Positions 1-64,000 are shown, numbered from the stretch's first letter. The stretch is DNA of 64,000 bases from an uncultured Bacillales bacterium (GCA_946615975.1 CAMOID010000002.1:7808-71807), one strand, 5' to 3'. The notes: generated from the letters alone by a model not told the origin. Numbers and translations are program-made.

Positions 1-130
1 CTTTAAGAGTAATAGTTTTACCAGTTCCTGTTGCTCCTGTTATTAAACCATGTCTATTAGCCATGTTTAATAAAATATTTACTTCAGTATCTTCATTTTT
101 TCCTATTAGTATTTTTCCATTTTTGTACAT
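1..130 (-). CDS. HerA-like / DUF853-family P-loop ATPase; only the N-terminal 43 codons are present because the gene runs off the left edge
   Basis: The reverse complement reads [43 protein letters not shown]. The [15 protein letters not shown] Walker A block is typical of YjgR/DUF853 ATPases. An AGGTGA RBS lies just upstream of the ATG at 130. Confidence 0.6.
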
Positions 131-156
131 ATATTCTCACCTAGTCTTATTATAGC

Positions 157-186
157 ATAAAAAAAGGACTCTATTAAAGAGTCTTT
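157..186 (-). terminator. Rho-independent terminator after the 97-aa ORF
   Basis: Stem ggactct/agagtct (166-172 / 178-184) is followed on the minus strand by a T-run (A-run 159-165 on plus). The stop codon sits in the loop. Confidence 0.45.
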
Positions 187-467
187 TTATTTTCTTTTGC
201 TCTTTGTTCTTTAAATATTTGTCCTCTTAAAGAAGCTCTGTATTGTCTTACATAAGAAACATATTCTTGGAAAGCATATACACTGTTTTTGATTGATTCT
301 AATCTACTAGAACAATATGAGAAAATAGCCTCATCATCATAATTTTTACATAATAGTTCGATATTATCGATTCCATATTTTGATTGTAATTCTAAGAATT
401 TATCATAATCACTTTTTTCTGATTTCATTATTTCATAAATTTCAAAAATTGCATCATGATCTAACAT
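174..467 (-). CDS. Hypothetical small helical protein (97 aa)
   Basis: Intact ORF with an RBS agaggggga upstream (plus-strand tccccctct at 473-481). No motif recognised. Confidence 0.5.
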   Translation of the reverse strand: MLDHDAIFEIYEIMKSEKSDYDKFLELQSKYGIDNIELLCKNYDDEAIFSYCSSRLESIKNSVYAFQEYVSYVRQYRASLRGQIFKEQRAKENKKTL

Positions 468-534
468 AATTTATCCCCCTCTTTTAATTATGTTTTGTAT
501 TATAACATTTACTATTCTTTTTGTCTAATTTAGA

Positions 535-543
535 TGTTATAAT
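535..543 (+). promoter_or_regulatory. Extended -10 promoter element (TGtTATAAT) for the pfk gene
   Basis: atgtTATAAT lies 25 nt upstream of the ATG at 568. The -35 region is weak. Confidence 0.35.
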
Positions 544-567
544 TTTTTTATAGGAAAGAGGTATGAT

Positions 568-1794
568 ATGAAAAACGTTATTGTAGGACAATCTGGTGGA
601 CCTACTGCTGTTATTAATTCTTCAGTTGCTGGTGTATATAAAAAGGCAAAAGAATTAGGTGTAGAACATGTATATGGAATGGTATACGGAATTGAAGGAT
701 TCTTAGATGAAAATATTATTGATTTAGATGATTATCTAAATAATGATGATAATTATGAATTATTAAAAAGAACTCCTTCTGCATTTTTAGGTTCTTGTAG
801 ATATAAGCTTCCTAAATTTGAAGATGCTAAAGAAGTATATGAGAGAATTTTTGAACTATTAGATAAGTATGAAATTGATGCATTTTTCTATATAGGTGGA
901 AATGATTCGATGGATACAATTAAAATGTTATCTGATTATGCTAAAGAAAATAATAAGAGACAAGTATTTATGGGAGTACCTAAAACAATAGATAATGATT
1001 TACCTATTACAGATCATTGTCCTGGATATGGGTCATCTGCAAAATATATTGCTACTTCATTAAAAGAAGTTATTAGAGATAATGCTTCATTTGGTGTTAA
1101 AAAACCAACTGTATGTATCGTAGAAATTATGGGTAGACATGCTGGATGGTTAGCTGCTGCAGCTGCTTTAGCAAAAGATGAAACATGTGAAGGTGTTGAT
1201 GCTATTTACTTACCTGAATCTAAGTTTGATTTAGATGAATTTGTTTCATTTATAGAAGATTTATCAAAAACTAAACATTCAATTGTTATTGCTGTTTCTG
1301 AAGGTGTTAAAACTGCTGATGGTAAATTTGTATGTGAACTTTCAAATGAACATATTGCGGTAGATGCATTTGGACATAAACAATTAAGTGGATGTGGTCA
1401 AACATTAGCTAATATTGTTGCTACAAGAACAGGATTAAAAACAAGAGCTATTGAATATTCAACATTACAAAGAGCTGCAACTCATATTGCATCTCTTACA
1501 GATGTTAATGAAGCTGAAATGGTTGGTATGAAAGCTGTAGAAGAAGCTAATAATGGTAAAACTGGTATGATGGTTATTATTACTAGAGATGATACAAATG
1601 GATATTCATCTTCTGCTGATACTTATGATATTCATCATATTGCCAATGTAGAAAAGAAAATACCTGCTGAATGGATAGATGAAAAAAATAGAAGTTTAAC
1701 AGAAGAATTTATAAATTATGCTAAACCATTAATTCAAGGAGAACTTACTCCAATCTTTAAAGATGGTTTACCAGTACATTTAATTAGAAAATAA
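568..1794 (+). CDS. pfp: 6-phosphofructokinase, long (408 aa) type with PPi-type specificity residues
   Basis: N-terminal GQSGGPTAVINSS, IGGNDSMDT, PKTIDNDL and MGRHAGWLA motifs of the PFK family. Asp replaces E. coli Gly104 and Lys replaces Gly124. AAGAGGT RBS. Confidence 0.85.
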   Translation: MKNVIVGQSGGPTAVINSSVAGVYKKAKELGVEHVYGMVYGIEGFLDENIIDLDDYLNNDDNYELLKRTPSAFLGSCRYKLPKFEDAKEVYERIFELLDKYEIDAFFYIGGNDSMDTIKMLSDYAKENNKRQVFMGVPKTIDNDLPITDHCPGYGSSAKYIATSLKEVIRDNASFGVKKPTVCIVEIMGRHAGWLAAAAALAKDETCEGVDAIYLPESKFDLDEFVSFIEDLSKTKHSIVIAVSEGVKTADGKFVCELSNEHIAVDAFGHKQLSGCGQTLANIVATRTGLKTRAIEYSTLQRAATHIASLTDVNEAEMVGMKAVEEANNGKTGMMVIITRDDTNGYSSSADTYDIHHIANVEKKIPAEWIDEKNRSLTEEFINYAKPLIQGELTPIFKDGLPVHLIRK

Positions 1795-1823
1795 AAAGAT
1801 AAGCTATTTGCTTATCTTTTTTA
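1795..1823. terminator. Bidirectional terminator between pfk and the sigma factor gene
   Basis: Stem agataagc/gcttatct (1797-1804 / 1810-1817) flanked by an A-run and a T-run. Confidence 0.7.
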
Positions 1824-1847
1824 ATATCATTTTTTCTTTTATATCAA

Positions 1848-4280
1848 CTAGTCTTTATTTAATGATAATTTTTTATTATTTTTATATTTTTCTTGAATAT
1901 ATTTTTGATATATATTTAATATCTTTATATATTCATCTCTTATTGCAACTGGAGTTGTATTAAATGCTTCTGCAACTTCTTTAAATGAATGTTTATGATC
2001 ATCATATTTACCAACTAGTAAATCTAATATGATTTTATCCCTTAATTCTAATTGACCTATTAATTCAGAATAACTTAAATTTAAAATCATTTCTAATAGA
2101 TATTCATTTTCATAGTCAATTTCAAATTTAGTTGAAGATGTTTCTGTTGATTTTTTATCAGATACTAAAATTGGTTCTTCTACAACTAAGTTTCTTTCTT
2201 TTATAGTTTCTTGTTTTTCTTTAGGTTTTCTACCTCTTCTTTTAGCTGGTTCTTTTGGATTTAATACCTTTTCAACTTTTGCTTTAAATTTTCTTAAAAT
2301 ATTAGTATACAATTTAAGATTTTCTTCATGTGTTAATTTAGTAACAATTGGATTATTAAAATCTCCACCTAGTTTTTTAGCCATTAAATCAACTTCAACT
2401 GGATTCATTTCACTTAATACTTGATCTACTACTTCTCTAGGAGCATCTACATATGTATATATATCTACAAATGGTACTCTTTCTTTTCTTGAACTTACTA
2501 CTTTAATTGGTTCTGTTTTTTCATTATTTGTCATATTTTTTTCTCCTTTCTTTAAAACTGGTATATTTTCTCTTTTTATTGTTTTATTTTTTCTAGATGA
2601 TATTACTTTTGGAACACAATCTTGATATAAATCTCCTTCGTATTCATCTGGTCTTCTTTCATTTATTTGTTTTTCTTTTTTCTTTTTCTTCTTAGTATAT
2701 GATGATTTATAAGAATCTAATAAACTTAAATCAGATAGATTTCTTTTTTGTTTCTTAATTTTATCTTTTATAGTATCATCATCTATTTTTATTTCATCCT
2801 CAGTAGAAATATAATCTAATGTCATTTGTTTGAATTTTCTATTATTTCTTAGTTTATTTAATGCTTTTGATTCTATTTGTCTTATACGTTCACGAGTAAC
2901 ATTGAAAATTTTACCTACTTCCTCTAGTGTTCTTTTTGAACCTGTATCTAATCCAAATCTAAGAATTAATACCTCTTTTTCTTTATCTGTTAAATTACTT
3001 GATTTTAAGCCTTCTCTTACATCTTCTATTAGTTTAGATGAAATAGCTTCATCTTCTATTAAATCTTTTTCATCATTGACAAAATCACCTAATTCAGTGG
3101 CTACTCCATGATCATCTTCACCTATAGGTTGATTTAATGAAGTTGCATCAGCTTGTAACTTTAACATATATTCAACTGATTCAACTGAGACACCTGTTTC
3201 TTCAGCTATTTCATACGCTGTTGGTTCGTGAGCTAAATCAGTTTTAATTTTATTATAAACGGATGTAAACGAATTCATCTTTTCAACCATATGAACTGGC
3301 AATCTTATAGTTCTTGCTTTATCAGCAATTCCTCTTGTTATTGCTTGTCTAATCCACCATGTAGCATATGTAGAAAATTTATAACCTTTTCTTACATCAA
3401 ATTTATCTATTCCTTTCATTAATCCAATGTTACCTTCTTGGATTATATCTAGAAATTGCATACCTCTTCCTGTATATTTTTTAGCTATAGAAACAACTAA
3501 ACGTAAATTAGCTTCTGCTAATTTTTTCTTAGCATCTTCATCACCATTTAAAATTCTATATCCTAATCTTACTTCTTCATCTAATGATAAAAGTGGTATT
3601 CTACCTATTTCTTTTAAATATTGTTTTACTGGATCTAAATCTACAAATTTTTCTTCATTTTCTTTATCAATTTTAAATTCAGATAAATCTAAATCTATTT
3701 TAATATCAATTTGATTTAATTCAGCATATGTTTCAATTAATGAAGTTAAAGTTATATCATCAAATATATCTGTGTATTCACCTGCTTCAATCACTGGTTT
3801 ATATTCATCAAATATAATTTTCATATAATCTTGTATTGTTTTATTATTTTCAATTATATATTTTAATACATCCAGACCAACTAAAACTTTGTTAAGTCCT
3901 ATAAATCTTGATATTTTCTTTATTTCTTTAACTATATCATCTATATCTTTTTTATTTTTTAAATTCTTATTAATAAAGTTATTTATTATTTCTTTAAATG
4001 TATCTGTTTCTTGAATATCAATTAAATATTTAGATATTCCCATTCTAATTGATGCAATAAAATATGATTTATAATCATATTTAGAATTTTTACTATATTT
4101 ACTAAAAGAATCTGATATTTGACTTTTTGCTAGTTTATCAAATTCATTTTTTGGCATATTAAGAAAACTATACTCTTTGTATAATTTATCAATATCTACT
4201 GATAAATCAGATAGAAGATCTTCATAACTTAGTTGCTTAAATTTATCATAATCATTCTTCATAAACTTATTATAAAACAA
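1848..4280 (-). CDS. sigA: Primary-type sigma-70 factor (RpoD/SigA-like), 810 aa, with lineage-specific N-terminal (~215 aa) and C-terminal (~325 aa) extensions
   Basis: Region 1.2 [17 protein letters not shown]; region 2 [61 protein letters not shown]; region 4.2 [28 protein letters not shown] (aa ~215-480). About 325 further in-frame residues follow. Confidence 0.85.
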
Positions 4281-4332
4281 TAATATTTAAATATACAAGA
4301 AAAAAATGTATAATGGATATAAGGTGAAAAAT

Positions 4333-4791
4333 ATGTTTTTTAAAGATGAAATAAATAAGTATAAAGATACTAATATTAAACTATTTGTTGATATGGATGG
4401 TTGTATAGCTGATTATGAAGTAAATAATCCAAAAGAATATAATAAAAAAAGACCTCTTTTTAGTAATATTAAATTATTAGAAGAAGTATCTAAATTAGAT
4501 AATGTAGAATTATTTATATTATCTATTACTAGATTTAATCCTGGATTTGAAGAAAAACATGAATGGTTAGATAAATATGTTCCTTTTATAGATAAAGATC
4601 ATAGAATAATAATTTCTAGAGAAGCTAATAATATGGTTAAATCTCCTGAATTAAAAGCTAAATATTTAAAACAATATAAAGATAGTAAAGATACTATAAT
4701 ATTAATAGATGATGATCCAAGAATATTAGAAGCTGTATCTGATATGGTTCCTAATGTTATTCTTTATAAAGATACAGTATTTATAGATTAA
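4333..4791 (+). CDS. HAD-superfamily 5'(3')-deoxyribonucleotidase-like phosphatase
   Basis: DxDxT-type motif LFVDMDGCIADYE near the N-terminus and IDDDP near the C-terminus. I prefer the ATG at 4333 (AAGGTGA RBS at 4321) over the ORF-track start at 4306. Confidence 0.55.
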   Translation: MFFKDEINKYKDTNIKLFVDMDGCIADYEVNNPKEYNKKRPLFSNIKLLEEVSKLDNVELFILSITRFNPGFEEKHEWLDKYVPFIDKDHRIIISREANNMVKSPELKAKYLKQYKDSKDTIILIDDDPRILEAVSDMVPNVILYKDTVFID

Positions 4792-4822
4792 AAAAGATAG
4801 ATTATTAAATCTATCTTTTTTT
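4792..4822. terminator. Bidirectional terminator (nucleotidase on plus / GGDEF gene on minus)
   Basis: Stem gatagat/atctatc (4796-4802 / 4809-4815) with flanking A- and T-runs. Confidence 0.7.
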
Positions 4823-5903
4823 ATCCTATTACTTTATTTCTACCAGAATGTTTTGCTTTATATAGATTATTATCAGCAATACTTACTGCTTCTTGTAATG
4901 TCTTAAAATCAAATATTTGGGCACTTCCTATAGAAATAGTAATATTAATTTTCTTTTTATTTTCTAGAACAAATTTATTTTTACCTACTTTTGTTTTTAA
5001 TCTTTTTAATAAATCTACAAAATCATTATATCTAATATCATATGAACCAATTATAACGAATTCTTCTCCGCCCCATCTACCAACAATAATATTATTATTA
5101 GAATATGTTCTTAGTATTGCCGCTAAATCTTGTAATACTATATCTCCTGATGCATGACCATATGTATCATTTACTTTCTTAAAGAAGTCTATATCCAATA
5201 TTGCTACATTGAATGGTTTATTTAATTCCTTACATTTATTTATTATATTAGAACCTATTTCTTCTAAGGCATGTCTATTATATATTTTAGTTAATTCATC
5301 AAAATCAGCTTTTCTAGTTAATTCTAATTCTTTTCTTTCTTTATTATATGTATATGTAATTGCAAACATAATTATAGTAAAGAATGCTACCATATTATTA
5401 AAAGTAAATATAAATCTTAACATTATATCAGGTACTTCAATAGATATCTTAAATGGTATTGTACATATTAATACTGCAAATAAGAAATAAGTAAAAATCA
5501 TTAAACCTGTAAAAATAAATGTTTTTTTATAATTATTTTTTTGAGTATCTGTGTTAAATGCTGGTAAGAATGCTGCTGCAACTAATCCAAATATCCAGTT
5601 TTGGAATGATGCATGCCATCCAAATGCACACATAGCTAATAACATATGAATCCATATTTCAATAAAAGCAAATGATATATATGTATTTTTATGTAATACA
5701 CAAAATTTATAACATGATAAATAAAATAAAATAGATAATATATTAACATATATCATAAACTCATGTTTTAATAATACATAACATACCATTAAAACTATAT
5801 GAACCATAATTAAAAATAGATTAACAAAGAATACTGTTGCTTCTATCTTTCCATTATAAGTATCTTTATTTTTTAATATTTCTCTAACAAACATATGAAC
5901 CAC
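4821..5903 (-). CDS. Membrane-bound diguanylate cyclase (multi-TM N-terminal domain plus GGDEF domain)
   Basis: About 6 hydrophobic segments, then DELTKIYNRHALEE, ILDIDFFKKVNDTYGH and RWGGEEFVII (GGEEF active site). Confidence 0.85.
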   Translation of the reverse strand: MVHMFVREILKNKDTYNGKIEATVFFVNLFLIMVHIVLMVCYVLLKHEFMIYVNILSILFYLSCYKFCVLHKNTYISFAFIEIWIHMLLAMCAFGWHASFQNWIFGLVAAAFLPAFNTDTQKNNYKKTFIFTGLMIFTYFLFAVLICTIPFKISIEVPDIMLRFIFTFNNMVAFFTIIMFAITYTYNKERKELELTRKADFDELTKIYNRHALEEIGSNIINKCKELNKPFNVAILDIDFFKKVNDTYGHASGDIVLQDLAAILRTYSNNNIIVGRWGGEEFVIIGSYDIRYNDFVDLLKRLKTKVGKNKFVLENKKKINITISIGSAQIFDFKTLQEAVSIADNNLYKAKHSGRNKVIG

Positions 5904-5956
5904 TCTCTTCTAATTCATTATAAATTAGCATTATATATAAATGCAATAGAATAAAT

Positions 5957-5984
5957 AAAAAAACTCAAGTATTACTTGAGTTTT
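5957..5984 (-). terminator. Terminator downstream of tRNA-Met
   Basis: Stem ctcaagt/acttgag (5964-5970 / 5974-5980) followed by TTTTTTT on the minus strand. Confidence 0.7.
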
Positions 5985-5992
5985 ATATTCAA

Positions 5993-6069
5993 TGGTAGCG
6001 ACGGGGAGATTCGAACTCTCGACACCACGGGTATGAACCGTGTGCTCTAGCCAACTGAGCTACATCGCC
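5993..6069 (-). tRNA. tRNA-Met (anticodon CAT), elongator-like; a lysidine-modified tRNA-Ile2 is not excluded
   Basis: The reverse complement GGCGATGTAGCTCAGTTGGCTAGAGCACACGGTTCATACCCGTGGTGTCGAGAGTTCGAATCTCCCCGTCGCTACCA folds as a cloverleaf with anticodon loop TTCATAC and an encoded CCA. There is one A:C mismatch in the T stem. It lacks the initiator features (1:72 mismatch and the GGG:CCC anticodon stem). Confidence 0.85.
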
Positions 6070-6084
6070 ATTTCGCATGTATAA

Positions 6085-6114
6085 ATAATAACACTTTTTA
6101 TATAATTAAGTCAA
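6085..6114 (-). promoter_or_regulatory. Sigma-A-type promoter for tRNA-Met
   Basis: Minus strand TTGACT-18 nt-TATTAT, about 15 nt upstream of the mature 5' end. Confidence 0.45.
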
Positions 6115-6140
6115 TAAAAAAATGGAGATTATTCTCCATT
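6114..6140 (-). terminator. Terminator after the 300-aa membrane-anchored protein gene
   Basis: Stem aatggaga/tctccatt (6121-6128 / 6133-6140) followed by a T7 run on the minus strand. Confidence 0.65.
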
Positions 6141-7031
6141 TGTTAAATATACTATTCTACCATCTGATAGAGTTGCTCTATAAAGGAATCCAACAATGTA
6201 ATTATATTTATTATATACATATATTATTTCACCATCATCTACAATAGATCCTTCATATCCTGCTGGTAAATAATTTGATAAATCATCTTCAGCCATTTCA
6301 TATAAATATCTATATCTATCATTTGTAGTAACTTCTTCAGGATCTAATGCTTTAACATATGAAACAACATATGTTTTCTTATCCCAATCACCATAATCAC
6401 GAGATAATCTAACAGGTGTTAAATCCTTTTTCATTTCATCTGATAATGAGTATCCTTTTTTTACAATTAATTTAGTATCTTTTACTACTTGATTATCATA
6501 TAAGTCTTTAACAATGATTGATACCTTATGTGTACCTTCCTTTTTATATAAATCTTCATCTGATGGATTCTTATATGATGCTACACATGGTTTTGAATAT
6601 TCATTACAAGTAGCAATAAATAAATCTACTTCAAAATCTTCATCTAATCCAACTGTTAATTCTTGAAGAGTTACTTCAGGTGCTTTAGTATCTTTTACTT
6701 CTACTGCTACTTTTGTATCTTTACCATTGTACCTAACAGTAAATGTATAATTACCAGCTTTAGTAACTTTACCATCTTCTACTTTAAAATGATCATCTAC
6801 AATTAACTTATATTTATCTTTATTAAGGATAGTATTATTTACGTATGCAGATACATCTTCTTTATATGTATCTCCTACTTCATATACTACTTTTTCCTTA
6901 GCATCAAACATATATCTCTTATATAAGAATAATCCTAGTCCAATTAATAAAACAATTATAATAGTTAATCTTATATATTTAATTTTATTACCATGTTCTT
7001 CATATACAAATTCTTCATCCATTAGAACCAC
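6129..7031 (-). CDS. Membrane-anchored extracellular protein with Ig-like (DUF5011-like) module
   Basis: N-terminal TM IRLTIIIVLLIGLGLFLY, then KAGNYTFTVRYNGKDTKVAVEVKDTKAPEV and EGTHKVSIIVKDLYDNQVV, patterns typical of bacterial Ig-like domains. Confidence 0.5.
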   Translation of the reverse strand: MVLMDEEFVYEEHGNKIKYIRLTIIIVLLIGLGLFLYKRYMFDAKEKVVYEVGDTYKEDVSAYVNNTILNKDKYKLIVDDHFKVEDGKVTKAGNYTFTVRYNGKDTKVAVEVKDTKAPEVTLQELTVGLDEDFEVDLFIATCNEYSKPCVASYKNPSDEDLYKKEGTHKVSIIVKDLYDNQVVKDTKLIVKKGYSLSDEMKKDLTPVRLSRDYGDWDKKTYVVSYVKALDPEEVTTNDRYRYLYEMAEDDLSNYLPAGYEGSIVDDGEIIYVYNKYNYIVGFLYRATLSDGRIVYLTNGE

Positions 7032-7396
7032 CTACTAAAATATATATTTCTTGTATAACCTACTTCATAGTTATCAAATACTTTTATTATCCAATTAACT
7101 ATAGCGGTTAATATATCTTCATCTTTTCTTACTTTAATCTTTTTCATTTCAGATCTTAATTCTTTTCTAAAGAAATAATCTGAAATATATTTATCTAATA
7201 TCTTATCTACTTGCTCTAATTTAGTTAATTCATTTTTATCATTTATATCTACTTTAAATACATAATCTTTATAGACATCTATTAATCTTTCAGATAAATC
7301 ATCATCTTCATAGTATTCAAAGTTTATGATTTTATAAAAATTAGGACAGTACTTTAAGACTTGCTTATTCTTATTCATGAAGATCTTACCTTTCAT
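7022..7396 (-). CDS. Hypothetical protein (124 aa)
   Basis: Intact ORF overlapping the downstream gene by 10 nt (coupled). No motif recognised. Confidence 0.45.
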   Translation of the reverse strand: MKGKIFMNKNKQVLKYCPNFYKIINFEYYEDDDLSERLIDVYKDYVFKVDINDKNELTKLEQVDKILDKYISDYFFRKELRSEMKKIKVRKDEDILTAIVNWIIKVFDNYEVGYTRNIYFSRWF

Positions 7397-7411
7397 ATAT
7401 AAATTATACTA

Positions 7412-7450
7412 TAAAAACAAAAAAAATAACATATTTAAATATGTTATTTT
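7412..7450 (-). terminator. Terminator after rpmF
   Basis: Perfect 24-nt palindrome aataacatatttaaatatgttatt (7425-7448) followed by a long T-run on the minus strand. Confidence 0.7.
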
Positions 7451-7484
7451 AAGACGTCTTATTTTATTTAAATCAGGAACGAAA

Positions 7485-7673
7485 TTATTCCTCAGTTTTA
7501 TCAGTTTTTACTACTTCTTTTCCTTTATAGTTTCCACATTCAGGACAAGCTCTATGTGGCTTAATTGCTGCACCACAGTTTGGACATGTAGTTAATCCTG
7601 GTAATTCTTTCTTTAAATGAGTACGACGCATTCTCTTTTTAGTTTTACTAGTTCTTCTAAATGGAACTGCCAT
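7485..7673 (-). CDS. rpmF: 50S ribosomal protein L32 (zinc-ribbon C4 form)
   Basis: [19 protein letters not shown]...[25 protein letters not shown]. Confidence 0.95.
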
Positions 7674-7702
7674 AATTTCACTCCTCTCTTAAAGTAATAA
7701 TC

Positions 7703-8116
7703 TTAGTCATTACTTGTGTATTGCCAACCATCCCCATTAAGTTCTTTTGGTTCAGAACCATCAGTAACTCTAATAGGAACTTCCGAAACAATATTTTCCC
7801 ATATTAAGCTTAAAATATCAAGTGAATTTTGCTTTTTATTGAAAAAATTGTCTATATTTCCATAATTTTCATCGATTTCTGTTTCAAAATCATAAGAAAT
7901 ATCTTCTAATGTAACTGAATTAGGTAATATAAATGTACCTGTTACAACTAAATTAGCTACTAATTCTTCTAATGAATTAATACTTAATGTTCCTTCAACA
8001 TGAGTATTTTTAATATCTCTTATTTCAGTACCCTTAAAATACTCTTCATTAAAAGTTACATCAGTATCTATATTAATTGTATTATCATAATTAAATTTTC
8101 TTAAATCTATATTCAT
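7703..8116 (-). CDS. yceD: YceD/DUF177 family protein (large-subunit rRNA accumulation protein)
   Basis: Acidic ~137-aa protein immediately upstream of rpmF (conserved pairing), with a C-terminal ...VPIRV...DGW region. Confidence 0.75.
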   Translation of the reverse strand: MNIDLRKFNYDNTINIDTDVTFNEEYFKGTEIRDIKNTHVEGTLSINSLEELVANLVVTGTFILPNSVTLEDISYDFETEIDENYGNIDNFFNKKQNSLDILSLIWENIVSEVPIRVTDGSEPKELNGDGWQYTSND

Positions 8117-8117
8117 A

Positions 8118-8348
8118 TTACTTATATCTATTCATTTGAGCCATTACTTGATTAACTTGTGCTTTACTTGGCTTTCTACCCATTTGGCTCATCATAGCCT
8201 CTATCATTTTTTCATTGATTGGAGGATTCTTTTTTAAGTATTTCATCATAACTGTTCTTGAAACAAAATATCCAATTATAACACCTACTACTAATCCACC
8301 AATTAAATATAAAATATCAACAGCGATTTGTGCGATTCCTAATAACAT
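8118..8348 (-). CDS. yneF: UPF0154 (YneF) small membrane protein
   Basis: Single N-terminal TM followed by KYLKKNPPINEKMIEAMMSQMGRKPSKAQVNQVM, the UPF0154 signature region. Confidence 0.75.
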   Translation of the reverse strand: MLLGIAQIAVDILYLIGGLVVGVIIGYFVSRTVMMKYLKKNPPINEKMIEAMMSQMGRKPSKAQVNQVMAQMNRYK

Positions 8349-8375
8349 CTTTTATCTCTCCTTTGTACCAATATT

Positions 8376-8408
8376 ATATAAAAATACTTGTTTTTAAACA
8401 AGTATTTT
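8376..8408 (-). terminator. Terminator after helD
   Basis: Stem atacttgt/acaagtat (8384-8391 / 8398-8405) followed by TTTTTAT on the minus strand. A TATAAT for yneF lies directly downstream. Confidence 0.5.
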
Positions 8409-10407
8409 ATTCATAAACTATAAGTTCGTGTTGAGCTCTAGTAACAGCTACATAATATAAATATGGATCTGAATCAAAGTTATTTACAATTAAACATGCA
8501 TCAAACTCTAATCCTTTAACTCCATATGCAGGAGCTACTACTAAATCTGTTTTAAATGTTTCAGTATTAATATCGATTACCGATATTATATCGAAGTTCT
8601 TTTTAAAACTTTGACATATTAACTTAGCTTCATCTATTGTCTTAGTTATAATAGCAACTGATTTATATTTAGAATGTAAATAATTAATATCTCTACCTAT
8701 ATGTTTAATATCAGACATTTCTCTTTTAATTACAGGTAAGTTTTGATCTCTTCTGATAGCTGATACATGTTTTAATCCTAATATCTTATTAGCATGCTCA
8801 ATTATCTCTGGAGAAGATCTATATGTCTTATTTAATTCAATATATCTAGAATCTTCAAATAAGTCTAATAATACATTTAAATTATCATATTTGTAGAATG
8901 GATTAACTGTTTGATTAACATCTCCTAATATAGTAAAGTCTGCATTTTTAAATATATGTCTTAGTATCTTATATTGTAAGTATGTATAATCTTGAGCTTC
9001 ATCTACTACTACTTGTCTCATATATACTTGATATGGATATCCTCCTAATAAACATTTCATATATATAAATGGAGTAGCATCTTCATATCTAATAATTTCT
9101 TCATCTAAATTTCTTTCATTTTCATTTTGTTTATACATATGAGTATAGTATTTACTAAATATAGCTGATTTAAAGAATGCTTTATATATTTCTTTACAAT
9201 CAACTGGGAAATTTACTATCTTAAATAATTTATTTTTAATATGGTTAAAATCATTTTCTAAACCTTTATAATATCTATTATTAATCTTATCCGCTATTAA
9301 CTCTATTCTTTCATATAATGGTTTATCAGCAAATCTTTCTATTAATAATTGATTTAATTCCATTTGTTCTACTTTTACTTTTTTATATTCTAAATCTTTA
9401 ATAAATCTAGATGCTTTAGTAAAGTATTTAACAAATTCTTCTATAGCTTTACCCATATCATCTGATAATTTAAAACGTATAAGATCATTGTCTTGTCTAA
9501 CACCTTTATAATATCTTTCAGTAAATGCAGAGTATGATTCTACACCTTTGTATTCTTCTATAAATGAAGATGCAAATTCATGATATGTAGTTTGCATTGT
9601 ATTTTCTTCACCTAAATCTGGTAATACGTTAGAAATATATTCAGTAAATATATTATTAGGTGAGAATATAACAACATTAGATGATGTTAAATAATCTAAC
9701 TTATATAGTAAGTATGCAATTCTATGTAACGCTACTGAAGTTTTACCAGATCCTGCTATACCTTGAACTATTAAATTCTTATCCTCTGAATTTCTAATAA
9801 CTTCATTTTGTTCTTTTTGAATAGTATTAACAATATTCTTCATTTTATCTGATGAAGATTGTGCTAATACATTTTGAAGCATTTCATCAGATATTTGTTC
9901 TGATGTATCAAATACTTGTTTAAGTTTAGATTTTTCAATTTTATATTGTCTTTTTCTAGTAATAATACCTTTTTCAATACCACCTGGACTCTTATATTCT
10001 GCTTTACCTAAACCATAGTCATAGTAAAGGCCACATAAAGGAGCTCTCCAATCACATACTAGATAATCTAAATCTTTCTTTACAGAAGTTAAACCAATAT
10101 AAATTAATTCGTCGTTAAAAATGATAGATCCAAAATATGGACTATCTTTAACTTTATATAATTTCTTTAAATATTTTTCTTCTTCTGTTAATTTTCCAAT
10201 TCTTTCTTCGTTTTCTGCAAAGAAATTTAATCTTTCACCTGAGTCCATCTCACGATAGGATTCCCAAGATACTTTTTGGAAAGTTTTATAATCATCTGAT
10301 CCTTCAAATAACTTTTTAGATGCATGATCTATTTGATCATTTATGACAGCTAATGTATCAGATAATTTCTTTTCTTCTATTACTAGTTCTTCTTTACTTA
10401 TTGCCAT
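8407..10407 (-). CDS. helD: HelD-type UvrD/Rep superfamily-1 helicase (RNA polymerase recycling factor, helicase IV-like)
   Basis: N-terminal coiled-coil region, Walker A IVQGIAGSGKTSVALHRIAYLLY, VVVDEAQDY, and C-terminal LYYVAVTRAQHELIVY. Confidence 0.8.
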   Translation of the reverse strand: MAISKEELVIEEKKLSDTLAVINDQIDHASKKLFEGSDDYKTFQKVSWESYREMDSGERLNFFAENEERIGKLTEEEKYLKKLYKVKDSPYFGSIIFNDELIYIGLTSVKKDLDYLVCDWRAPLCGLYYDYGLGKAEYKSPGGIEKGIITRKRQYKIEKSKLKQVFDTSEQISDEMLQNVLAQSSSDKMKNIVNTIQKEQNEVIRNSEDKNLIVQGIAGSGKTSVALHRIAYLLYKLDYLTSSNVVIFSPNNIFTEYISNVLPDLGEENTMQTTYHEFASSFIEEYKGVESYSAFTERYYKGVRQDNDLIRFKLSDDMGKAIEEFVKYFTKASRFIKDLEYKKVKVEQMELNQLLIERFADKPLYERIELIADKINNRYYKGLENDFNHIKNKLFKIVNFPVDCKEIYKAFFKSAIFSKYYTHMYKQNENERNLDEEIIRYEDATPFIYMKCLLGGYPYQVYMRQVVVDEAQDYTYLQYKILRHIFKNADFTILGDVNQTVNPFYKYDNLNVLLDLFEDSRYIELNKTYRSSPEIIEHANKILGLKHVSAIRRDQNLPVIKREMSDIKHIGRDINYLHSKYKSVAIITKTIDEAKLICQSFKKNFDIISVIDINTETFKTDLVVAPAYGVKGLEFDACLIVNNFDSDPYLYYVAVTRAQHELIVYE

Positions 10408-10461
10408 GTAACATCCTCATCTCTAGCATAACATATATAATTATACCAAAGAAAAGTTATT

Positions 10462-10497
10462 AAAAAAGAAAAGTTAACGCTTATTTACGTTAACTTT
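10462..10497 (-). terminator. Terminator after the 281-aa membrane protein gene
   Basis: Stem agttaacg/cgttaact (10472-10479 / 10488-10495) followed by TTTCTTTTTT on the minus strand. Confidence 0.65.
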
Positions 10498-11341
10498 ATA
10501 TACTTACTTCTTTTATTATTTCGTTGTCTAATTGATCTATTACTTTAATATATATTTTATCTACAAATACTTTTGATAAAGTAAATTCTTCACTAGTTTC
10601 TTGATAGTTATATCCATCTAAACTATATGAATAAGATCTAATACCAGATAATGAATCAATAGCATCGATTTCAAATTTTATATTTTTCTTATTTTTAACA
10701 AATGTAACATTTTTAATAATTGGTTGTTCTTTATCAATAAGTATTTCTAACTTATTAGACTTCAAAGAATATTTTTTATTATTCTTATTATATGCTCTTA
10801 CATATACATTCCAATTACCTGAATTACCTATTGTAAATTCAGTTCCTTCAAAGTTAGTCCAAACACAGTTATTTGTATTATCTGCTAAAGTCATACAATA
10901 TTGATAATTAGTAAAATTTTCTAATCCACTTTTAGCAACAACTCTAACAATATTATTAGTTGTATATCCTTGATATTCACTTTTTATAAATGGTCCATCT
11001 ACATTTAACGTTACATAGGATAATTTATAACCAAAGTAACCAATTATACCTAATAAAAATACTATTAATGTTAAGAAAATAGTAAATAATCTATTTTCTG
11101 CTACATATATCTTAACTATTTTATTTTCAGGTATTTTAGTACCTTCAGGTGGGTCTACTTTTACAACTGTTCCACTTTTATAATTAAGATTAAATTTCTT
11201 TATAGATTTTTTTCTTACTTTTATTTTTCTCTTTGATAGATAGTCACGAGCATCATCTTCATATTTACCAACTATTTCTGGAATTTTATTATATTTTACT
11301 TTTTCTTTTTCCATAGATAACACCCTTTCTATTATCACCAT
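10496..11341 (-). CDS. Single-pass membrane protein with an N-terminal PASTA-like module and C-terminal Ig/Fn3-like domains
   Basis: IPEIVGKYEDDARDYLSKRKIKV...SGTVVKVDPPEGTKIPENKIVKIYV (PASTA-like pattern), then TM LFTIFLTLIVFLLGIIGYFGY, then a beta-rich region. Confidence 0.5.
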   Translation of the reverse strand: MVIIERVLSMEKEKVKYNKIPEIVGKYEDDARDYLSKRKIKVRKKSIKKFNLNYKSGTVVKVDPPEGTKIPENKIVKIYVAENRLFTIFLTLIVFLLGIIGYFGYKLSYVTLNVDGPFIKSEYQGYTTNNIVRVVAKSGLENFTNYQYCMTLADNTNNCVWTNFEGTEFTIGNSGNWNVYVRAYNKNNKKYSLKSNKLEILIDKEQPIIKNVTFVKNKKNIKFEIDAIDSLSGIRSYSYSLDGYNYQETSEEFTLSKVFVDKIYIKVIDQLDNEIIKEVSI

Positions 11342-11371
11342 AATTATATGATATATAAGTTATTATTTCAA

Positions 11372-11399
11372 TAAAAAAGGATTAAATAAATTAATCCTT
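11372..11399 (-). terminator. Terminator after obg
   Basis: Stem aaggattaa/ttaatcctt (11377-11385 / 11391-11399) plus a T-run on the minus strand. Confidence 0.65.
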
Positions 11400-12680
11400 C
11401 CATTCAAATATATAATCAAAGATTTGAACATCATCACCACGGTTAGCACCAAGTCTTTCTAATTCTTTATCAATGCCCATACCTTTTAATTTTCTACCAA
11501 ATCTTTCTACAGATTCATCTTCATTAAATCTAGTCATTAGGAATAATGTTTCAACTTCTCTTCCAGTTAATAACCATACACCATTATCTTGTTTTGTAAT
11601 AGTAAATGGTTTTTCTTTATTAAATTTATATAAGATATGTGATTCTAATTTTTCATTATCTTCATATAATTTAACTTCGTCTAACTTTTTAACTTCTTCA
11701 CATAAATAATCTACTAATTCTTCTAATCCTTGATTATTTATTGAAGATATTGGGAATATTTTTTCATTTGGATATTTAGCTTTAAATTTAACTAAATTAT
11801 CTTTAGCATCAGGCAAATCCATCTTTGAGGCAATTATAATAGATGGTTTTTCTATTAATGCTTTATCATATTTTTCCATTTCATTTTTAATAGTTTCATA
11901 TGATTCAATTGGATCAGTTAATTCTAATGCACCCATGTCTACCACATGAGCAATAATTTTAGTACGCATTGCATGTTTTAAGAATTTAATACCTAATCCA
12001 ATTCCTTCAGATGCTCCTTCTATCATACCTGGTAAATCAGCCATGATAAATGAATCACCTTTTTTATTTCTAACAAATCCTAAATTAGGATTTAATGTTG
12101 TGAAATGATATGCACCTGTTTTAGCTCCTGCATTTGATATCATATTTATTAAAGTAGATTTACCAACTGATGGGAAACCAACTAAACCAACATCTGCTAA
12201 AACTTTAAGTTCACATTTAACTCTAATCTTTTCACCTGGTTCACCAAGTTCAGACATTCTTGGAGCTGGATTATCATGTGTTGCAAATGCTGCATTTCCT
12301 AATCCGCCTCTTCCACCTCTTGCTATTACAACAGATTCTCCTGGTTTAACTAAATCAGCAATTACATCTCCTGTATCAACATTAGTGACTGTAGTACCAC
12401 ATGGTACTTTAATTACTAAATCAGTAGCATTAGAACCATTCATATTAGAACCTTTACCATTTACACCTTTATCAGCTTTAATATGTTTCATCATCTTTAA
12501 ATCTATTAATGTTTTTAAACCTGGTTCAGTTTTAAATATAACAGATGATCCTTTTCCACCATTACCACCATTTGGTCCACCCATATCAACGAATTTTTCT
12601 CTTCTAAATGATGTACATCCATCTCCACCTTTACCAGCTTCGACATTTATTACTACTTCATCTACAAACATGGATTCCAC
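11391..12680 (-). CDS. obg: GTPase Obg/CgtA
   Basis: Glycine-rich Obg fold (GGDGCTSFRREKF, GGNGGKGSS, GGRGGLGN), G1 motif GFPSVGKSTL, DLPGMIEGA, and a C-terminal OCT-type domain. Confidence 0.95.
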   Translation of the reverse strand: MESMFVDEVVINVEAGKGGDGCTSFRREKFVDMGGPNGGNGGKGSSVIFKTEPGLKTLIDLKMMKHIKADKGVNGKGSNMNGSNATDLVIKVPCGTTVTNVDTGDVIADLVKPGESVVIARGGRGGLGNAAFATHDNPAPRMSELGEPGEKIRVKCELKVLADVGLVGFPSVGKSTLINMISNAGAKTGAYHFTTLNPNLGFVRNKKGDSFIMADLPGMIEGASEGIGLGIKFLKHAMRTKIIAHVVDMGALELTDPIESYETIKNEMEKYDKALIEKPSIIIASKMDLPDAKDNLVKFKAKYPNEKIFPISSINNQGLEELVDYLCEEVKKLDEVKLYEDNEKLESHILYKFNKEKPFTITKQDNGVWLLTGREVETLFLMTRFNEDESVERFGRKLKGMGIDKELERLGANRGDDVQIFDYIFEWKD

Positions 12681-12686
12681 CTCCTT

Positions 12687-12950
12687 TTAATTAAGTTCAA
12701 TTATTGTACAACCAATATTCATATTATACAAGTAATATTTCTTAACCTTTTTGTTTCTTTTTAAATCTCTATGTATTTTATTCTTTAAAATATGAAGCCC
12801 ATTTCCGTGAATTACAACAATCTTTTTCTTTCTTAATTTATAATTATCATCTATAAAATCATTTACCACAGTCATAACGGTGTCCTCAGTATAACCATGA
12901 ACATCTAACTGTGGTAATATTTCTATAAAAGGATCAATTTTTTTAAACAC
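12687..12950 (-). CDS. Smr (small MutS-related) domain protein
   Basis: LDVHGYTEDTVMTVV...KKIVVIHGNGLHILKNKI matches the Smr D-x-H-G ... I-H-G-x-G pattern. Confidence 0.6.
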   Translation of the reverse strand: MFKKIDPFIEILPQLDVHGYTEDTVMTVVNDFIDDNYKLRKKKIVVIHGNGLHILKNKIHRDLKRNKKVKKYYLYNMNIGCTIIELN

Positions 12951-14022
12951 TTTGTGTTGTATCTGTAGGTTGTTGTTCTACACCTGCAGCAGGTGCTTGT
13001 GCTTGAGCAGCTGCAGCAGCTTGTTGAGCTTCAATTTGAGCTCTAATCTCTGGTGGTGCATAATTAATGTCACCTTCCCATTTAACTTCATTTGTTTGAG
13101 TTTTTCTAGAACCTAATCCTAGTTTTTCTCTTAATCCTGAATTATCTAATACATCATCAATTTCAGGAATAGCAGATACTTCACCAATTTTTGCAAGTGA
13201 TAAACCTGCTGCAACATTAGCTAATTTAATAGAATCATCTAATGAAACATTATTCATGATTGCAAATGTAAATGCACCAGTGAAAACTGAATCAAAAGAT
13301 GAAACATCTAATGCTAACATTTTCATTTCTGGTAATATCTTAACTCTACCATCTTCACAGTAAAGAATCTTTCTATTATCTAATATGATTATATAGTTAC
13401 TTGAACCAACAGCATCTACAACTCTTTGATAAAAATCAACATATCCTTCTGCAGATCCATCTGGTTCAGATTTAGTTAAATTCTTACAGAAGTTTTCAGT
13501 ACATACAACCCATGTACATTTTTTACACATTGTTAAAGTATCTTTATCTGCTCTTCTTGCATAGAATACAGTTTTAACTGTACCATTTGTATTTAATAAT
13601 GCTAATGTACCTGCAGGATCTGATCCATCTAATACAGCCCAATCAGGAATAAAATCATATTTATATTTTTCTAGATTAGCACTTCTATTATTATATAAAA
13701 TCTTTGTATTGAATCCTGTCTTATTGTTTAAAATAATATAATTACATGCAGTTCCAACTTCAAAGTTTGTTTCTAGATATTTGTGTTCTACTCTATTTGT
13801 TTTAAAATCATTTCTTAGTTTTTCAGCAAAACCATCATCACCTACAACACCTGTATAATGAACTGACATTCCCCATTTACCTAATAAACATGCTGCAGTT
13901 GCAGATATACCTCCAACTGTTTCAGTTTTATTTTCTATATAGAAAATATCTCCTTCTTCTGGAAATGATTCCAAAGGCATATAAATATTAATAGAAGGTT
14001 TTCCTATTACTATAGTTTCCAT
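12943..14022 (-). CDS. PfkB/ribokinase-family protein with a degenerate catalytic motif and an Ala/Gln-rich C-terminal tail
   Basis: The N-terminal GGISATAACLLGKWGMSVHYTGVVGDDGFA resembles PfkB signature 1. Where DTxGAGDxF is expected the sequence reads DVSSFDSVFTGAF. The tail is AQIEAQQAAAAAQAQAPAAGVEQQP. Confidence 0.65.
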   Translation of the reverse strand: METIVIGKPSINIYMPLESFPEEGDIFYIENKTETVGGISATAACLLGKWGMSVHYTGVVGDDGFAEKLRNDFKTNRVEHKYLETNFEVGTACNYIILNNKTGFNTKILYNNRSANLEKYKYDFIPDWAVLDGSDPAGTLALLNTNGTVKTVFYARRADKDTLTMCKKCTWVVCTENFCKNLTKSEPDGSAEGYVDFYQRVVDAVGSSNYIIILDNRKILYCEDGRVKILPEMKMLALDVSSFDSVFTGAFTFAIMNNVSLDDSIKLANVAAGLSLAKIGEVSAIPEIDDVLDNSGLREKLGLGSRKTQTNEVKWEGDINYAPPEIRAQIEAQQAAAAAQAQAPAAGVEQQPTDTTQSV

Positions 14023-14063
14023 ATAATCACCCTATTCTTCTATTTAACATTATAATATAAAAC

Positions 14064-14097
14064 AATAAAAAAAACTATATACTAGATATAGTTTTTT
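14064..14097. terminator. Terminator after the TPR protein gene
   Basis: Stem aactatat/atatagtt (14073-14080 / 14086-14093) with an A8 run upstream and a T6 run downstream. Confidence 0.65.
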
Positions 14098-15962
14098 AGT
14101 CTTAATGTAAATGTTTCTTTTTCTTTTTCATCTAATCTAGGATCTGATAACATAGTGCTTACAAAATTACATAATTCTGTACCTTCATCTTCTAATCCCA
14201 TTTGTAGATAAACTTTAGCACAACTCATAAGATATTCAATCTTATCTATTAATCCTCTTTTTTTAATAGAACCTAATCTTATAAGATTATGTACATTAGT
14301 ATTTCCTTTCTTTATATCATCTCTTAATTTTTCTTCTTCTGCTGTTAAGTCATATGATACAAAGTCATCTTCTGTATAACATGATATCTTTTTACCATTT
14401 TTAATTTTATTTATTATTTCTTTTTCTTTTCTATATTCAATTGGCATATTATAGTAAATAACATTCATAGCTTCACATGATTCTAATGAATCTACTGCTT
14501 CATCAAATTCATTTAATTTAACATGACATATTGATTCAATATAATATAATTTAATATTTTCTTCTGGATAATAATAATCATATCTTGGTATTAATGCTAA
14601 TACTTTATTATATTTACCTACTTTAAAATATGAATATATTAAATTATATATATCTTCAGGTGATATATATCCTGTCTTAGATTTAGAATAATATTCAATT
14701 GCTTTTGGATAATTCTTTAATGAATAATAACAATATCCAATTCTATTAGATATAAATGGACTTGTATATTTATCACTTGATTCTAATTCTATTAATTGAT
14801 TAATAGCTTCTATATATTTTCCTGATGATATATTATTTTCTATTTCATCAGTAGTTTTATTAAAATATAATATTTCTTCTTCTGTTAATGAACGATTCAT
14901 TTCAATTAATATGTTTAATTCATTTATTTCATAGTCAACATCTTTAAAGATATTCATTCTTTTCATTTCTGCATCAAATTTAAGAAGTGATTCTTTAGCT
15001 TTTTCATAGTTTCTTTGATTTTTATATTCTTTATATAAAGCATAATAATTTTTATCATGTACTTCTTCCTTAACTGGATTTAATAGTTTATCTATAAATT
15101 CACCAGATAAAGAAGGAAGATGATTATATGCTAGTACTTCACTTAAACTCTTATTTTCTACTTCAATAACCATAGAGTCTTTTATATATTTAAGATTTAA
15201 TTGATTTAAATATACTAATTCATCTACTAATAAAGTATATATTTCATATTTAATTGAAGGATTTCTTAAATTTTCTAATTCTTCTTTTAAGAATCTTTCT
15301 AGTCTATAGTAATCTTGTTCTTTTAGTAATGCTAATATTACTGAATCAGGATCTCCTGTACAAGATAAATCAGTATGTTTACTTACTCTTCTATGATTAG
15401 TAGATAATCTACGTAATTCTTTCATTAATTCAGCTATTACTATAAATGGTAATGTTTCTTGATGTTCATCATAGAAGTGATGTAAATCTTTAGTAATATC
15501 ATATGATTTTTTTTGTTCATCTAATTCTATAGCTGCTAATAATTCTAATTCTTTTCTTTTTAAATTATTTCTAGTTACTTCACTTTCAAATTTATTGTCA
15601 TTTAATATATATTCTGTTTTATCTTCTAATTTTAATAATCCTGAATATAATAATTTAGAAAAATAACAATTTGGATAATCACGATTATATAAAGATAGTA
15701 AATATGCTGCTTCTCCATACATTTTTAAATCAATAAATTTATATATGTGATATAAATAACTGTTATCATTTTTTTCTTTTTCAAAGTATACAGTTGGATC
15801 TATAGACATATCTAATAAATTAATAATATAATCTGTAAATATAGCATCATCAACAATGATTATTTCTCCATCTATATCTCTTAATTTACCTTCATATAAT
15901 AATTTATTAATATTTTCTTCGGTATAACCCATCATTAATAAATATTCTTTCATAGTCATCAA
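14082..15962 (-). CDS. TPR-repeat protein (626 aa)
   Basis: Repeated 34-aa-like helical units such as YCYYSLKNYPKAIEYYSKS and YSYFKVGKYNKVLALI. No enzymatic motif. Confidence 0.55.
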   Translation of the reverse strand: MMTMKEYLLMMGYTEENINKLLYEGKLRDIDGEIIIVDDAIFTDYIINLLDMSIDPTVYFEKEKNDNSYLYHIYKFIDLKMYGEAAYLLSLYNRDYPNCYFSKLLYSGLLKLEDKTEYILNDNKFESEVTRNNLKRKELELLAAIELDEQKKSYDITKDLHHFYDEHQETLPFIVIAELMKELRRLSTNHRRVSKHTDLSCTGDPDSVILALLKEQDYYRLERFLKEELENLRNPSIKYEIYTLLVDELVYLNQLNLKYIKDSMVIEVENKSLSEVLAYNHLPSLSGEFIDKLLNPVKEEVHDKNYYALYKEYKNQRNYEKAKESLLKFDAEMKRMNIFKDVDYEINELNILIEMNRSLTEEEILYFNKTTDEIENNISSGKYIEAINQLIELESSDKYTSPFISNRIGYCYYSLKNYPKAIEYYSKSKTGYISPEDIYNLIYSYFKVGKYNKVLALIPRYDYYYPEENIKLYYIESICHVKLNEFDEAVDSLESCEAMNVIYYNMPIEYRKEKEIINKIKNGKKISCYTEDDFVSYDLTAEEEKLRDDIKKGNTNVHNLIRLGSIKKRGLIDKIEYLMSCAKVYLQMGLEDEGTELCNFVSTMLSDPRLDEKEKETFTLRLKNYI

Positions 15963-16007
15963 TCCTTAAGTTCTATTTATTATAGTTTAATTATTATTAT
16001 AATTCAA

Positions 16008-16035
16008 TAAAAAAAGAACATATAAATGTTCTTTT
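16008..16035 (-). terminator. Terminator after the ADP-ribosylglycohydrolase gene
   Basis: Stem aagaacat/atgttctt (16015-16022 / 16027-16034) plus a T-run on the minus strand. Confidence 0.65.
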
Positions 16036-16966
16036 ATTGCATTGATATATCTTCATATTTATCTATCATATCAAGTATATAATCTTTTTTCTTAATTTTA
16101 TCTACCCATCTATCTGGAATATTACCATATACAAATCCTGTTATAGATCCAACTAATGCACATGTAGTGTCTGCATCTCTTCCAAGTTTAACTGAATTAA
16201 TGATTGATTCTTCATATGATCTTGAATTCAAAGCAACCCAGAATACTGCTTGAAGTGTATCTAAAATAAATCCACTTGTAGAAATATCATCTACACTTAA
16301 TTTATCTAGATTCTTAGTTAATAATTTAACATAATAACTAGTTGCTCTTATACCTGCATATTCTACATAATGTCTATATTTAAAAGTTCTTTCATATGCT
16401 TCTCTTATAGTTTTACCTGAGAAAATATAATGCATAAATTTAACATATATAAAACATCCTAATACTGCAACTTTATGTGAGTGAGTTAATGATGAACAAT
16501 TTTTAACTATTTCATATGTTTCATCATCAGACATTGATTTATAGTAAGTATAAACTGCAACTGGTAACATTCTTGATAATGAACCATTTCCATTATCACT
16601 TATATTACCTTGACCACATTTTTTAATATTTTCATCACTTCTATATTTTAATATTGCAGTTCTTGTAATTTTACCTATATCAAACAATTTACCTGAAGCT
16701 GTATATTCACCATTTGAATACCAACAGCAGAAGTTTTTCATTATGTCTTCATAATCATATCCATTATTATTGATTACTGAATCCATAGTAGCAAGTGTCA
16801 TAGACGTATCATCAGACCATGAACCTGGAGGTTCGTTATGAGTTTTATAACCAACCATTTCGCCTATTTTTTCTTTCTTTAAATTTTGTCTTTGGTACCC
16901 TTCATACGGTACTCCAAAAGCATCACCAACGATGAAACCTAGGAATGTGTCTCTTATTTTTGACAT
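16034..16966 (-). CDS. ADP-ribosylglycohydrolase (ARH/DraG family)
   Basis: GFIVGDAFGVPYEG, GSWSDDTSMTLA and GRDADTTCALVGSITG are the metal-binding motifs of the family. I prefer the ATG at 16966 (GGAG RBS 9 nt upstream) over the ORF-track start at 17008. Confidence 0.8.
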   Translation of the reverse strand: MSKIRDTFLGFIVGDAFGVPYEGYQRQNLKKEKIGEMVGYKTHNEPPGSWSDDTSMTLATMDSVINNNGYDYEDIMKNFCCWYSNGEYTASGKLFDIGKITRTAILKYRSDENIKKCGQGNISDNGNGSLSRMLPVAVYTYYKSMSDDETYEIVKNCSSLTHSHKVAVLGCFIYVKFMHYIFSGKTIREAYERTFKYRHYVEYAGIRATSYYVKLLTKNLDKLSVDDISTSGFILDTLQAVFWVALNSRSYEESIINSVKLGRDADTTCALVGSITGFVYGNIPDRWVDKIKKKDYILDMIDKYEDISMQ

Positions 16967-17071
16967 ACAAACCATCTCCTTCAATTTCACATATTTCTTA
17001 ACCACCATTTTATTCCATAATTACTTTGGCTTTACTATAACAAAAAAATCACAAAAAATAAACAAAAATAA

Positions 17072-17100
17072 TAAAAAAAGCAATAATTTTTTTATTGCTT
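17072..17100 (-). terminator. Terminator after the LCP gene
   Basis: Stem aagcaataa/ttattgctt (17078-17086 / 17092-17100) plus a T-run on the minus strand. Confidence 0.65.
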
Positions 17101-17101
17101 T

Positions 17102-18220
17102 CTATTTTAATGCTTCTTGAATAACCACTTTAGCTTTATCAATAGATTCTTGATTTGGGAACATTACCCAATCATTTCCTTGTCCTAAATTAACTGGAGC
17201 ATGTCCATCAGATCCATCTACTGATTGTTGATTAATCTTCCAATTATTACCGTTTGCCATTGTATCTTTAATGATAGCTGTAACATTTGCCATAGGTACT
17301 GTTGTTTCATACATACCATCAACAGCAGTTAATACTGAATCAAACTTAGTAATAATGTCAGGAGATGCCATCTTCTTAAATATTGCTGTCATTAATGCTT
17401 GAACATTCTTTTGTCTAGCTCTATCTCCACCTGGTAATTTTAATCTTTCTCTAGATATAGTTAATACTTGAATACCATTTAAATGTTGCCATCCTGGTAC
17501 TACATGTAACTTAGATCCAGTTGAATCATCATATGTATCTAATACTTGTGCATGTGTAGTCCAATATTCTCCATCATCATTGTAATATTCAATTCCACCT
17601 ATTGTATCAACAAGTGTTACAACAGATGTTGTATCAATATCTAAATAATAATCAATCTTAATATCAAATAAGTTTGCAAGTGAATCACTTGTAACATTTA
17701 TACCTTGTCTAATAAATGATAATTTATCTTTCTTACCATATCCAGCTACTTCAATATAATAATCTCTTGGTACAGATGTCATTAAAACTGTTTGTTTAGT
17801 AACATTAACAGTTAAAATCATATTAAAGTCTCTGAAGTTATCAAAGTCATGTCCTGATATTAAAATATTATATGCTTCAGTTGGTCCTTCTACTTTTTCA
17901 CTACTACCAAAACTTGTCTTTAAGAAACTAAATGTTTTATTTATATAGTAATTACCAATTATATTTATATCACAGAATAAAACTAAGAATATAAAGAAGA
18001 ATGCTCTTAATAATTTCTTTTTAACATTTATTAATAATAAGAATAATAAATTAATAAGTGTATAACCACCTATAGCAGCAATTAAGAATTTAGTTGGTAA
18101 AATATCAATTGATATAACTTGATATAAAACTATTATTGAATAAACTATACTAAATAATAATACTAAATTCATTTTTTTGAATCTTAATTTTTTTCTATGT
18201 TTTGCTTTATAACGTGCCAT
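17102..18220 (-). CDS. LytR-CpsA-Psr (LCP) family cell-wall glycopolymer ligase
   Basis: Basic N-terminus, TM segments, then ILISGHD...FNMILTVN...LMTSVPRDYY...KLSFI and a SRERLKLPGGDRARQ region typical of LCP. The ORF-track start at 18283 is a TTG; the ATG at 18220 (MARYKAKHRKK, GGTGA RBS) is more plausible. Confidence 0.8.
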   Translation of the reverse strand: MARYKAKHRKKLRFKKMNLVLLFSIVYSIIVLYQVISIDILPTKFLIAAIGGYTLINLLFLLLINVKKKLLRAFFFIFLVLFCDINIIGNYYINKTFSFLKTSFGSSEKVEGPTEAYNILISGHDFDNFRDFNMILTVNVTKQTVLMTSVPRDYYIEVAGYGKKDKLSFIRQGINVTSDSLANLFDIKIDYYLDIDTTSVVTLVDTIGGIEYYNDDGEYWTTHAQVLDTYDDSTGSKLHVVPGWQHLNGIQVLTISRERLKLPGGDRARQKNVQALMTAIFKKMASPDIITKFDSVLTAVDGMYETTVPMANVTAIIKDTMANGNNWKINQQSVDGSDGHAPVNLGQGNDWVMFPNQESIDKAKVVIQEALK

Positions 18221-18410
18221 ATTATCACCATTATCATTTTTTCTTTCTCTAAATATTTTATAATATTTTGAGTTTTTAAACAATAGAAAAACAACTTCTT
18301 CTGAAGTTGTATTGTCTAGTTGAAATAGAAGTTGTTTTCCTAAAAAGAATAAAAAGGGGTTGGCTAGCGTGATACTAGCATCAATTCGCTATAAGTGAAT
18401 TGATAGTAAT
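18221..18410 (-). promoter_or_regulatory. Structured 5' leader of the LCP gene (promoter-like TTGTTT-16-TATAAT, two small hairpins, terminator-like hairpin)
   Basis: Minus-strand hairpins: tcaattc/gaattga (18381-18403), gctag/ctagc (18363-18379), and acaacttc-agaa-gaagttgt (18291-18310) followed by TTTTTCTATTGTTT. A second copy of aaaacaacttc (18328-18338) can pair with the same 3' arm. Confidence 0.3.
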
Positions 18411-18494
18411 TATTATATTCAAAAATAATATTAAAACAAGTCTTGAAATTTATTTTTTTTATGTTAGAATAAGAAAAAAAAGTTCACCACATAA

Positions 18495-18521
18495 ATAAAA
18501 AGCACTTATTGTGCTTTTTTT
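18495..18521. terminator. Terminator after the amidoligase-like gene
   Basis: Stem agcac/gtgct (18501-18505 / 18511-18515), extended by A:T pairs and flanked by A/T runs. Confidence 0.5.
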
Positions 18522-19411
18522 AATGTCTTAGGATCTTCTCCTATATATTGTTGAGTAAAATATAATTTATCTTCTTCATTATTAAATATATAGAATAAAA
18601 ATTCTTCTAATAATTGTTCTTTTATTTTAAAACATTTAAATTGATTTTTATAATTATAATTAAAGTTTTCTTTTTCTTTCTTTAATAATACATCTAAATA
18701 CTTTTCATCTATTCTTCTTTCTTGTGCTGCTTTTACTAAATTAGTAAACATGTTTACATAGTTAAACCATAGAGTATATTCATTAGTACCATTAGGTAGT
18801 CTAAATTCAATTAATCTTCTTGGTACTTTTTTAAAGTTTACTGATAACATTTTGTTTTCAGTAAAAGTATCTATTATTTCTTTTGGATGATCAAATAAAG
18901 GAACACTATTAATCATTTTATAATATATAGCATCTGAATAAGTAGTTACTCCTTTTCTTAAAACAGGATCATTACCGCGACAAAATCTTGCAATTATTTG
19001 TTCAAAGTATGTATATATCTTTAATAAATATAATCTTTCTTCATCAGTAAAATCATCATCTAGATTTACTTGGAAAGAACTTAAGTTATATCTAGGATTT
19101 ATATGTTTTAATGTATTAGATAATTTTTTTAACATTTCTAAATCATCTTTTTTATTATGCATTACAGGTGTTACAACTTCTATACCTGATTCAACAGTTT
19201 TACCTGGTAATATAATTGATAAAGATCTATCATCTTTAACTGATAATAGTTTATCTACATTACAAATTACTCTTTCAGCATCTTGTACTGCTTTTAATGA
19301 TTTAAAACCATTATTTTCTATTTCTAGACCAAATCCTATTTTAGGATCAATATTAATTTTACGTCTTCTAGGTAAATCTGTATTTAATGCTTTTTCAATA
19401 TAATTAGACAT
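18506..19411 (-). CDS. Putative amidoligase (glutamine-synthetase-like fold, Amidoligase_2-like); weak call
   Basis: The motif order GFGLEIEN ... GIEVVTPVM ... LIEFRLPNGT resembles the conserved strand motifs of GS-like amidoligases. I prefer the ATG at 19411 (GAGGGGA RBS) over the ORF-track start at 19465. Confidence 0.35.
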   Translation of the reverse strand: MSNYIEKALNTDLPRRRKINIDPKIGFGLEIENNGFKSLKAVQDAERVICNVDKLLSVKDDRSLSIILPGKTVESGIEVVTPVMHNKKDDLEMLKKLSNTLKHINPRYNLSSFQVNLDDDFTDEERLYLLKIYTYFEQIIARFCRGNDPVLRKGVTTYSDAIYYKMINSVPLFDHPKEIIDTFTENKMLSVNFKKVPRRLIEFRLPNGTNEYTLWFNYVNMFTNLVKAAQERRIDEKYLDVLLKKEKENFNYNYKNQFKCFKIKEQLLEEFLFYIFNNEEDKLYFTQQYIGEDPKTLKKAQ

Positions 19412-19467
19412 ATGAATCCCCTCTTTTTGAGTGAATATTTTATCACACATATTAAATAACGGCAAAT

Positions 19468-19494
19468 TAAAAAAAATAACACTAATGTGTTATT
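19468..19494 (-). terminator. Terminator ending the gpx-trxB-trxA-ohrR-SDR operon
   Basis: Stem aataacac/gtgttatt (19475-19482 / 19487-19494) followed by a T8 run on the minus strand. Confidence 0.7.
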
Positions 19495-19497
19495 CTT

Positions 19498-20259
19498 TTA
19501 AACAGCTGTATATCCACCATCAACTGGTAATATAACACCTGTAACATAACTTGCTTCTTCTGAAGCTAAGAATATGGCTGCAGGATTTAATTCACCTGCT
19601 TGACCATATCTTTGCATTGGTACATGTGTTTTAGCAAATTCTTGGAATGTATCAGTATCTAATACTTGTGTAGTTAATTCAGTATAGAAATAACCAGGAC
19701 AAATAGCATTAACTGTTATACCATATTTTGCAAGTTCAGCAGCTGCTGCTCTTGTATAATTTACTACTCCACCTTTAGAGGAATGATATGCAATTGTTGG
19801 TATTTCTGTATTACCAACTAAACCATACATAGAAGCTATATTAATAATTCTTCCATAATTATTCTTTTTCATAATATTTCCAAATGCACGTGTAACTTTA
19901 AATACTGATGTTAAATCTGTACTAATTGTGAAATCCCATTCATCATCAGTCATTTCTAATGCACCTGTATCTTTTGAAGAACCAGCACAGTTAATTAATA
20001 CATCAACTTTACCAAAATGATCTTCAACTGTTTTAGCAGCTTCATTAATTGAATCAGTAGATGTTACATCACATGTAACAGGAAGCACTTCAATTTTATA
20101 TTTTTCTTCTAAATCTTTTTTTATTTCTTCTAATCTTTCTAGTCTTCTTGCAAGTATAGCAAGTGATGCTCCTTGTTTAGCAAATCCTTCTGCCATTTGT
20201 TTTCCTAAACCAGATGATGCACCTGTTATAACTACAACTCTATTATCAAATTTAAACAT
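19498..20259 (-). CDS. Short-chain dehydrogenase/reductase (SDR)
   Basis: VVITGASSGLGKQ (TGxxxGxG), NCAG, and the YHSSKGG catalytic Tyr-x3-Lys. Confidence 0.85.
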   Translation of the reverse strand: MFKFDNRVVVITGASSGLGKQMAEGFAKQGASLAILARRLERLEEIKKDLEEKYKIEVLPVTCDVTSTDSINEAAKTVEDHFGKVDVLINCAGSSKDTGALEMTDDEWDFTISTDLTSVFKVTRAFGNIMKKNNYGRIINIASMYGLVGNTEIPTIAYHSSKGGVVNYTRAAAAELAKYGITVNAICPGYFYTELTTQVLDTDTFQEFAKTHVPMQRYGQAGELNPAAIFLASEEASYVTGVILPVDGGYTAV

Positions 20260-20267
20260 TATATTAC

Positions 20268-20684
20268 CTACTTTCTTAACATCTTATATAACAATTTATA
20301 TAAAGTAATTGATTCTTCTTTTGTTAAATTTATACATTTTCCAATTTCAACTGGAACTACTGTTGCTCTTTCTTTTAATTTCTTTCCTTCTTCTGTGATA
20401 GAAATTACAAGATTTCTTTTATCATCTTTATTATGAGTTATTTTAATATATTCTTTTTGTTCAAGTTTCTTTAATAATGGTGTTAATGTTCCTGAATCTA
20501 AGAATAATACTTCTCCTAAAGTTTTAACATTTATATTATTATGTTCCCATAAAACTAACATAGTAATATATTGAGTATATGTTAAATCTAATTTATCTAG
20601 TATTGGTTTATATTTTCTAATTATTTCTTTAGAACAAGCATATAATGGGAAACATAATTGATTTTCTAATTTAAGTTCATCCAT
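20268..20684 (-). CDS. ohrR: MarR-family organic-hydroperoxide sensor OhrR
   Basis: LENQLCFPLYACSKEIIRKYKPILDKLDLTYTQYITMLVLWEH...FLDSGTLTPLLKKLE resembles B. subtilis OhrR closely, as far as I recall that sequence, including the sensing Cys in QLCF. Confidence 0.8.
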   Translation of the reverse strand: MDELKLENQLCFPLYACSKEIIRKYKPILDKLDLTYTQYITMLVLWEHNNINVKTLGEVLFLDSGTLTPLLKKLEQKEYIKITHNKDDKRNLVISITEEGKKLKERATVVPVEIGKCINLTKEESITLYKLLYKMLRK

Positions 20685-20691
20685 ATTATAC

Positions 20692-20991
20692 CTACTTTAA
20701 TAAATCTTTTAATTCTTCTTTAGTTTTAAATCCTACAGATTGATTAACTAATTCACCATCATTAAAAATTAATATAGTTGGAATAGACATAATATTATAT
20801 TTTCTTACTACTTCAACACTTTCATCTACATTTAATTTATAGAAATTAACATCAGTTAATTCTTCTGCTAATTCATCAATTATTGGTGAAAGCATTTTGC
20901 ATGGTCCACACCATTCAGCAAAACAGTCTACTACAACTTTTCCATTTGAACTTAATTCTTTAAAAGTTTGATCTGTAATATCTTTAACCAT
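20692..20991 (-). CDS. trxA: Thioredoxin
   Basis: WCGPCK active site in a 99-aa thioredoxin fold. Confidence 0.9.
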   Translation of the reverse strand: MVKDITDQTFKELSSNGKVVVDCFAEWCGPCKMLSPIIDELAEELTDVNFYKLNVDESVEVVRKYNIMSIPTILIFNDGELVNQSVGFKTKEELKDLLK

Positions 20992-21893
20992 TATTTATTC
21001 ATCTCCTTAATTGCAACAGTTGCAGCAATTGATCCATCAGATACTGCTGTTGTTAATTGTTTTAAATCTTTATTTCTACAATCACCAGCAACATAAATAT
21101 GTTCAGTATTAGTATGAACATCATCTATTGTTTTGATATATCCTTTTTCATCTAATTCTACAACATTTGCAAACATTTCATTTTTAGGTTCTTGACCTAC
21201 AGCTATAAATAATCCAGATATTGAAATATCTCTTGTATTAGATTCATTATCAACTATAGTAATTGATTCTAAATAATCATTACCATTTATTGATTGAACT
21301 TTTGAATTATATATAACTTCAATATTATCTTTTTCTTCTATTTCTTTAATATATTTATCTTCACCTCTAAAAGTATCTCTTCTATGAACTAAATATACTT
21401 TATTACAAATATTAGATAAATATAAAGCATCTTCTAAAGCAGTATTACCACCACCTATAACAGCAACATCTTTTCCTTTATAGAAATTACCATCACATGT
21501 AGCACAATAAGAAACACCTTTACCAATTAATTCAACTTCATTTGGTAAATTTAATTTTCTATTTTGAGCTCCTGTAGCTAGAATTATTGCTTTTGCTTTA
21601 TAAGTTCCATTAGAAGTTTTTACTTCTAATTCTGGAGTAACATTTAATACTGTTTCGTATTTAATTTCTACTCCTCTTTCTTTTACTTGGTTATACATAG
21701 TTGTTGCAATTTCAAATCCACTTGTATTTCCTACACCTGGATAATTTTCAACAACTGAGGCATTTAGTATTTGACCTCCATATGCCTTTCCTTCAAAAAC
21801 TAATACACTTTTATTTGCACGTGATGCATATAATGCTGCAGTTAATCCTGCTGGACCAGCACCTACAATAATAATATCGTACATATATTTCAC
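20991..21893 (-). CDS. trxB: Thioredoxin-disulfide reductase
   Basis: IIVGAGPAGLTAALY (FAD), CATCDG redox centre, VIGGGNTALEDALYL (NADPH). Confidence 0.9.
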   Translation of the reverse strand: MKYMYDIIIVGAGPAGLTAALYASRANKSVLVFEGKAYGGQILNASVVENYPGVGNTSGFEIATTMYNQVKERGVEIKYETVLNVTPELEVKTSNGTYKAKAIILATGAQNRKLNLPNEVELIGKGVSYCATCDGNFYKGKDVAVIGGGNTALEDALYLSNICNKVYLVHRRDTFRGEDKYIKEIEEKDNIEVIYNSKVQSINGNDYLESITIVDNESNTRDISISGLFIAVGQEPKNEMFANVVELDEKGYIKTIDDVHTNTEHIYVAGDCRNKDLKQLTTAVSDGSIAATVAIKEMNK

Positions 21894-21895
21894 CT

Positions 21896-22438
21896 CTATT
21901 TTAATAATTCTTTAATAGTGTCTTCTAACTTCATAGGATCTTCAATTGGAGATAATCTTCTAACAAGATTTCCTTCTTTATCAATTAAATATTTAGTAAA
22001 GTTCCATTGAACATCATATTTATCTTTAGTAGATGCACTTAGTTTCTTAACAGCTTTCATAGCTAATTTATTCTTTAAACCATGGATTTCATCTTCCATA
22101 TTAAATTCTTTTAATACTTTAAATACATCTGATTGATTTTCTCCATTTACATCAATCTTTTTAAATTGATCAAATGTAGTATTATATTTAGCTGTACAGA
22201 ATTCATGGATTTGATCATCTGATCCTGGAGCTTGATGTCCAAATTGATTACAAGGGAAATCTAATACTTCTAAACCTTGATCATGATATTCTTTATATAA
22301 TTTCTCTATTGCTTCATATTGTGGTGTAAATCCACATCCTGTAGCGGTATTTACTATTAATAATACCTTTCCTTTTAAATTACTTAATTTATAATCTTTA
22401 TCGTCTCTTGTTTTAACAACGCAATCGTATAATTTCAT
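21896..22438 (-). CDS. gpx: Glutathione peroxidase family (Cys-type) peroxidase
   Basis: VNTATGCGFTPQY, FPCNQFGHQAPG and WNFTKYLID motifs. I prefer the ATG at 22438 (AAGGAAA RBS) over the ORF-track start at 22471. Confidence 0.85.
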   Translation of the reverse strand: MKLYDCVVKTRDDKDYKLSNLKGKVLLIVNTATGCGFTPQYEAIEKLYKEYHDQGLEVLDFPCNQFGHQAPGSDDQIHEFCTAKYNTTFDQFKKIDVNGENQSDVFKVLKEFNMEDEIHGLKNKLAMKAVKKLSASTKDKYDVQWNFTKYLIDKEGNLVRRLSPIEDPMKLEDTIKELLK

Positions 22439-22462
22439 TATATTTTCCTTCTCTCTAAATAC

Positions 22463-22510
22463 ATTGTACACAATCTATTTTTAAAAGTCAAGATAAATTG
22501 TGCACAATTT
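22463..22510 (-). promoter_or_regulatory. Promoter of the gpx operon with two OhrR-box-like palindromes
   Basis: Minus strand TTGACT (22486-22491)-17 nt-TACAAT (22463-22468). The palindrome ATTGTACACAAT (22463-22474) overlaps the -10, and AAATTGTGCACAATTT (22495-22510) abuts the -35. Both have the form AATTGT-N2-ACAATT. Confidence 0.6.
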
Positions 22511-22516
22511 ATTTAA

Positions 22517-22546
22517 ACAAAATAAAACCAGTGAAATTCACTGGTT
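22517..22546 (-). terminator. Terminator downstream of tRNA-Arg
   Basis: Stem aaccagtga/tcactggtt (22526-22534 / 22538-22546) followed by TTATTTTGTTT on the minus strand. Confidence 0.7.
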
Positions 22547-22556
22547 ATATTCTAAA

Positions 22557-22633
22557 TGGTGTCCGCGTGGAGATTCGAACTCCAGACCTGCCGCTTAGAA
22601 GGCGGATGCTCTATCCAGCTGAGCTACGCAGAC
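22557..22633 (-). tRNA. tRNA-Arg (anticodon TCT)
   Basis: The reverse complement GTCTGCGTAGCTCAGCTGGATAGAGCATCCGCCTTCTAAGCGGCAGGTCTGGAGTTCGAATCTCCACGCGGACACCA forms a clean cloverleaf with anticodon loop CTTCTAA and an encoded CCA. Confidence 0.93.
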
Positions 22634-22653
22634 ATATCTCAATTGACTAGATA

Positions 22654-22682
22654 ATTATATATCAATTTTTATAAAAATGCAA
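22654..22682 (-). promoter_or_regulatory. Sigma-A-type promoter for tRNA-Arg
   Basis: Minus strand TTGCAT-17 nt-TATAAT, with the -10 ending 20 nt upstream of the mature 5' end. Confidence 0.55.
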
Positions 22683-22696
22683 GGAATATTCTTACT

Positions 22697-23647
22697 TTAT
22701 GCTGCATTTTTGTTTAAAGATAAGAATATTCCTTCTGTATTCATTTTTTTATCTAATAATCTTAGTAGATCTTGATCATCAACATTCTTAATATCTTGAA
22801 TAGATAATCCTTCTAATGCTGGTATTAATCCTTTAACAATCATTGTAGAAATAAGTTCATATTTTCCTTTAGAAATATAATACTTAATTATTCTAGTAAC
22901 TGATTGTCCAAAGTTCATACCAAATATCATATATGATAAGAATAATAAATTATCCTCACCTACTTTAGATATTACATCTTTATTTAATATTTCTGTATCT
23001 ATTTCATTTGTTATTAATAATCCTAATAATGTTTTTAAATCAAAATGATTATGAATATTATACTTTTCTAATTTTAAATCATATATTGTATTAAATGAAT
23101 TATATATACCATTTTCTAATAAATCTAATAATAACATTTTTTCATTATATGATAAAGAATCAAATACTCTACTAATTCTTATACCATTAAACATATAATC
23201 ATTTACATTAGCAGTATTAAATCTTTCAGTTAATACTTTATTAGGAACTTCTTTAAATGATCTATTAGTAATAATACCATTCTTTTCAATATATTTAGTA
23301 GAATCTACTCCATATTGACTTATCTTTTTATAATATCTAATTACATCTGAATTAGATTTAGTTACTTCGTCTGAATTTAAATATGCTTCAATAAATGAAG
23401 ATAATGTGATATCTGGCATTGTAAATATTGAATCTCTTATAATATTGTATATAGTTTCTTTATCAAAATGTTTATCTAATTCAAATACAAATGCTTTAAT
23501 CATTGTTTCATTAGATTTATATTTTCTAAATAAATCTTGATTTTTAAGTAAATTATCACGAACGCTAGAATCAATTACATATTTATCTAACAATGGATAT
23601 TTACTTTTAAATTTATTTCCAGAAAACATTCTATCAAATACGTTCAT
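22697..23647 (-). CDS. Hypothetical helical protein (316 aa)
   Basis: Intact ORF with a GAAAGGGG RBS. No motif recognised. Confidence 0.45.
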   Translation of the reverse strand: MNVFDRMFSGNKFKSKYPLLDKYVIDSSVRDNLLKNQDLFRKYKSNETMIKAFVFELDKHFDKETIYNIIRDSIFTMPDITLSSFIEAYLNSDEVTKSNSDVIRYYKKISQYGVDSTKYIEKNGIITNRSFKEVPNKVLTERFNTANVNDYMFNGIRISRVFDSLSYNEKMLLLDLLENGIYNSFNTIYDLKLEKYNIHNHFDLKTLLGLLITNEIDTEILNKDVISKVGEDNLLFLSYMIFGMNFGQSVTRIIKYYISKGKYELISTMIVKGLIPALEGLSIQDIKNVDDQDLLRLLDKKMNTEGIFLSLNKNAA

Positions 23648-23705
23648 GATAAAACCCCTTTCAATAATATTAAGTTATTATATATAAAGAATATTAATAA
23701 GTCAA

Positions 23706-23735
23706 ACAAAAAAGATAGTTTTGTTTACTATCTTT
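23706..23735 (-). terminator. Terminator after dut
   Basis: Stem aaagatagt/actatcttt (23711-23719 / 23727-23735) plus a T-run on the minus strand. Confidence 0.65.
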
Positions 23736-23747
23736 ACAGGTTATATA

Positions 23748-24206
23748 TTATTTGTCAGTAGAACCAAATCCACCAGTTCTATCGCCAGAAGCAACATCAT
23801 CATCAGTTACTAAATACTTAGCAAATACTCCTTGACCAATTGCTTCACCTTTTTTGATTTCAACGTCTTCATCTTTAATATTGAAAAAAGCAAACATTAT
23901 ATGTCCATCATTGTCTGGATTACCATAGTAATCTTTATCAATAACACCTACTGAATTAGCAAGTATTAATCCTTTTTTCTTAGGATTAGAACTTCTATTA
24001 TATAAATATAATACTTCATCATCCATCATATAAGCTTTAACACCTGTTTTAATTAATGTAGGAGCCATTCCTTTTTTGAAAGAAGGTACAACTACATCTT
24101 CAGCACATTCAAAGTCATATCCTGCTGCATATTTAGTTTTTCTAACTGGTAAGTTAATGTTTTTATCTTCAAATCCAGCTGCTACTTCAAATCCTCTTGT
24201 TTTCAT
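23748..24206 (-). CDS. dut: dUTP diphosphatase (trimeric dUTPase)
   Basis: AAGYDF, NSVGVIDKDYYG and the C-terminal RTGGFGSTDK motifs. I prefer the ATG at 24206 (GAGGA RBS). Confidence 0.85.
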   Translation of the reverse strand: MKTRGFEVAAGFEDKNINLPVRKTKYAAGYDFECAEDVVVPSFKKGMAPTLIKTGVKAYMMDDEVLYLYNRSSNPKKKGLILANSVGVIDKDYYGNPDNDGHIMFAFFNIKDEDVEIKKGEAIGQGVFAKYLVTDDDVASGDRTGGFGSTDK

Positions 24207-24259
24207 AAAAATCCTCATCTTTCCAAAGAAAATTATAACATTTTTACTTCTTTTATTTT

Positions 24260-24275
24260 TGTTGCTTTTGCAACA
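24260..24275. promoter_or_regulatory. 16-bp palindrome TGTTGC-TTTT-GCAACA in the dut/crp divergent region; candidate Crp/Fnr-family operator
   Basis: Perfect 6-N4-6 inverted repeat 9 nt upstream of a TATAAT (24285-24290) preceding the Crp/Fnr-family gene. Confidence 0.3.
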
Positions 24276-24311
24276 CTAATTATATATAATAAATCTAATG
24301 GAGGTAATTAT

Positions 24312-24953
24312 ATGGCTAAGACTTCTATATTTAATGAATTATCTTTTCAAGATCAAGATAAACTATTAAATGACTTTAAAGCTAGATCTTCATCTTTTAG
24401 TAAAGGTGTAACAATAATGTCTAACTTAAGAACAACAAGAGATTTTAATATAGTTAAATCTGGAACAATTAATATTATCCGTTTTAATTATAATGGTACA
24501 CGTACCATTATTGAAACACTTGAAGAAGATGATATATTTGGTCACTTTTCTTCTGCTACTCAAGAAGAATTATATGTTATAGCTGAAACAGATGCTGAAA
24601 TAATTTCTTTCAACTATGATCAAATATTTCAAAGATATTCTAAAAATATAGATTTACATTATCAATTTAATGAAAATGTAGTTAAAATATTAGCTAATAA
24701 ATTACAAGCTACTAATGATAGAATACAAATATTAACTGAAAAAACTATTAGAAATAAATTATTAAATTATTTTAATAGTTTATACAAAAAAAATTTAAGT
24801 AAAAATATTACTATACCTTTTTCTTTAACTAACTTAGCAGATTACTTATCAATTGATAGATCAGCGATGATGAGAGAATTAAAGAATCTTAAAGATGAAG
24901 GTTTAATTAATCAAAAAGGAAAAAAGATACAATTGTTATACTATATTAATTAG
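24312..24953 (+). CDS. Crp/Fnr-family transcriptional regulator
   Basis: N-terminal cNMP-binding-like beta-roll and C-terminal HTH LTNLADYLSIDRSAMMRELKNLKDEGLI. GGAGG RBS. No Fnr-type Cys cluster. Confidence 0.75.
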   Translation: MAKTSIFNELSFQDQDKLLNDFKARSSSFSKGVTIMSNLRTTRDFNIVKSGTINIIRFNYNGTRTIIETLEEDDIFGHFSSATQEELYVIAETDAEIISFNYDQIFQRYSKNIDLHYQFNENVVKILANKLQATNDRIQILTEKTIRNKLLNYFNSLYKKNLSKNITIPFSLTNLADYLSIDRSAMMRELKNLKDEGLINQKGKKIQLLYYIN

Positions 24954-25998
24954 TATCAATTGTATCTTTTCTTTTGCCATACATTTTATATAATCTTTTA
25001 TCTAATTTTTTATATTCTTCTTGCTTTGCTTCTTCAGTATTAGGTATTTTACCTTCTTTAACTAATTCATCTAGCATTAATTGTTTATAATGTTCCATTA
25101 ACTTCTTATCAACTCTTGATTTAATAACTTTATAATATTTACTATTAGATTTAGATTTAATTGGGAAATGAATAAGTTTTAATCTATTACTTAACATTTT
25201 TTTAATATCTTCTAAGCATGCTTTATATTCTTCATCAGATAGTTTACCATCTATATAACCTTCTGTTACTCTTGCATACCACGCTTCTGCCATGAATCTA
25301 GAACATTCAGCAAATTTTCTTAAACATAAGAAAAATCTTTTAAATCTTTTTTGCTCAAATCCAATTAATATTTCATCTATATCATGTATAAATTGTGTTG
25401 ATTGTTCTACTGAAGTATAAGGAGCTAGAAATTCTATTAGTTCTAGTAAATTTGCACTGAAATATAAGTTTTCCATTTTATCTTGTCCAACAAATTCTTC
25501 AACTAATTTAGCTATATATTTAACAACACAGTAAGTTTCTTGATTTCTTTGTGGCTTTTCTTCTGTTCTATTTAAAAAGTATCTATCATCTAGTAATGAT
25601 GTATAACCTTCATCTAGTCCATATCCTATTCCAAGTTCACCTCTTGCTTGAATAAAACCTGAATAAATATTACCTTCTTCATCTACAGTACTAGATGCCA
25701 TATGTAATAATTCATGATCTATAAATGTATCTACTCTATCTCCACATACAACTTCTATAATATTTTTATCCATGCTATATTGAGCAGCTGCATCATAACA
25801 TATACCTTTATATGGAGGTATATATTTAATCTCTAATGTATCAAGATTATTATAAAAGAATGTCATGTCTTTTTTTCTATCTTTGTTTAAGTCTTCAACG
25901 AACCTTTTAAACATTGGTTCTTTTAGTTTTGGACTATTAATCTTACATGACTTAGGTACTGGTGATGCACCAATGTTGACTTCTATTATTTGTTCCAT
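24946..25998 (-). CDS. Hypothetical protein with an HExxH motif (possible zinc metallopeptidase)
   Basis: FIDHELLHMASS. I prefer the ATG at 25998 (MEQIIEV, GGAAG RBS) over the ORF-track start at 26034. The 3' end overlaps the convergent crp gene by 8 nt. Confidence 0.4.
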   Translation of the reverse strand: MEQIIEVNIGASPVPKSCKINSPKLKEPMFKRFVEDLNKDRKKDMTFFYNNLDTLEIKYIPPYKGICYDAAAQYSMDKNIIEVVCGDRVDTFIDHELLHMASSTVDEEGNIYSGFIQARGELGIGYGLDEGYTSLLDDRYFLNRTEEKPQRNQETYCVVKYIAKLVEEFVGQDKMENLYFSANLLELIEFLAPYTSVEQSTQFIHDIDEILIGFEQKRFKRFFLCLRKFAECSRFMAEAWYARVTEGYIDGKLSDEEYKACLEDIKKMLSNRLKLIHFPIKSKSNSKYYKVIKSRVDKKLMEHYKQLMLDELVKEGKIPNTEEAKQEEYKKLDKRLYKMYGKRKDTIDTN

Positions 25999-26043
25999 AT
26001 CATCACTTCCAATTAAATAATTATTATATATCATTTTTATTAA

Positions 26044-26072
26044 TAAAAAAACAGAAGATTTTAATCTTCTGT
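26044..26072 (-). terminator. Terminator after dnaJ
   Basis: Stem acagaaga/tcttctgt (26051-26058 / 26065-26072) followed by a T7 run on the minus strand. Confidence 0.65.
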
Positions 26073-27203
26073 ATATTTATTATATTTTTTAAATTCTGTT
26101 TCTGTACCTAATTTAGTTTCAGATAACTTCTTAATTAATTCTTTTTGTTCTTTATCTAACTTCTTAGGAACTATAATTTGAATAATACCATATTCATCTC
26201 CAAGTTTACCTGATTTTTCATCATCTACACCTTTACCCTTAAATCTGAATTTTTCAGAGTTTTGAGTTCCAGCAGGTATTTCAGTAATGATTGTTCCATG
26301 AATTGTTGGAACTTCTTTCTTACAACCTAGAATAGCTTCTGTAATTGTAAGAGGAATCTTAACATAAATATCTCTTCCATCTCTTTGATAGATTTCATGA
26401 TCTTTAACTTGGAAATTAATATAAATATCTCCACGAGGTCCTCCATTACGTCCTGCAGAAGCTTTACCTGGCATACGCATTGTATCACCATCTTCTACTC
26501 CACGAGGAACTCTTAATTTAATAGCTTTAGGTGTAGATACTATTCCATCTCCACCACAGGCAGTACATTTCTTTTCAAATGTATGTCCATGTCCATTACA
26601 ATTTGGACAAACTGTTTCTGTTTGGAATACACCAAACATAGTTCTTTGAGCTTGAACTACTCTACCACGTCCACCACAAGTAGAACATGTTTTTTCATTG
26701 AAGCCACCTTTTCCTTTACAAGCTTCACATGTATCTTGAATATTAACTTTAAATTCTTTTTCACAGCCATATACTGCTTCTTCAAATGTTAAAGTCATAT
26801 TAACTTGTTTATCAGCACCTCTTTGTGCTCTAGAACCTCCAGAAGATCTTCTAGATCCTCCACCAAATGCATTACCAAAGATATCAAAGATATCTTCAAA
26901 GTTAATATCATCAAAGCCACCGAATCCGCCAAAGCCAGCTCCACCAGCTCCTGAAGCTCCTCCGAATCCACCATTTTGATCAAAGGCAGCGTGTCCAAAT
27001 TGGTCATATTTAGCTCTTTTATCTTTATCAGATAATACCGAATATGCTTCTCCAATTTCTTTAAACTTTTCTTGAGCATCTGGTTCTTTAGAAACATCTG
27101 GATGATATTTCTTTGCTAACTTTCTAAATGCACTTTTTATTTCAGCTTCTGAGGCGTTTTTATCAACACCTAGAACTTCATAGTAATCTCTTTTTGTTGC
27201 CAT
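26061..27203 (-). CDS. dnaJ: Molecular chaperone DnaJ
   Basis: J-domain with [10 protein letters not shown] (HPD), a Gly/Phe-rich linker, and four CxxCxGxG zinc-finger repeats. Confidence 0.95.
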
Positions 27204-27207
27204 TTTT

Positions 27208-28998
27208 TTACGCCTCGTCTCTTAGTTTTACAAACTTATCTAGCATTGAATCAAAATATTCAATTGCTTTTTCATATACTTTTTTATCTGTAACATCTAT
27301 ACCTAATGTATTAAATATTTCTATATTATCAATAGATGTTCCTGTAGATAAGAATTTAATATAATTATCTAACATTTCTTTATTACCATTTAATATTTCA
27401 CTTGCAACATAAGATGCAATTGAAATACAAATAGAATATGAATATAGATAATAGTCCATGTAGTAATGACTTCTTCTTATCCATGATAATCCAGTAAATT
27501 CATCTTTATTAACAGTATCTCCATAGTATTTATCAATACTATCAGATGTTAATTTATTCATATAATCTTTAGTAATATTATTACCTTCATTAACATAGTT
27601 ATAGAAATCTTGTTCCATCTTTGCTTCTCTAACAGCTCCAAATAAATTAGAAACAATTACATCTAGTATATTTTCTATACCTTTTAATTTTTCTTTTTTA
27701 TCTTTACCATTTTCAGCTAAATATGAAGATAATAAACATTCATTTGTAAGAGAAGCTACTTCACTTACAAGTGAACCAATATCTCTATATTGAATTGGAT
27801 TATTTTCATTTACATATTGATGATGTACATTATGTCCACCTTCATGTGCTATTGTTGATACTGAATCTAAATCATAGTTATAACTTAATAGTATTCTAGA
27901 ATCAAAATCAACTCCAGCTGCTGAATAACCTCCTGAACATTTTCCTGGATATTGAGCATAATCAATATAATGATTATTAAATACCTTTATAAAATGATTA
28001 TAATAATCTTCTCCAAGTGGTTTAATTGCTTCTAGACAAAGTTTTTGAGCTTCTTCGATTGAATATTCATTATCAAGTTTAACCATCTCTAAATTTAAAT
28101 CACACATGTCTAAACTATCTAATTTAAGTGTATCTTTAAATACTCTAAAATACTTTTGTAATTTATCTACATTTTCTTCTACTGTAGTTCTTAATGCTTC
28201 ATATGCTTCATTTGGCATTTTAGTATTAAATAATTTTTCATCCCATGCATCTTTAAAATTATGTAATTTGCATGTAGTGATATTATTTTTAACATAACTA
28301 TTTAATAGAATTGCAGACATATCTCCATATTGATCTAATACTTTATTGTATTTAGTTCTTACTTCTTGTCTAATATCTTTATTTTCATTTTTTAATAATC
28401 TTCTTAAATTAGTTTGGGTAATCTTTTCTTCTTCACCATCGATTGTAATAGTACCATAGTCATTTAATTTATTTAGTAATGTTGCTGATGCATTACCATA
28501 GTTTGGTTGACTAATATTAAGTTCATTTATAATTATTTCTTTATCTGATGGTAAGATATGTTCTTTAGATCTATATATATTATCTAATATATATTTAAAT
28601 TCATTTAATTTATCATTTTCAAATAATGCTTCATATTCTTCTTTAGATAATTCTAGTAATTCAGGAGAAAAGAATGATACAGCATTTGAATATTTTGCTT
28701 CTTGTTCTTCTGCTTTAGACATTCTATCCATATTTTCAGATATACCTAATTCTTGATCATTAATTAAAAATGCATATACATTAATTCTATATAATAAAGC
28801 TAATGTATTATTATCTAGTTGTAGGAATTCATATAATTTATTTGAATCTTTAGTACATCCAACATATGTAGATAATTTTTCTATATTATTTTTTAATTCT
28901 ATAAAAGCTTTATCATATTCAGATGTATCTTTAAAGATATCTTTTAAATTCCATTTGTATTCTTCTGGTACTTCACTTCTTGAATTATATTTCTTCAT
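27208..28998 (-). CDS. pepF: Oligoendopeptidase F (M3B metallopeptidase)
   Basis: 596 aa, with a HEGGHNVHH zinc site in the expected C-terminal half and an N-terminal YKWNLKDIF start typical of PepF. Confidence 0.8.
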
Positions 28999-29025
28999 GT
29001 ATATTCCTCTTTCTTATATACACGT

Positions 29026-29051
29026 AAAAGTTCTAGTCTCCTAGAACTTTT
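29026..29051 (-). other. Intra-operon hairpin between dnaK and pepF (possible partial terminator or processing site)
   Basis: Stem aaaagttctag/ctagaactttt with a 4-nt loop. Only 4 T residues follow on the minus strand. Confidence 0.3.
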
Positions 29052-29067
29052 TTCATGTATTTATATA

Positions 29068-30888
29068 TTAGTTTTTATCAACGAATTCTGCTTCTTCAGC
29101 ACCACCATTTGAATCAGATGATTCAGCTTGCGCACCTTGGTTAGCAGCTTGAGCTTCTTGATATACACGTCCAGCTAATTCCATAGCTTTATCTTGTAAT
29201 TCTTTAGTCTTATCTTTGATTTCATCAACTGATGATGAATCTTTTCCAACTACTTCTTTTAATGCAGCAATCTTATCTTCTACATCTTTCTTTTCGTCGT
29301 CAGTTAATTTTTCACCTAAATCTCTGATTGCACCTTCAGCAGCGAAGATTGCTTGATCAGCGTCATTTTTAGCATCAGCCATAGCTTTACGTTTTTCATC
29401 AGCTTCTTTATTAGCTTCTGCTTCTTTCATCATCTTATCGATTTCTTCATCAGATAAGTTAGTATTACTTGTAATAGTAATCTTTTGTTCTTTACCAGTT
29501 CCTAAATCTTTAGCTTTAACATTAACAATACCATTTGCATCGATATCGAATGTAACTTCAATTTGTGGTACACCTCTTCTTGCTGGAGGAATATCAGTTA
29601 ATTGGAAGTTTCCTAATGTCTTGTTATCTGAAGCCATTGGTCTTTCACCTTGTAATACATGTACATCAACAGCTGGTTGATTATCAACTGCAGTTGAGAA
29701 TACTTGTGATTTACTTGTAGGAATTGTTGTATTTCTTGGGATAAGAACTGTCATAACATTACCTAATGTTTCAAGTCCTAATGATAATGGAGTAACATCT
29801 AGTAATACTAAGTCTTCAACTTCACCAGTTAATACACCACCTTGAATAGCAGCACCCATAGCAACTACTTCATCAGGGTTAACTGATTTATTTGGTTCTT
29901 TTCCTAATTCTTTCTTAACAATTTCTTGAATATATGGGATTCTTGAAGAACCACCAACTAATACTACTTGATCAATATCAGAAGCTTTAAGATTTGCATC
30001 TTTTAATGCATTTCTTACTGACTCTAATGTTGAATCAAATAAGTCTTTATTTAAATCTTCAAATTTAGCTTTAGTTAAATCAATTTCAAAGTTTACTGGT
30101 TGTCCATCAACTTGAGCGATGAATGGTAAACTTATTGTTGTAGTTGTAGATGAAGATAATGCTTTCTTAGCTTTTTCAGCTTCATCTTTAACTCTTTGCA
30201 TTGCCATATTATCATTTTTAATATCAGCTTTTGTTTGTTTTTTGATTTCGTCAACTAAATAGTCAGCAACTCTCTTATCAAAGTCATCTCCACCTAAATG
30301 GTTGTTACCACTTGTAGATTTAACTTCAAATACACCGTCACCTAATTCAAGGATAGATACATCGAATGTACCACCACCTAAGTCATATACTAAGATAGTT
30401 TGTGTTTTATCTTGTTTATCTAAACCATAAGCAAGTGCAGCTGCTGTTGGTTCATTTACAATTCTTTCAACTTCTAATCCTGCAATCTTACCTGCATTCT
30501 TAGTAGCTTGTCTTTGAGCATCGTTAAAGTAAGCTGGAACAGTAATAACTGCTTTAGTTACTTTTTCTCCTAAATATGCTTCAGCATCAGCTTTTAATTT
30601 CATTAAAATCTTAGCTGAAATTTCTTCTGGAGTATATGATTTACCATTAGCTTTAACTTTTTCTCCAGAACCCATTAATCTTTTGATTGATGAAATAGTA
30701 TTGTCAGCGTTTGTTACAGCTTGTCTTTTAGCTTGAATACCAACAATTTCATCTCCATTTTTAAATGCTACTACTGATGGAGTTGTTCTTTCTCCTTCAG
30801 CATTTGTTATTACAGTTGGAGTACCACCTTCAAGAACTGATACACAACTGTTAGTTGTACCTAAGTCAATACCTATAATCTTTGCCAT
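29068..30888 (-). CDS. dnaK: Molecular chaperone DnaK (Hsp70)
   Basis: [32 protein letters not shown]. Confidence 0.97.
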
Positions 30889-30910
30889 TTTTACATTCCC
30901 TCTTTCTTAA

Positions 30911-31435
30911 TTATTCAGATACCTTAACCATGGCTGGTCTTAGTATTCTGTCTTTATACTTATATCCTTTTTGTAATACATCTATTACTAAGCCTTCTTT
31001 AACTCCATCTTTCTTTTCAGTTAAAACAGCTTGATGTATTGCTGGATCAAATTCCACGTTTATTTCACTTATTTCAGTGACTTCATTTTGATCTAATATA
31101 TCTCTTATTGATTGATATATCATTCTGAATCCTTTTAAGAATTCTTTGTTTTCTTCATTTTCCATAGCTAATGCTCTTTCGAAGTTATCTGATATTAATA
31201 ATAATTGTTTTAAGATATCTTCATTAGCATATTTATACATATTAGCTACTTCTAATTCTTTTCTTTGCTTGAAATTCATCATTTCAGCTTGTATACGCAT
31301 ACTTTTTTCTTTTTCTTCTTGTAGACTATTATTTAAGCTTTCTATTTGTTCTTTAAATTCTTCTAATATTTTCTTATCTTTTTTAATTTCTTTCTTTTCT
31401 TCTTTTATTTCTTTTTTTAAATCTTTTTCGTCCAT
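30911..31435 (-). CDS. grpE: Nucleotide exchange factor GrpE
   Basis: Charged coiled-coil N-terminus, NFKQRKELE, and C-terminal VLQKGYKYKDRILRPAMVKV. Confidence 0.9.
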   Translation of the reverse strand: MDEKDLKKEIKEEKKEIKKDKKILEEFKEQIESLNNSLQEEKEKSMRIQAEMMNFKQRKELEVANMYKYANEDILKQLLLISDNFERALAMENEENKEFLKGFRMIYQSIRDILDQNEVTEISEINVEFDPAIHQAVLTEKKDGVKEGLVIDVLQKGYKYKDRILRPAMVKVSE

Positions 31436-31443
31436 ATTATCAC

Positions 31444-32445
31444 CTATTTTTCAATGTAATCTTTTAAGAAGCTTAGTAAGGTAACAACTTTGTCATATTC
31501 CATTCTCTTTGGACCTATTATTGCAAGTGTTCCTTCATCATTGTCTACTTTATAATGTGTTTTAATTATTGTTACATCTGGGTCAAATTCAGTTTCATCT
31601 CCAATGTAAACTTTTACATCAGAATCATTTGTATCAATATGTTTAACTAATTCTTGATCTTCTAATTTAGCAATCATTTCTTTTAATTTATCTGGTTCTT
31701 CATATTCTTTATAATCTAGTAAATTAGTTTTACCACCAAATACTACATCAGTTTTATCAATTGCAAAATCTCTAAATGCATTATTGAAGAAAGATACAAC
31801 TTCTTCATATTTATTAACAACTGTTCTAATCTTTGGTTTGATATCTAATTCAAGTCTTTCTTGAATCTTATCAATTGGAGTATCAACTAATGCTTTATTG
31901 ATTATTTCACAAGTTTTTAATAACTCTTGTAAATCAATATCATTTGCTATATTAAATTGTTTATTTTCTACTAATCCTTGATTAGTTACTAATATAGCTA
32001 ATACTCTTTTACTATCTTCTGCATCATCTAATGGAATAATACTTATTTGTTTAAGTGTTGAATCATTTTTGTTTGGACCAATTACTACACTTGTATAATG
32101 TGTAATATCACTTATAATTTCCATACATTGTTGAACTGCATCAGATATAACTAATTGATTATTATTTAAAATTGTTTGTAATTTTAATACATCTTCACCA
32201 GTTAATTCTTTTGGTTTCATTAGATTATCAACATAATACTTATATCCTTTTTCAGATGGTATTCTACCACTTGAAGTATGTTCTTTTTCTAGAAGTCCTA
32301 GTTTTTCAAGATCAGCCATATCATTTCTGATTGTTGCTGATGAACAATTGAATTTTTCTACTAAGTCTTTAGATGGAACAGGATTAAATGTTTTGATGTA
32401 TTCTTCTACTATACATCTTAATAATTCTTCTTTTCTTTCACCCAT
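31444..32445 (-). CDS. hrcA: Heat-inducible transcription repressor HrcA
   Basis: N-terminal wHTH (SKDLVEKFNCSSATIRNDMADLEKLGLLEKEHTSSGRIPS) and its position as the first gene of the dnaK operon. I prefer the ATG at 32445; the ORF-track start at 32463 is a GTG inside CIRCE. Confidence 0.9.
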   Translation of the reverse strand: MGERKEELLRCIVEEYIKTFNPVPSKDLVEKFNCSSATIRNDMADLEKLGLLEKEHTSSGRIPSEKGYKYYVDNLMKPKELTGEDVLKLQTILNNNQLVISDAVQQCMEIISDITHYTSVVIGPNKNDSTLKQISIIPLDDAEDSKRVLAILVTNQGLVENKQFNIANDIDLQELLKTCEIINKALVDTPIDKIQERLELDIKPKIRTVVNKYEEVVSFFNNAFRDFAIDKTDVVFGGKTNLLDYKEYEEPDKLKEMIAKLEDQELVKHIDTNDSDVKVYIGDETEFDPDVTIIKTHYKVDNDEGTLAIIGPKRMEYDKVVTLLSFLKDYIEK

Positions 32446-32456
32446 ATGATCACATC

Positions 32457-32483
32457 CTAGCACTCTTCTTTTTTCAGTGCTAA
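32457..32483 (-). promoter_or_regulatory. CIRCE operator (HrcA binding site)
   Basis: Minus strand TTAGCACTG-N9-GAGTGCTAG versus the consensus TTAGCACTC-N9-GAGTGCTAA. A degenerate second copy (TTAGCAAAA-N9-AAGTGCTAA on the minus strand, 32503-32529) overlaps the -35. Confidence 0.85.
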
Positions 32484-32487
32484 TATA

Positions 32488-32516
32488 ATAATAGTATTAT
32501 AATTAGCACTTGTCAA
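32488..32516 (-). promoter_or_regulatory. Sigma-A-type promoter of the hrcA-dnaK operon
   Basis: Minus strand TTGACA-17 nt-TATTAT; CIRCE begins 5 nt downstream of the -10. Confidence 0.65.
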
Positions 32517-32548
32517 TAGGTTTTGCTAATTTTATGAAAAATAGTTAT

Positions 32549-32576
32549 AAAAAAAGATGTATTACTACATCTTTTT
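32549..32576. terminator. Terminator after the sortase-substrate gene
   Basis: Stem aaagatgta/tacatcttt (32553-32561 / 32566-32574) with flanking A/T runs. Confidence 0.65.
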
Positions 32577-34094
32577 AAATATCTTTTTCTTATTTATATA
32601 TAAGTATAATATTGTACTTATAGTTGTAATTACTAAGAAAATAGGAATTAAACTAAATACTCCTGTTTGTGGATTCTCTTCTACTTTAGAAGGTACATCT
32701 TTCTTCTCTTCTACAACATCTTTAGGTTCTTCTACTACTGTATCATTTGGTAATGGACAACAATTTTCAGATCCATTTTTATCATATACTTCTAATATAA
32801 TCCAAGAAGTAGCTAAACCTTCAATTAAGTCATCAATACCTACAGACCATGTCCATGCTCCATTTATAGATTTATCATCGGATTCTTCTACAGCATGTAT
32901 TAGTGCACATTGAAGTGGTCTATACTTATCTCTTGTTTCACCCATTGTTTTCATTAATTCAATCATAAATGCAGTATTAACAATTTCTAATTCAGTACCA
33001 TCAGCTGTTCCTTTTTTACCATCAATAGTATATTCTCCCCAATAGAAATAATTATCATTCATTAATACTTTAGCTGTATCATAGAATTTCTTTGCCCAAG
33101 TATTATCTGGATCATGATTAGCTATTCCTAATGTGAAATAGAAGAATTGATCCATTGTTATATCTGTTTCAGGACTAAATTCAGTTTCTAAATAATTGTT
33201 GTGGTTAACACCATAATAATTTGATGTATTTTCATCTTGTACTATATGTTCAAATGGTAATATATATTCTTTTCCATTTTTAGTAAATGTATTATATATA
33301 CCTCTATCTAACATATTGTATACCATATTAAAATAATTGTTTTCAAATGTTTTATATTTATCATTTGAAGTATAACTATATGCAACATTAGCAGCTATAA
33401 ATACTTGATATGCTATATCTAATGAAATATTCCATTTAGGTCTAAATACATCACCATCTGTATATAAAAAATATGGTAATCCACCTTTGAAGAAATCAAC
33501 TAATGATTCTTGTAAGTATATCATCGAATCAATAACTTCTAATCCAACAGTAGCATATTTATTATCATTTGTGATATGAGATAATTCAATTAAGAATGCA
33601 GCATTTACTAATAAGTCATTTGGATATGCTTCTAAAAAATTAGAATTCATTTGCCATGTTCCATTTATCATTTGTGTTTGAGGAGCAATTACAGTTAATT
33701 CACGTCCTCCATATACAAATGGTCTTTTTAATACTTTATTATTTAAAATATTATCACCTATTAATATTGCTCTTTCTAATAAAGCTGGATCATTTGTTTC
33801 TGTATATCCATTTAATAATATTAAAGCTGAAAATGATGAACTAATAGATAAATCCTTTATTAAATTTGGATTATTTAAAAGAATACTTTTATTTCTCATA
33901 TTATAGTTTAATAAGAATGTACCATTTGTGATACCTGTTAATCCATATTCATCAATATATTTTTGTCTATTCGAATCAGTAACTATCATATCTGTATTTT
34001 TAAACCAATCATATGCTTTAGAATTGTTATATGCATATATATTAATTGGTAATAAAAGTACCATGATTGATAGAACAATCATTGCTCTTTTCAT
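32565..34094 (-). CDS. Secreted, cell-wall-anchored protein of unknown function (signal peptide plus NPQTG sorting signal)
   Basis: I prefer the ATG at 34094 (GAGGAGA RBS), giving MKRAMIVLSIMVLLLPINIYA. The C-terminus reads ENPQTG, then a 22-aa hydrophobic segment, then NKKKIFKKM. Confidence 0.65.
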   Translation of the reverse strand: MKRAMIVLSIMVLLLPINIYAYNNSKAYDWFKNTDMIVTDSNRQKYIDEYGLTGITNGTFLLNYNMRNKSILLNNPNLIKDLSISSSFSALILLNGYTETNDPALLERAILIGDNILNNKVLKRPFVYGGRELTVIAPQTQMINGTWQMNSNFLEAYPNDLLVNAAFLIELSHITNDNKYATVGLEVIDSMIYLQESLVDFFKGGLPYFLYTDGDVFRPKWNISLDIAYQVFIAANVAYSYTSNDKYKTFENNYFNMVYNMLDRGIYNTFTKNGKEYILPFEHIVQDENTSNYYGVNHNNYLETEFSPETDITMDQFFYFTLGIANHDPDNTWAKKFYDTAKVLMNDNYFYWGEYTIDGKKGTADGTELEIVNTAFMIELMKTMGETRDKYRPLQCALIHAVEESDDKSINGAWTWSVGIDDLIEGLATSWIILEVYDKNGSENCCPLPNDTVVEEPKDVVEEKKDVPSKVEENPQTGVFSLIPIFLVITTISTILYLYINKKKIFKKM

Positions 34095-34183
34095 ATAAAC
34101 TCTCCTCAATTCTATATATATTATCTCAAGTAAATAATATTTAAACAATATAAGTGGTTCTGATTTAATGTAAATTAACAGAC

Positions 34184-34211
34184 AAAAAAAGAAGCATATT
34201 ACTATGCTTCT
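34184..34211 (-). terminator. Terminator after rpoC
   Basis: Stem agaagcata/tatgcttct (34190-34198 / 34203-34211) followed by a T7 run on the minus strand. Confidence 0.7.
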
Positions 34212-37200
34212 TCTACACTTTGTACTTCGATATTGTCATCTTCATCGTCCATGAATTCATTTTCAAGAACTTCTGAAGCATCATCAGATAAGTATTCCTT
34301 TTCTAATTCGATATCGATATTTGAGTAATCTTTGTAACCAGTTCCTGCAGGAATTAGTTTTCCTAAGATAACATTTTCCTTTAGACCGTTTAAGTAATCG
34401 ATCTTTCCTCTTATAGATGCATCTGTTAAAACTCTTGTAGTTTCTTGGAATGATGCAGCTGATAAGAATGAATCAGTTTCAAGAGCACTCTTAGTAATAC
34501 CTAACATTACTGGAACACCAGTTGCAGGTACTCCGCCTTCAAGAATAACAGGTTTGTTTCTATCAGCGAATTCATTCATTGATACTGTTAATCCAGCAAC
34601 TAAGTCTGTATCTCCACTATCAACGATCTTCATCTTATTAATCATACGTGAAGCAATAATTTCAACGTGTTTATCTGAGATATCAACACCTTGAGATTTA
34701 TATACTTTTTGTACTTCAGTTAAGATATACATTAATGTTGTAATTGGATCTGTTACTGCAAGTAATTCTTTTGGTGAAATAGCACCTTGAGTTAACTTGT
34801 CACCTGCTTTAACTTCTTGACCAACTTCTACAACTAACTTAGCGTCATATGCAGTTGTATGTTCATGAGAATCAGCATTATTCTTAATAGTAACTTTCCA
34901 CTTACCATTTACGTTTTCAATCTTGTCTACTGTTCCTGTTAATTCAGCAATAGTAGCTTTTGCTTTTGGATTACGAGCTTCGAAAAGTTCAACAACTCTT
35001 GGAAGACCTTGAGTGATATCAGCGTCACCACCATGCGCAGCACCACCTGAGTGGAATGTACGCATTGTTAATTGTGTACCAGGTTCACCAATTGATTGAG
35101 CAGCCATAATACCAACAGCTTCACCAGTTTCAACTAAGTTACCAGTTGCTAGGTTAATACCATAACATTTTTGACATACACCAGATTTAGCATGACATGT
35201 AAATACTGATCTAATTTCAACTTTCTTGATTCCGGCTTTCTTAATCTTACGAGCAGCAGATTCTGTAATAAGTTCATCTTTTGCTACGATAACTTGTTTT
35301 GTTTCTGGGTTGATTACATCTTTAGATGCAAATCTACCAACAATTCTTTCAGTTAATGATTCAATTACTGAACCATCTTTTTCATCAATTAATTCTTCTA
35401 CTGTTAATCCTGAGATTGAACCACAATCATGTTCTCTGATAATAATATCTTGAGAAACATCTACTAAACGTCTAGTTAAGTAACCAGAGTCTGCAGTACG
35501 TAACGCTGTATCGGCAGAACCTTTACGAGCACCGTGTGTATTTAAGAAGAATTCGTTAACTTGACGACCTTCAACTAATGAAGAAATGATTGGAACTTCT
35601 ACTTCAGTACCATCTGGTTTAGCCATGATACCTGACATACCAGCCATTTGACCGAAGTTACCTTTGTTACCACGAGCACCTGAGTTCATCATGATGAAGA
35701 TTGGGTTTTCAATTTGTTCATCAGCATAAGCAGCAAGTTCGTTGTGAACTAAGTCTTGTACGCCATTCCATACATCTACTACTGATGCATGTCTTTCTTC
35801 GTCAGTAATTAAACCACGTTTAAATTGTTTATTAATCTTTTCAACTTTTTCTTGACCTTCAGCAATATATTCAGCTTTATGTTTAGATGTTACGATATCA
35901 CTCATTGAGAATGTAATACCTGCGATAGTTGAATATTTGAATCCAGCATCTTTTAACTTATCAAGCATGATACTTGTTTCAGTTGTTTTATTTCTCTTAT
36001 ATACTTCTCCGATGATGTTCTTTAAGTCTTTCTTACCAAATGCTTTAACGATTGGCATCTTAGCAATTTCAAGTGGAATATTAACTCCCATTGGTAAGAA
36101 ATATTGTTTAGGTGTCATACCTTCAATATTATCTTTAGAACTATCTTCTAAGTATTGGAATGTATCTGGTAAAATTTCATTGAATTTAATCTTACCAATT
36201 GTAGTAACTAAATAAGAATCTAATACATCTTCTGGGAATAATTTGTATTTAATAGATCTTACAGGAACAGCAATTCTTGTTTGTAAGTCTAATTCTTTTC
36301 TTTCATAAGCCATTAATGCTTCATTTAAGTTCTTAAATACTTTACCTTCAGAAGTACCAGCTGGTTTCATAGTACCATCATTCTTATAATCTTTTCTAGC
36401 TACTTCTTCTAATCTAGCTTTCTTAGCTTTTTCATCTTCTAATACTTCTACAGTACCTTCGATGTAAGTTTCTTTAGTATCTTTGAATACAATCTTATAT
36501 GTATATTCACCAGGAGTTTTTAAATCAACTGCTGATGTATCAACTTCTAAGTCATCGATTACATATTCAATTGTTTCATCTGTATCTAAATGTCTAATAT
36601 AATCAATAGTATCTTTTGGTAATTTATCACCTTTAACTACATAGAAAGGTAATGCCTTACGAGTAATTTCCATTGTTATATAGTAGTTACCTAATACCAT
36701 ATCTTGTCCAGGAGTAACGATTGGATTACCATCTTTTGGAGATAAGATATTGTTTGAAGATAACATTAAGATTCTAGCTTCAGCTTTTGCTTCTTCTGAA
36801 AGTGGTACATGGATAGCCATTTGGTCACCATCGAAGTCAGCGTTGAAACCAGTACAAACTAATGGATGTAATCTCATTGCCTTACCAGGAACTAGTTTAG
36901 GTTCAAATGCTTGAATACCTAATCTATGTAATGTTGGGGCACGGTTTAACATAACTGGATGTTCTTTGATTGCATCTTCTACAACATCCCAAATTACATC
37001 GTCTCTATTATCGATTAATTTCTTAGCACCTTTAATATTATGAGCTAAACCTCTTTCAACTAAACCATTGATAACATGTGGTTTGAATAATTCAACAGCC
37101 ATTTCTTTTGGAATACCACATTGATACATCTTTAATGATGGACCAACAGCGATAACTGAACGACCAGAATAGTCAACACGTTTACCTAATAAGTTTTGTC

Positions 37201-38182
37201 TGAAACGACCTTGTTTACCTTTTAGCATTGATGCTAATGATTTTAATGGTCTTTGAGAAGCATTAGTAATACTTCTACCTCTTCTACCATTATCGAATAA
37301 TGTATCTACAGCTTCTTGAAGCATTCTCTTTTCATTTTGAACAATGATTGAAGGAGCTCCAAGTTCTAATAATTTCTTTAATCTGTTATTTCTATTGATG
37401 ATTCTTCTATATAAATCATTTAAGTCAGAAGTAGCAAATCTACCACCGTCTAATTGAATCATTGGTCTTAAATCTGGTGGAATAACTGGAATACAATCAA
37501 GTATCATCCATTCAGGTTTATTACCACTCTTTTGGAATGCAACTAAGCAGTCTAGACGTTTAACAAGTCTAACTCTCTTTTGTCCTGTTGCAGTTTCAAG
37601 TTCAGCATTAACTTCTTCAACTTCTTTATCGATGTCAACTTCTTGAAGTAATTTCTTGATAGCTTCAGCACCCATTCCTACTTTGAATGAATCACCATAT
37701 TTTTCATAGTATGCTCTATATTCTTTATCACTTAAAGTTTGTTTCTTTGCAAGTGGAGCTGTACCAGGATCTAATACTATATAACTTACGAAATATAGTA
37801 CTTCTTCAAGTTCTCTTGGAGAAATATCTAGTACAAGACCCATCTTTGAAGGAACACCTTTAAAGAACCAAATATGAGAACATGGAGAAGCAAGTTCAAT
37901 GTGTCCCATACGTTCACGTCTAACTTTTGAACTTGTAACTTCTACTCCACATCTATCACATACTACATTTTTATATCTTAATCTCTTGTATTTACCACAA
38001 GAACATTCGAAATCTTTAGATGGTCCAAAAATCTTTTCGCAGAATAAACCATCTCTTTCAGGTTTTAAAGTACGGTAATTGATAGTTTCTGGTTTTGTAA
38101 CTTCACCGTAAGACCATTCTCTGATCTTTTCAGGGCTAGCAATACTGATTTTAATACCTTTAATGTTATTAACGTCTATCAT
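34202..38182 (-). CDS. rpoC: DNA-directed RNA polymerase subunit beta-prime (1326 aa, with a ~105-aa insertion)
   Basis: Zinc-binding CSCGKY..CDRCGV, catalytic [15 protein letters not shown], and bridge-helix/trigger-loop regions. Its start overlaps the rpoB stop (TAATG). Confidence 0.97.
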
Positions 38183-41100
38183 TATTCTTCCCCTCCTTCA
38201 AATCCTGATTCAATGTTTTCTAAATCATCGAAATCTGGTTCTTCATCATCTAAATCATCGTCTCCAAAATCGTCGTCTTCAGGATCTTCTAAATCTTCGA
38301 TTGGAGTATCATCCTCTCTTGGAGGATCAATTATATCAGGAATAATAGATTCTTTTGGTTTAACTTCACCAGTAACTGGATCGATTTCATCAACAGTAAC
38401 TACTTCCTTTTCTTCTTCTTCTTGAGCTTCAAGTTCTCTTAAATCATGAATCTTATCATCATAATCTAACATTTCAACATTTAATCCTAATGCTTGGAAT
38501 TCTTTAATTAATACTCTGAATGATTCAGGAATTCCTGCAGTAGAAATTGTCTTACCTTTAACTAAAGCTTCATATACTTTAACTCTACCAACAACGTCAT
38601 CTGATTTAACAGTCATCATTTCTTGTAGAACATGAGCAGCACCATAAGCATATAATGCCCAAACTTCCATTTCACCGAATCTTTGACCACCAAATTGTGC
38701 TTTACCACCTAATGGTTGTTGAGTAACTAAACTGTATGGTCCAGTTGAACGTGCATGTAATTTATCATCAACCATGTGATGTAACTTGATCATGTACATA
38801 ACACCAACTGAAATTCTTGATTCGAATGGTTCACCAGTTTTACCATCGTATAACCATTGTTTACCATCATGATCCATACCTGCTTCATCCATCATTTCGT
38901 AGATTTCATCAATTGATGCACCATCGAATACTGGAGTAGCACAGTATACACCAAGTTTTTTAGCAGCCATTCCTAAGTGCAATTCTAGGATTTGTCCGAT
39001 ATTCATACGAGAAGGAACACCTTGTGGATTTAAACAAATATCTACAGGAGTACCATCAGCCATGTATGGCATATCTTCTTGAGGTAATATTAATGATACA
39101 ACACCTTTATTACCATGACGACCTGACATCTTGTCACCAACTTGGATCTTACGTTTTTGGATAATATAAACTCTTATTACTTTTGAAACACCAGCTGGTA
39201 ATTCATCAGAGTTTTCTTTAGTATAAACTCTAACATCATGAACAATACCACCTGCTCCGTGTTGTACACGTAATGAAGTATCTCTTACTTCACGAGTCTT
39301 TTCACCAAATATTGCATGTAATAATTTTTCTTCACTTGTTAATTCTTGAACACCTTTTGGAGTTACTTTACCAACTAAGATATCACCATCTTTAACTTCA
39401 GTACCAATTCTAACGATACCTTCAGCATCTAAGTTCTTTCTAGCTGCTTCAGATACATTAGGAATATCTCTAGTGATTTCTTCTGGTCCTAACTTAGTAT
39501 CACGGCATTCAATATCATAATGTTCTAGGTGTAATGATGTGAATACATCATCTTTAACTAGATTTTCATTTAATACGATCGCATCTTCGTAGTTATAACC
39601 ATTGCATGTCATGAATGCAATTGTCATATTTTTACCTAATGCTAATTCTCCAGCATTAGTAGATGGACCATCAGCGATAACTTCGCCTTTATGTACTTTA
39701 TCTCCAGCCTTAACTATTGGAGAATGATTTATACAAGATTCAGCATTACTCTTTTCGAAGTTTGCTAAATAATATACATCTTGATCTTTCTTTGTCTTAA
39801 CAACAATCTTTAATGAGTCAGCGTATTCTACTACACCATCGTTTTTACATACTACTGTAGATCCTGAGTCTCTTGCAGCAATATATTCAACACCAGTTCC
39901 AACAAATGGAGCTTCAGTTCTTAATAATGGAACAGCTTGACGTTGCATGTTTGAACCCATTAATGCACGAGTGGCATCATCATGGTCAAGGAATGGGATA
40001 ATACTTGTTGTAATTGAAACGATTTGTGCTGGTGAAACATCAATGAAATTGATTTTTTCAACTGGAACGATTACATCGTCACCATTAATACGACAAATAG
40101 TTTCATCAACAGTAAAGTTATTATCTTTATCCATTGGAGTTGTTGCTTGTCCAATATAGTAATCTGCTTCTTCATCAGCAGTTAAATATACGATTTCATC
40201 AGTTACATGTTTATTAACTACTTTTCTATATGGAGTAGTAATAAATCCGTATTCATTAATCTTAGCATATGATGCTAAAGAAGTAATTAAACCGATGTTT
40301 GCACCTTCTGGTGATTCGATAGGACAAATTCTACCGTAGTGTGATACGTTAACGTCACGTACGTCTAGACCAGCTCTATCTCTTGATAAACCACCAGGTC
40401 CAAGAGAAGATAAACGTCTCTTTTCAGTTAATTCTGCAATTGGGTTAATTTGATCCATGAATTTTGATAATTGTGATGAACCAAAGAATTCTTTCATTGC
40501 AGCTGTAACTGGACGAATATTAACTAATGTCTTTGGAGTAATAGTATCTAATTCTTGAGTAGTCATTCTTTCACGGATTACTCTTTCCATTCTAGCAATA
40601 CCTAATCTGAATTGAGTTTGTACTAATTCTCCTACTTGTCTTACACGTCTGTTACCTAAATGGTCGATTTCATCAACATTACCGAAACCTGCTAATAAGT
40701 TTAAGTAATATGATGTAGCAGCGTATACATCTGAAATAGTTAATCTCTTAGAATCAATAGATTGATCATTACCAATTACAGTAATAGTCTTCTTTTCATC
40801 TTTTGGATCATAAATTTTAATTGTTTGAATTTTATTATATTGATCTAATTCTTCATTGATAGTTATTTCCTTAACATTATAACCATCAGCAAAAATTGGT
40901 CTTAAAGTTTCAAGCATAGCTTTGTCAATTACGTCACCGTCTTTGATAATTACTTTACCATCTACTTTAATAGTTTCAGCGATTTTTTGATTTAATACTC
41001 TATCTAGGATATTTAATTTCTTATTGAATTTATAACGTCCTACTTTAGCTAAATCATAACGGAACTTATCAAAGAATCTAGTAATCATTTGATTCTTAGC

Positions 41101-41853
41101 AGAATCTAATGTAGCTGGTTCTCCTGGTCTTAATTTTTCATAGATTTCAATTAAGGCTTCGTCAGAATTCTTAGTAGAATCTTTTTCTAATGTATTCTTA
41201 ATGAATTGGTTATCATTTCCGTATACTTCTAAGATTTCTTCATCAGTAGATAGACCTAAAGCTCTTAATAATGTTGTAGCAGTAACTTTTCTAGTTCTAT
41301 CAATTCTTACCCATACAACGTCTTTAGCGTCTAATTCGTATTCTAACCAAGTACCTTTATTAGGAATAATTTCTCCAGATACAACAGGTCTACCATTCTT
41401 ATCTAATTCCTTTTTAAAATAAATTGAAGGGCTACGAACTAATTGTGATTGAATAACACGTTCAACACCATTGATGATGAAAGTTCCTGATTCAGTCATC
41501 ATTGGCATGTCACCTAAGAATATTTCTTGTTCTTTAACTTCACCAGTTTCATTAATAAATACTCTGGCTTGAACTCTAAGTGGAGCTGAGTATGTTACCA
41601 TACGTTCCTTAGATTCTTTAATAGAATATCTAGGTTCACCGAATTCATAAGAATCGAAAGTTAAAGTAACTTTTCCTGTGAAAGATTCAATTGGGAAAAT
41701 GTCTTTGAATATTTCGTCTATTCCTTCCTCTATAAACCATTTATATGATTTTGTTTGAACTTCTAATAAATCTGTTAAGGCAAGATTATTAGTAGTTTTT
41801 GAGAAAGATCTTCTTTCTCTGTGGTCACCAAATTTTTGTACTTTGTATGACAT
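38182..41853 (-). CDS. rpoB: DNA-directed RNA polymerase subunit beta (1223 aa, long acidic C-terminal tail)
   Basis: Rif-cluster region [16 protein letters not shown], and [15 protein letters not shown]. The C-terminal ~90 aa are rich in D and E. Confidence 0.97.
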
Positions 41854-41940
41854 TGTTTCACCCCAATACTATAGTAATTTTTTTGAAATATTTCCATGCA
41901 AAAAAGAAATACGTCACCAATTTAAAAGTATATCAAAACT

Positions 41941-42546
41941 CTAAATTGAAGTCAATAACTTTTTAGCAATAATAATATAAAAGCCTTTACTTTTTTCTAC
42001 TACTTCCATTGAGTATGTATCAGAAAGTAATTTCATTATAGTTTCTGCACCTTGATTCTTTCTTATTACGAACCAAAGAGTACCATCATCATTTAAATGA
42101 TCAGCTGCTCCTTTAAGTATGCCCATAACTACTTCTCTACCTGCTCTTATAGGTGGATTAGTAATAATAGCATCATACTTTCCAGTGACGTTTTCGTAAA
42201 TATATGATTCAAATGCTTGTGCATTAACTATCTTATTATTTTTAATGTTCATTTCAGCTAAATGAACTGCTCTTTTATTTATATCTATTAATGTAGAATT
42301 AGTATTTTTAAATTTAGCTAAAGTTAACCCAATAAATCCATAGCCACATCCTACATCCAATATATCTATATTTGGGAATCCTTTTTTTAAATAATTTTCA
42401 ACAAGTAATCTAGAACCAAAGTCTATTTTATCTTTAGAGAATACACCAAGATCGCTTGTAAAAGAAATAGTATCTCCAGCATATTCATATGTAATAGTTC
42501 TAAAATCACTTTTTAAATTAGAATTGTTAGTAAAGTAATGTTCCAT
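41941..42546 (-). CDS. Class I SAM-dependent methyltransferase, RsmC/YbxB-like small-domain type
   Basis: ILDVGCGYGFIGLTLA (motif I) and ITNPPIRAG (NPPxxxG). It sits directly upstream of rpoB, as ybxB does in Bacillus. Confidence 0.75.
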   Translation of the reverse strand: MEHYFTNNSNLKSDFRTITYEYAGDTISFTSDLGVFSKDKIDFGSRLLVENYLKKGFPNIDILDVGCGYGFIGLTLAKFKNTNSTLIDINKRAVHLAEMNIKNNKIVNAQAFESYIYENVTGKYDAIITNPPIRAGREVVMGILKGAADHLNDDGTLWFVIRKNQGAETIMKLLSDTYSMEVVEKSKGFYIIIAKKLLTSI

Positions 42547-42610
42547 ATCTTGCCCCTTAGTTATTTAATTATATGATAAATAGGTTCTTATTTCAAGAAT
42601 ATTTTTGCAA

Positions 42611-42641
42611 TAAAAAAATTGTTAGTTAATACTAACAATTT
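42611..42641 (-). terminator. Terminator after greA
   Basis: Stem aattgttag/ctaacaatt (42617-42625 / 42632-42640) plus a T-run on the minus strand. Confidence 0.65.
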
Positions 42642-43089
42642 TTAAATCATATGAACCATTTGGAGCTTCAACTGAAACTACTTCTCCAGCTTTGTGTCCA
42701 AAGATTGCTTTACCGATTGGTGAGTTAGCTGAAATCTTATTGTTATCAATATCAACTTCAGTTTCTCCTACCATCTTATATTCATCTTCTTCATCATCGT
42801 CTACATATAATACTGTAACTGTAGATCCAATACCTACTTTTGATTTAGAAGCTTTTACTACATTAGCATTTTCAACAATGTATTCAAGTTCTTTAATTCT
42901 TGCTTCAGTCTTAGCTTGTTCATCTCTTGCTGCATCATATTCAGCATTTTCAGATAAGTCTCCTTGAGCTCTTGCATCTTTGATAGCTTGAATAATTCTT
43001 GGTCTATCTTCTAATCTTAATTTATCTAATTCAGCTTTAACTTGTTCTAATCCTTCTTGAGTTAAATCAAATGTTTTCTTTTCAGCCAT
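42622..43089 (-). CDS. greA: Transcription elongation factor GreA
   Basis: Coiled-coil with the acidic tip QGDLSENAEYDAARDEQ and a C-terminal FKBP-like domain. I prefer the ATG at 43089 (AAGGAA RBS). Confidence 0.93.
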   Translation of the reverse strand: MAEKKTFDLTQEGLEQVKAELDKLRLEDRPRIIQAIKDARAQGDLSENAEYDAARDEQAKTEARIKELEYIVENANVVKASKSKVGIGSTVTVLYVDDDEEDEYKMVGETEVDIDNNKISANSPIGKAIFGHKAGEVVSVEAPNGSYDLKIVSIN

Positions 43090-43151
43090 TTTAATCATTC
43101 CTTTTTTTAAACATATTTATTAATAAAACTACTTTTAAAATATTACTCTAA

Positions 43152-44360
43152 TTATTTAGAAAAGTCAAACATTTTTATGCGCATCATATCATTTTTTTGT
43201 ACTTTAAATGGTATATGCATCTTAATTATCATTTGTGGATGTCTTGCAACATCTATATTATTTCCTTCTTCATCAATAATATTATCTACAACCCATGTTG
43301 TAGTTTCCATATTAGGTCCAAAGAATTGAACAGTATCTCCAAGTTTAAAATTGTTTCTTTGTTCTAGTGTTACTACACCATCTTCATAGTCTAAAACTAA
43401 TCCTAAGAAATCTTGATTAGATAATTCTTCTCTACCTAAATAATATTGTTCATTTACTCCTGGTAACTTATCAAAGAATTGAGGAGTTGATTCACGATTA
43501 GCAACTCTATTTAAAATATTAAGTGAATATTCAGCATATTCAGGAGTAAGTGTTCCATCTAATATTCTATCCATTAATCTTCTATATACTAAGATAACAG
43601 TTGAAACATAATAAATTGAACGCATTCTTCCTTCTATTTTAAATGAGAATACATGTGATTTAATCATATCTTGTATTAGAGATACCATATTTAAATCTTT
43701 TGGTGTCATGCTAAATGGTGTATCAGTAATCTTATTATCATTTTTATAATAATCAAATACCCATCTACATATTTGAGCACATCCACCACGGTTAGAATCT
43801 CTATTAGTACAATAATTTGAAAGTACACATCTACCACTTATAGATGTACACATAGCTCCATGACAGAAACATTCAATTTCCATTCCTGTTTCTTCATAGA
43901 TTCTTTCTATATCTTCTTTAGAGGCTTCTCTTGCAAGTACTACTCTAGTTGCACCAAATTCTTCTTTATAGAATTTAGCAACTTCATAGTTTAATGTACT
44001 TGCTTGAGTAGATACATGTAGATCTACTTTAATGTTATTTTCTTTCATTAAACGCATTACTGTTATATCAGATGCAAGTATTGCATCTACATGTATTGAT
44101 TCTAAATATTTTAAATATTCTAATAATCCTTCTAAATCGTCATTATGGAATACTATATTACATGTTACATATATTTTTTTACCTAATGAATGTGCATATT
44201 CAACAGCTTCTTTAAGTTCTTCTCTTGAGAAGTTCTTTGCATTAGCTCTTAATGAATAATTCTTATATCCTAAATAACAAGCATCAGCTCCATATAAGAA
44301 TGCATATTTTAATTTTTCTAAAGACCCTGCAGGTGCAAGTAATTCTACCATATCATCCAC
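43152..44360 (-). CDS. yrrO: Peptidase U32 family protein (YrrO/TrhP-type; tRNA U34 hydroxylation in B. subtilis)
   Basis: U32 signature IECFCHGAMCTSISGRCVLS. Synteny yrrM-yrrN-yrrO-greA as in Bacillus. Confidence 0.8.
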   Translation of the reverse strand: MDDMVELLAPAGSLEKLKYAFLYGADACYLGYKNYSLRANAKNFSREELKEAVEYAHSLGKKIYVTCNIVFHNDDLEGLLEYLKYLESIHVDAILASDITVMRLMKENNIKVDLHVSTQASTLNYEVAKFYKEEFGATRVVLAREASKEDIERIYEETGMEIECFCHGAMCTSISGRCVLSNYCTNRDSNRGGCAQICRWVFDYYKNDNKITDTPFSMTPKDLNMVSLIQDMIKSHVFSFKIEGRMRSIYYVSTVILVYRRLMDRILDGTLTPEYAEYSLNILNRVANRESTPQFFDKLPGVNEQYYLGREELSNQDFLGLVLDYEDGVVTLEQRNNFKLGDTVQFFGPNMETTTWVVDNIIDEEGNNIDVARHPQMIIKMHIPFKVQKNDMMRIKMFDFSK

Positions 44361-44364
44361 CTAC

Positions 44365-45153
44365 CTATCTATCTGTGTACTCACTCATACGATATACTGT
44401 CTTCTTATTTAAGAATCCATCATTACCGAATGGTTGTCCATCTATAATATTTTTTATTTCATCAATAGATAAATCTAAGTTATATATTAAATAATATTTA
44501 ATCTTACTATCATCTAATGATTTACTAAAATCTATATAATTAAAATATTCATTATTAAAAACTGCTGTTCCATTTGAAGTTTCATGTGCATAGAATTTAT
44601 TATTTGTATGAGTTTCATCTAATACTACATCATTTACTTCATCTAAATTATTATATTTATTAAAATTAGTTAATAAAGTTCTTCTAGAATACATAATCAT
44701 ATTCTTACCTAATACATTAAATACAACTGGTTTAATAGCATTGTTAACTATATCTGTTATTTCTTCTTTAGTTATTTCATTAGATAAAAGTGCACTTTCA
44801 CATTTAGATAACCAATAATTAATTGATTCAGTGTTAGTACCAAAGTGAGCTTGAGCCCAAATTAATTCTATATCAGAATCTTTAAATATGTTATATATAC
44901 CTAAATCTTCAAATATAATACCTTTATATTCTAATAATTTATCTTTAATAGCTTTAATACCATCTATACCCTTTGTATCTAATACACGATTAATTAATAT
45001 ATATGAATCTTTTGGAATATCTTCTAAATCGAATTCTTGGTATCCGATTGAATAGTCCTTAAGTGCAAAAAGAAAATTGGTGATTCCAATTTTCTTATAT
45101 TCTTCTAAATCACCTAAGGAATTAATATTAATCAATACCTTTGATAGATTCAT
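44365..45153 (-). CDS. yrrN: Peptidase U32 family protein, short paralogue (YrrN-type)
   Basis: 262 aa. Position and size match yrrN, between the O-methyltransferase gene and yrrO. The sequence motifs are weak. Confidence 0.6.
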   Translation of the reverse strand: MNLSKVLININSLGDLEEYKKIGITNFLFALKDYSIGYQEFDLEDIPKDSYILINRVLDTKGIDGIKAIKDKLLEYKGIIFEDLGIYNIFKDSDIELIWAQAHFGTNTESINYWLSKCESALLSNEITKEEITDIVNNAIKPVVFNVLGKNMIMYSRRTLLTNFNKYNNLDEVNDVVLDETHTNNKFYAHETSNGTAVFNNEYFNYIDFSKSLDDSKIKYYLIYNLDLSIDEIKNIIDGQPFGNDGFLNKKTVYRMSEYTDR

Positions 45154-45739
45154 TGTCTCTCCTAAAACTTACTGCAAGTCCATCACCTACATCATAGAAT
45201 TTAGTAATGAACTCATCATTATTTTGAAGGTATTCCTTATAATCTTCTATCTTATCAACTAATTGTCTTACATTCTTAGATTCAATTTTATCTTTTTCTG
45301 CAACTAAACCATGGAACTTAATATTATCAGTTATAATAACTCCACCTGGATTTAAATAGTTTTTAAATTTTTCAAAATATTTAATTAATTGAGATTTAGC
45401 AGCATCTATAAATATTAAATCATATTTATAACCAGCTAAGTTAACATCTAAAGCATCATTAAAAACAACTTCAATTCTATTGTCTAATCCAATTTCATTG
45501 ATATTCTTAACTGCTTCTCTGTAACGTTTGTCATCTCTTTCGATTGTTGTTACTTCAACATCTTCTTTAGTTGTAGCCATTAGTATAGCTGAATATCCAA
45601 TAGCAGTTCCAATTTCTAATATTTTCTTAACATCATTTAATTTAATGTACTTTTTAATGAAAAGTATTGAATCTGGTTCAATAATAGGAACATTATTTGC
45701 TTCTGCATATCTTTCCATTTCTTTTATTACATCATTCAT
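45128..45739 (-). CDS. trmR: SAM-dependent O-methyltransferase family 3 (YrrM/TrmR-like)
   Basis: ILEIGTAIGYSA (motif I), FIDAAK, VIITDN. Synteny next to mltG and the U32 pair. Confidence 0.75.
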   Translation of the reverse strand: MNDVIKEMERYAEANNVPIIEPDSILFIKKYIKLNDVKKILEIGTAIGYSAILMATTKEDVEVTTIERDDKRYREAVKNINEIGLDNRIEVVFNDALDVNLAGYKYDLIFIDAAKSQLIKYFEKFKNYLNPGGVIITDNIKFHGLVAEKDKIESKNVRQLVDKIEDYKEYLQNNDEFITKFYDVGDGLAVSFRRDNESIKGID

Positions 45740-45757
45740 TTTATTTAACTCTCCTTT

Positions 45758-46882
45758 TTACTCTGGGTATATACCTTGAGTTCTTAAGTCATTTATATTC
45801 TTTTGATGTCCATATCCATCTTCAGCAAAATATAACTTATTTTTATTATCAGCAACAAAGTATAGATAATTTGAACTCTCAGGTTCTATTGCAGCAACTA
45901 TGCTTGATTTTGATGGACTAGCAATTGGTCCAACTGGTAATCCTTTAACACATGTACCTCTTGTATTATAAGCATTACATGCATCTAATTCTCTTTGCCA
46001 TAAACTATCTGTTAATGGTTTTTGTTCAGCATAATATGTTGTTACATCAGATCCTAAAGTCATACCTATACGCAATCTGTTATAGAATACACCAGCTAAA
46101 ACTTTTCGGTCTGTTTCACTGACACCTTCCAATTCTACCACACTTGCAAGTGTAAGTAAACCATGACTTCCTAATGAGGAATCATCAATCTTATCCTTAT
46201 ATGGCTTTAATGTTGAATCCATTTCATCTAACATCTTACCAAATATATCTTCTAATTTAGAGTTTTTATCAAATGCATATGTATCTGCAAATAGATATCC
46301 TTCTAATGGATAATATAATTTATCATTTAATATATCATTTGTAATAAACCAATACTTATCTATAAGTTTTTGTAAGTATTCTTTATCTTTACCCTTATTA
46401 ATAACATCATCATATGAGATATTTTCAAAGTTATCAGATATTACTTTTGCATAATCAGTAAATCTTTTACCTTCAACGAATTGAACTGTTATATCTTCTG
46501 TTAATGCTTTTTTAGTATTTCCAATTGAATCATATATTTCAGGAACTGACATATTCTTCTTTAAATTATATGTTCCTGCATAGAATTGTAAATCACTATT
46601 AATCTTTAAATATAATTTAGCAAATAATTCATTTCTTATTAAGTCTTGTTCTTTTAAATGTTTTATAACAACTACTTTAGATTCACCTTCTGATATAGTA
46701 AAAGGATATACTGTATCATCTTCTGGATTAACAGGCATTAAATTTGTTCCAAATATACATCCTACAATAAAACCAATTATTATAAATAGTATTAGTACTA
46801 TTAAGGCTACTCTTTGTAGGAACTTTATATTTCTATCAGTTGTAGTTTCATTATTTATTAGAATCCCCATTTTCTTCAACAA
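45758..46882 (-). CDS. mltG: Endolytic murein transglycosylase MltG (YceG family)
   Basis: N-terminal TM, LASVVELEG, YNTRGTCVKGLPVGPIASPS. Confidence 0.85.
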   Translation of the reverse strand: MLKKMGILINNETTTDRNIKFLQRVALIVLILFIIIGFIVGCIFGTNLMPVNPEDDTVYPFTISEGESKVVVIKHLKEQDLIRNELFAKLYLKINSDLQFYAGTYNLKKNMSVPEIYDSIGNTKKALTEDITVQFVEGKRFTDYAKVISDNFENISYDDVINKGKDKEYLQKLIDKYWFITNDILNDKLYYPLEGYLFADTYAFDKNSKLEDIFGKMLDEMDSTLKPYKDKIDDSSLGSHGLLTLASVVELEGVSETDRKVLAGVFYNRLRIGMTLGSDVTTYYAEQKPLTDSLWQRELDACNAYNTRGTCVKGLPVGPIASPSKSSIVAAIEPESSNYLYFVADNKNKLYFAEDGYGHQKNINDLRTQGIYPE

Positions 46883-47162
46883 CCTCTCTTACTTTTTCTT
46901 GTACAGATATTAATATATTATTTATTGCTTGCCATTCTTTTTCTGTAGTAATAGGTTCTAATTTTAATGATTCTCCATTTGGATCATATATGTTAGCATA
47001 TACTTTTATATTACCTTTTTCATCTTTTGTATTATCTGTATAAGCTATATAACTTTTACCTGTTTCATCAGAATCAAATGTAAATAATACATCACATTCC
47101 ATTACTTCGCCTTTATCATTTTTTATAATTAATTTTCCATCTTTTTCCATATCATTACCCAC
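46851..47162 (-). CDS. DUF1292 (YrzB-like) protein
   Basis: CDVLFTFDSDETGKSYIAYTDN...EWQAINNIL pattern, and position between ruvX and mltG. The start may be the ATG at 47150. Confidence 0.7.
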   Translation of the reverse strand: MGNDMEKDGKLIIKNDKGEVMECDVLFTFDSDETGKSYIAYTDNTKDEKGNIKVYANIYDPNGESLKLEPITTEKEWQAINNILISVQEKVREVVEENGDSNK

Positions 47163-47580
47163 GATTCTTTATTTCTTGTTGTCTAAGATATGTATCTAAT
47201 ATTACAGATGCTGCTACAGCATCTATAACACCTTTTCTATTCTTTCTAGACATATCTTCTTCTAATAAATAGTTTTCTGCTTCTACAGTAGATAATCTTT
47301 CATCTATTAAATTAATTTCTAAATCTGTTTTAGATTCTAATAGATTTTTAAAATTATTAGTTCTTTCTACTGCAGGTCCTTCAGTATTATTCATATTTTT
47401 TGGATATCCTAATACAAGAACTTCTATTTTTTCATTTTTAATTATTTCTAATACTTCATCTACTAAAGTATTTATATCTTCATATCTAATTGTTTTATAT
47501 GGACTAGCAATCATGCCTAATCTATCAGATGTAGCAAGGCCTAATGTTCTAGTTCCTAAATCCATTCCTAATGCTTTCAT
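47155..47580 (-). CDS. ruvX: Pre-16S rRNA nuclease / putative Holliday junction resolvase RuvX (YqgF/YrrK)
   Basis: MKALGMDLGTRTLGLATSD...DERLSTVEAE. Confidence 0.88.
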   Translation of the reverse strand: MKALGMDLGTRTLGLATSDRLGMIASPYKTIRYEDINTLVDEVLEIIKNEKIEVLVLGYPKNMNNTEGPAVERTNNFKNLLESKTDLEINLIDERLSTVEAENYLLEEDMSRKNRKGVIDAVAASVILDTYLRQQEIKNRG

Positions 47581-47581
47581 A

Positions 47582-47824
47582 TTAACCCTCTAAATACTTT
47601 CTAACAATAGTTTCAATTAATTTACCACGATCAATTGAAAGTATTTTGTTTCTAGCATCTTTATTAGAAGTTATATATGATGGATCACCAGTAGTTAAAT
47701 AACCAACAATTTGATTAACTGGATTAAATCCTCTTTCTACTAGTGCTGAATATACTTCATCTAATGTAGTTTCAACTAAAGCATCTTCTATATCAGTTAA
47801 ATTATAAAGAGTTGTTTCCTCCAT
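47582..47824 (-). CDS. ireB: IreB/UPF0297 family protein (YrzL)
   Basis: VYSALVERGFNPVNQIVGYLTTGDPSYITSNKDARNKI. Confidence 0.85.
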   Translation of the reverse strand: MEETTLYNLTDIEDALVETTLDEVYSALVERGFNPVNQIVGYLTTGDPSYITSNKDARNKILSIDRGKLIETIVRKYLEG

Positions 47825-47879
47825 TTATAAATCACCTCTAATATATCAATATTTTAACAAAATTAGTATTTTTATACAA

Positions 47880-47907
47880 TATAAAAGGATAATATTTCTA
47901 TTATCCT
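47880..47907 (-). terminator. Terminator after the second thioredoxin gene
   Basis: Stem aggataat/attatcct (47886-47893 / 47900-47907) followed by TTTTAT on the minus strand. Confidence 0.55.
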
Positions 47908-48202
47908 ATTTATTGATAAATTCTATTATTTCTTCTTTACTTCTTAAACCTATAAACTTATCTACTTCAGATCCGTTTTTAAAAAGTATTACTGTTGGAA
48001 TAGACATAACTCCAAACTTTTGTGCTAAGTCAGGAAATTCATCAGTGTTAACTTTTAACACTTCTACTTCATCTTCCATTGTTTCAAATATTTGACCAAT
48101 CATCTTACATGGTCCACACCATTCAGCATAAAAATCAACTAAGATTTTATCAGCTTGAATTTCATTAACAAAATTCTCTTCTTTATCTAAATGTTTAATC
48201 AT
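47906..48202 (-). CDS. Thioredoxin (second copy)
   Basis: WCGPCK active site, 98 aa. Confidence 0.88.
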   Translation of the reverse strand: MIKHLDKEENFVNEIQADKILVDFYAEWCGPCKMIGQIFETMEDEVEVLKVNTDEFPDLAQKFGVMSIPTVILFKNGSEVDKFIGLRSKEEIIEFINK

Positions 48203-48210
48203 ATACTCTC

Positions 48211-48927
48211 CTATTGATTTTTATATTTTTCTAATAATTCATCAGAATTTTCAACTTGTAGCTTACCTTTATCTAATAAATCTTTAGCATTCTTAGTACT
48301 AATTACTTTATATTTTAATAATACTTCTAATGCATCATAGTTGGCTTTAGTTTTATCTGCTTCTCCATCAGCTTTAATAGCTATATCATATATTTCTGTA
48401 ACTGTATGATATACACCATTTGTTACTTGACTCATTAATGGAGTACGTTCAAGTATAATTGGAGCTACTGTAGATTCTTTAACTAACTTAGTACTTAATG
48501 GTATTTGAGCCATTATAAATACTAATACAAAACAGAATATATAACTTTGTAATACAGATGCTACTATACCTAATATTTTACTTGGTAAAGATAATATAAT
48601 AGTTTTATTAACTAATTTATCTATTAATCCTGTTACTTTAACAAGTAATGCTAAAAGTGTTCCTAAAACAAATACACATATTAAATATGATACTGCTTCA
48701 TATACACATATATTAATAGATGTAATACCTAAGAATAAACCACCAAATGAGAAGAATGGTAAATTCTTATATAGTAATACACTTATTGGATCTTTTAAGA
48801 AATAAGATACTACTATTACTATTAATGTACCAACTAAATTAAGAAGTGATGAAATACCACCTGTCTTCCATCCTTTATAAGCTGCATATACTAATATTAT
48901 CGCTAATACTATATCTAAATAATTCAT
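48211..48927 (-). CDS. cvpA: CvpA-family membrane protein with a soluble C-terminal extension
   Basis: MNYLDIVLAIILVYAAYKGWKTGGISSLLNLVG plus 4 TM segments. Adjacent to rnhC, as in Bacillus. Confidence 0.75.
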   Translation of the reverse strand: MNYLDIVLAIILVYAAYKGWKTGGISSLLNLVGTLIVIVVSYFLKDPISVLLYKNLPFFSFGGLFLGITSINICVYEAVSYLICVFVLGTLLALLVKVTGLIDKLVNKTIILSLPSKILGIVASVLQSYIFCFVLVFIMAQIPLSTKLVKESTVAPIILERTPLMSQVTNGVYHTVTEIYDIAIKADGEADKTKANYDALEVLLKYKVISTKNAKDLLDKGKLQVENSDELLEKYKNQ

Positions 48928-49010
48928 ATTATCACCTAAGTTAATTATAATTAAAGATATTTAAAAAAGCAATAAGATATGGTATATTATTTAGGTAAGA
49001 GGTGTTGGCT

Positions 49011-49961
49011 ATGAATAATAAACAACAAACTATAGTATTTAAAATATCTGATAATATGAAACAAGATATTATAGATTTTTATTCAGATAGATTTTGTGAA
49101 AAAAAACCTCCATATTCAGTATTTCAAGTAAAAGACTATGACTGCACTATTACATTATATGAATCAGGAAAAATAATGTTTCAAGGATTAGGTGCAGATA
49201 TAGAAGCATCTTATTGGACTGAAATGGAAAGAGTTAATAATAAAAGAGATGTACAATCTGAAATAGATAAAGAAAATAAGAAAAAAGAAGATAAAAAAGA
49301 AGAACTTAAAGATGATAGATTTAAAAAATTATCAACTATTGGTTCTGATGAAGTTGGTACAGGTGATTATTTTGGTCCTATAGTTGTAACAGCTTCTTAT
49401 GTAGATATATCTAAAAAATCTTGGTTAAGTAATTTAGGTGTTAAAGACTCAAAGATGGTTACTGATGAAAAAATCTTAAGTATAGCTCCTAAGTTAATTA
49501 AAGATATACCTCATGTAACATTTATATTAAGTCCAAGTGCTTATAATAAAGCTAAAATATTTAATATGAATAAAGTTAAAGCAATATTACATAATAAAGT
49601 GTTATATCAATTAAAACAACAAACTCCTAAATATGATGCTATTGTAGTTGATCAATTTGTATATCCAACTAAATATTATGATCATATTAAAGAAGTACCT
49701 GGTAAAGTAACTAATATTACATTTACTACTCATGCTGAAAATAAGTGTTTATCAGTTGCAGTATCATCTATTATTTCAAGATATATATTCTTAAAAGAAA
49801 TGGATAAGTTATCTGATGAACTTCACTTACCTCTTCCTAAAGGAGCTGGAACTGAAGTTGATTCAATTGGTAAAGAATTAGTTAATAAATATGGTTTTAA
49901 TAAATTATATGATGTAGCTAAAATTAATTTTAAAAATACAGATAAAATAAAAGACCTTTAA
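49011..49961 (+). CDS. rnhC: Ribonuclease HIII
   Basis: N-terminal TBP-like domain (TITLYESGKIMFQG), and catalytic GSDEVGTGDYFGP, DSK and VDQF. I prefer the ATG at 49011 (AAGAGGTG RBS); the ORF-track start at 49002 is a GTG. Confidence 0.88.
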   Translation: MNNKQQTIVFKISDNMKQDIIDFYSDRFCEKKPPYSVFQVKDYDCTITLYESGKIMFQGLGADIEASYWTEMERVNNKRDVQSEIDKENKKKEDKKEELKDDRFKKLSTIGSDEVGTGDYFGPIVVTASYVDISKKSWLSNLGVKDSKMVTDEKILSIAPKLIKDIPHVTFILSPSAYNKAKIFNMNKVKAILHNKVLYQLKQQTPKYDAIVVDQFVYPTKYYDHIKEVPGKVTNITFTTHAENKCLSVAVSSIISRYIFLKEMDKLSDELHLPLPKGAGTEVDSIGKELVNKYGFNKLYDVAKINFKNTDKIKDL

Positions 49962-49975
49962 TAAGGTCTTTTTAT
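49948..49975. terminator. Bidirectional terminator between rnhC and holA
   Basis: Stem aaagacctt/aaggtcttt (49950-49958 / 49963-49971). The rnhC stop codon spans the stem-loop junction (49959-49961). Confidence 0.7.
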
Positions 49976-50928
49976 AATTCTATTAAAAATTCTTTAAACA
50001 TATATGCAATATCATATCCTGATTTAGATTTAATATCTATATCAGTTAATTTAAGTAAAATATTTTCTATATCTTCTTTAGTATATATTCTACCCTTTTT
50101 TTGTAACATAAATATTCTTTTATCTGAATAACCAGTTACTTTAATCATATTTTCTTTTGATTCTTTATTTTCTTCCATACATTTAATTATATATATAGGT
50201 AAATATTGATTAAATATACCTGATATTAATGTTACATATTCTTCTCCTCTAGCTAATAATTCATCTAGAAGTTCAAATATAACTTTAAAATTCTTTGATG
50301 TTACTGCATCATAGAATTTCCATATAATATCATCATAGTTATTATCTTGATTATATGGTTCTATCATATAATTAGATCCATATTCATTTACTATATTTAA
50401 TGTTATATGTTTTTCAACTAAAGATAATTTTTTTATTTCTTCAATAATAATATCTAAATATCCTTTAGTTCTATTATATATTTCTTGATAAGCATTATTA
50501 TCAAGAATAAGTTTATTATCTATTACATATTGATCTACATTATTTTTAATAGTTTCAGGAGATAAATTACTAAAATCTAATAATTCAGTTCCTAATTCTA
50601 ATACTTTCTTTGTAAAATCTTTTCTACTATCTAAAGATGATACTACAAAGATAACAGTGCATCTTTCATCTAGTTTTTTTAAGAATTCAATAATCTTTTC
50701 AGATTCTTCTTCATGTTTAAATTTATCACCAAAGTAATTAAATTCAGTTATTACTATTGCTTTTGCAGTATCAAGAAAACCAAAGTAAGAAGCATCAACA
50801 ATGATATCATCTAATTCAGTGTCATTCATAGAAAAATAAGATACATTTTCAATTGATTCAGTTATTTTTTTTATTTCATTTGAAATAATAATATGACTAG
50901 TTGATTTAATAATGTATTTATTTTTCAT
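49972..50928 (-). CDS. holA: DNA polymerase III delta subunit (HolA-like)
   Basis: 318 aa. Clamp-loader delta layout with no Walker A, and the pattern ...KGYLDIIIEEIKKLSL... as in the EleKL motif. The call rests on pattern only. Confidence 0.55.
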   Translation of the reverse strand: MKNKYIIKSTSHIIISNEIKKITESIENVSYFSMNDTELDDIIVDASYFGFLDTAKAIVITEFNYFGDKFKHEEESEKIIEFLKKLDERCTVIFVVSSLDSRKDFTKKVLELGTELLDFSNLSPETIKNNVDQYVIDNKLILDNNAYQEIYNRTKGYLDIIIEEIKKLSLVEKHITLNIVNEYGSNYMIEPYNQDNNYDDIIWKFYDAVTSKNFKVIFELLDELLARGEEYVTLISGIFNQYLPIYIIKCMEENKESKENMIKVTGYSDKRIFMLQKKGRIYTKEDIENILLKLTDIDIKSKSGYDIAYMFKEFLIEL

Positions 50929-50935
50929 GTTGCAC

Positions 50936-51427
50936 CTACTTTCTAGTTATCTTACAATTATATTCATTTTTTAATGTATCTACTATATCATTTGGAGTAG
51001 ATTCCATTGATATACCCATCTCATTAAAATAATCATCTATAAAATTATATGCTATGGTTTTAACATAGAAATTACTCTTAACAAGTAAATCTTCTTCAGT
51101 TATTTCAAATTTAATATCATCTGATGTTGGTAAATTACCACCAAAATTATTTAATTGTTCTATTATTTTTTCTTTAGCTTCTTCAGAAGAACTTTGTATT
51201 TCTTTATTTTCATAGTAACCATATAAAACATTATACATGTATCTAAATTTAATTGTTTCTTTATATCCTGGAAGAGTTCCAGTATAATCACATACAACCC
51301 ATTCTTCTATTTTATGATTTGAATTATATATAATACTTCCAAGTATAAGTATTACTGTTGCTATTACTAATATAATACTTATAGTTAAAGGATTAGTTTT
51401 ACTATTTTCTTTCTTCATTTTAATCAT
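50936..51427 (-). CDS. Hypothetical membrane-anchored protein (163 aa)
   Basis: N-terminal TM LTISIILVIATVILILGSII. No motif recognised. Confidence 0.45.
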   Translation of the reverse strand: MIKMKKENSKTNPLTISIILVIATVILILGSIIYNSNHKIEEWVVCDYTGTLPGYKETIKFRYMYNVLYGYYENKEIQSSSEEAKEKIIEQLNNFGGNLPTSDDIKFEITEEDLLVKSNFYVKTIAYNFIDDYFNEMGISMESTPNDIVDTLKNEYNCKITRK

Positions 51428-51475
51428 CCCTTAAGTAAAATTATAGCATATTATTAAAGAAAATAAGATAAATAC

Positions 51476-51504
51476 TTGCATAACATCTTATTTTTTGGTA
51501 ATAT
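51476..51504 (+). promoter_or_regulatory. Promoter for tRNA-His (extended -10)
   Basis: TTGCAT-17 nt-TAATAT, with a TGg immediately upstream of the -10. Confidence 0.55.
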
Positions 51505-51518
51505 TATCTATGTCAAAT

Positions 51519-51595
51519 GGCGGCGTTGGTGAAGTGGTTAACACGCCAGATTGTGGCTCTGGTATGCGTGGGTTCGATTCCCACACGCCGCCCCA
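51519..51595 (+). tRNA. tRNA-His (anticodon GTG) with genome-encoded G-1 and CCA
   Basis: G-GCGGCGT..CCAGA-TTGTGGC-TCTGG..GTGGG-TTCGATT-CCCAC-ACGCCGC-C-CCA. The extra 5' G opposite C73 is the His identity element. The 71-aa ORF at 51495..51710 is spurious. Confidence 0.92.
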
Positions 51596-51605
51596 TTTGA
51601 AAAAG

Positions 51606-51637
51606 AAAACACATCTTATGATGTGTTTTTTATTTTG
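51606..51637 (+). terminator. Terminator after tRNA-His
   Basis: Stem aaaacacatc/gatgtgtttt (51606-51615 / 51620-51629) followed by TTATTTT. Confidence 0.75.
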
Positions 51638-51713
51638 TATTAATTATTATTTGAATATAAATCTTTTAATTTATGCCCTTTTTCATACAATAAAAAAAAG
51701 AGTATATTAAACT

Positions 51714-51914
51714 CTATTTTTCTTTTTTTGTTTTAACAACAATTTCGTCTGATTCAACTTCTTTATTCTTGTTTTCATCAATACCTAATTTGTTGTTTAT
51801 TTTCTTTTTTGCTTTTCTAAAGTAAATACCAAATGCAGCTCCAATTGCAATTGCAATACCTGCAATAGCTTGGATAGCATATGTCATTACTGATGGATCA
51901 ATATAACCTAACAT
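51714..51914 (-). CDS. Small single-TM membrane protein (66 aa), last gene of the ABC/LicC/YidC-TagF operon
   Basis: The TM segment YAIQAIAGIAIAIGAAFGIYF is followed by a Lys-rich tail. The start overlaps the upstream stop (TAATG). Confidence 0.5.
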   Translation of the reverse strand: MLGYIDPSVMTYAIQAIAGIAIAIGAAFGIYFRKAKKKINNKLGIDENKNKEVESDEIVVKTKKEK

Positions 51915-53971
51915 TATTTATTCTCCTTTCCCTTTTTAATATGTTCTTGTAATGATTCAATAATATATTTTGCTTCTACTTCAGCGCTATCACCCAAGTT
52001 ATAAACATATTCATCAACAATTGATTCGATTTTCTTTTCATATTTTTTCTTTGATTTAAGCATGTTTTCTACAACTTTATCAATTTTTTTAACTTGATCA
52101 ACTTTTACTAATTCACCTATTTCATCTCTAATCCAAATATTAAATGGTTTTATTTTCATTTTTTCGTATTCTGGATTCATAATCTTCATTGGTGTATCAA
52201 TAAAAATTACTGGTTTCTTTGTAGTAAATGCAAATTCTGTAGAAATATCAGACCAATCTGTTATTAATATATCAGATTCGAATACTGTATTGTTTTTACT
52301 AAAGTCAGTTTGTATCTCAATTGTTTTATCATTTTTATAATGTTCTTTTAATTGTTCAAATCTTTCTTTAGCATGCCTTACTTGTTGTGGATGTGGTCTT
52401 ACAACAACTTTATAGTCATGTCCTTTTAAAGTTTCTAATACTTCATCTAAACATAAATCTATAATATTATCTTTTTGCCAAGACGGAGCAATTAATATTG
52501 TTTTTTGTTTATTAGTCTTTTTACTTCCTTTATAATCTTTTACCATGTTATCTAATAATGGATAACCTGCTTTAATAAGTTTTCTATTGCGATTATAAAT
52601 TTTATTGAATTCTTTTTCTTCATCATATTGATGTTTACCTGTACAGAAGATAGTGTCATAGTGTTTTGTAGCTTCATATCTTAAAGTTAAATTTGTACTA
52701 CCTTGACCATGTGGTAAATATATATATTCGATATCTTTCTTTAAATAACTTCTCTTAATATGATATGTTTCAAGGTCAGGCATAGTCATTACTACTATAT
52801 CTGCTTCCATTTTCATCATTAAAGTTATTAATTTTCTTTCAGCAATATAATATGCTTTAATTTGATTATTATTCTTTTCTAATTCAAATATATTATCATT
52901 ATAATCTGAAGTAATATAATGAATAGTTATATTAGTATTTTCTAATAAATATTCAATTACGTCTTTATAATATTTATAGAAACCATTACTTTCTGAATAG
53001 AATACTAAATGTTTATTAACAATTGAGAAGAATTTCTTGTAATCTTCTTTTTCTTTCTTCTTTTGCTCTGGAGTCATCTTAACTTTATTAGCTTTCTCCA
53101 TTTCTTTTAATTCTTTAGTACTCTTTTCGAGTTCTTCGTAATCAACATATTTTTTTGGATTGATTGCCATATTTAGTAATACTTGTTGAATAATTGCAAA
53201 TAAATTACTAAATACCCAATATAATGCAACACCAGCTGCTACAAAACATCCTAAATATAATGATAAACCTACTGAGAATGCCATCATTCCATATTTATTA
53301 GCTTTTGATTGTTCAGCTTGTAATACATTGATTGCATTTTGTGCAACACATAATAACCATGCACTTATACCAGCAATAATTGGTATTAACCATGCAATAC
53401 CTTTAACACTTACTGCTACCCATGTCAAATCAAATCCTAAAAATTTCATATTGATATTTTTAATATTGTTTCTAGTTTCTTCATTTATAACATTGCTATA
53501 TTCTTCAATGTTTTTATTTTCTTTAATATCATTAAATACTACTAATTCTATAGATGATGATTCTGGATCAACATCTGAATGTTTAGAAAGAGCTATTTCA
53601 ACTAATTTAGCTGATGTTTCTTCAGGTACTTGTGAAATATATGTAATCGGATGATTAATTACTTCAACTAATCCTAATAATAATAGTATTTGAATTACTA
53701 ATGGTATCAATGAAGCAAACGCATTATATTTTTCTTTTTTATATAAGTCAGCTTGTTCATCTGCTATCTTATCTTTATCACCAAAATACTTTATTTTAAT
53801 CTTATTAATATCAGGTTGCATTTTTACCATTTTAATTGAATTCTTTTGAACCCAAATAGAAATTGGTAACAATACAATCTTACTAAATAATGTAAATAGT
53901 ATTATGGCTATTCCATAATTTGTGAAAATGTTATAACAAAATAACATTATATCTCCTAATATTTTTGTCAT
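51914..53971 (-). CDS. Fusion protein: YidC/Oxa1-type membrane insertase domain (aa 1-~270) plus TagB/TagF-family CDP-alcohol phosphotransferase domain (aa ~313-685)
   Basis: YidC part: NYGIAIILFTLFSKIVLLPISIWVQKNSIKMVKMQPDINKIK...LYKKEKYN and AAGVALYWVFSNLFAIIQQ. TagF part: YLPHGQGS, ILIAPSWQ, VRPHPQ, ILITDWSDISTEFAFTTKKPVIFID. AAGGTGA RBS. Confidence 0.7.
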   Translation of the reverse strand: MTKILGDIMLFCYNIFTNYGIAIILFTLFSKIVLLPISIWVQKNSIKMVKMQPDINKIKIKYFGDKDKIADEQADLYKKEKYNAFASLIPLVIQILLLLGLVEVINHPITYISQVPEETSAKLVEIALSKHSDVDPESSSIELVVFNDIKENKNIEEYSNVINEETRNNIKNINMKFLGFDLTWVAVSVKGIAWLIPIIAGISAWLLCVAQNAINVLQAEQSKANKYGMMAFSVGLSLYLGCFVAAGVALYWVFSNLFAIIQQVLLNMAINPKKYVDYEELEKSTKELKEMEKANKVKMTPEQKKKEKEDYKKFFSIVNKHLVFYSESNGFYKYYKDVIEYLLENTNITIHYITSDYNDNIFELEKNNNQIKAYYIAERKLITLMMKMEADIVVMTMPDLETYHIKRSYLKKDIEYIYLPHGQGSTNLTLRYEATKHYDTIFCTGKHQYDEEKEFNKIYNRNRKLIKAGYPLLDNMVKDYKGSKKTNKQKTILIAPSWQKDNIIDLCLDEVLETLKGHDYKVVVRPHPQQVRHAKERFEQLKEHYKNDKTIEIQTDFSKNNTVFESDILITDWSDISTEFAFTTKKPVIFIDTPMKIMNPEYEKMKIKPFNIWIRDEIGELVKVDQVKKIDKVVENMLKSKKKYEKKIESIVDEYVYNLGDSAEVEAKYIIESLQEHIKKGKENK

Positions 53972-53987
53972 CTTATCACCTTATTCT

Positions 53988-54878
53988 CTATACATCGTAT
54001 GTTTTGTCAATTTGTTTTAATTCATTAAAAGTATCAATTTCTATAATATCTCCTTCATTACATTCTCTTACATGTATCTTATAATTTTTCTTACATACAT
54101 CTAAAATAACTTGTTCCCAATACTTTTCTTTACCACCTGGAGAATCATATACTTCTTTAATATCTTTTTCTATTTGTACAGCATCTTTTGCATCATAGTA
54201 TGAAATTCCATACATTTGATAGCAATCAATACCACCTTGTTTTTCTTTAGTAATAATTCCATTTTTTTCTTCAAAGCACCAGTCATCAGTTCTATCAACT
54301 TTTTTTCCTAGGAAATTTGACCAATATTCATATTTTCTTATTAAATTCGGATTGTATAAATATAAATCCGATTCTAATACATATGAATTAGCAAATTTAT
54401 CTCTTACTAAATAAGCAGAAGAAATGTTATTTGCTTCATTATAATGATCATTGTTAACTAATTTGATATTTGGATATTGGTGCTTTAATACTTCAAATTG
54501 TTCATGTAAATAACCTGTAACAATTATTATATCTTTTATTTCAGCTGCTTCACATGCATCTAATAATGTTTCAATTATCTTCTTTCCTTTAACTCTAACT
54601 AATGGTTTAGGCGTATTTAAAGTTATAGGAACCATACGTGATCCAAATCCAGCAGCTAGAAAGATTGCTCTTTTAACTTTGTATGGCTCTAATGCTTTAT
54701 ATCCCTCTTTAGTTATTTTATTATTGATATCAATAAATCCTTTTTCAAGTAAAGTAGCTACTATTTTATTAATAGTACCTAAAGACAATTTAGTTCCTTC
54801 AGATAATTTTCTTTGAGTTAAATTGCCTTCTTTGTCTAAATAAGTTAATACTTCAAATTCATTATATGTTAGTTCCAT
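53988..54878 (-). CDS. LicC-family nucleotidyltransferase (phosphocholine / phosphonate cytidylyltransferase-like) with an N-terminal winged-helix domain
   Basis: wHTH part: FEVLTYLDKEGNLTQRKLSEGTKLSLGTINKIVATLLEKGFI. This is followed by AIFLAAGFGSRMVPITLNTPKPLV, IIVTGYLHEQFEVLKHQY, ANSYVLESDLYLY and KYWEQV...IIEIDTFNEL. These run collinear with S. pneumoniae LicC as I remember it. I prefer the ATG at 54878 (GAAGGT RBS). Confidence 0.75.
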   Translation of the reverse strand: MELTYNEFEVLTYLDKEGNLTQRKLSEGTKLSLGTINKIVATLLEKGFIDINNKITKEGYKALEPYKVKRAIFLAAGFGSRMVPITLNTPKPLVRVKGKKIIETLLDACEAAEIKDIIIVTGYLHEQFEVLKHQYPNIKLVNNDHYNEANNISSAYLVRDKFANSYVLESDLYLYNPNLIRKYEYWSNFLGKKVDRTDDWCFEEKNGIITKEKQGGIDCYQMYGISYYDAKDAVQIEKDIKEVYDSPGGKEKYWEQVILDVCKKNYKIHVRECNEGDIIEIDTFNELKQIDKTYDV

Positions 54879-56445
54879 ATTTATACCTTCTTCTATCAAT
54901 TACATTTAATAAGTACATTATAAATTTCATTAAAACATTACATAATAAAATAAATAATGATACAAATGCTGCTTCACCTAACATTAAATTATCTTCATAT
55001 ACATTTATTAATAATGAAACAGGCATAGTATTTGTACTAAATAGGAATGATACAGCAGAAATTGTGATCATTGAATTTATGAAAAAGTAAGAGAACATTT
55101 CTCTTATTGTTTTCTTAGTACATGGTATTATTACGTCTTTAATAATTTTAAATGTACTAATATTAAATGTCTTACCTACTATTTCAAAGTTTTCATTTAC
55201 TTTTTGCAATGCATTATATGCTATTAAATAAGGACTTGCAAAGAAATGAATAATATTAACCAATATTAATATTATAAATGTGTTATATATAAAGGATGTT
55301 TTAAATGCCACTGTAAAAGATAAACCTAATACAATACCTGGCACTGCTAATGTAGATATTGAAAGAATATGAACGATTTTAGTTAACTTACTTTTTCTTC
55401 TAGCTGTTACATAAGCAGTAAAATATGCAATAGTTGTACCAATTATAGATACAAATATTGAAATAAATATTGAATTACCAAAATAAGCAAAGAAATCATC
55501 ACCAATTATATATTCTAAATGGCTTAACGAGAATGTTTTGTTCAATATAGGATTGTCAACAAAAGCATAATAAACAAAAGATCCAATTAATACGAATAGC
55601 ATTAATATAATAATAACCATGAATGTTTTTAATAAAATTCTTACATATTTATTTTCTATTTTCATTTCTGAATCATCAGCACCATCGTTTTTAGCAAAAT
55701 CTTTACTAAAAGTATCAAATAAGAATGATACTAAAGCTGGGATTAGTAAGAATAAACCAATCATAGTTCCTTTAGAGAAATCTAATAATCCAATTACTTC
55801 CTTATACAGAAATACAGGTAATGTTATAAATGTACCTCCTACAGCTAATGGAACGCCATAGTCTGTGAATATCATTGTAAATACTGCAAATATTGATGAA
55901 AAAATAGGTTTCTTCATATAGCAGAACGTTACATTTTTAAATGTTTGAAATTTATTCATCCCTAAAATTTTTGCATTATAATACATTGAATTATCAATAT
56001 AGTTAAATCCATCATCTAACATTAAAAATGCAACAGGGAATGAATAGACTATAGATCCTATAATTATTCCAACAGGTCCTATTACATTAAAATTAAAATG
56101 TGAAGATATAATACCATTATTACCAAATAAGTTAATTAATCCAAGTCCATGTGATATAGAAGGAATTAACATTGGAAGTGTTATTAATACCTTAATTATA
56201 GTTTTATGTTTTATATTAGCTCTATTAATTGTTAATGCTAACAAGTATGCAATAATTATTGAAATAATTGTAGATATCGATGTTACAAATAAAGAATTGC
56301 TAAGTGCATCCTTAAATGCGTTAGATGCTACTAGCGAATTAAAGTTTTCCCAACTTACTTTACTAACCATTACTGCTAATGGATAAAATACTGTTACTGC
56401 AAGAAATGCAAATATAAAATAATTTAAATAACTGCGTTTCTTCAT
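54862..56445 (-). CDS. ABC transporter permease, duplicated/fused two-domain type (~527 aa, about 12 TM)
   Basis: Two tandem permease halves, as in FbpB/AfuB/PhnU2-type importers. I prefer the ATG at 56445, which overlaps the ATPase stop (TAATG). Confidence 0.75.
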   Translation of the reverse strand: MKKRSYLNYFIFAFLAVTVFYPLAVMVSKVSWENFNSLVASNAFKDALSNSLFVTSISTIISIIIAYLLALTINRANIKHKTIIKVLITLPMLIPSISHGLGLINLFGNNGIISSHFNFNVIGPVGIIIGSIVYSFPVAFLMLDDGFNYIDNSMYYNAKILGMNKFQTFKNVTFCYMKKPIFSSIFAVFTMIFTDYGVPLAVGGTFITLPVFLYKEVIGLLDFSKGTMIGLFLLIPALVSFLFDTFSKDFAKNDGADDSEMKIENKYVRILLKTFMVIIILMLFVLIGSFVYYAFVDNPILNKTFSLSHLEYIIGDDFFAYFGNSIFISIFVSIIGTTIAYFTAYVTARRKSKLTKIVHILSISTLAVPGIVLGLSFTVAFKTSFIYNTFIILILVNIIHFFASPYLIAYNALQKVNENFEIVGKTFNISTFKIIKDVIIPCTKKTIREMFSYFFINSMITISAVSFLFSTNTMPVSLLINVYEDNLMLGEAAFVSLFILLCNVLMKFIMYLLNVIDRRRYKYGTNI

Positions 56446-57206
56446 TATAAATCGATTCCAGTACACTTCTCTATAGAAGATACTTTATCTCTTAAATGCT
56501 TAGTAACAAAATTTTTAACATAAGTGTTAGCTGGGTGATTATATATTTTATTAGGTGTATCGATTTGTTCAATCTTACCATCTTTCATAACCATAACTCT
56601 ATCAGACATAGAGAATGCTTCTTCTTGGTCATGGGTAATATATATCATTGTTGTATTAAATTGTTTTTGTAATTCTTTAATTGTTTTTCTTAAACCTAAT
56701 CTATTATCTGCATCTAAAGCAGACATAGGTTCATCAAATAATATAATATCCGGTTTTAATGCTAATGTTCTAACAATAGCAACTCTTTGTTGTTGTCCAC
56801 CACTTAATTGATGTGGATATTTATTAATATGCTCTTCCATATTTACTAGTTTAAGCATTTCTAGACTTCTTTCTCTAGCATTTTTTTTATTTTTTAGTTT
56901 TAATTTAAGAGCATACATAACGTTTTCCAATACAGTCATGTTAGGGAAAAGAGCATAGTTTTGAAAAACCATACCCATTCCTCTTTTAGCTGGATCTACA
57001 TTTGTTATATTTCTAGTGCCTTTATGTATAGATCCTTTATCACATTTCTCAATACCAATAAGTATCTTTAATAATGTGGTTTTACCACATCCTGAAGGTC
57101 CTAAAATCGACAAAAATTCACCGTCTTTGACAGTGAAATTTAAGTCATCTAAAACAATTTTTTTATTGTATATTTTAGTTAAGCCCTTAACTTCAATATT
57201 AGCCAT
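56445..57206 (-). CDS. ABC transporter ATP-binding protein
   Basis: Walker A GPSGCGKTT, signature LSGGQQQRVAI, Walker B ILFDEP, H-loop THD. Confidence 0.9.
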   Translation of the reverse strand: MANIEVKGLTKIYNKKIVLDDLNFTVKDGEFLSILGPSGCGKTTLLKILIGIEKCDKGSIHKGTRNITNVDPAKRGMGMVFQNYALFPNMTVLENVMYALKLKLKNKKNARERSLEMLKLVNMEEHINKYPHQLSGGQQQRVAIVRTLALKPDIILFDEPMSALDADNRLGLRKTIKELQKQFNTTMIYITHDQEEAFSMSDRVMVMKDGKIEQIDTPNKIYNHPANTYVKNFVTKHLRDKVSSIEKCTGIDL

Positions 57207-58179
57207 TTATTTCATTCCATCTTTCAGTTAATTTATTTTTAACTTCAATACTTGAAATGTTTTTCATGTCTGCATCTTTTAAATTTGTTGGATTATTTTT
57301 AATAGCACTCTTTTGATTCTTGTATAAGTTTCCTAATACAAAGTTTTCTTTATCCCATGGGCCAAATTCATTAACGATGTAATCAAATACTTCTTTAACT
57401 CCATCTTTAGTTTCTCTTCCTTTAACAATTCCTAATGAAGTAGTATTGTAAGGAGTTCCTGTAGCTAATTCTATAATTTCTAATTCATATCCTTCATTAA
57501 TAGCTTGAACTGCTTCTGAAACCATACCCATTGCTAATTGAATTTCGCCTTGTTTTAATAAGTTAGTTGGACCTGATCCTGAAGTTGTAAATTCTCTTAC
57601 ATTTTTCTTTAATTCTTTGAAATATTCAATAGCTTTGTCTTCACCCATAATGTTAACAACATTTAAATAGAATGAATATCCACTTCCAGATGTCTTTGGA
57701 TCTGGCATAGCAATTAATCCTTTATATTTCTTATCTAATAAATCGTTATATGTTTTAGGAATATCTAAGTTATGTTCTTCGAAATATTTCTTATTTATAA
57801 TGATTCCAATTGGATATTTAGTCCACATTAAATAATTATTATCATTCTTGATACTATCTAAATATACATCATATTTTGTTCCAGATAAGTCAGCAAAATT
57901 ATCTTTTAAAGAATCCATATGAGATGTTTCTAGATCAATAACAATATCAGCTTCAATATTTTCTCCTTCATTTTTTACTTTTGCAGCAGTATTACCAGTA
58001 GACATATGTTGAAGAACTACCTTTTTATTAGGGAATTTTTCTTTAAGTCTTTCTTGTAAAACTTCTTCTCTTTCTTTTTCCATACATGAGTAGATGATAA
58101 CACTGTCTTTTTTAGCGCCACATCCTGCTAGTGCAATTACACCAACGAATACTAATAATAAACAAATGAACTTTTTCAT
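57199..58179 (-). CDS. ABC transporter substrate-binding lipoprotein (Fbp/Afu/PhnS-like class)
   Basis: I prefer the ATG at 58179 (AGGAAGGA RBS), giving MKKFICLLLVFVGVIALAGC (lipobox LAGC). The mature part is ~300 aa with PDPKTSGSGYSF and TSGSGPTN segments. Confidence 0.7.
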   Translation of the reverse strand: MKKFICLLLVFVGVIALAGCGAKKDSVIIYSCMEKEREEVLQERLKEKFPNKKVVLQHMSTGNTAAKVKNEGENIEADIVIDLETSHMDSLKDNFADLSGTKYDVYLDSIKNDNNYLMWTKYPIGIIINKKYFEEHNLDIPKTYNDLLDKKYKGLIAMPDPKTSGSGYSFYLNVVNIMGEDKAIEYFKELKKNVREFTTSGSGPTNLLKQGEIQLAMGMVSEAVQAINEGYELEIIELATGTPYNTTSLGIVKGRETKDGVKEVFDYIVNEFGPWDKENFVLGNLYKNQKSAIKNNPTNLKDADMKNISSIEVKNKLTERWNEING

Positions 58180-58213
58180 ATAAATCATCCTTCCTGTCTT
58201 GTTCATTATTAAT

Positions 58214-58242
58214 ATTATACCCCCCCGATATGAACATATCAA
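58214..58242 (-). promoter_or_regulatory. Promoter of the ABC/LicC/YidC-TagF operon with a G7 homopolymer in the spacer
   Basis: Minus strand TTGATA (58237-58242)-17 nt-TATAAT (58214-58219). The spacer ends in GGGGGGG (plus-strand C7 at 58220-58226), directly abutting the -10. Confidence 0.55.
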
Positions 58243-58261
58243 TACTAAATAGTATGCAAAC

Positions 58262-58286
58262 AAAAAAAACTAGGATTAACCTAGTT
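58262..58286 (-). terminator. Terminator after the PPIase gene
   Basis: Stem aactagg/cctagtt (58268-58274 / 58280-58286) followed by a T8 run on the minus strand. Confidence 0.7.
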
Positions 58287-58880
58287 TATTACTTCAATTG
58301 TTTCAATAACTGGTTGATTATCAGTAGCAATTGTACCATTGTTATCTAAAGCTGTTGGAGCAACTTTTTCAGTAATTTTATCTACTACTTCCATACCTTC
58401 TGTTACATGTCCAAATGCTGCATAATTACCATCTAAGAATGTTGCATCAGCATTAGTAATAAAGAATTGAGATGAAGCAGAATCTTTTACTGAAGTTCTA
58501 GCCATAGATATAACTCCTCTTACATGAGATATATTATTTTCTACTCCATTTGAACTAAATTCACCTTTTATAGTTTCAGCATGTTTTCCTGCTGTTTCTC
58601 CATTTCCACCTTGGATCATAAAATTATCCATGATTCTATGGAATGTTAATCCATCATAGAAATGTTCATTTACTAACTTAACAAAATTAGTAACTGTTAT
58701 AGGTGCTGTATCTGCATCTAATTCTAATTTAATATCTCCATATTCTTTTACTTTAATTAAAATATTTACTTTACCTGTCATTTTTTCATCTTCCTTTTTT
58801 GTTTTTTTATATACAATTAATCCTCCTAATAGGACTAAAAATATTAATATAAATATTATTGCTGTCTTTTTACTCATCAT
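58281..58880 (-). CDS. Membrane-anchored cyclophilin-type peptidyl-prolyl cis-trans isomerase
   Basis: N-terminal TM, then FHRIMDNFMIQGG, GVISMAR and SQFFI cyclophilin motifs. Confidence 0.88.
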   Translation of the reverse strand: MMSKKTAIIFILIFLVLLGGLIVYKKTKKEDEKMTGKVNILIKVKEYGDIKLELDADTAPITVTNFVKLVNEHFYDGLTFHRIMDNFMIQGGNGETAGKHAETIKGEFSSNGVENNISHVRGVISMARTSVKDSASSQFFITNADATFLDGNYAAFGHVTEGMEVVDKITEKVAPTALDNNGTIATDNQPVIETIEVIN

Positions 58881-58895
58881 GATTCTCCTTATTAA

Positions 58896-59174
58896 TTATG
58901 AATTAAAAGTTCCTGTTATTGCCATCATTAAAATAATGATGAATATAAGAACCCAAAACCATAGTTGGTTTGCATAACTATCTTCTACTACTAACTTTCT
59001 ACCTTTCATATAAAGGTCATTCTTTTCCCAGTTATTAGTAGATAAATCTCTTTCAAATTTATCACATGCATCTGTAGAAGAATTCATATACTTCTTACAT
59101 TTTTTGCACATATATATTCCATCTTTTTTCTTATCTTTTGTATTTAAAAATTCGCAGTCAGAACAAAACCTCAT
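58896..59174 (-). CDS. Small zinc-ribbon protein with a C-terminal TM segment
   Basis: CSDC...CKKC Cys pairs plus WFWVLIFIIILMMAITGTF. Confidence 0.45.
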   Translation of the reverse strand: MRFCSDCEFLNTKDKKKDGIYMCKKCKKYMNSSTDACDKFERDLSTNNWEKNDLYMKGRKLVVEDSYANQLWFWVLIFIIILMMAITGTFNS

Positions 59175-59223
59175 AGTAATCCCCTCTTACTAATAAAAAT
59201 TATAATATTAAATATGATAGTTG

Positions 59224-59255
59224 TCAAAAATAAAAGTGGATTATAAATCCACTTT
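59224..59255 (-). terminator. Hairpin/terminator after the DivIVA-domain gene
   Basis: Stem aaagtggatt/aatccacttt (59233-59242 / 59246-59255) followed by TTATTTTT on the minus strand. Confidence 0.55.
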
Positions 59256-59678
59256 ATCAATGTCATTTATTAGTTCGGCTTGTTGATCTACTAAATCTTT
59301 AAGTCTTCTTTTATATATCATTATATTTCTTCTAGTTCTTTGGGCTTCTTCTTCATATTTTTCTGCTTTTGTTAAAGCATCATTTATTATACGGTTAGCA
59401 TTTTTCTTAGCTTCAGTAATAATTAAATCACTTTCACTTATAGATTGATTTTGATATTTTTGAGATGATTCTTCAGCTATAGTAACAGCTCTATTTAAAG
59501 TTTCATCCATCTTTTTATAATGTTCTAGTTCTTTATTTAGTCTATCGATTTCCATGTCTTTTTGTTTCATCTTTGTAATCATGTCATCTACATTTGTAAC
59601 TACATCATCTACAAAAGCATTAACTTCATTGACATTGTAACCATAGAGACTTTTATCAAACTTTCTCATATGCTTCAC
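59241..59678 (-). CDS. divIVA: DivIVA-domain cell-division protein
   Basis: FDKSLYGYNVNEVNAFVDDVV (DivIVA N-terminal lipid-binding motif) followed by coiled coil. Adjacent to sepF. Confidence 0.7.
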   Translation of the reverse strand: MKHMRKFDKSLYGYNVNEVNAFVDDVVTNVDDMITKMKQKDMEIDRLNKELEHYKKMDETLNRAVTIAEESSQKYQNQSISESDLIITEAKKNANRIINDALTKAEKYEEEAQRTRRNIMIYKRRLKDLVDQQAELINDIDKVDL

Positions 59679-59703
59679 CCTCTAGAAATATAATATGTTA
59701 ATT

Positions 59704-60114
59704 CTAGAAATCGTCTATTTCGTCTTCTATTTTCTTTTTACCTTTTTTATCATCTTCGTCAGAAATACGACCTTCTACATCAACATTCTTTGGAGTACAA
59801 AGATAAATACCATTGCCTAATCTTTGCATATCTCCATTAATAGCATAAAGAGTTCCACTTAAAAAGTCAATAATTCTTTTAGCTTGATCACTAGTAACTC
59901 TCTTTAAATTTACTACTACAGAATTCTTTCTTTTTAAGTTATCAGCAATTTGTTGAGATTCAGAGAATGCTCTAGGTTCAACAAGAACCATTTTGCTTCC
60001 ACCTTTAACTATATCTTTTTCTTTTACATCAGATGATTCTATATCGTCATCATCATAGTCTATTTCTTCATTGTTTGGAAATAATGAATTTTTAATTTTA
60101 TCTTTAAGATTCAT
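59704..60114 (-). CDS. sepF: Cell division protein SepF
   Basis: [66 protein letters not shown]. Confidence 0.88.
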
Positions 60115-60179
60115 ACTTCATCCTCCATATACTAATCTATTATACATATATAATAACATATTTTAGACTTTATATACAA

Positions 60180-60209
60180 TAAAAAAAGAAGAATATTACT
60201 ATTCTTCTT
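60180..60209 (-). terminator. Terminator after glyQS
   Basis: Stem aagaagaat/attcttctt (60186-60194 / 60201-60209) followed by a T-run on the minus strand. Confidence 0.7.
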
Positions 60210-61596
60210 AGAATTCTAATTTAGATTCAATATATGGTTTTACTTCTTCTAATTTAAGAGTAATTTGTTCCATTGTATCTCTATCTCTTAAAGTAACTGT
60301 ACCATTATTGATTGTTTCATCATCAATAGTAATACAGAATGGTGTACCAACTGCATCAGCTCTTCTATAACGTTTTCCAATGTTACCTGATTCATCATAT
60401 GAAACCATGAATGATTTAGATAATTCTTGGAATATTTCATTAGCTTTTTCACCATGAATTTTCTTTACTAATGGTAATACTGCTACTTTATATGGAGCTA
60501 AATATGGTTTAAGAGCTAATACTTCTCTTTCTGTACCATCTTCTAATGTTTCTTTCTTATAAGCTTCAGTTAATAAAGCAAGTACTAATCTATCTACACC
60601 AACTGATGGTTCAATTACATATGGTGTATATTTTTCATTTGTTTCTGGATCTAAATATTGTAAGTTTTGTTTAGAATGTTCCATGTGAACTGAAAGGTCA
60701 TAGTCAGTTCTATCAGCTATACCCCAAAGTTCTCCCCATCCCATTGGGAACATATATTCAATATCAGTAGTTGCTTTAGAATAGAATGATAATTCTTCTT
60801 TAGCATGATCTCTATATCTACAATTTTCTTTAGATAATCCTAATGTTTCTAGGAAATCTAAACAATTTTGTTTCCAGAATTTAAACCATTCTAAGTCAGT
60901 TCCTGGTTTGCAGAAGAATTCAAGTTCCATTTGTTCAAATTCTCTTGTTCTAAAAATAAAGTTACCTGGAGTAATTTCATTTCTAAATGATTTACCAATT
61001 TGACCAATACCAAATGGTACTTTAGCTCTCATACTTCTTTGTACATTTAAGAAGTTAACAAATATACCTTGAGCTGTTTCTCCTCTTAGATAAACAATTG
61101 ATTTAGAATCTTCTGTTACACCTTGATGAGTTTCAAATAATAAATTGAATTTTCTGATTGGAGTAAAATCACATGATCCACATTTTGGACATGGTACATG
61201 ATTTTCAGCAATGAACTTTTCTAATTTTTCATTATCCCATCCATCACCAGTTTCTTCTCCATGAGTAAATTCTTCAATAAGCTTATCTGCTCTTTCTCTA
61301 CTCTTACATTTCTTACAATCAATTAATGGATCAGCAAATGATGCAACATGTCCTGATGCAACCCATACTTCTGGATTCATAAGAATCGCTGAATCTAATC
61401 CATAATTTCTATATTCAGCATTAGTGTTTTCTTGAATGAATTTCTTCCACCATGCATTTTTAACATTATTCTTTAATTCTCTTCCTAATGAACCATAATC
61501 CCATGAATTTGCTAATCCTCCATAGATTTCAGATCCTTGGAATATATATCCATATTGTTTACAATAATTAACTAATTCTTCCATATTTTTTGCCAT
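60208..61596 (-). CDS. glyQS: Glycine--tRNA ligase, homodimeric (alpha2, GlyQS) type
   Basis: 462 aa; YGGLANSWDYGSLG, FRNEITPGNFIFRTREFEQMELEFF (class II motif 2), and a C-terminal anticodon-binding domain. Confidence 0.93.
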   Translation of the reverse strand: MAKNMEELVNYCKQYGYIFQGSEIYGGLANSWDYGSLGRELKNNVKNAWWKKFIQENTNAEYRNYGLDSAILMNPEVWVASGHVASFADPLIDCKKCKSRERADKLIEEFTHGEETGDGWDNEKLEKFIAENHVPCPKCGSCDFTPIRKFNLLFETHQGVTEDSKSIVYLRGETAQGIFVNFLNVQRSMRAKVPFGIGQIGKSFRNEITPGNFIFRTREFEQMELEFFCKPGTDLEWFKFWKQNCLDFLETLGLSKENCRYRDHAKEELSFYSKATTDIEYMFPMGWGELWGIADRTDYDLSVHMEHSKQNLQYLDPETNEKYTPYVIEPSVGVDRLVLALLTEAYKKETLEDGTEREVLALKPYLAPYKVAVLPLVKKIHGEKANEIFQELSKSFMVSYDESGNIGKRYRRADAVGTPFCITIDDETINNGTVTLRDRDTMEQITLKLEEVKPYIESKLEF

Positions 61597-61598
61597 AT

Positions 61599-62159
61599 TT
61601 ATTCTTCTCCTTCTTTATCTAATTCTAATTGTTTTAAATAAAATTCTAATCCTTGAATATTATTTATTATATTAAATTCTTTTAAATCATTTTGATTACA
61701 AAATTTACTTTCATACATACCTTTAAGCATATTTATAATTGGTGTATAGAAATTATTATAGTTAAATAATATAATTGGTTTCTTATCATAATTAGAACAT
61801 CTTCTATAATCTAACATTGATGTAAATTCAGCAAGTGTTCCAATTCCTCCAGGTAATATTACAATTATATCTGCTATTTCATATAATCTTTTTGTTCTAT
61901 CAAATGTTTTAGGTACAATTTCTTTAGCATCTAAATCTAAATCTTCAATATATTCAGAATCTTGTACAGTTGCTACTGCTTTTACTTTTGATTCTTCGTA
62001 TTTAAATGTCATGTAACATTTTTCCATCATACCTTTGTCAAATCCACCAAATACTAACTTATGACCTCGTTTTGCAAATACTTCTGAAACATTACAAGCA
62101 AGTTCATAATATTCTTTAGCAAGTGAACTACTGGCAGAACATGCAATAAATACTTTCAT
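61599..62159 (-). CDS. LOG-family (TIGR00730-type) nucleotide 5'-monophosphate nucleosidase
   Basis: LPGGIGTLAEFTSML (PGGxGTxxE) and FGGFDKGMM. I prefer the ATG at 62159 (AGGAGG RBS); the ORF-track start at 62165 is a GTG inside the RBS. The stop lies 2 nt before the glyQS ATG. Confidence 0.8.
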   Translation of the reverse strand: MKVFIACSASSSLAKEYYELACNVSEVFAKRGHKLVFGGFDKGMMEKCYMTFKYEESKVKAVATVQDSEYIEDLDLDAKEIVPKTFDRTKRLYEIADIIVILPGGIGTLAEFTSMLDYRRCSNYDKKPIILFNYNNFYTPIINMLKGMYESKFCNQNDLKEFNIINNIQGLEFYLKQLELDKEGEE

Positions 62160-62174
62160 ATACACCTCCTAATA

Positions 62175-62242
62175 AATAAAAAATGAGAACAATCATATAT
62201 GGGCGTTATATTAACGCTGTTCCACCATACTTTGTTCTCATT
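62175..62242 (-). promoter_or_regulatory. T-box-like antiterminator/terminator element in the LOG-glyQS leader
   Basis: Minus strand: AAUGAGAACAA - AGUAUGG - UGGAACA - GCGUUA-AUA-UAACGC - CCAUAU - AUGA - UUGUUCUCAUU - UUUUU. The inner part is a 5-bp helix, a 7-nt bulge containing UGGA, and a 6-bp helix, which is the T-box antiterminator layout. No canonical Stem I is visible. Confidence 0.35.
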
Positions 62243-62299
62243 GGTATTCTATATAGCTGTTAGGTTTCCAAGCCCGTCATTGCTTCTTTTAATACATAA

Positions 62300-62327
62300 A
62301 TTATAACACATTAATTATAATTTTCAA
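62300..62327 (-). promoter_or_regulatory. Promoter of the LOG-glyQS operon (extended -10)
   Basis: Minus strand TTGAAA-16 nt-TATAAT, with TGt immediately upstream of the -10. Confidence 0.55.
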
Positions 62328-62330
62328 TAA

Positions 62331-62999
62331 CTACTTATTATTACTTTGTTTTATTTTTTTATTTAAGAATAAAAGCCCAATAGATATTAAATATGATACT
62401 AATAATATAATTGGGAATGATATAAACATGTTATAAATATTTCCTCTTACAAATCCATAGAAATCATATACATATGTTAATCCACCTTCATTTATATGAA
62501 GGATAATATTTAAAACATAGAATATTGAATATAATAACATTGGAATAATTCCAAGGAATGCATATTTATATTTAACTTCATGTTTTTCAATTACTATATA
62601 ACTTATAATAGCAAGTATTGGTGCTATTAAATGATATATTAAATTATTATTAGAATACATTGCTAATACTCCATATTGAGGTACTAAGAATAATAATGTA
62701 ACTAAGAATGTTAATGTTATAGCTGAAGTACCAACAAATTTTAATATATACATATAATTAGGTATTTCTTTTATATCTCCTTTTATTAATCTTATTTCAA
62801 ATATAGCAAATGCTAATGCAATAAGTCCCATTAGAATATTAGAATCAACAGTAAAGAATTTAAACATTGCTATTTTTTCTGTTTCTAATAATGAACTACC
62901 GCCCATGAATTTTATTCCTAAAAACATAAATATAGTTGCAATAGTAATTAATATAAATGTAATTATATTTAATACTAAAGATACTTTAATTTTTTTCAT
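62331..62999 (-). CDS. Polytopic membrane protein of unknown function (222 aa, about 6 TM)
   Basis: Hydrophobicity pattern only. Confidence 0.5.
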   Translation of the reverse strand: MKKIKVSLVLNIITFILITIATIFMFLGIKFMGGSSLLETEKIAMFKFFTVDSNILMGLIALAFAIFEIRLIKGDIKEIPNYMYILKFVGTSAITLTFLVTLLFLVPQYGVLAMYSNNNLIYHLIAPILAIISYIVIEKHEVKYKYAFLGIIPMLLYSIFYVLNIILHINEGGLTYVYDFYGFVRGNIYNMFISFPIILLVSYLISIGLLFLNKKIKQSNNK

Positions 63000-63047
63000 A
63001 TTATCACCTTACATATAAATTATATACTTTAAATATTAAAAAATAAA

Positions 63048-63076
63048 TAAAAAACATCTAATAACTATTAGATGTT
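63048..63076. terminator. Terminator after the DUF4186 gene
   Basis: Stem aacatctaat/attagatgtt (63053-63062 / 63067-63076) with flanking A/T runs. Confidence 0.7.
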
Positions 63077-63080
63077 TTTC

Positions 63081-63437
63081 TTATTTCATATAATTTTCAT
63101 ATTCTTTTATTATCCATGTAATTAATAATTTATAAATATAATTACATTCATCTTTAGTTAATTCTCTTCCCTTTTCTATGTGATGCCATTTTTCTAAACA
63201 TCCTCTGCAACAACATGCACATGCATGCATTGCCATGAAAGTTGGATGACCTTTCATAGGTGTTTGTTTACCATCATTTTTAGGATTAGCAGGTTGTAGT
63301 TTTTCTTTAATAAAATCTACTGTATGAGATTTAACTACATCCATACCTTTTTCATTAATATAATCAATCATGTATTTTCTTAAATGAAAACTACTTCTAA
63401 ATTTAGATTTAGATAATTTATATAAAATATCTTCCAT
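63081..63437 (-). CDS. DUF4186-family Cys-rich protein
   Basis: GHPTFMAMHACACCCRGCLEKWHHI matches the conserved core of DUF4186 as I recall it. Confidence 0.6.
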   Translation of the reverse strand: MEDILYKLSKSKFRSSFHLRKYMIDYINEKGMDVVKSHTVDFIKEKLQPANPKNDGKQTPMKGHPTFMAMHACACCCRGCLEKWHHIEKGRELTKDECNYIYKLLITWIIKEYENYMK

Positions 63438-64000
63438 CTATATTCTTAATGGATCTATATCTAATTCTAAATTAATATCTTTATTCATTATATATTGTTC
63501 ATCTAAATCTTTTAATGTTTTAAATAGTTTATCATCTTTTCTATATTTAATAGTTATTTGAAAACGCATGATATTGTTTATCTTAAATATAGCTGCTGTT
63601 GTAGGACCTAATACAATAGTAGTATCATCTACATTCTTTCTAATATAATCAGCTATCTTATTTACTTCTTTAGATAATACATCATATTTTTTAGAAGTTA
63701 CTTTTAAACTTATTAAATAATAATAAGGTGGATATTTAAGTTTTCTTCTAATATCCATTTCATAGTTATAGTTAGACATATAATCATGATTTAAAACATT
63801 TAGTAATGTTTTATTATCAGGATTAAATGTTTGTATAATTACTTTACCTTTTAAATTACTTCTACCAGCTCTTCCTGATACTTGAGCAAGTAAACTAAAT
63901 GTATTTTCTCCTGATCTAAAATCAGGTATATTTAATGATTCATCTGCATTTACTATACCTACTAATGTTACTTTAGGAAAATCTAAACCTTTAGATATCA
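63438..64000 (-). CDS. priA: Primosomal protein N' (PriA helicase), C-terminal part; the gene continues past the right edge
   Basis: The frame stays open from 64000 and reads DISKGLDFPKVTLVGIVNADESLNIPDFRSGENTFSLLAQVSGRAGR...VIIQTFNPD...YPPYYYL (helicase motifs V/VI and the C-terminal domain). The ORF track shows only the part from an internal Met (63779). Confidence 0.85.
   Translation of the reverse strand, partial: ISKGLDFPKVTLVGIVNADESLNIPDFRSGENTFSLLAQVSGRAGRSNLKGKVIIQTFNPDNKTLLNVLNHDYMSNYNYEMDIRRKLKYPPYYYLISLKVTSKKYDVLSKEVNKIADYIRKNVDDTTIVLGPTTAAIFKINNIMRFQITIKYRKDDKLFKTLKDLDEQYIMNKDINLELDIDPLRI

Follow-up and report, generated by a model that had tools for sequence, protein, structure and literature searches.

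The Lic pathway of Streptococcus pneumoniae and Haemophilus influenzae consists of the permease LicB, the kinase LicA, the cytidylyltransferase LicC, and the transferase LicD. A six-gene operon on the minus strand of the window (the whole analyzed stretch of 64,000 nucleotides from an uncultured Bacillales bacterium of gut or rumen) appears to share the logic of this pathway, namely import, activation with CTP by an enzyme of the LicC fold, and transfer of a head-group phosphate to an envelope glycopolymer. However, the operon contained no LicA, LicB, or LicD; an ABC importer for predicted phosphorus-bearing cargo replaces the permease and the kinase, a TagF-like domain stands at the place of LicD, and the nucleotidyltransferase (NTase) has an additional winged-helix (wHTH) domain and a Glu/Glu pair. 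The PntC pathway (Tde1415 of Treponema denticola and PntC of Atopobium rimae) likewise employs a LicC-family NTase, for 2-aminoethylphosphonate (AEP) on cell-surface glycans, and the operon NTase agrees with it in the glutamate pair at the primary amine, LESD motif included. In contrast, PntC loci synthesize AEP de novo by Ppm, Ppd, and an AEP transaminase (PMC6697681), whereas the operon harbored only an importer and no AEP biosynthesis, and its NTase was closer to LicC (E 1e-33) than to Tde-PntC (E 1e-9).

PhnS2T2U2 and AfuABC/P5PA-type importers share with the operon the layout of a substrate-binding protein (SBP), one ATPase, and a fused double permease. PhnS2T2U2 is a putative AEP importer; the importer of the operon differs by its sub-cut-off scores, its shorter ATPase, and its context, which is envelope synthesis and not catabolism. 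The C-terminal domain of the fifth gene product has its Pfam family and GT-B fold in common with TagF, TarL, and TarF, and its top structural match is TagF. Unlike these enzymes, it sits behind a YidC/Oxa1 domain and is paired with a conserved peptide, and it represents a distinct subfamily with 15% identity to TagF, from which sequence profiles (A2) reached just TarL (8VA1, 4e-7). Within the TagF family, FtaD of Clostridioides difficile is TagF-like and carries out just one transfer, for which the donor is a CDP-amino acid (bioRxiv 10.64898/2026.02.12.704994); it is a precedent for family members that decorate by a single transfer and use unusual CDP donors.

Gene order and control region of the operon

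The features of the operon are listed below, with gene coordinates taken from start codons that have ribosome-binding sites.

58201..58236, no strand: inverted repeat TGTTCA-N25-TGAACA around the -10 box, candidate operator
58214..58242, minus: sigma-70-type operon promoter TTGATA-17-TATAAT, 11/12 matches
58220..58226, minus: G7 tract in the promoter spacer, from a run count
57199..58179, minus: SBP, 326 aa; signal MKKFICLLLVFVGVIALAGC, lipobox LAGC; PhnS2/AfuA-like lipoprotein
56445..57206, minus: ABC ATPase, 253 aa; PhnT2 model best
54862..56445, minus: fused double permease, 527 aa; two BPD_transp_1 stretches; PhnU2-like
53988..54878, minus: wHTH-NTase, whole gene, 296 aa
54684..54878, minus: MarR/TrmB-type winged-helix domain, NTase N-terminus (HTH_24, MarR, and TrmB profiles)
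53988..54683, minus: LicC/PntC-type cytidylyltransferase domain (1JYK match)
51914..53971, minus: YidC::TagF, whole gene, 685 aa
53162..53971, minus: YidC/Oxa1-type membrane domain, residues 1-270 (PF02096, TIGR03592)
51914..53017, minus: TagF-like CDP-alcohol phosphotransferase domain, GT-B fold (PF04464, TarL 8VA1, TagF 3L7K)
51714..51914, minus: single-pass peptide, 66 aa
51691..51716, minus: weak terminator, 5-bp hairpin AGAGT..ACTCT followed by T8, directly 3' of the peptide stop codon
51604..51631, no strand: stronger bidirectional terminator, common to the operon and tRNA-His (51520-51595, plus strand)

A preliminary description of this DNA gave six minus-strand ORFs with their junctions, an operon promoter, and a weak terminator, and inspection of ORFs and signals bore all of these out. 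On the other hand, the operon start at 58263 in that description is a TTG upstream of the operon promoter and was rejected as the SBP start codon; the true start is at 58179. From the SBP gene onward, successive genes overlap by 8, 1, and 17 nt, are then separated by a gap of 16 nt, and finally overlap by 1 nt. The gap, which lies between the NTase and YidC::TagF genes, contained only the ribosome-binding site AAGGTGA, and no convincing internal promoter or terminator was found in it. The six-gene arrangement was also present in independent metagenome contigs (L081).

The operon promoter ranked second among the sigma-70 matches of the region, is preceded by the terminator of an upstream PPIase gene (58287-58267), and has an equivalent upstream of orthologous cassettes. 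The inverted repeat around its -10 box recurred with a spacer of 22-27 in the promoters of other wHTH-NTase operons (L017, L060, L084-86, L059, and L064), and with one mismatch in those of L018 and L078. In the window, the pattern matched three times against 0.22 expected, and two of these matches are the two strands of the operon site. The repeat may serve as the operator of the NTase's own wHTH domain, and this domain probably binds it and thereby represses the operon promoter; if this model is right, the wHTH-NTase and its conserved candidate operator would represent a new kind of enzyme, one that also acts as its own repressor. The G7 tract is the sole run of at least six G or C in the 64 kb (runs of at least seven expected: 0.16), and slipped-strand control of the promoter spacer length is a possible function. 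No variation in its length was seen, as G7 was present in 3/3 independent contigs.

Importer and nucleotidyltransferase

The SBP scored 149 bits against TIGR03261 (PhnS2, equivalog cut-off 393) and at most 46 bits against iron, thiamine, and polyamine models. Its matches in the PDB were 8X1A, AfuA (4R72), and P5PA (6WCE), and AfuA and P5PA, its nearest solved relatives, bind phosphorylated cargo. The ATPase reached 329 bits with PhnT2 (TIGR03265, cut-off 458) over model positions 4-237 of 353, and is approximately 100 residues shorter than the model, whose C-terminal part it lacks. The permease reached 354 bits with PhnU2 (TIGR03262, cut-off 593) over positions 12-543 of 546, compared with 102 bits for the next-best model and 78 bits for ThiP. 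The PhnS2/T2/U2 models were thus the best ones, in agreement with the importer type first proposed, and the layout of PhnS2T2U2 was present; none of the three proteins reached its equivalog cut-off, and the scores place them as a sister group of the PhnS2T2U2 equivalogs. Iron, thiamine, and polyamine models were more distant, with lower scores of those models for the SBP and of ThiP for the permease.

Residues 8-72 of the NTase (numbered on a 303-aa ORF) matched HTH_24, MarR, and TrmB, all above their cut-offs, and residues 68-292 aligned over 225 residues with LicC (1JYK, E 1e-33), its closest solved relative. These matches uphold the assignment as a LicC-family enzyme with an extra N-terminal winged helix. 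Sugar-1-phosphate nucleotidyltransferases matched at E 7e-9 or weaker and were ruled out by this difference. The nucleotide-binding loop (GxG(T/S)R) is LAAGFGSRM, aligned with LAAGLGTRL of LicC, and both the NTase and its orthologues retained LicC D107, W136, Y190, and the metal-coordinating E216. In contrast, D105 and D192 of the LicC pocket are both replaced by Glu, and the phosphocholine-specific LicC signature, in which Asp at 105 and 192 leaves room for trimethylammonium, was absent. In Tde-PntC, E104 and E196 contact the primary amine of AEP, and Ari-PntC retains the aromatic box yet prefers AEP (PMC6697681). The Glu/Glu pair was also found in 20/20 NTases that are fused to a domain resembling serine/threonine-phosphate decarboxylase (6OUX, 3.6e-41), whereas the sole Asp/Asp NTase of the set (L078) adjoins a kinase fusion and not an ABC importer. 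Because both pocket aspartates are Glu as in PntC, the cargo is predicted to be most likely AEP or phosphoethanolamine, with phosphocholine less likely; AEP, which had been suggested together with phosphocholine or similar compounds, remains favored, and the pocket argues against phosphocholine as the preferred substrate. The substrate argument from the Glu/Glu pair draws on one structural study (PMC6697681).

The YidC::TagF fusion and its peptide

In total, 531 genomic places were confirmed to carry a relative of the fusion, and a literature search found no paper on a YidC::TagF fusion. The YidC domain (PF02096, 117 bits, cut-off 35; TIGR03592, 113 bits, cut-off 84) displayed the pattern of a five-helix core and a cytoplasmic hairpin in its AF2 model, and has an extra-long outer loop. 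Lys31 aligned with the groove arginine of YidC (R366 in E. coli, R72 in B. halodurans), a different residue of the same charge; among 78 fusions scanned, the motif was found in 62, with K at this position in 61 and R in one. As initially proposed, a TagF-fold phosphotransferase makes up the C-terminal half of the 685-aa protein. PF04464 matched with 48 bits (cut-off 22.1, E 1e-12, positions 12-350 of 367), and the top Foldseek match of the model (pLDDT 85.6) was TagF (3L7K_D, E 1.7e-10), ahead of every glycosyltransferase. This domain lies on the cytoplasmic side of the membrane. The TagF structure reportedly revealed two catalytic or pyrophosphate-binding histidines, H444 and H584. In the fusion, H421 (FHS) and H527 (RPHP) are invariant in both A1 and A2, and RPHP aligned with KMHP of TarL; H421 is a candidate counterpart of TagF H444.

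The 66-aa peptide spans the membrane once, with its N-terminus outside and its C-terminus inside, and has the conserved core YIDPSVMTY-TM-RKAKKK-LGIDENxNKEVExDxI. In about 75 of 80 fetched loci, it directly followed the fusion, with 50-95% identity, and it belongs to a family of 1,799 clusters that are small proteins throughout and are without a Pfam family or an informative name. One to six LtaS-like membrane proteins flanked the fusion in 68/80 fetched loci, some proteins unite YidC, TagF, and LtaS-like domains in one chain, and the fusion in relatives often has a signal peptidase and further cassettes for CDP-head groups beside it. The acceptor pathway is not visible in the window because no LtaS-like, LicD, or glycosyltransferase gene was found there, and the pathway as originally drawn was incomplete, since it omitted the LtaS-like transferases and signal peptidase that are conserved elsewhere.

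Two modules and the proposed pathway

The comparison set comprised 81 loci, namely the 80 fetched relatives of the fusion and the window. The six genes are two modules and not one conserved unit: a four-gene supply cassette (SBP, ATPase, permease, and wHTH-NTase), and YidC::TagF with its peptide. The six genes do not travel together, as they were adjacent in only 4/81 loci; the ABC cassette adjoins the fusion in four diverged lineages and in two gene orders. The cassette itself kept identical overlaps of 8, 1, and 17 nt in relatives; that of P0358 kept the 8- and 1-nt overlaps and has 26 nt at the third junction. In relatives it usually heads polysaccharide loci with LicD transferases and adjoining Wzx/Wzy-type genes, and its partner in those sampled was LicD, not TagF. 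Because the same four-gene cassette accompanies LicD, a replacement of LicD by TagF is plausible. Other cassettes beside YidC::TagF consisted of an APC permease with a wHTH-NTase-kinase (a choline/ethanolamine-kinase fusion), an NTase-decarboxylase (a serine-phosphate-decarboxylase fusion), or a TagD-like enzyme with an aminotransferase. The substitution of a kinase or decarboxylase fusion for the ABC importer in sister loci fits the earlier suggestion that a ready-made phospho or phosphono head group is imported without a kinase. Some CDP-head-group cassette was present within 9 kb of the fusion in 52/81 loci and absent in 29/81, and TagF-domain similarity tracked lineage, not cassette type.

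These comparisons suggest, with a probability of roughly 0.55, that the operon joins a cassette for head-group salvage and activation to a YidC::TagF-peptide module that consumes the activated head group. The likely flow is import, activation, and transfer. The cassette would import a small phosphorus-bearing head group, which the NTase would convert with CTP into a CMP/CDP-activated form. The YidC-like domain would hold the cytoplasmic TagF-like domain at the membrane, where the latter would move the head group-phosphate or -phosphonate onto a membrane-bound acceptor, presumably belonging to a cell-wall or lipid-anchored glycopolymer, in the role that LicD has in sister loci. The fusion-peptide pair of most other genomes would work with the LtaS-like extracellular transferases. 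The pair, present in hundreds of species, is probably part of a new cell-envelope decoration route. Of the preliminary reading, the family assignments are retained and kinase-free import remains plausible, but the six genes are not a co-conserved unit and phosphocholine is the less likely of the suggested cargoes.

A different account treats the modules as unrelated neighbors, in which the cassette feeds LicD-type or other transferases elsewhere, the fusion and its peptide use a housekeeping donor, and co-transcription is incidental. The 29 cassette-free loci and the lineage-bound TagF similarity imply that the donor for TagF may be a common one, for example CDP-glycerol, and that the adjacency may reflect no more than shared residence in envelope loci, and the partnership of the cassette with LicD in relatives points the same way. 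However, nothing but a ribosome-binding site lies in the gap before the fusion gene, the two modules stand side by side in four diverged lineages and in two orders, most of the loci have some CDP-head-group cassette, and no other candidate consumer was seen in the window; this account is considered unlikely. Classical phosphocholine decoration, by uptake of phosphocholine or a precursor, LicC-like synthesis of CDP-choline, and attachment by TagF to a teichoic-acid-like polymer, appears somewhat less probable still. It would agree with LicC as by far the closest solved relative of the NTase, the retained aromatic box (W136 and Y190), the JGI label 'CTP:phosphocholine cytidylyltransferase-like' on one NTase homologue, and the LicD genes near the cassette in relatives, but both aspartates that make room for trimethylammonium are Glu as in AEP-specific PntC, the same box occurs in the AEP-preferring Ari-PntC (PMC6697681), and the only Asp/Asp NTase accompanies a kinase fusion. 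Nutrient scavenging, in which the importer supplies AEP or another organophosphorus compound as a phosphorus or nitrogen source and the NTase has a different role, is highly improbable: although the best NCBIfam matches are putative 2-aminoethylphosphonate transporter models, the 17-nt overlap of permease and NTase genes is widely conserved, the cassette always lies in envelope-polymer loci, the operon has no further gene, and a phosphonate-catabolic enzyme was absent among the Pfam-scanned ORFs, which are a minority of the ORFs of the window.

Cross-membrane decoration relays include CsbB/GtcA/YfhO, GtrABC glycosylation, and D-alanylation by DltABCD-DltX. Their architecture is similar, in that an enzyme in the cytoplasm activates or transfers the group and is joined by an element in the membrane, a small membrane peptide, and a transferase outside the cell, but their components are non-homologous, and here the chemistry would be phospho-alcohol transfer. 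LtaS and GacH draw glycerol-phosphate from ordinary phosphatidylglycerol and are not known to require a TagF-like or YidC-like partner; in relatives, proteins resembling LtaS, LtaP, and GacH-type transferases flank the fusion, with none in the window. A tentative and rather doubtful extension of the salvage-and-transfer reading is that YidC::TagF, the peptide, and LtaS-like transferases form an unrecognized relay that moves phospho-alcohol groups across the membrane. TagF would charge an inner-face membrane lipid with the CDP-activated head group, and diacylglycerol, one possible lipid, would yield a phosphatidyl-X donor. E. coli YidC scrambles lipids in vitro, and the YidC-like domain would be a dedicated scramblase rather than an insertase, the peptide lying in its groove or next to it. 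Outside, LtaS-like enzymes would shift the head group-phosphate to wall polymers and free the lipid for reuse, and interchangeable supply cassettes, including the ABC-plus-NTase cassette of the window, would determine which head group is used.

Should the model hold, the envelopes of many uncultured Firmicutes from gut and rumen, and also those of Saccharibacteria, would carry zwitterionic head groups, either scavenged or self-made, that are attached by machinery unlike the textbook Lic, Dlt, and LtaS routes. Such decorations influence how the immune system recognizes the cells, how phages adsorb to them, and how well they resist cationic peptides. YidC::TagF would then be the first Oxa1-family domain recruited into envelope-polymer chemistry, and would offer a natural test of the recent claim of lipid scrambling by insertases. 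The question is directly testable, since the fusion is carried by the cultured strains Waltera intestinalis and Erysipelotrichaceae bacterium NK3D112.

Structure of the operon

The operon comprised six minus-strand genes at 51.7-58.3 kb, in a window that is very AT-rich (G+C of about 25%). Gene coordinates were set at start codons with ribosome-binding sites:

58179-57199, minus strand, lipoprotein substrate-binding protein (SBP), signal peptide MKKFICLLLVFVGVIALAGC
57206-56445, minus strand, ABC ATPase
56445-54862, minus strand, fused double permease, 527 aa
54878-53988, minus strand, winged-helix nucleotidyltransferase (NTase)
53971-51914, minus strand, YidC::TagF fusion, 685 aa
51914-51714, minus strand, 66-aa peptide

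The ORF listing and coordinates bore out the six co-directional ORFs of the preliminary description and their junctions: the first three are overlaps (8, 1, and 17 nt), the fourth is a 16-nt gap with only AAGGTGA in it, and the fifth is a 1-nt overlap. The SBP start, previously placed at 58263, was corrected to 58179, as the TTG at 58263 is upstream of the promoter. This promoter (TTGATA-17-TATAAT, 58242-58214) matched the consensus at 11 of 12 positions. The operon is preceded by a PPIase gene, the terminator of which lies just upstream of the operon promoter, and is followed by a weak hairpin with a T-run right behind the stop codon and, beyond it, by a strong bidirectional terminator that is common to a convergent tRNA-His. 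Terminator-like matches within the ATPase and fusion genes were inside coding sequence and were treated as chance. The tRNA-His was the sole Rfam match at 48-62 kb, and no riboswitch or RNA leader was detected in that interval. In PADLOC, neither the fusion nor the peptide matched a defence system, and the NTase had weak winged-helix matches only. The identical six-gene arrangement was also carried by independent metagenome contigs. A 92-aa ORF nearby (58896-59174, minus strand) encoded two CxxC pairs, resembling a zinc ribbon, and a C-terminal hydrophobic helix, and had a promoter of perfect consensus (12/12) at 59227-59199.

Importer, nucleotidyltransferase, and promoter repeat

The best NCBIfam models were PhnS2 for the SBP (149 bits), PhnT2 for the ATPase (329 bits), and PhnU2 for the permease (354 bits). 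Thiamine, polyamine, molybdate, and sulfate models scored far lower for the SBP and permease; the ATPase was non-discriminating (310 bits for the PotA model vs. 329 bits for PhnT2). Because all three scores were well under the PhnS2/T2/U2 equivalog cut-offs, the transporter is best placed, by sequence, as a sister group of the putative importer of 2-aminoethylphosphonate (AEP) and not as a member of it. The nearest solved SBPs were 8X1A, the sugar-phosphate binder AfuA, and the pyridoxal-phosphate binder P5PA. A literature search found no paper on the top match, 8X1A, and the GpxB glycerol-phosphate paper, which is about the PhnD-type family, was not applicable to this SBP. The NTase aligned with LicC of S. 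pneumoniae over 225 residues (E = 1e-33), whereas PntC and sugar-1-phosphate enzymes matched at 1e-9 or weaker and in the nucleotide-binding loop only; its first ~70 residues were matched by MarR/TrmB-type winged-helix models. The family assignments of the preliminary description thus held in profile and structure searches, which did not place the SBP and permease with iron, thiamine, or polyamine importers or the NTase with sugar-1-phosphate enzymes.

According to Rice et al. (PMC6697681), E104 and E196 of PntC contact the primary amine of AEP, whereas their LicC counterparts, D105 and D192, leave space for a trimethylammonium group. The window NTase and every orthologue linked to an ABC importer had Glu at both positions together with the LESD motif, as in PntC and in contrast to the Asp pair of LicC. 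The window enzyme also keeps D107, E216, and the aromatic box of LicC. Glu/Glu was likewise found in 20 of 20 fusions of an NTase with a decarboxylase, of which a phosphoethanolamine-type substrate should be the product. The sole Asp/Asp NTase in the set, at the related locus L078, adjoins a kinase fusion. The Glu/Glu pocket and the PhnS2-like importer therefore favor AEP or phosphoethanolamine over phosphocholine as the probable head group, a preference drawn from two residues.

Alignment of the promoters of diverged cassettes (the SBP, ATPase, permease, and NTase genes) revealed a conserved inverted repeat, TGTTCA-N22-27-TGAAC(A), the first half of which abuts the -35 hexamer and the second half of which lies just past the -10 hexamer. 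The SBP gene has an exact copy on its 5' side in the window (58201-58236) and in the relatives L017, L060, and L084-86; in L059 and L064, an exact copy precedes operons that encode an APC permease and a winged-helix LicC-like protein; copies with one mismatch occurred in L018 and L078. The pattern had three matches in the window vs. 0.22 expected, two of which are both strands of the 58201-58236 site. The simplest reading is that the winged-helix domain of the NTase would bind this candidate operator and repress its own operon. Furthermore, a G7 run (58220-58226) lay exactly in the 17-nt promoter spacer and was the sole G/C homopolymer of at least 6 nt in the 64 kb. Tracts of this kind make other surface-decoration loci phase-variable. 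G7 was common to all three contigs compared, with no length variation among them; slipped-strand, phase-variable control of the operon could be considered as a lead only.

The YidC::TagF fusion, the peptide, and their neighbors

Residues 1-270 of the 685-aa fusion form a YidC/Oxa1 domain (PF02096, 117 bits; TIGR03592, 113 bits). When scanned alone, the C-terminal 378 residues matched PF04464 over the full length (48 bits; cut-off 22.1). The best PDB neighbor of the AlphaFold2 model (pLDDT 85.6) was TagF (3L7K and 3L7L; E = 1.7e-10), and a profile of 58 related domains reached TarL (E = 4e-7). Two histidines, H421 and H527 in full-length numbering, were invariant. Lys31 of the YidC domain aligns with the groove arginine (R366 in E. 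coli); a motif scan that located this position in 62 of 78 fusions found Lys in 61 and Arg in one. YidC helices 2 and 3 are joined by an outer loop (53450-53650, about residues 108-175) that was ~50 residues longer than in most homologues and formed four short helices in the model. An exact database look-up did not find the protein on record, and the database label is “membrane protein insertase YidC” for the fusion and “hypothetical protein” for the peptide.

The peptide family comprised 1,799 clusters at 90% identity, and all listed members were 63-114 aa long with no Pfam family or informative name. The conserved core consists of YIDPSVMTY, a hydrophobic helix, RKAKKK, and LGIDENxNKEVExDxI. 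The positive-inside rule predicts that the YIDPS end is outside and the acidic tail is cytoplasmic; the TagF domain must likewise be cytoplasmic. Since both sides of the peptide are conserved, it may touch partners on both membrane faces. In 17 of 58 loci, the core was preceded by a typical cleavable signal peptide, with AxA right before the tyrosine, and a signal-peptidase gene was adjacent in 12 of these 17 loci vs. 7 of the 41 others (Fisher p = 1.6e-4, uncorrected for relatedness). The window peptide has just Met-Leu-Gly ahead of the tyrosine.

For 80 loci, every ORF up to 9 kb from the fusion was clustered, and the cluster representatives were annotated. The commonest neighbor, present in 68 loci in up to six copies, was a ~550-aa membrane protein with a sulfatase-superfamily domain. 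One such sequence alone had no PDB match; a 36-sequence profile was required, and it matched LtaS of S. aureus followed by LtaS and LtaP of Listeria (E = 1.5e-7 to 5e-4). These LtaS-like proteins share an invariant Asp, Thr, His, and Asp-His pair. Triple fusions in the databases, either sulfatase-YidC-TagF or YidC-TagF-sulfatase, are Rosetta-stone evidence for joint action of the three domains. A type I signal peptidase gene was found in 24 of the 80 loci. Head-group cassettes included, in 20 loci, a fusion of a LicC-like NTase to a serine/threonine-phosphate-decarboxylase-like domain (6OUX, 3.6e-41) and, in 10-11 loci, a class V aminotransferase plus a fusion of a TagD-like cytidylyltransferase to a GFO/IDH-type oxidoreductase; the latter pair follows the peptide in L005, L008, L022, L028, L032, L035, L055, L058, and L065 and may, speculatively, provide a CDP-amino-alcohol such as CDP-serinol from CDP-glycerol. 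Further cassettes comprised a winged-helix LicC with an APC permease and a fusion of a winged-helix NTase to a choline/ethanolamine kinase, a methyltransferase, and the ABC cassette. The wider context was wall-polymer synthesis (TagGH-like exporter, GT2, GT4, MnaA, LCP ligases, an O-antigen-ligase-like protein, and LicD).

Individual loci varied in layout. Six LtaS-like paralogues stood in a row 5' of one fusion-peptide pair in L027 (102-12523), which points to more than one acceptor specificity or to separate primase and polymerase roles. In L036-L042, L046, and L048, which belong to Waltera, Acetatifactor, and other Lachnospiraceae, the gene just 5' of the fusion always encoded a GGDEF diguanylate cyclase that has an SBP-like sensor domain, a hint at c-di-GMP-linked control; the signal peptidase was encoded on the other strand, following three LtaS-like genes. 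The window itself had no LtaS-like homologue in a tblastn search of its whole length with LtaS-like queries, the sole extra match being an LCP ligase. A Pfam scan of ten ORFs at 1.8-18.3 kb identified housekeeping genes and that LCP ligase (17102-18283), the one element of the above wall-polymer context to turn up in these searches, and no LicD or glycosyltransferase genes. One of the proteins in that region was an 810-aa sigma-70 family member (1848-4280, minus strand, as listed), with its sigma regions at residues 216-479 and long flanks on both sides without a Pfam match.

Two modules and the proposed pathway

Relatives of the fusion were sought in one genome per GTDB species and confirmed at no fewer than 531 genomic places, in hosts that include Clostridia, RF39-like and other Bacilli, Erysipelotrichaceae, Lachnospiraceae (cultured Waltera species too), and Saccharibacteria. 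The peptide was directly 3' of the fusion in ~75 of the 80 loci fetched (50-95% identity). The transporter and NTase were beside the fusion in only three of the 80 (L017, L018, and L060), in the order fusion, peptide, cassette, which is the reverse of the window order. Conservation of the cassette was read from look-ups of close NTase homologues. The loci P0289 and P0364 had the four-gene cassette with the same 8-, 1-, and 17-nt overlaps, and P0358 kept the first two overlaps, with a third junction of 26 nt; in all three, the cassette heads a Wzx/Wzy-type polysaccharide locus that encodes LicD-family transferases and lacks YidC::TagF. One further NTase homologue adjoins LicD without a transporter. 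The preliminary description had suggested checking whether the six genes travel as a unit, and the answer is split: the four cassette genes stay together, as do the fusion and the peptide, and joining of these blocks was a repeated yet rare event. One half of the operon is part of a widespread, uncharacterized module.

The preliminary description had proposed an import, activation, and decoration pathway for the envelope without LicA, LicB, and LicD. In the best-supported account, the cassette would import a head group in which phosphorus is already present and activate it with CTP, the YidC-like domain would hold the TagF-like domain at the inner membrane face, and the latter would move the head-group phosphate or phosphonate onto a membrane-bound acceptor of an envelope polymer, taking the role of LicD in the sister loci. 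FtaD of C. difficile, a TagF-like enzyme that performs a single transfer from an unusual CDP donor (bioRxiv 10.64898/2026.02.12.704994), is a precedent for this step. The overall flow from import through activation to transfer is given a probability of about 0.55. A strict link between cassette and fusion is weakened because, of 81 loci compared, 29 lacked a cassette at a distance of 9 kb or less from the fusion, because similarity of the TagF domains, tried as a tracer of the adjacent cassette type, followed lineage instead, and because LicD is the partner of the cassette in the relatives sampled. These points would suit two blocks that are independent neighbors, a rival reading that is considered rather unlikely. 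Classical phosphocholine decoration, toward which the similarity of the NTase to LicC points, is a doubtful explanation given the Glu pair in its pocket, and nutrient scavenging, which the importer might serve, is very improbable.

Four observations, namely LtaS-like partners that recur, fusions of all three domains, a peptide with conserved parts on both membrane faces, and published phospholipid scrambling by YidC in vitro, also allow a tentative and rather improbable relay, in which TagF would charge a lipid inside, the YidC-like domain and the peptide would move the lipid across, and LtaS-like enzymes would discharge it onto outside polymers. The Lic and Pnt pathways, PhnS2T2U2-type importers, TagF enzymes, and LtaS are already known. 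Literature on YidC with TagF, glycerophosphotransferase, or LtaS yielded no description of the fusion, and none was found in the searchable literature for the peptide or for the LtaS-like association of the two. The operon is therefore, within the literature searched, a new form of a known type of pathway.

The metagenome-assembled genome CAMJWT01 (loci L001 and L017, on two contigs) had two fusion-peptide-LtaS-like copies with TagF domains that were 88% identical; one copy is beside an ABC-plus-NTase cassette, and the locus of the other has two LicD genes. In L088, a 65-aa ORF (10907-11104) that follows the winged-helix NTase gene was rejected as a peptide because it is the truncated N-terminus of an NTase-decarboxylase gene, a remnant that shows cassette gain and loss at this position.
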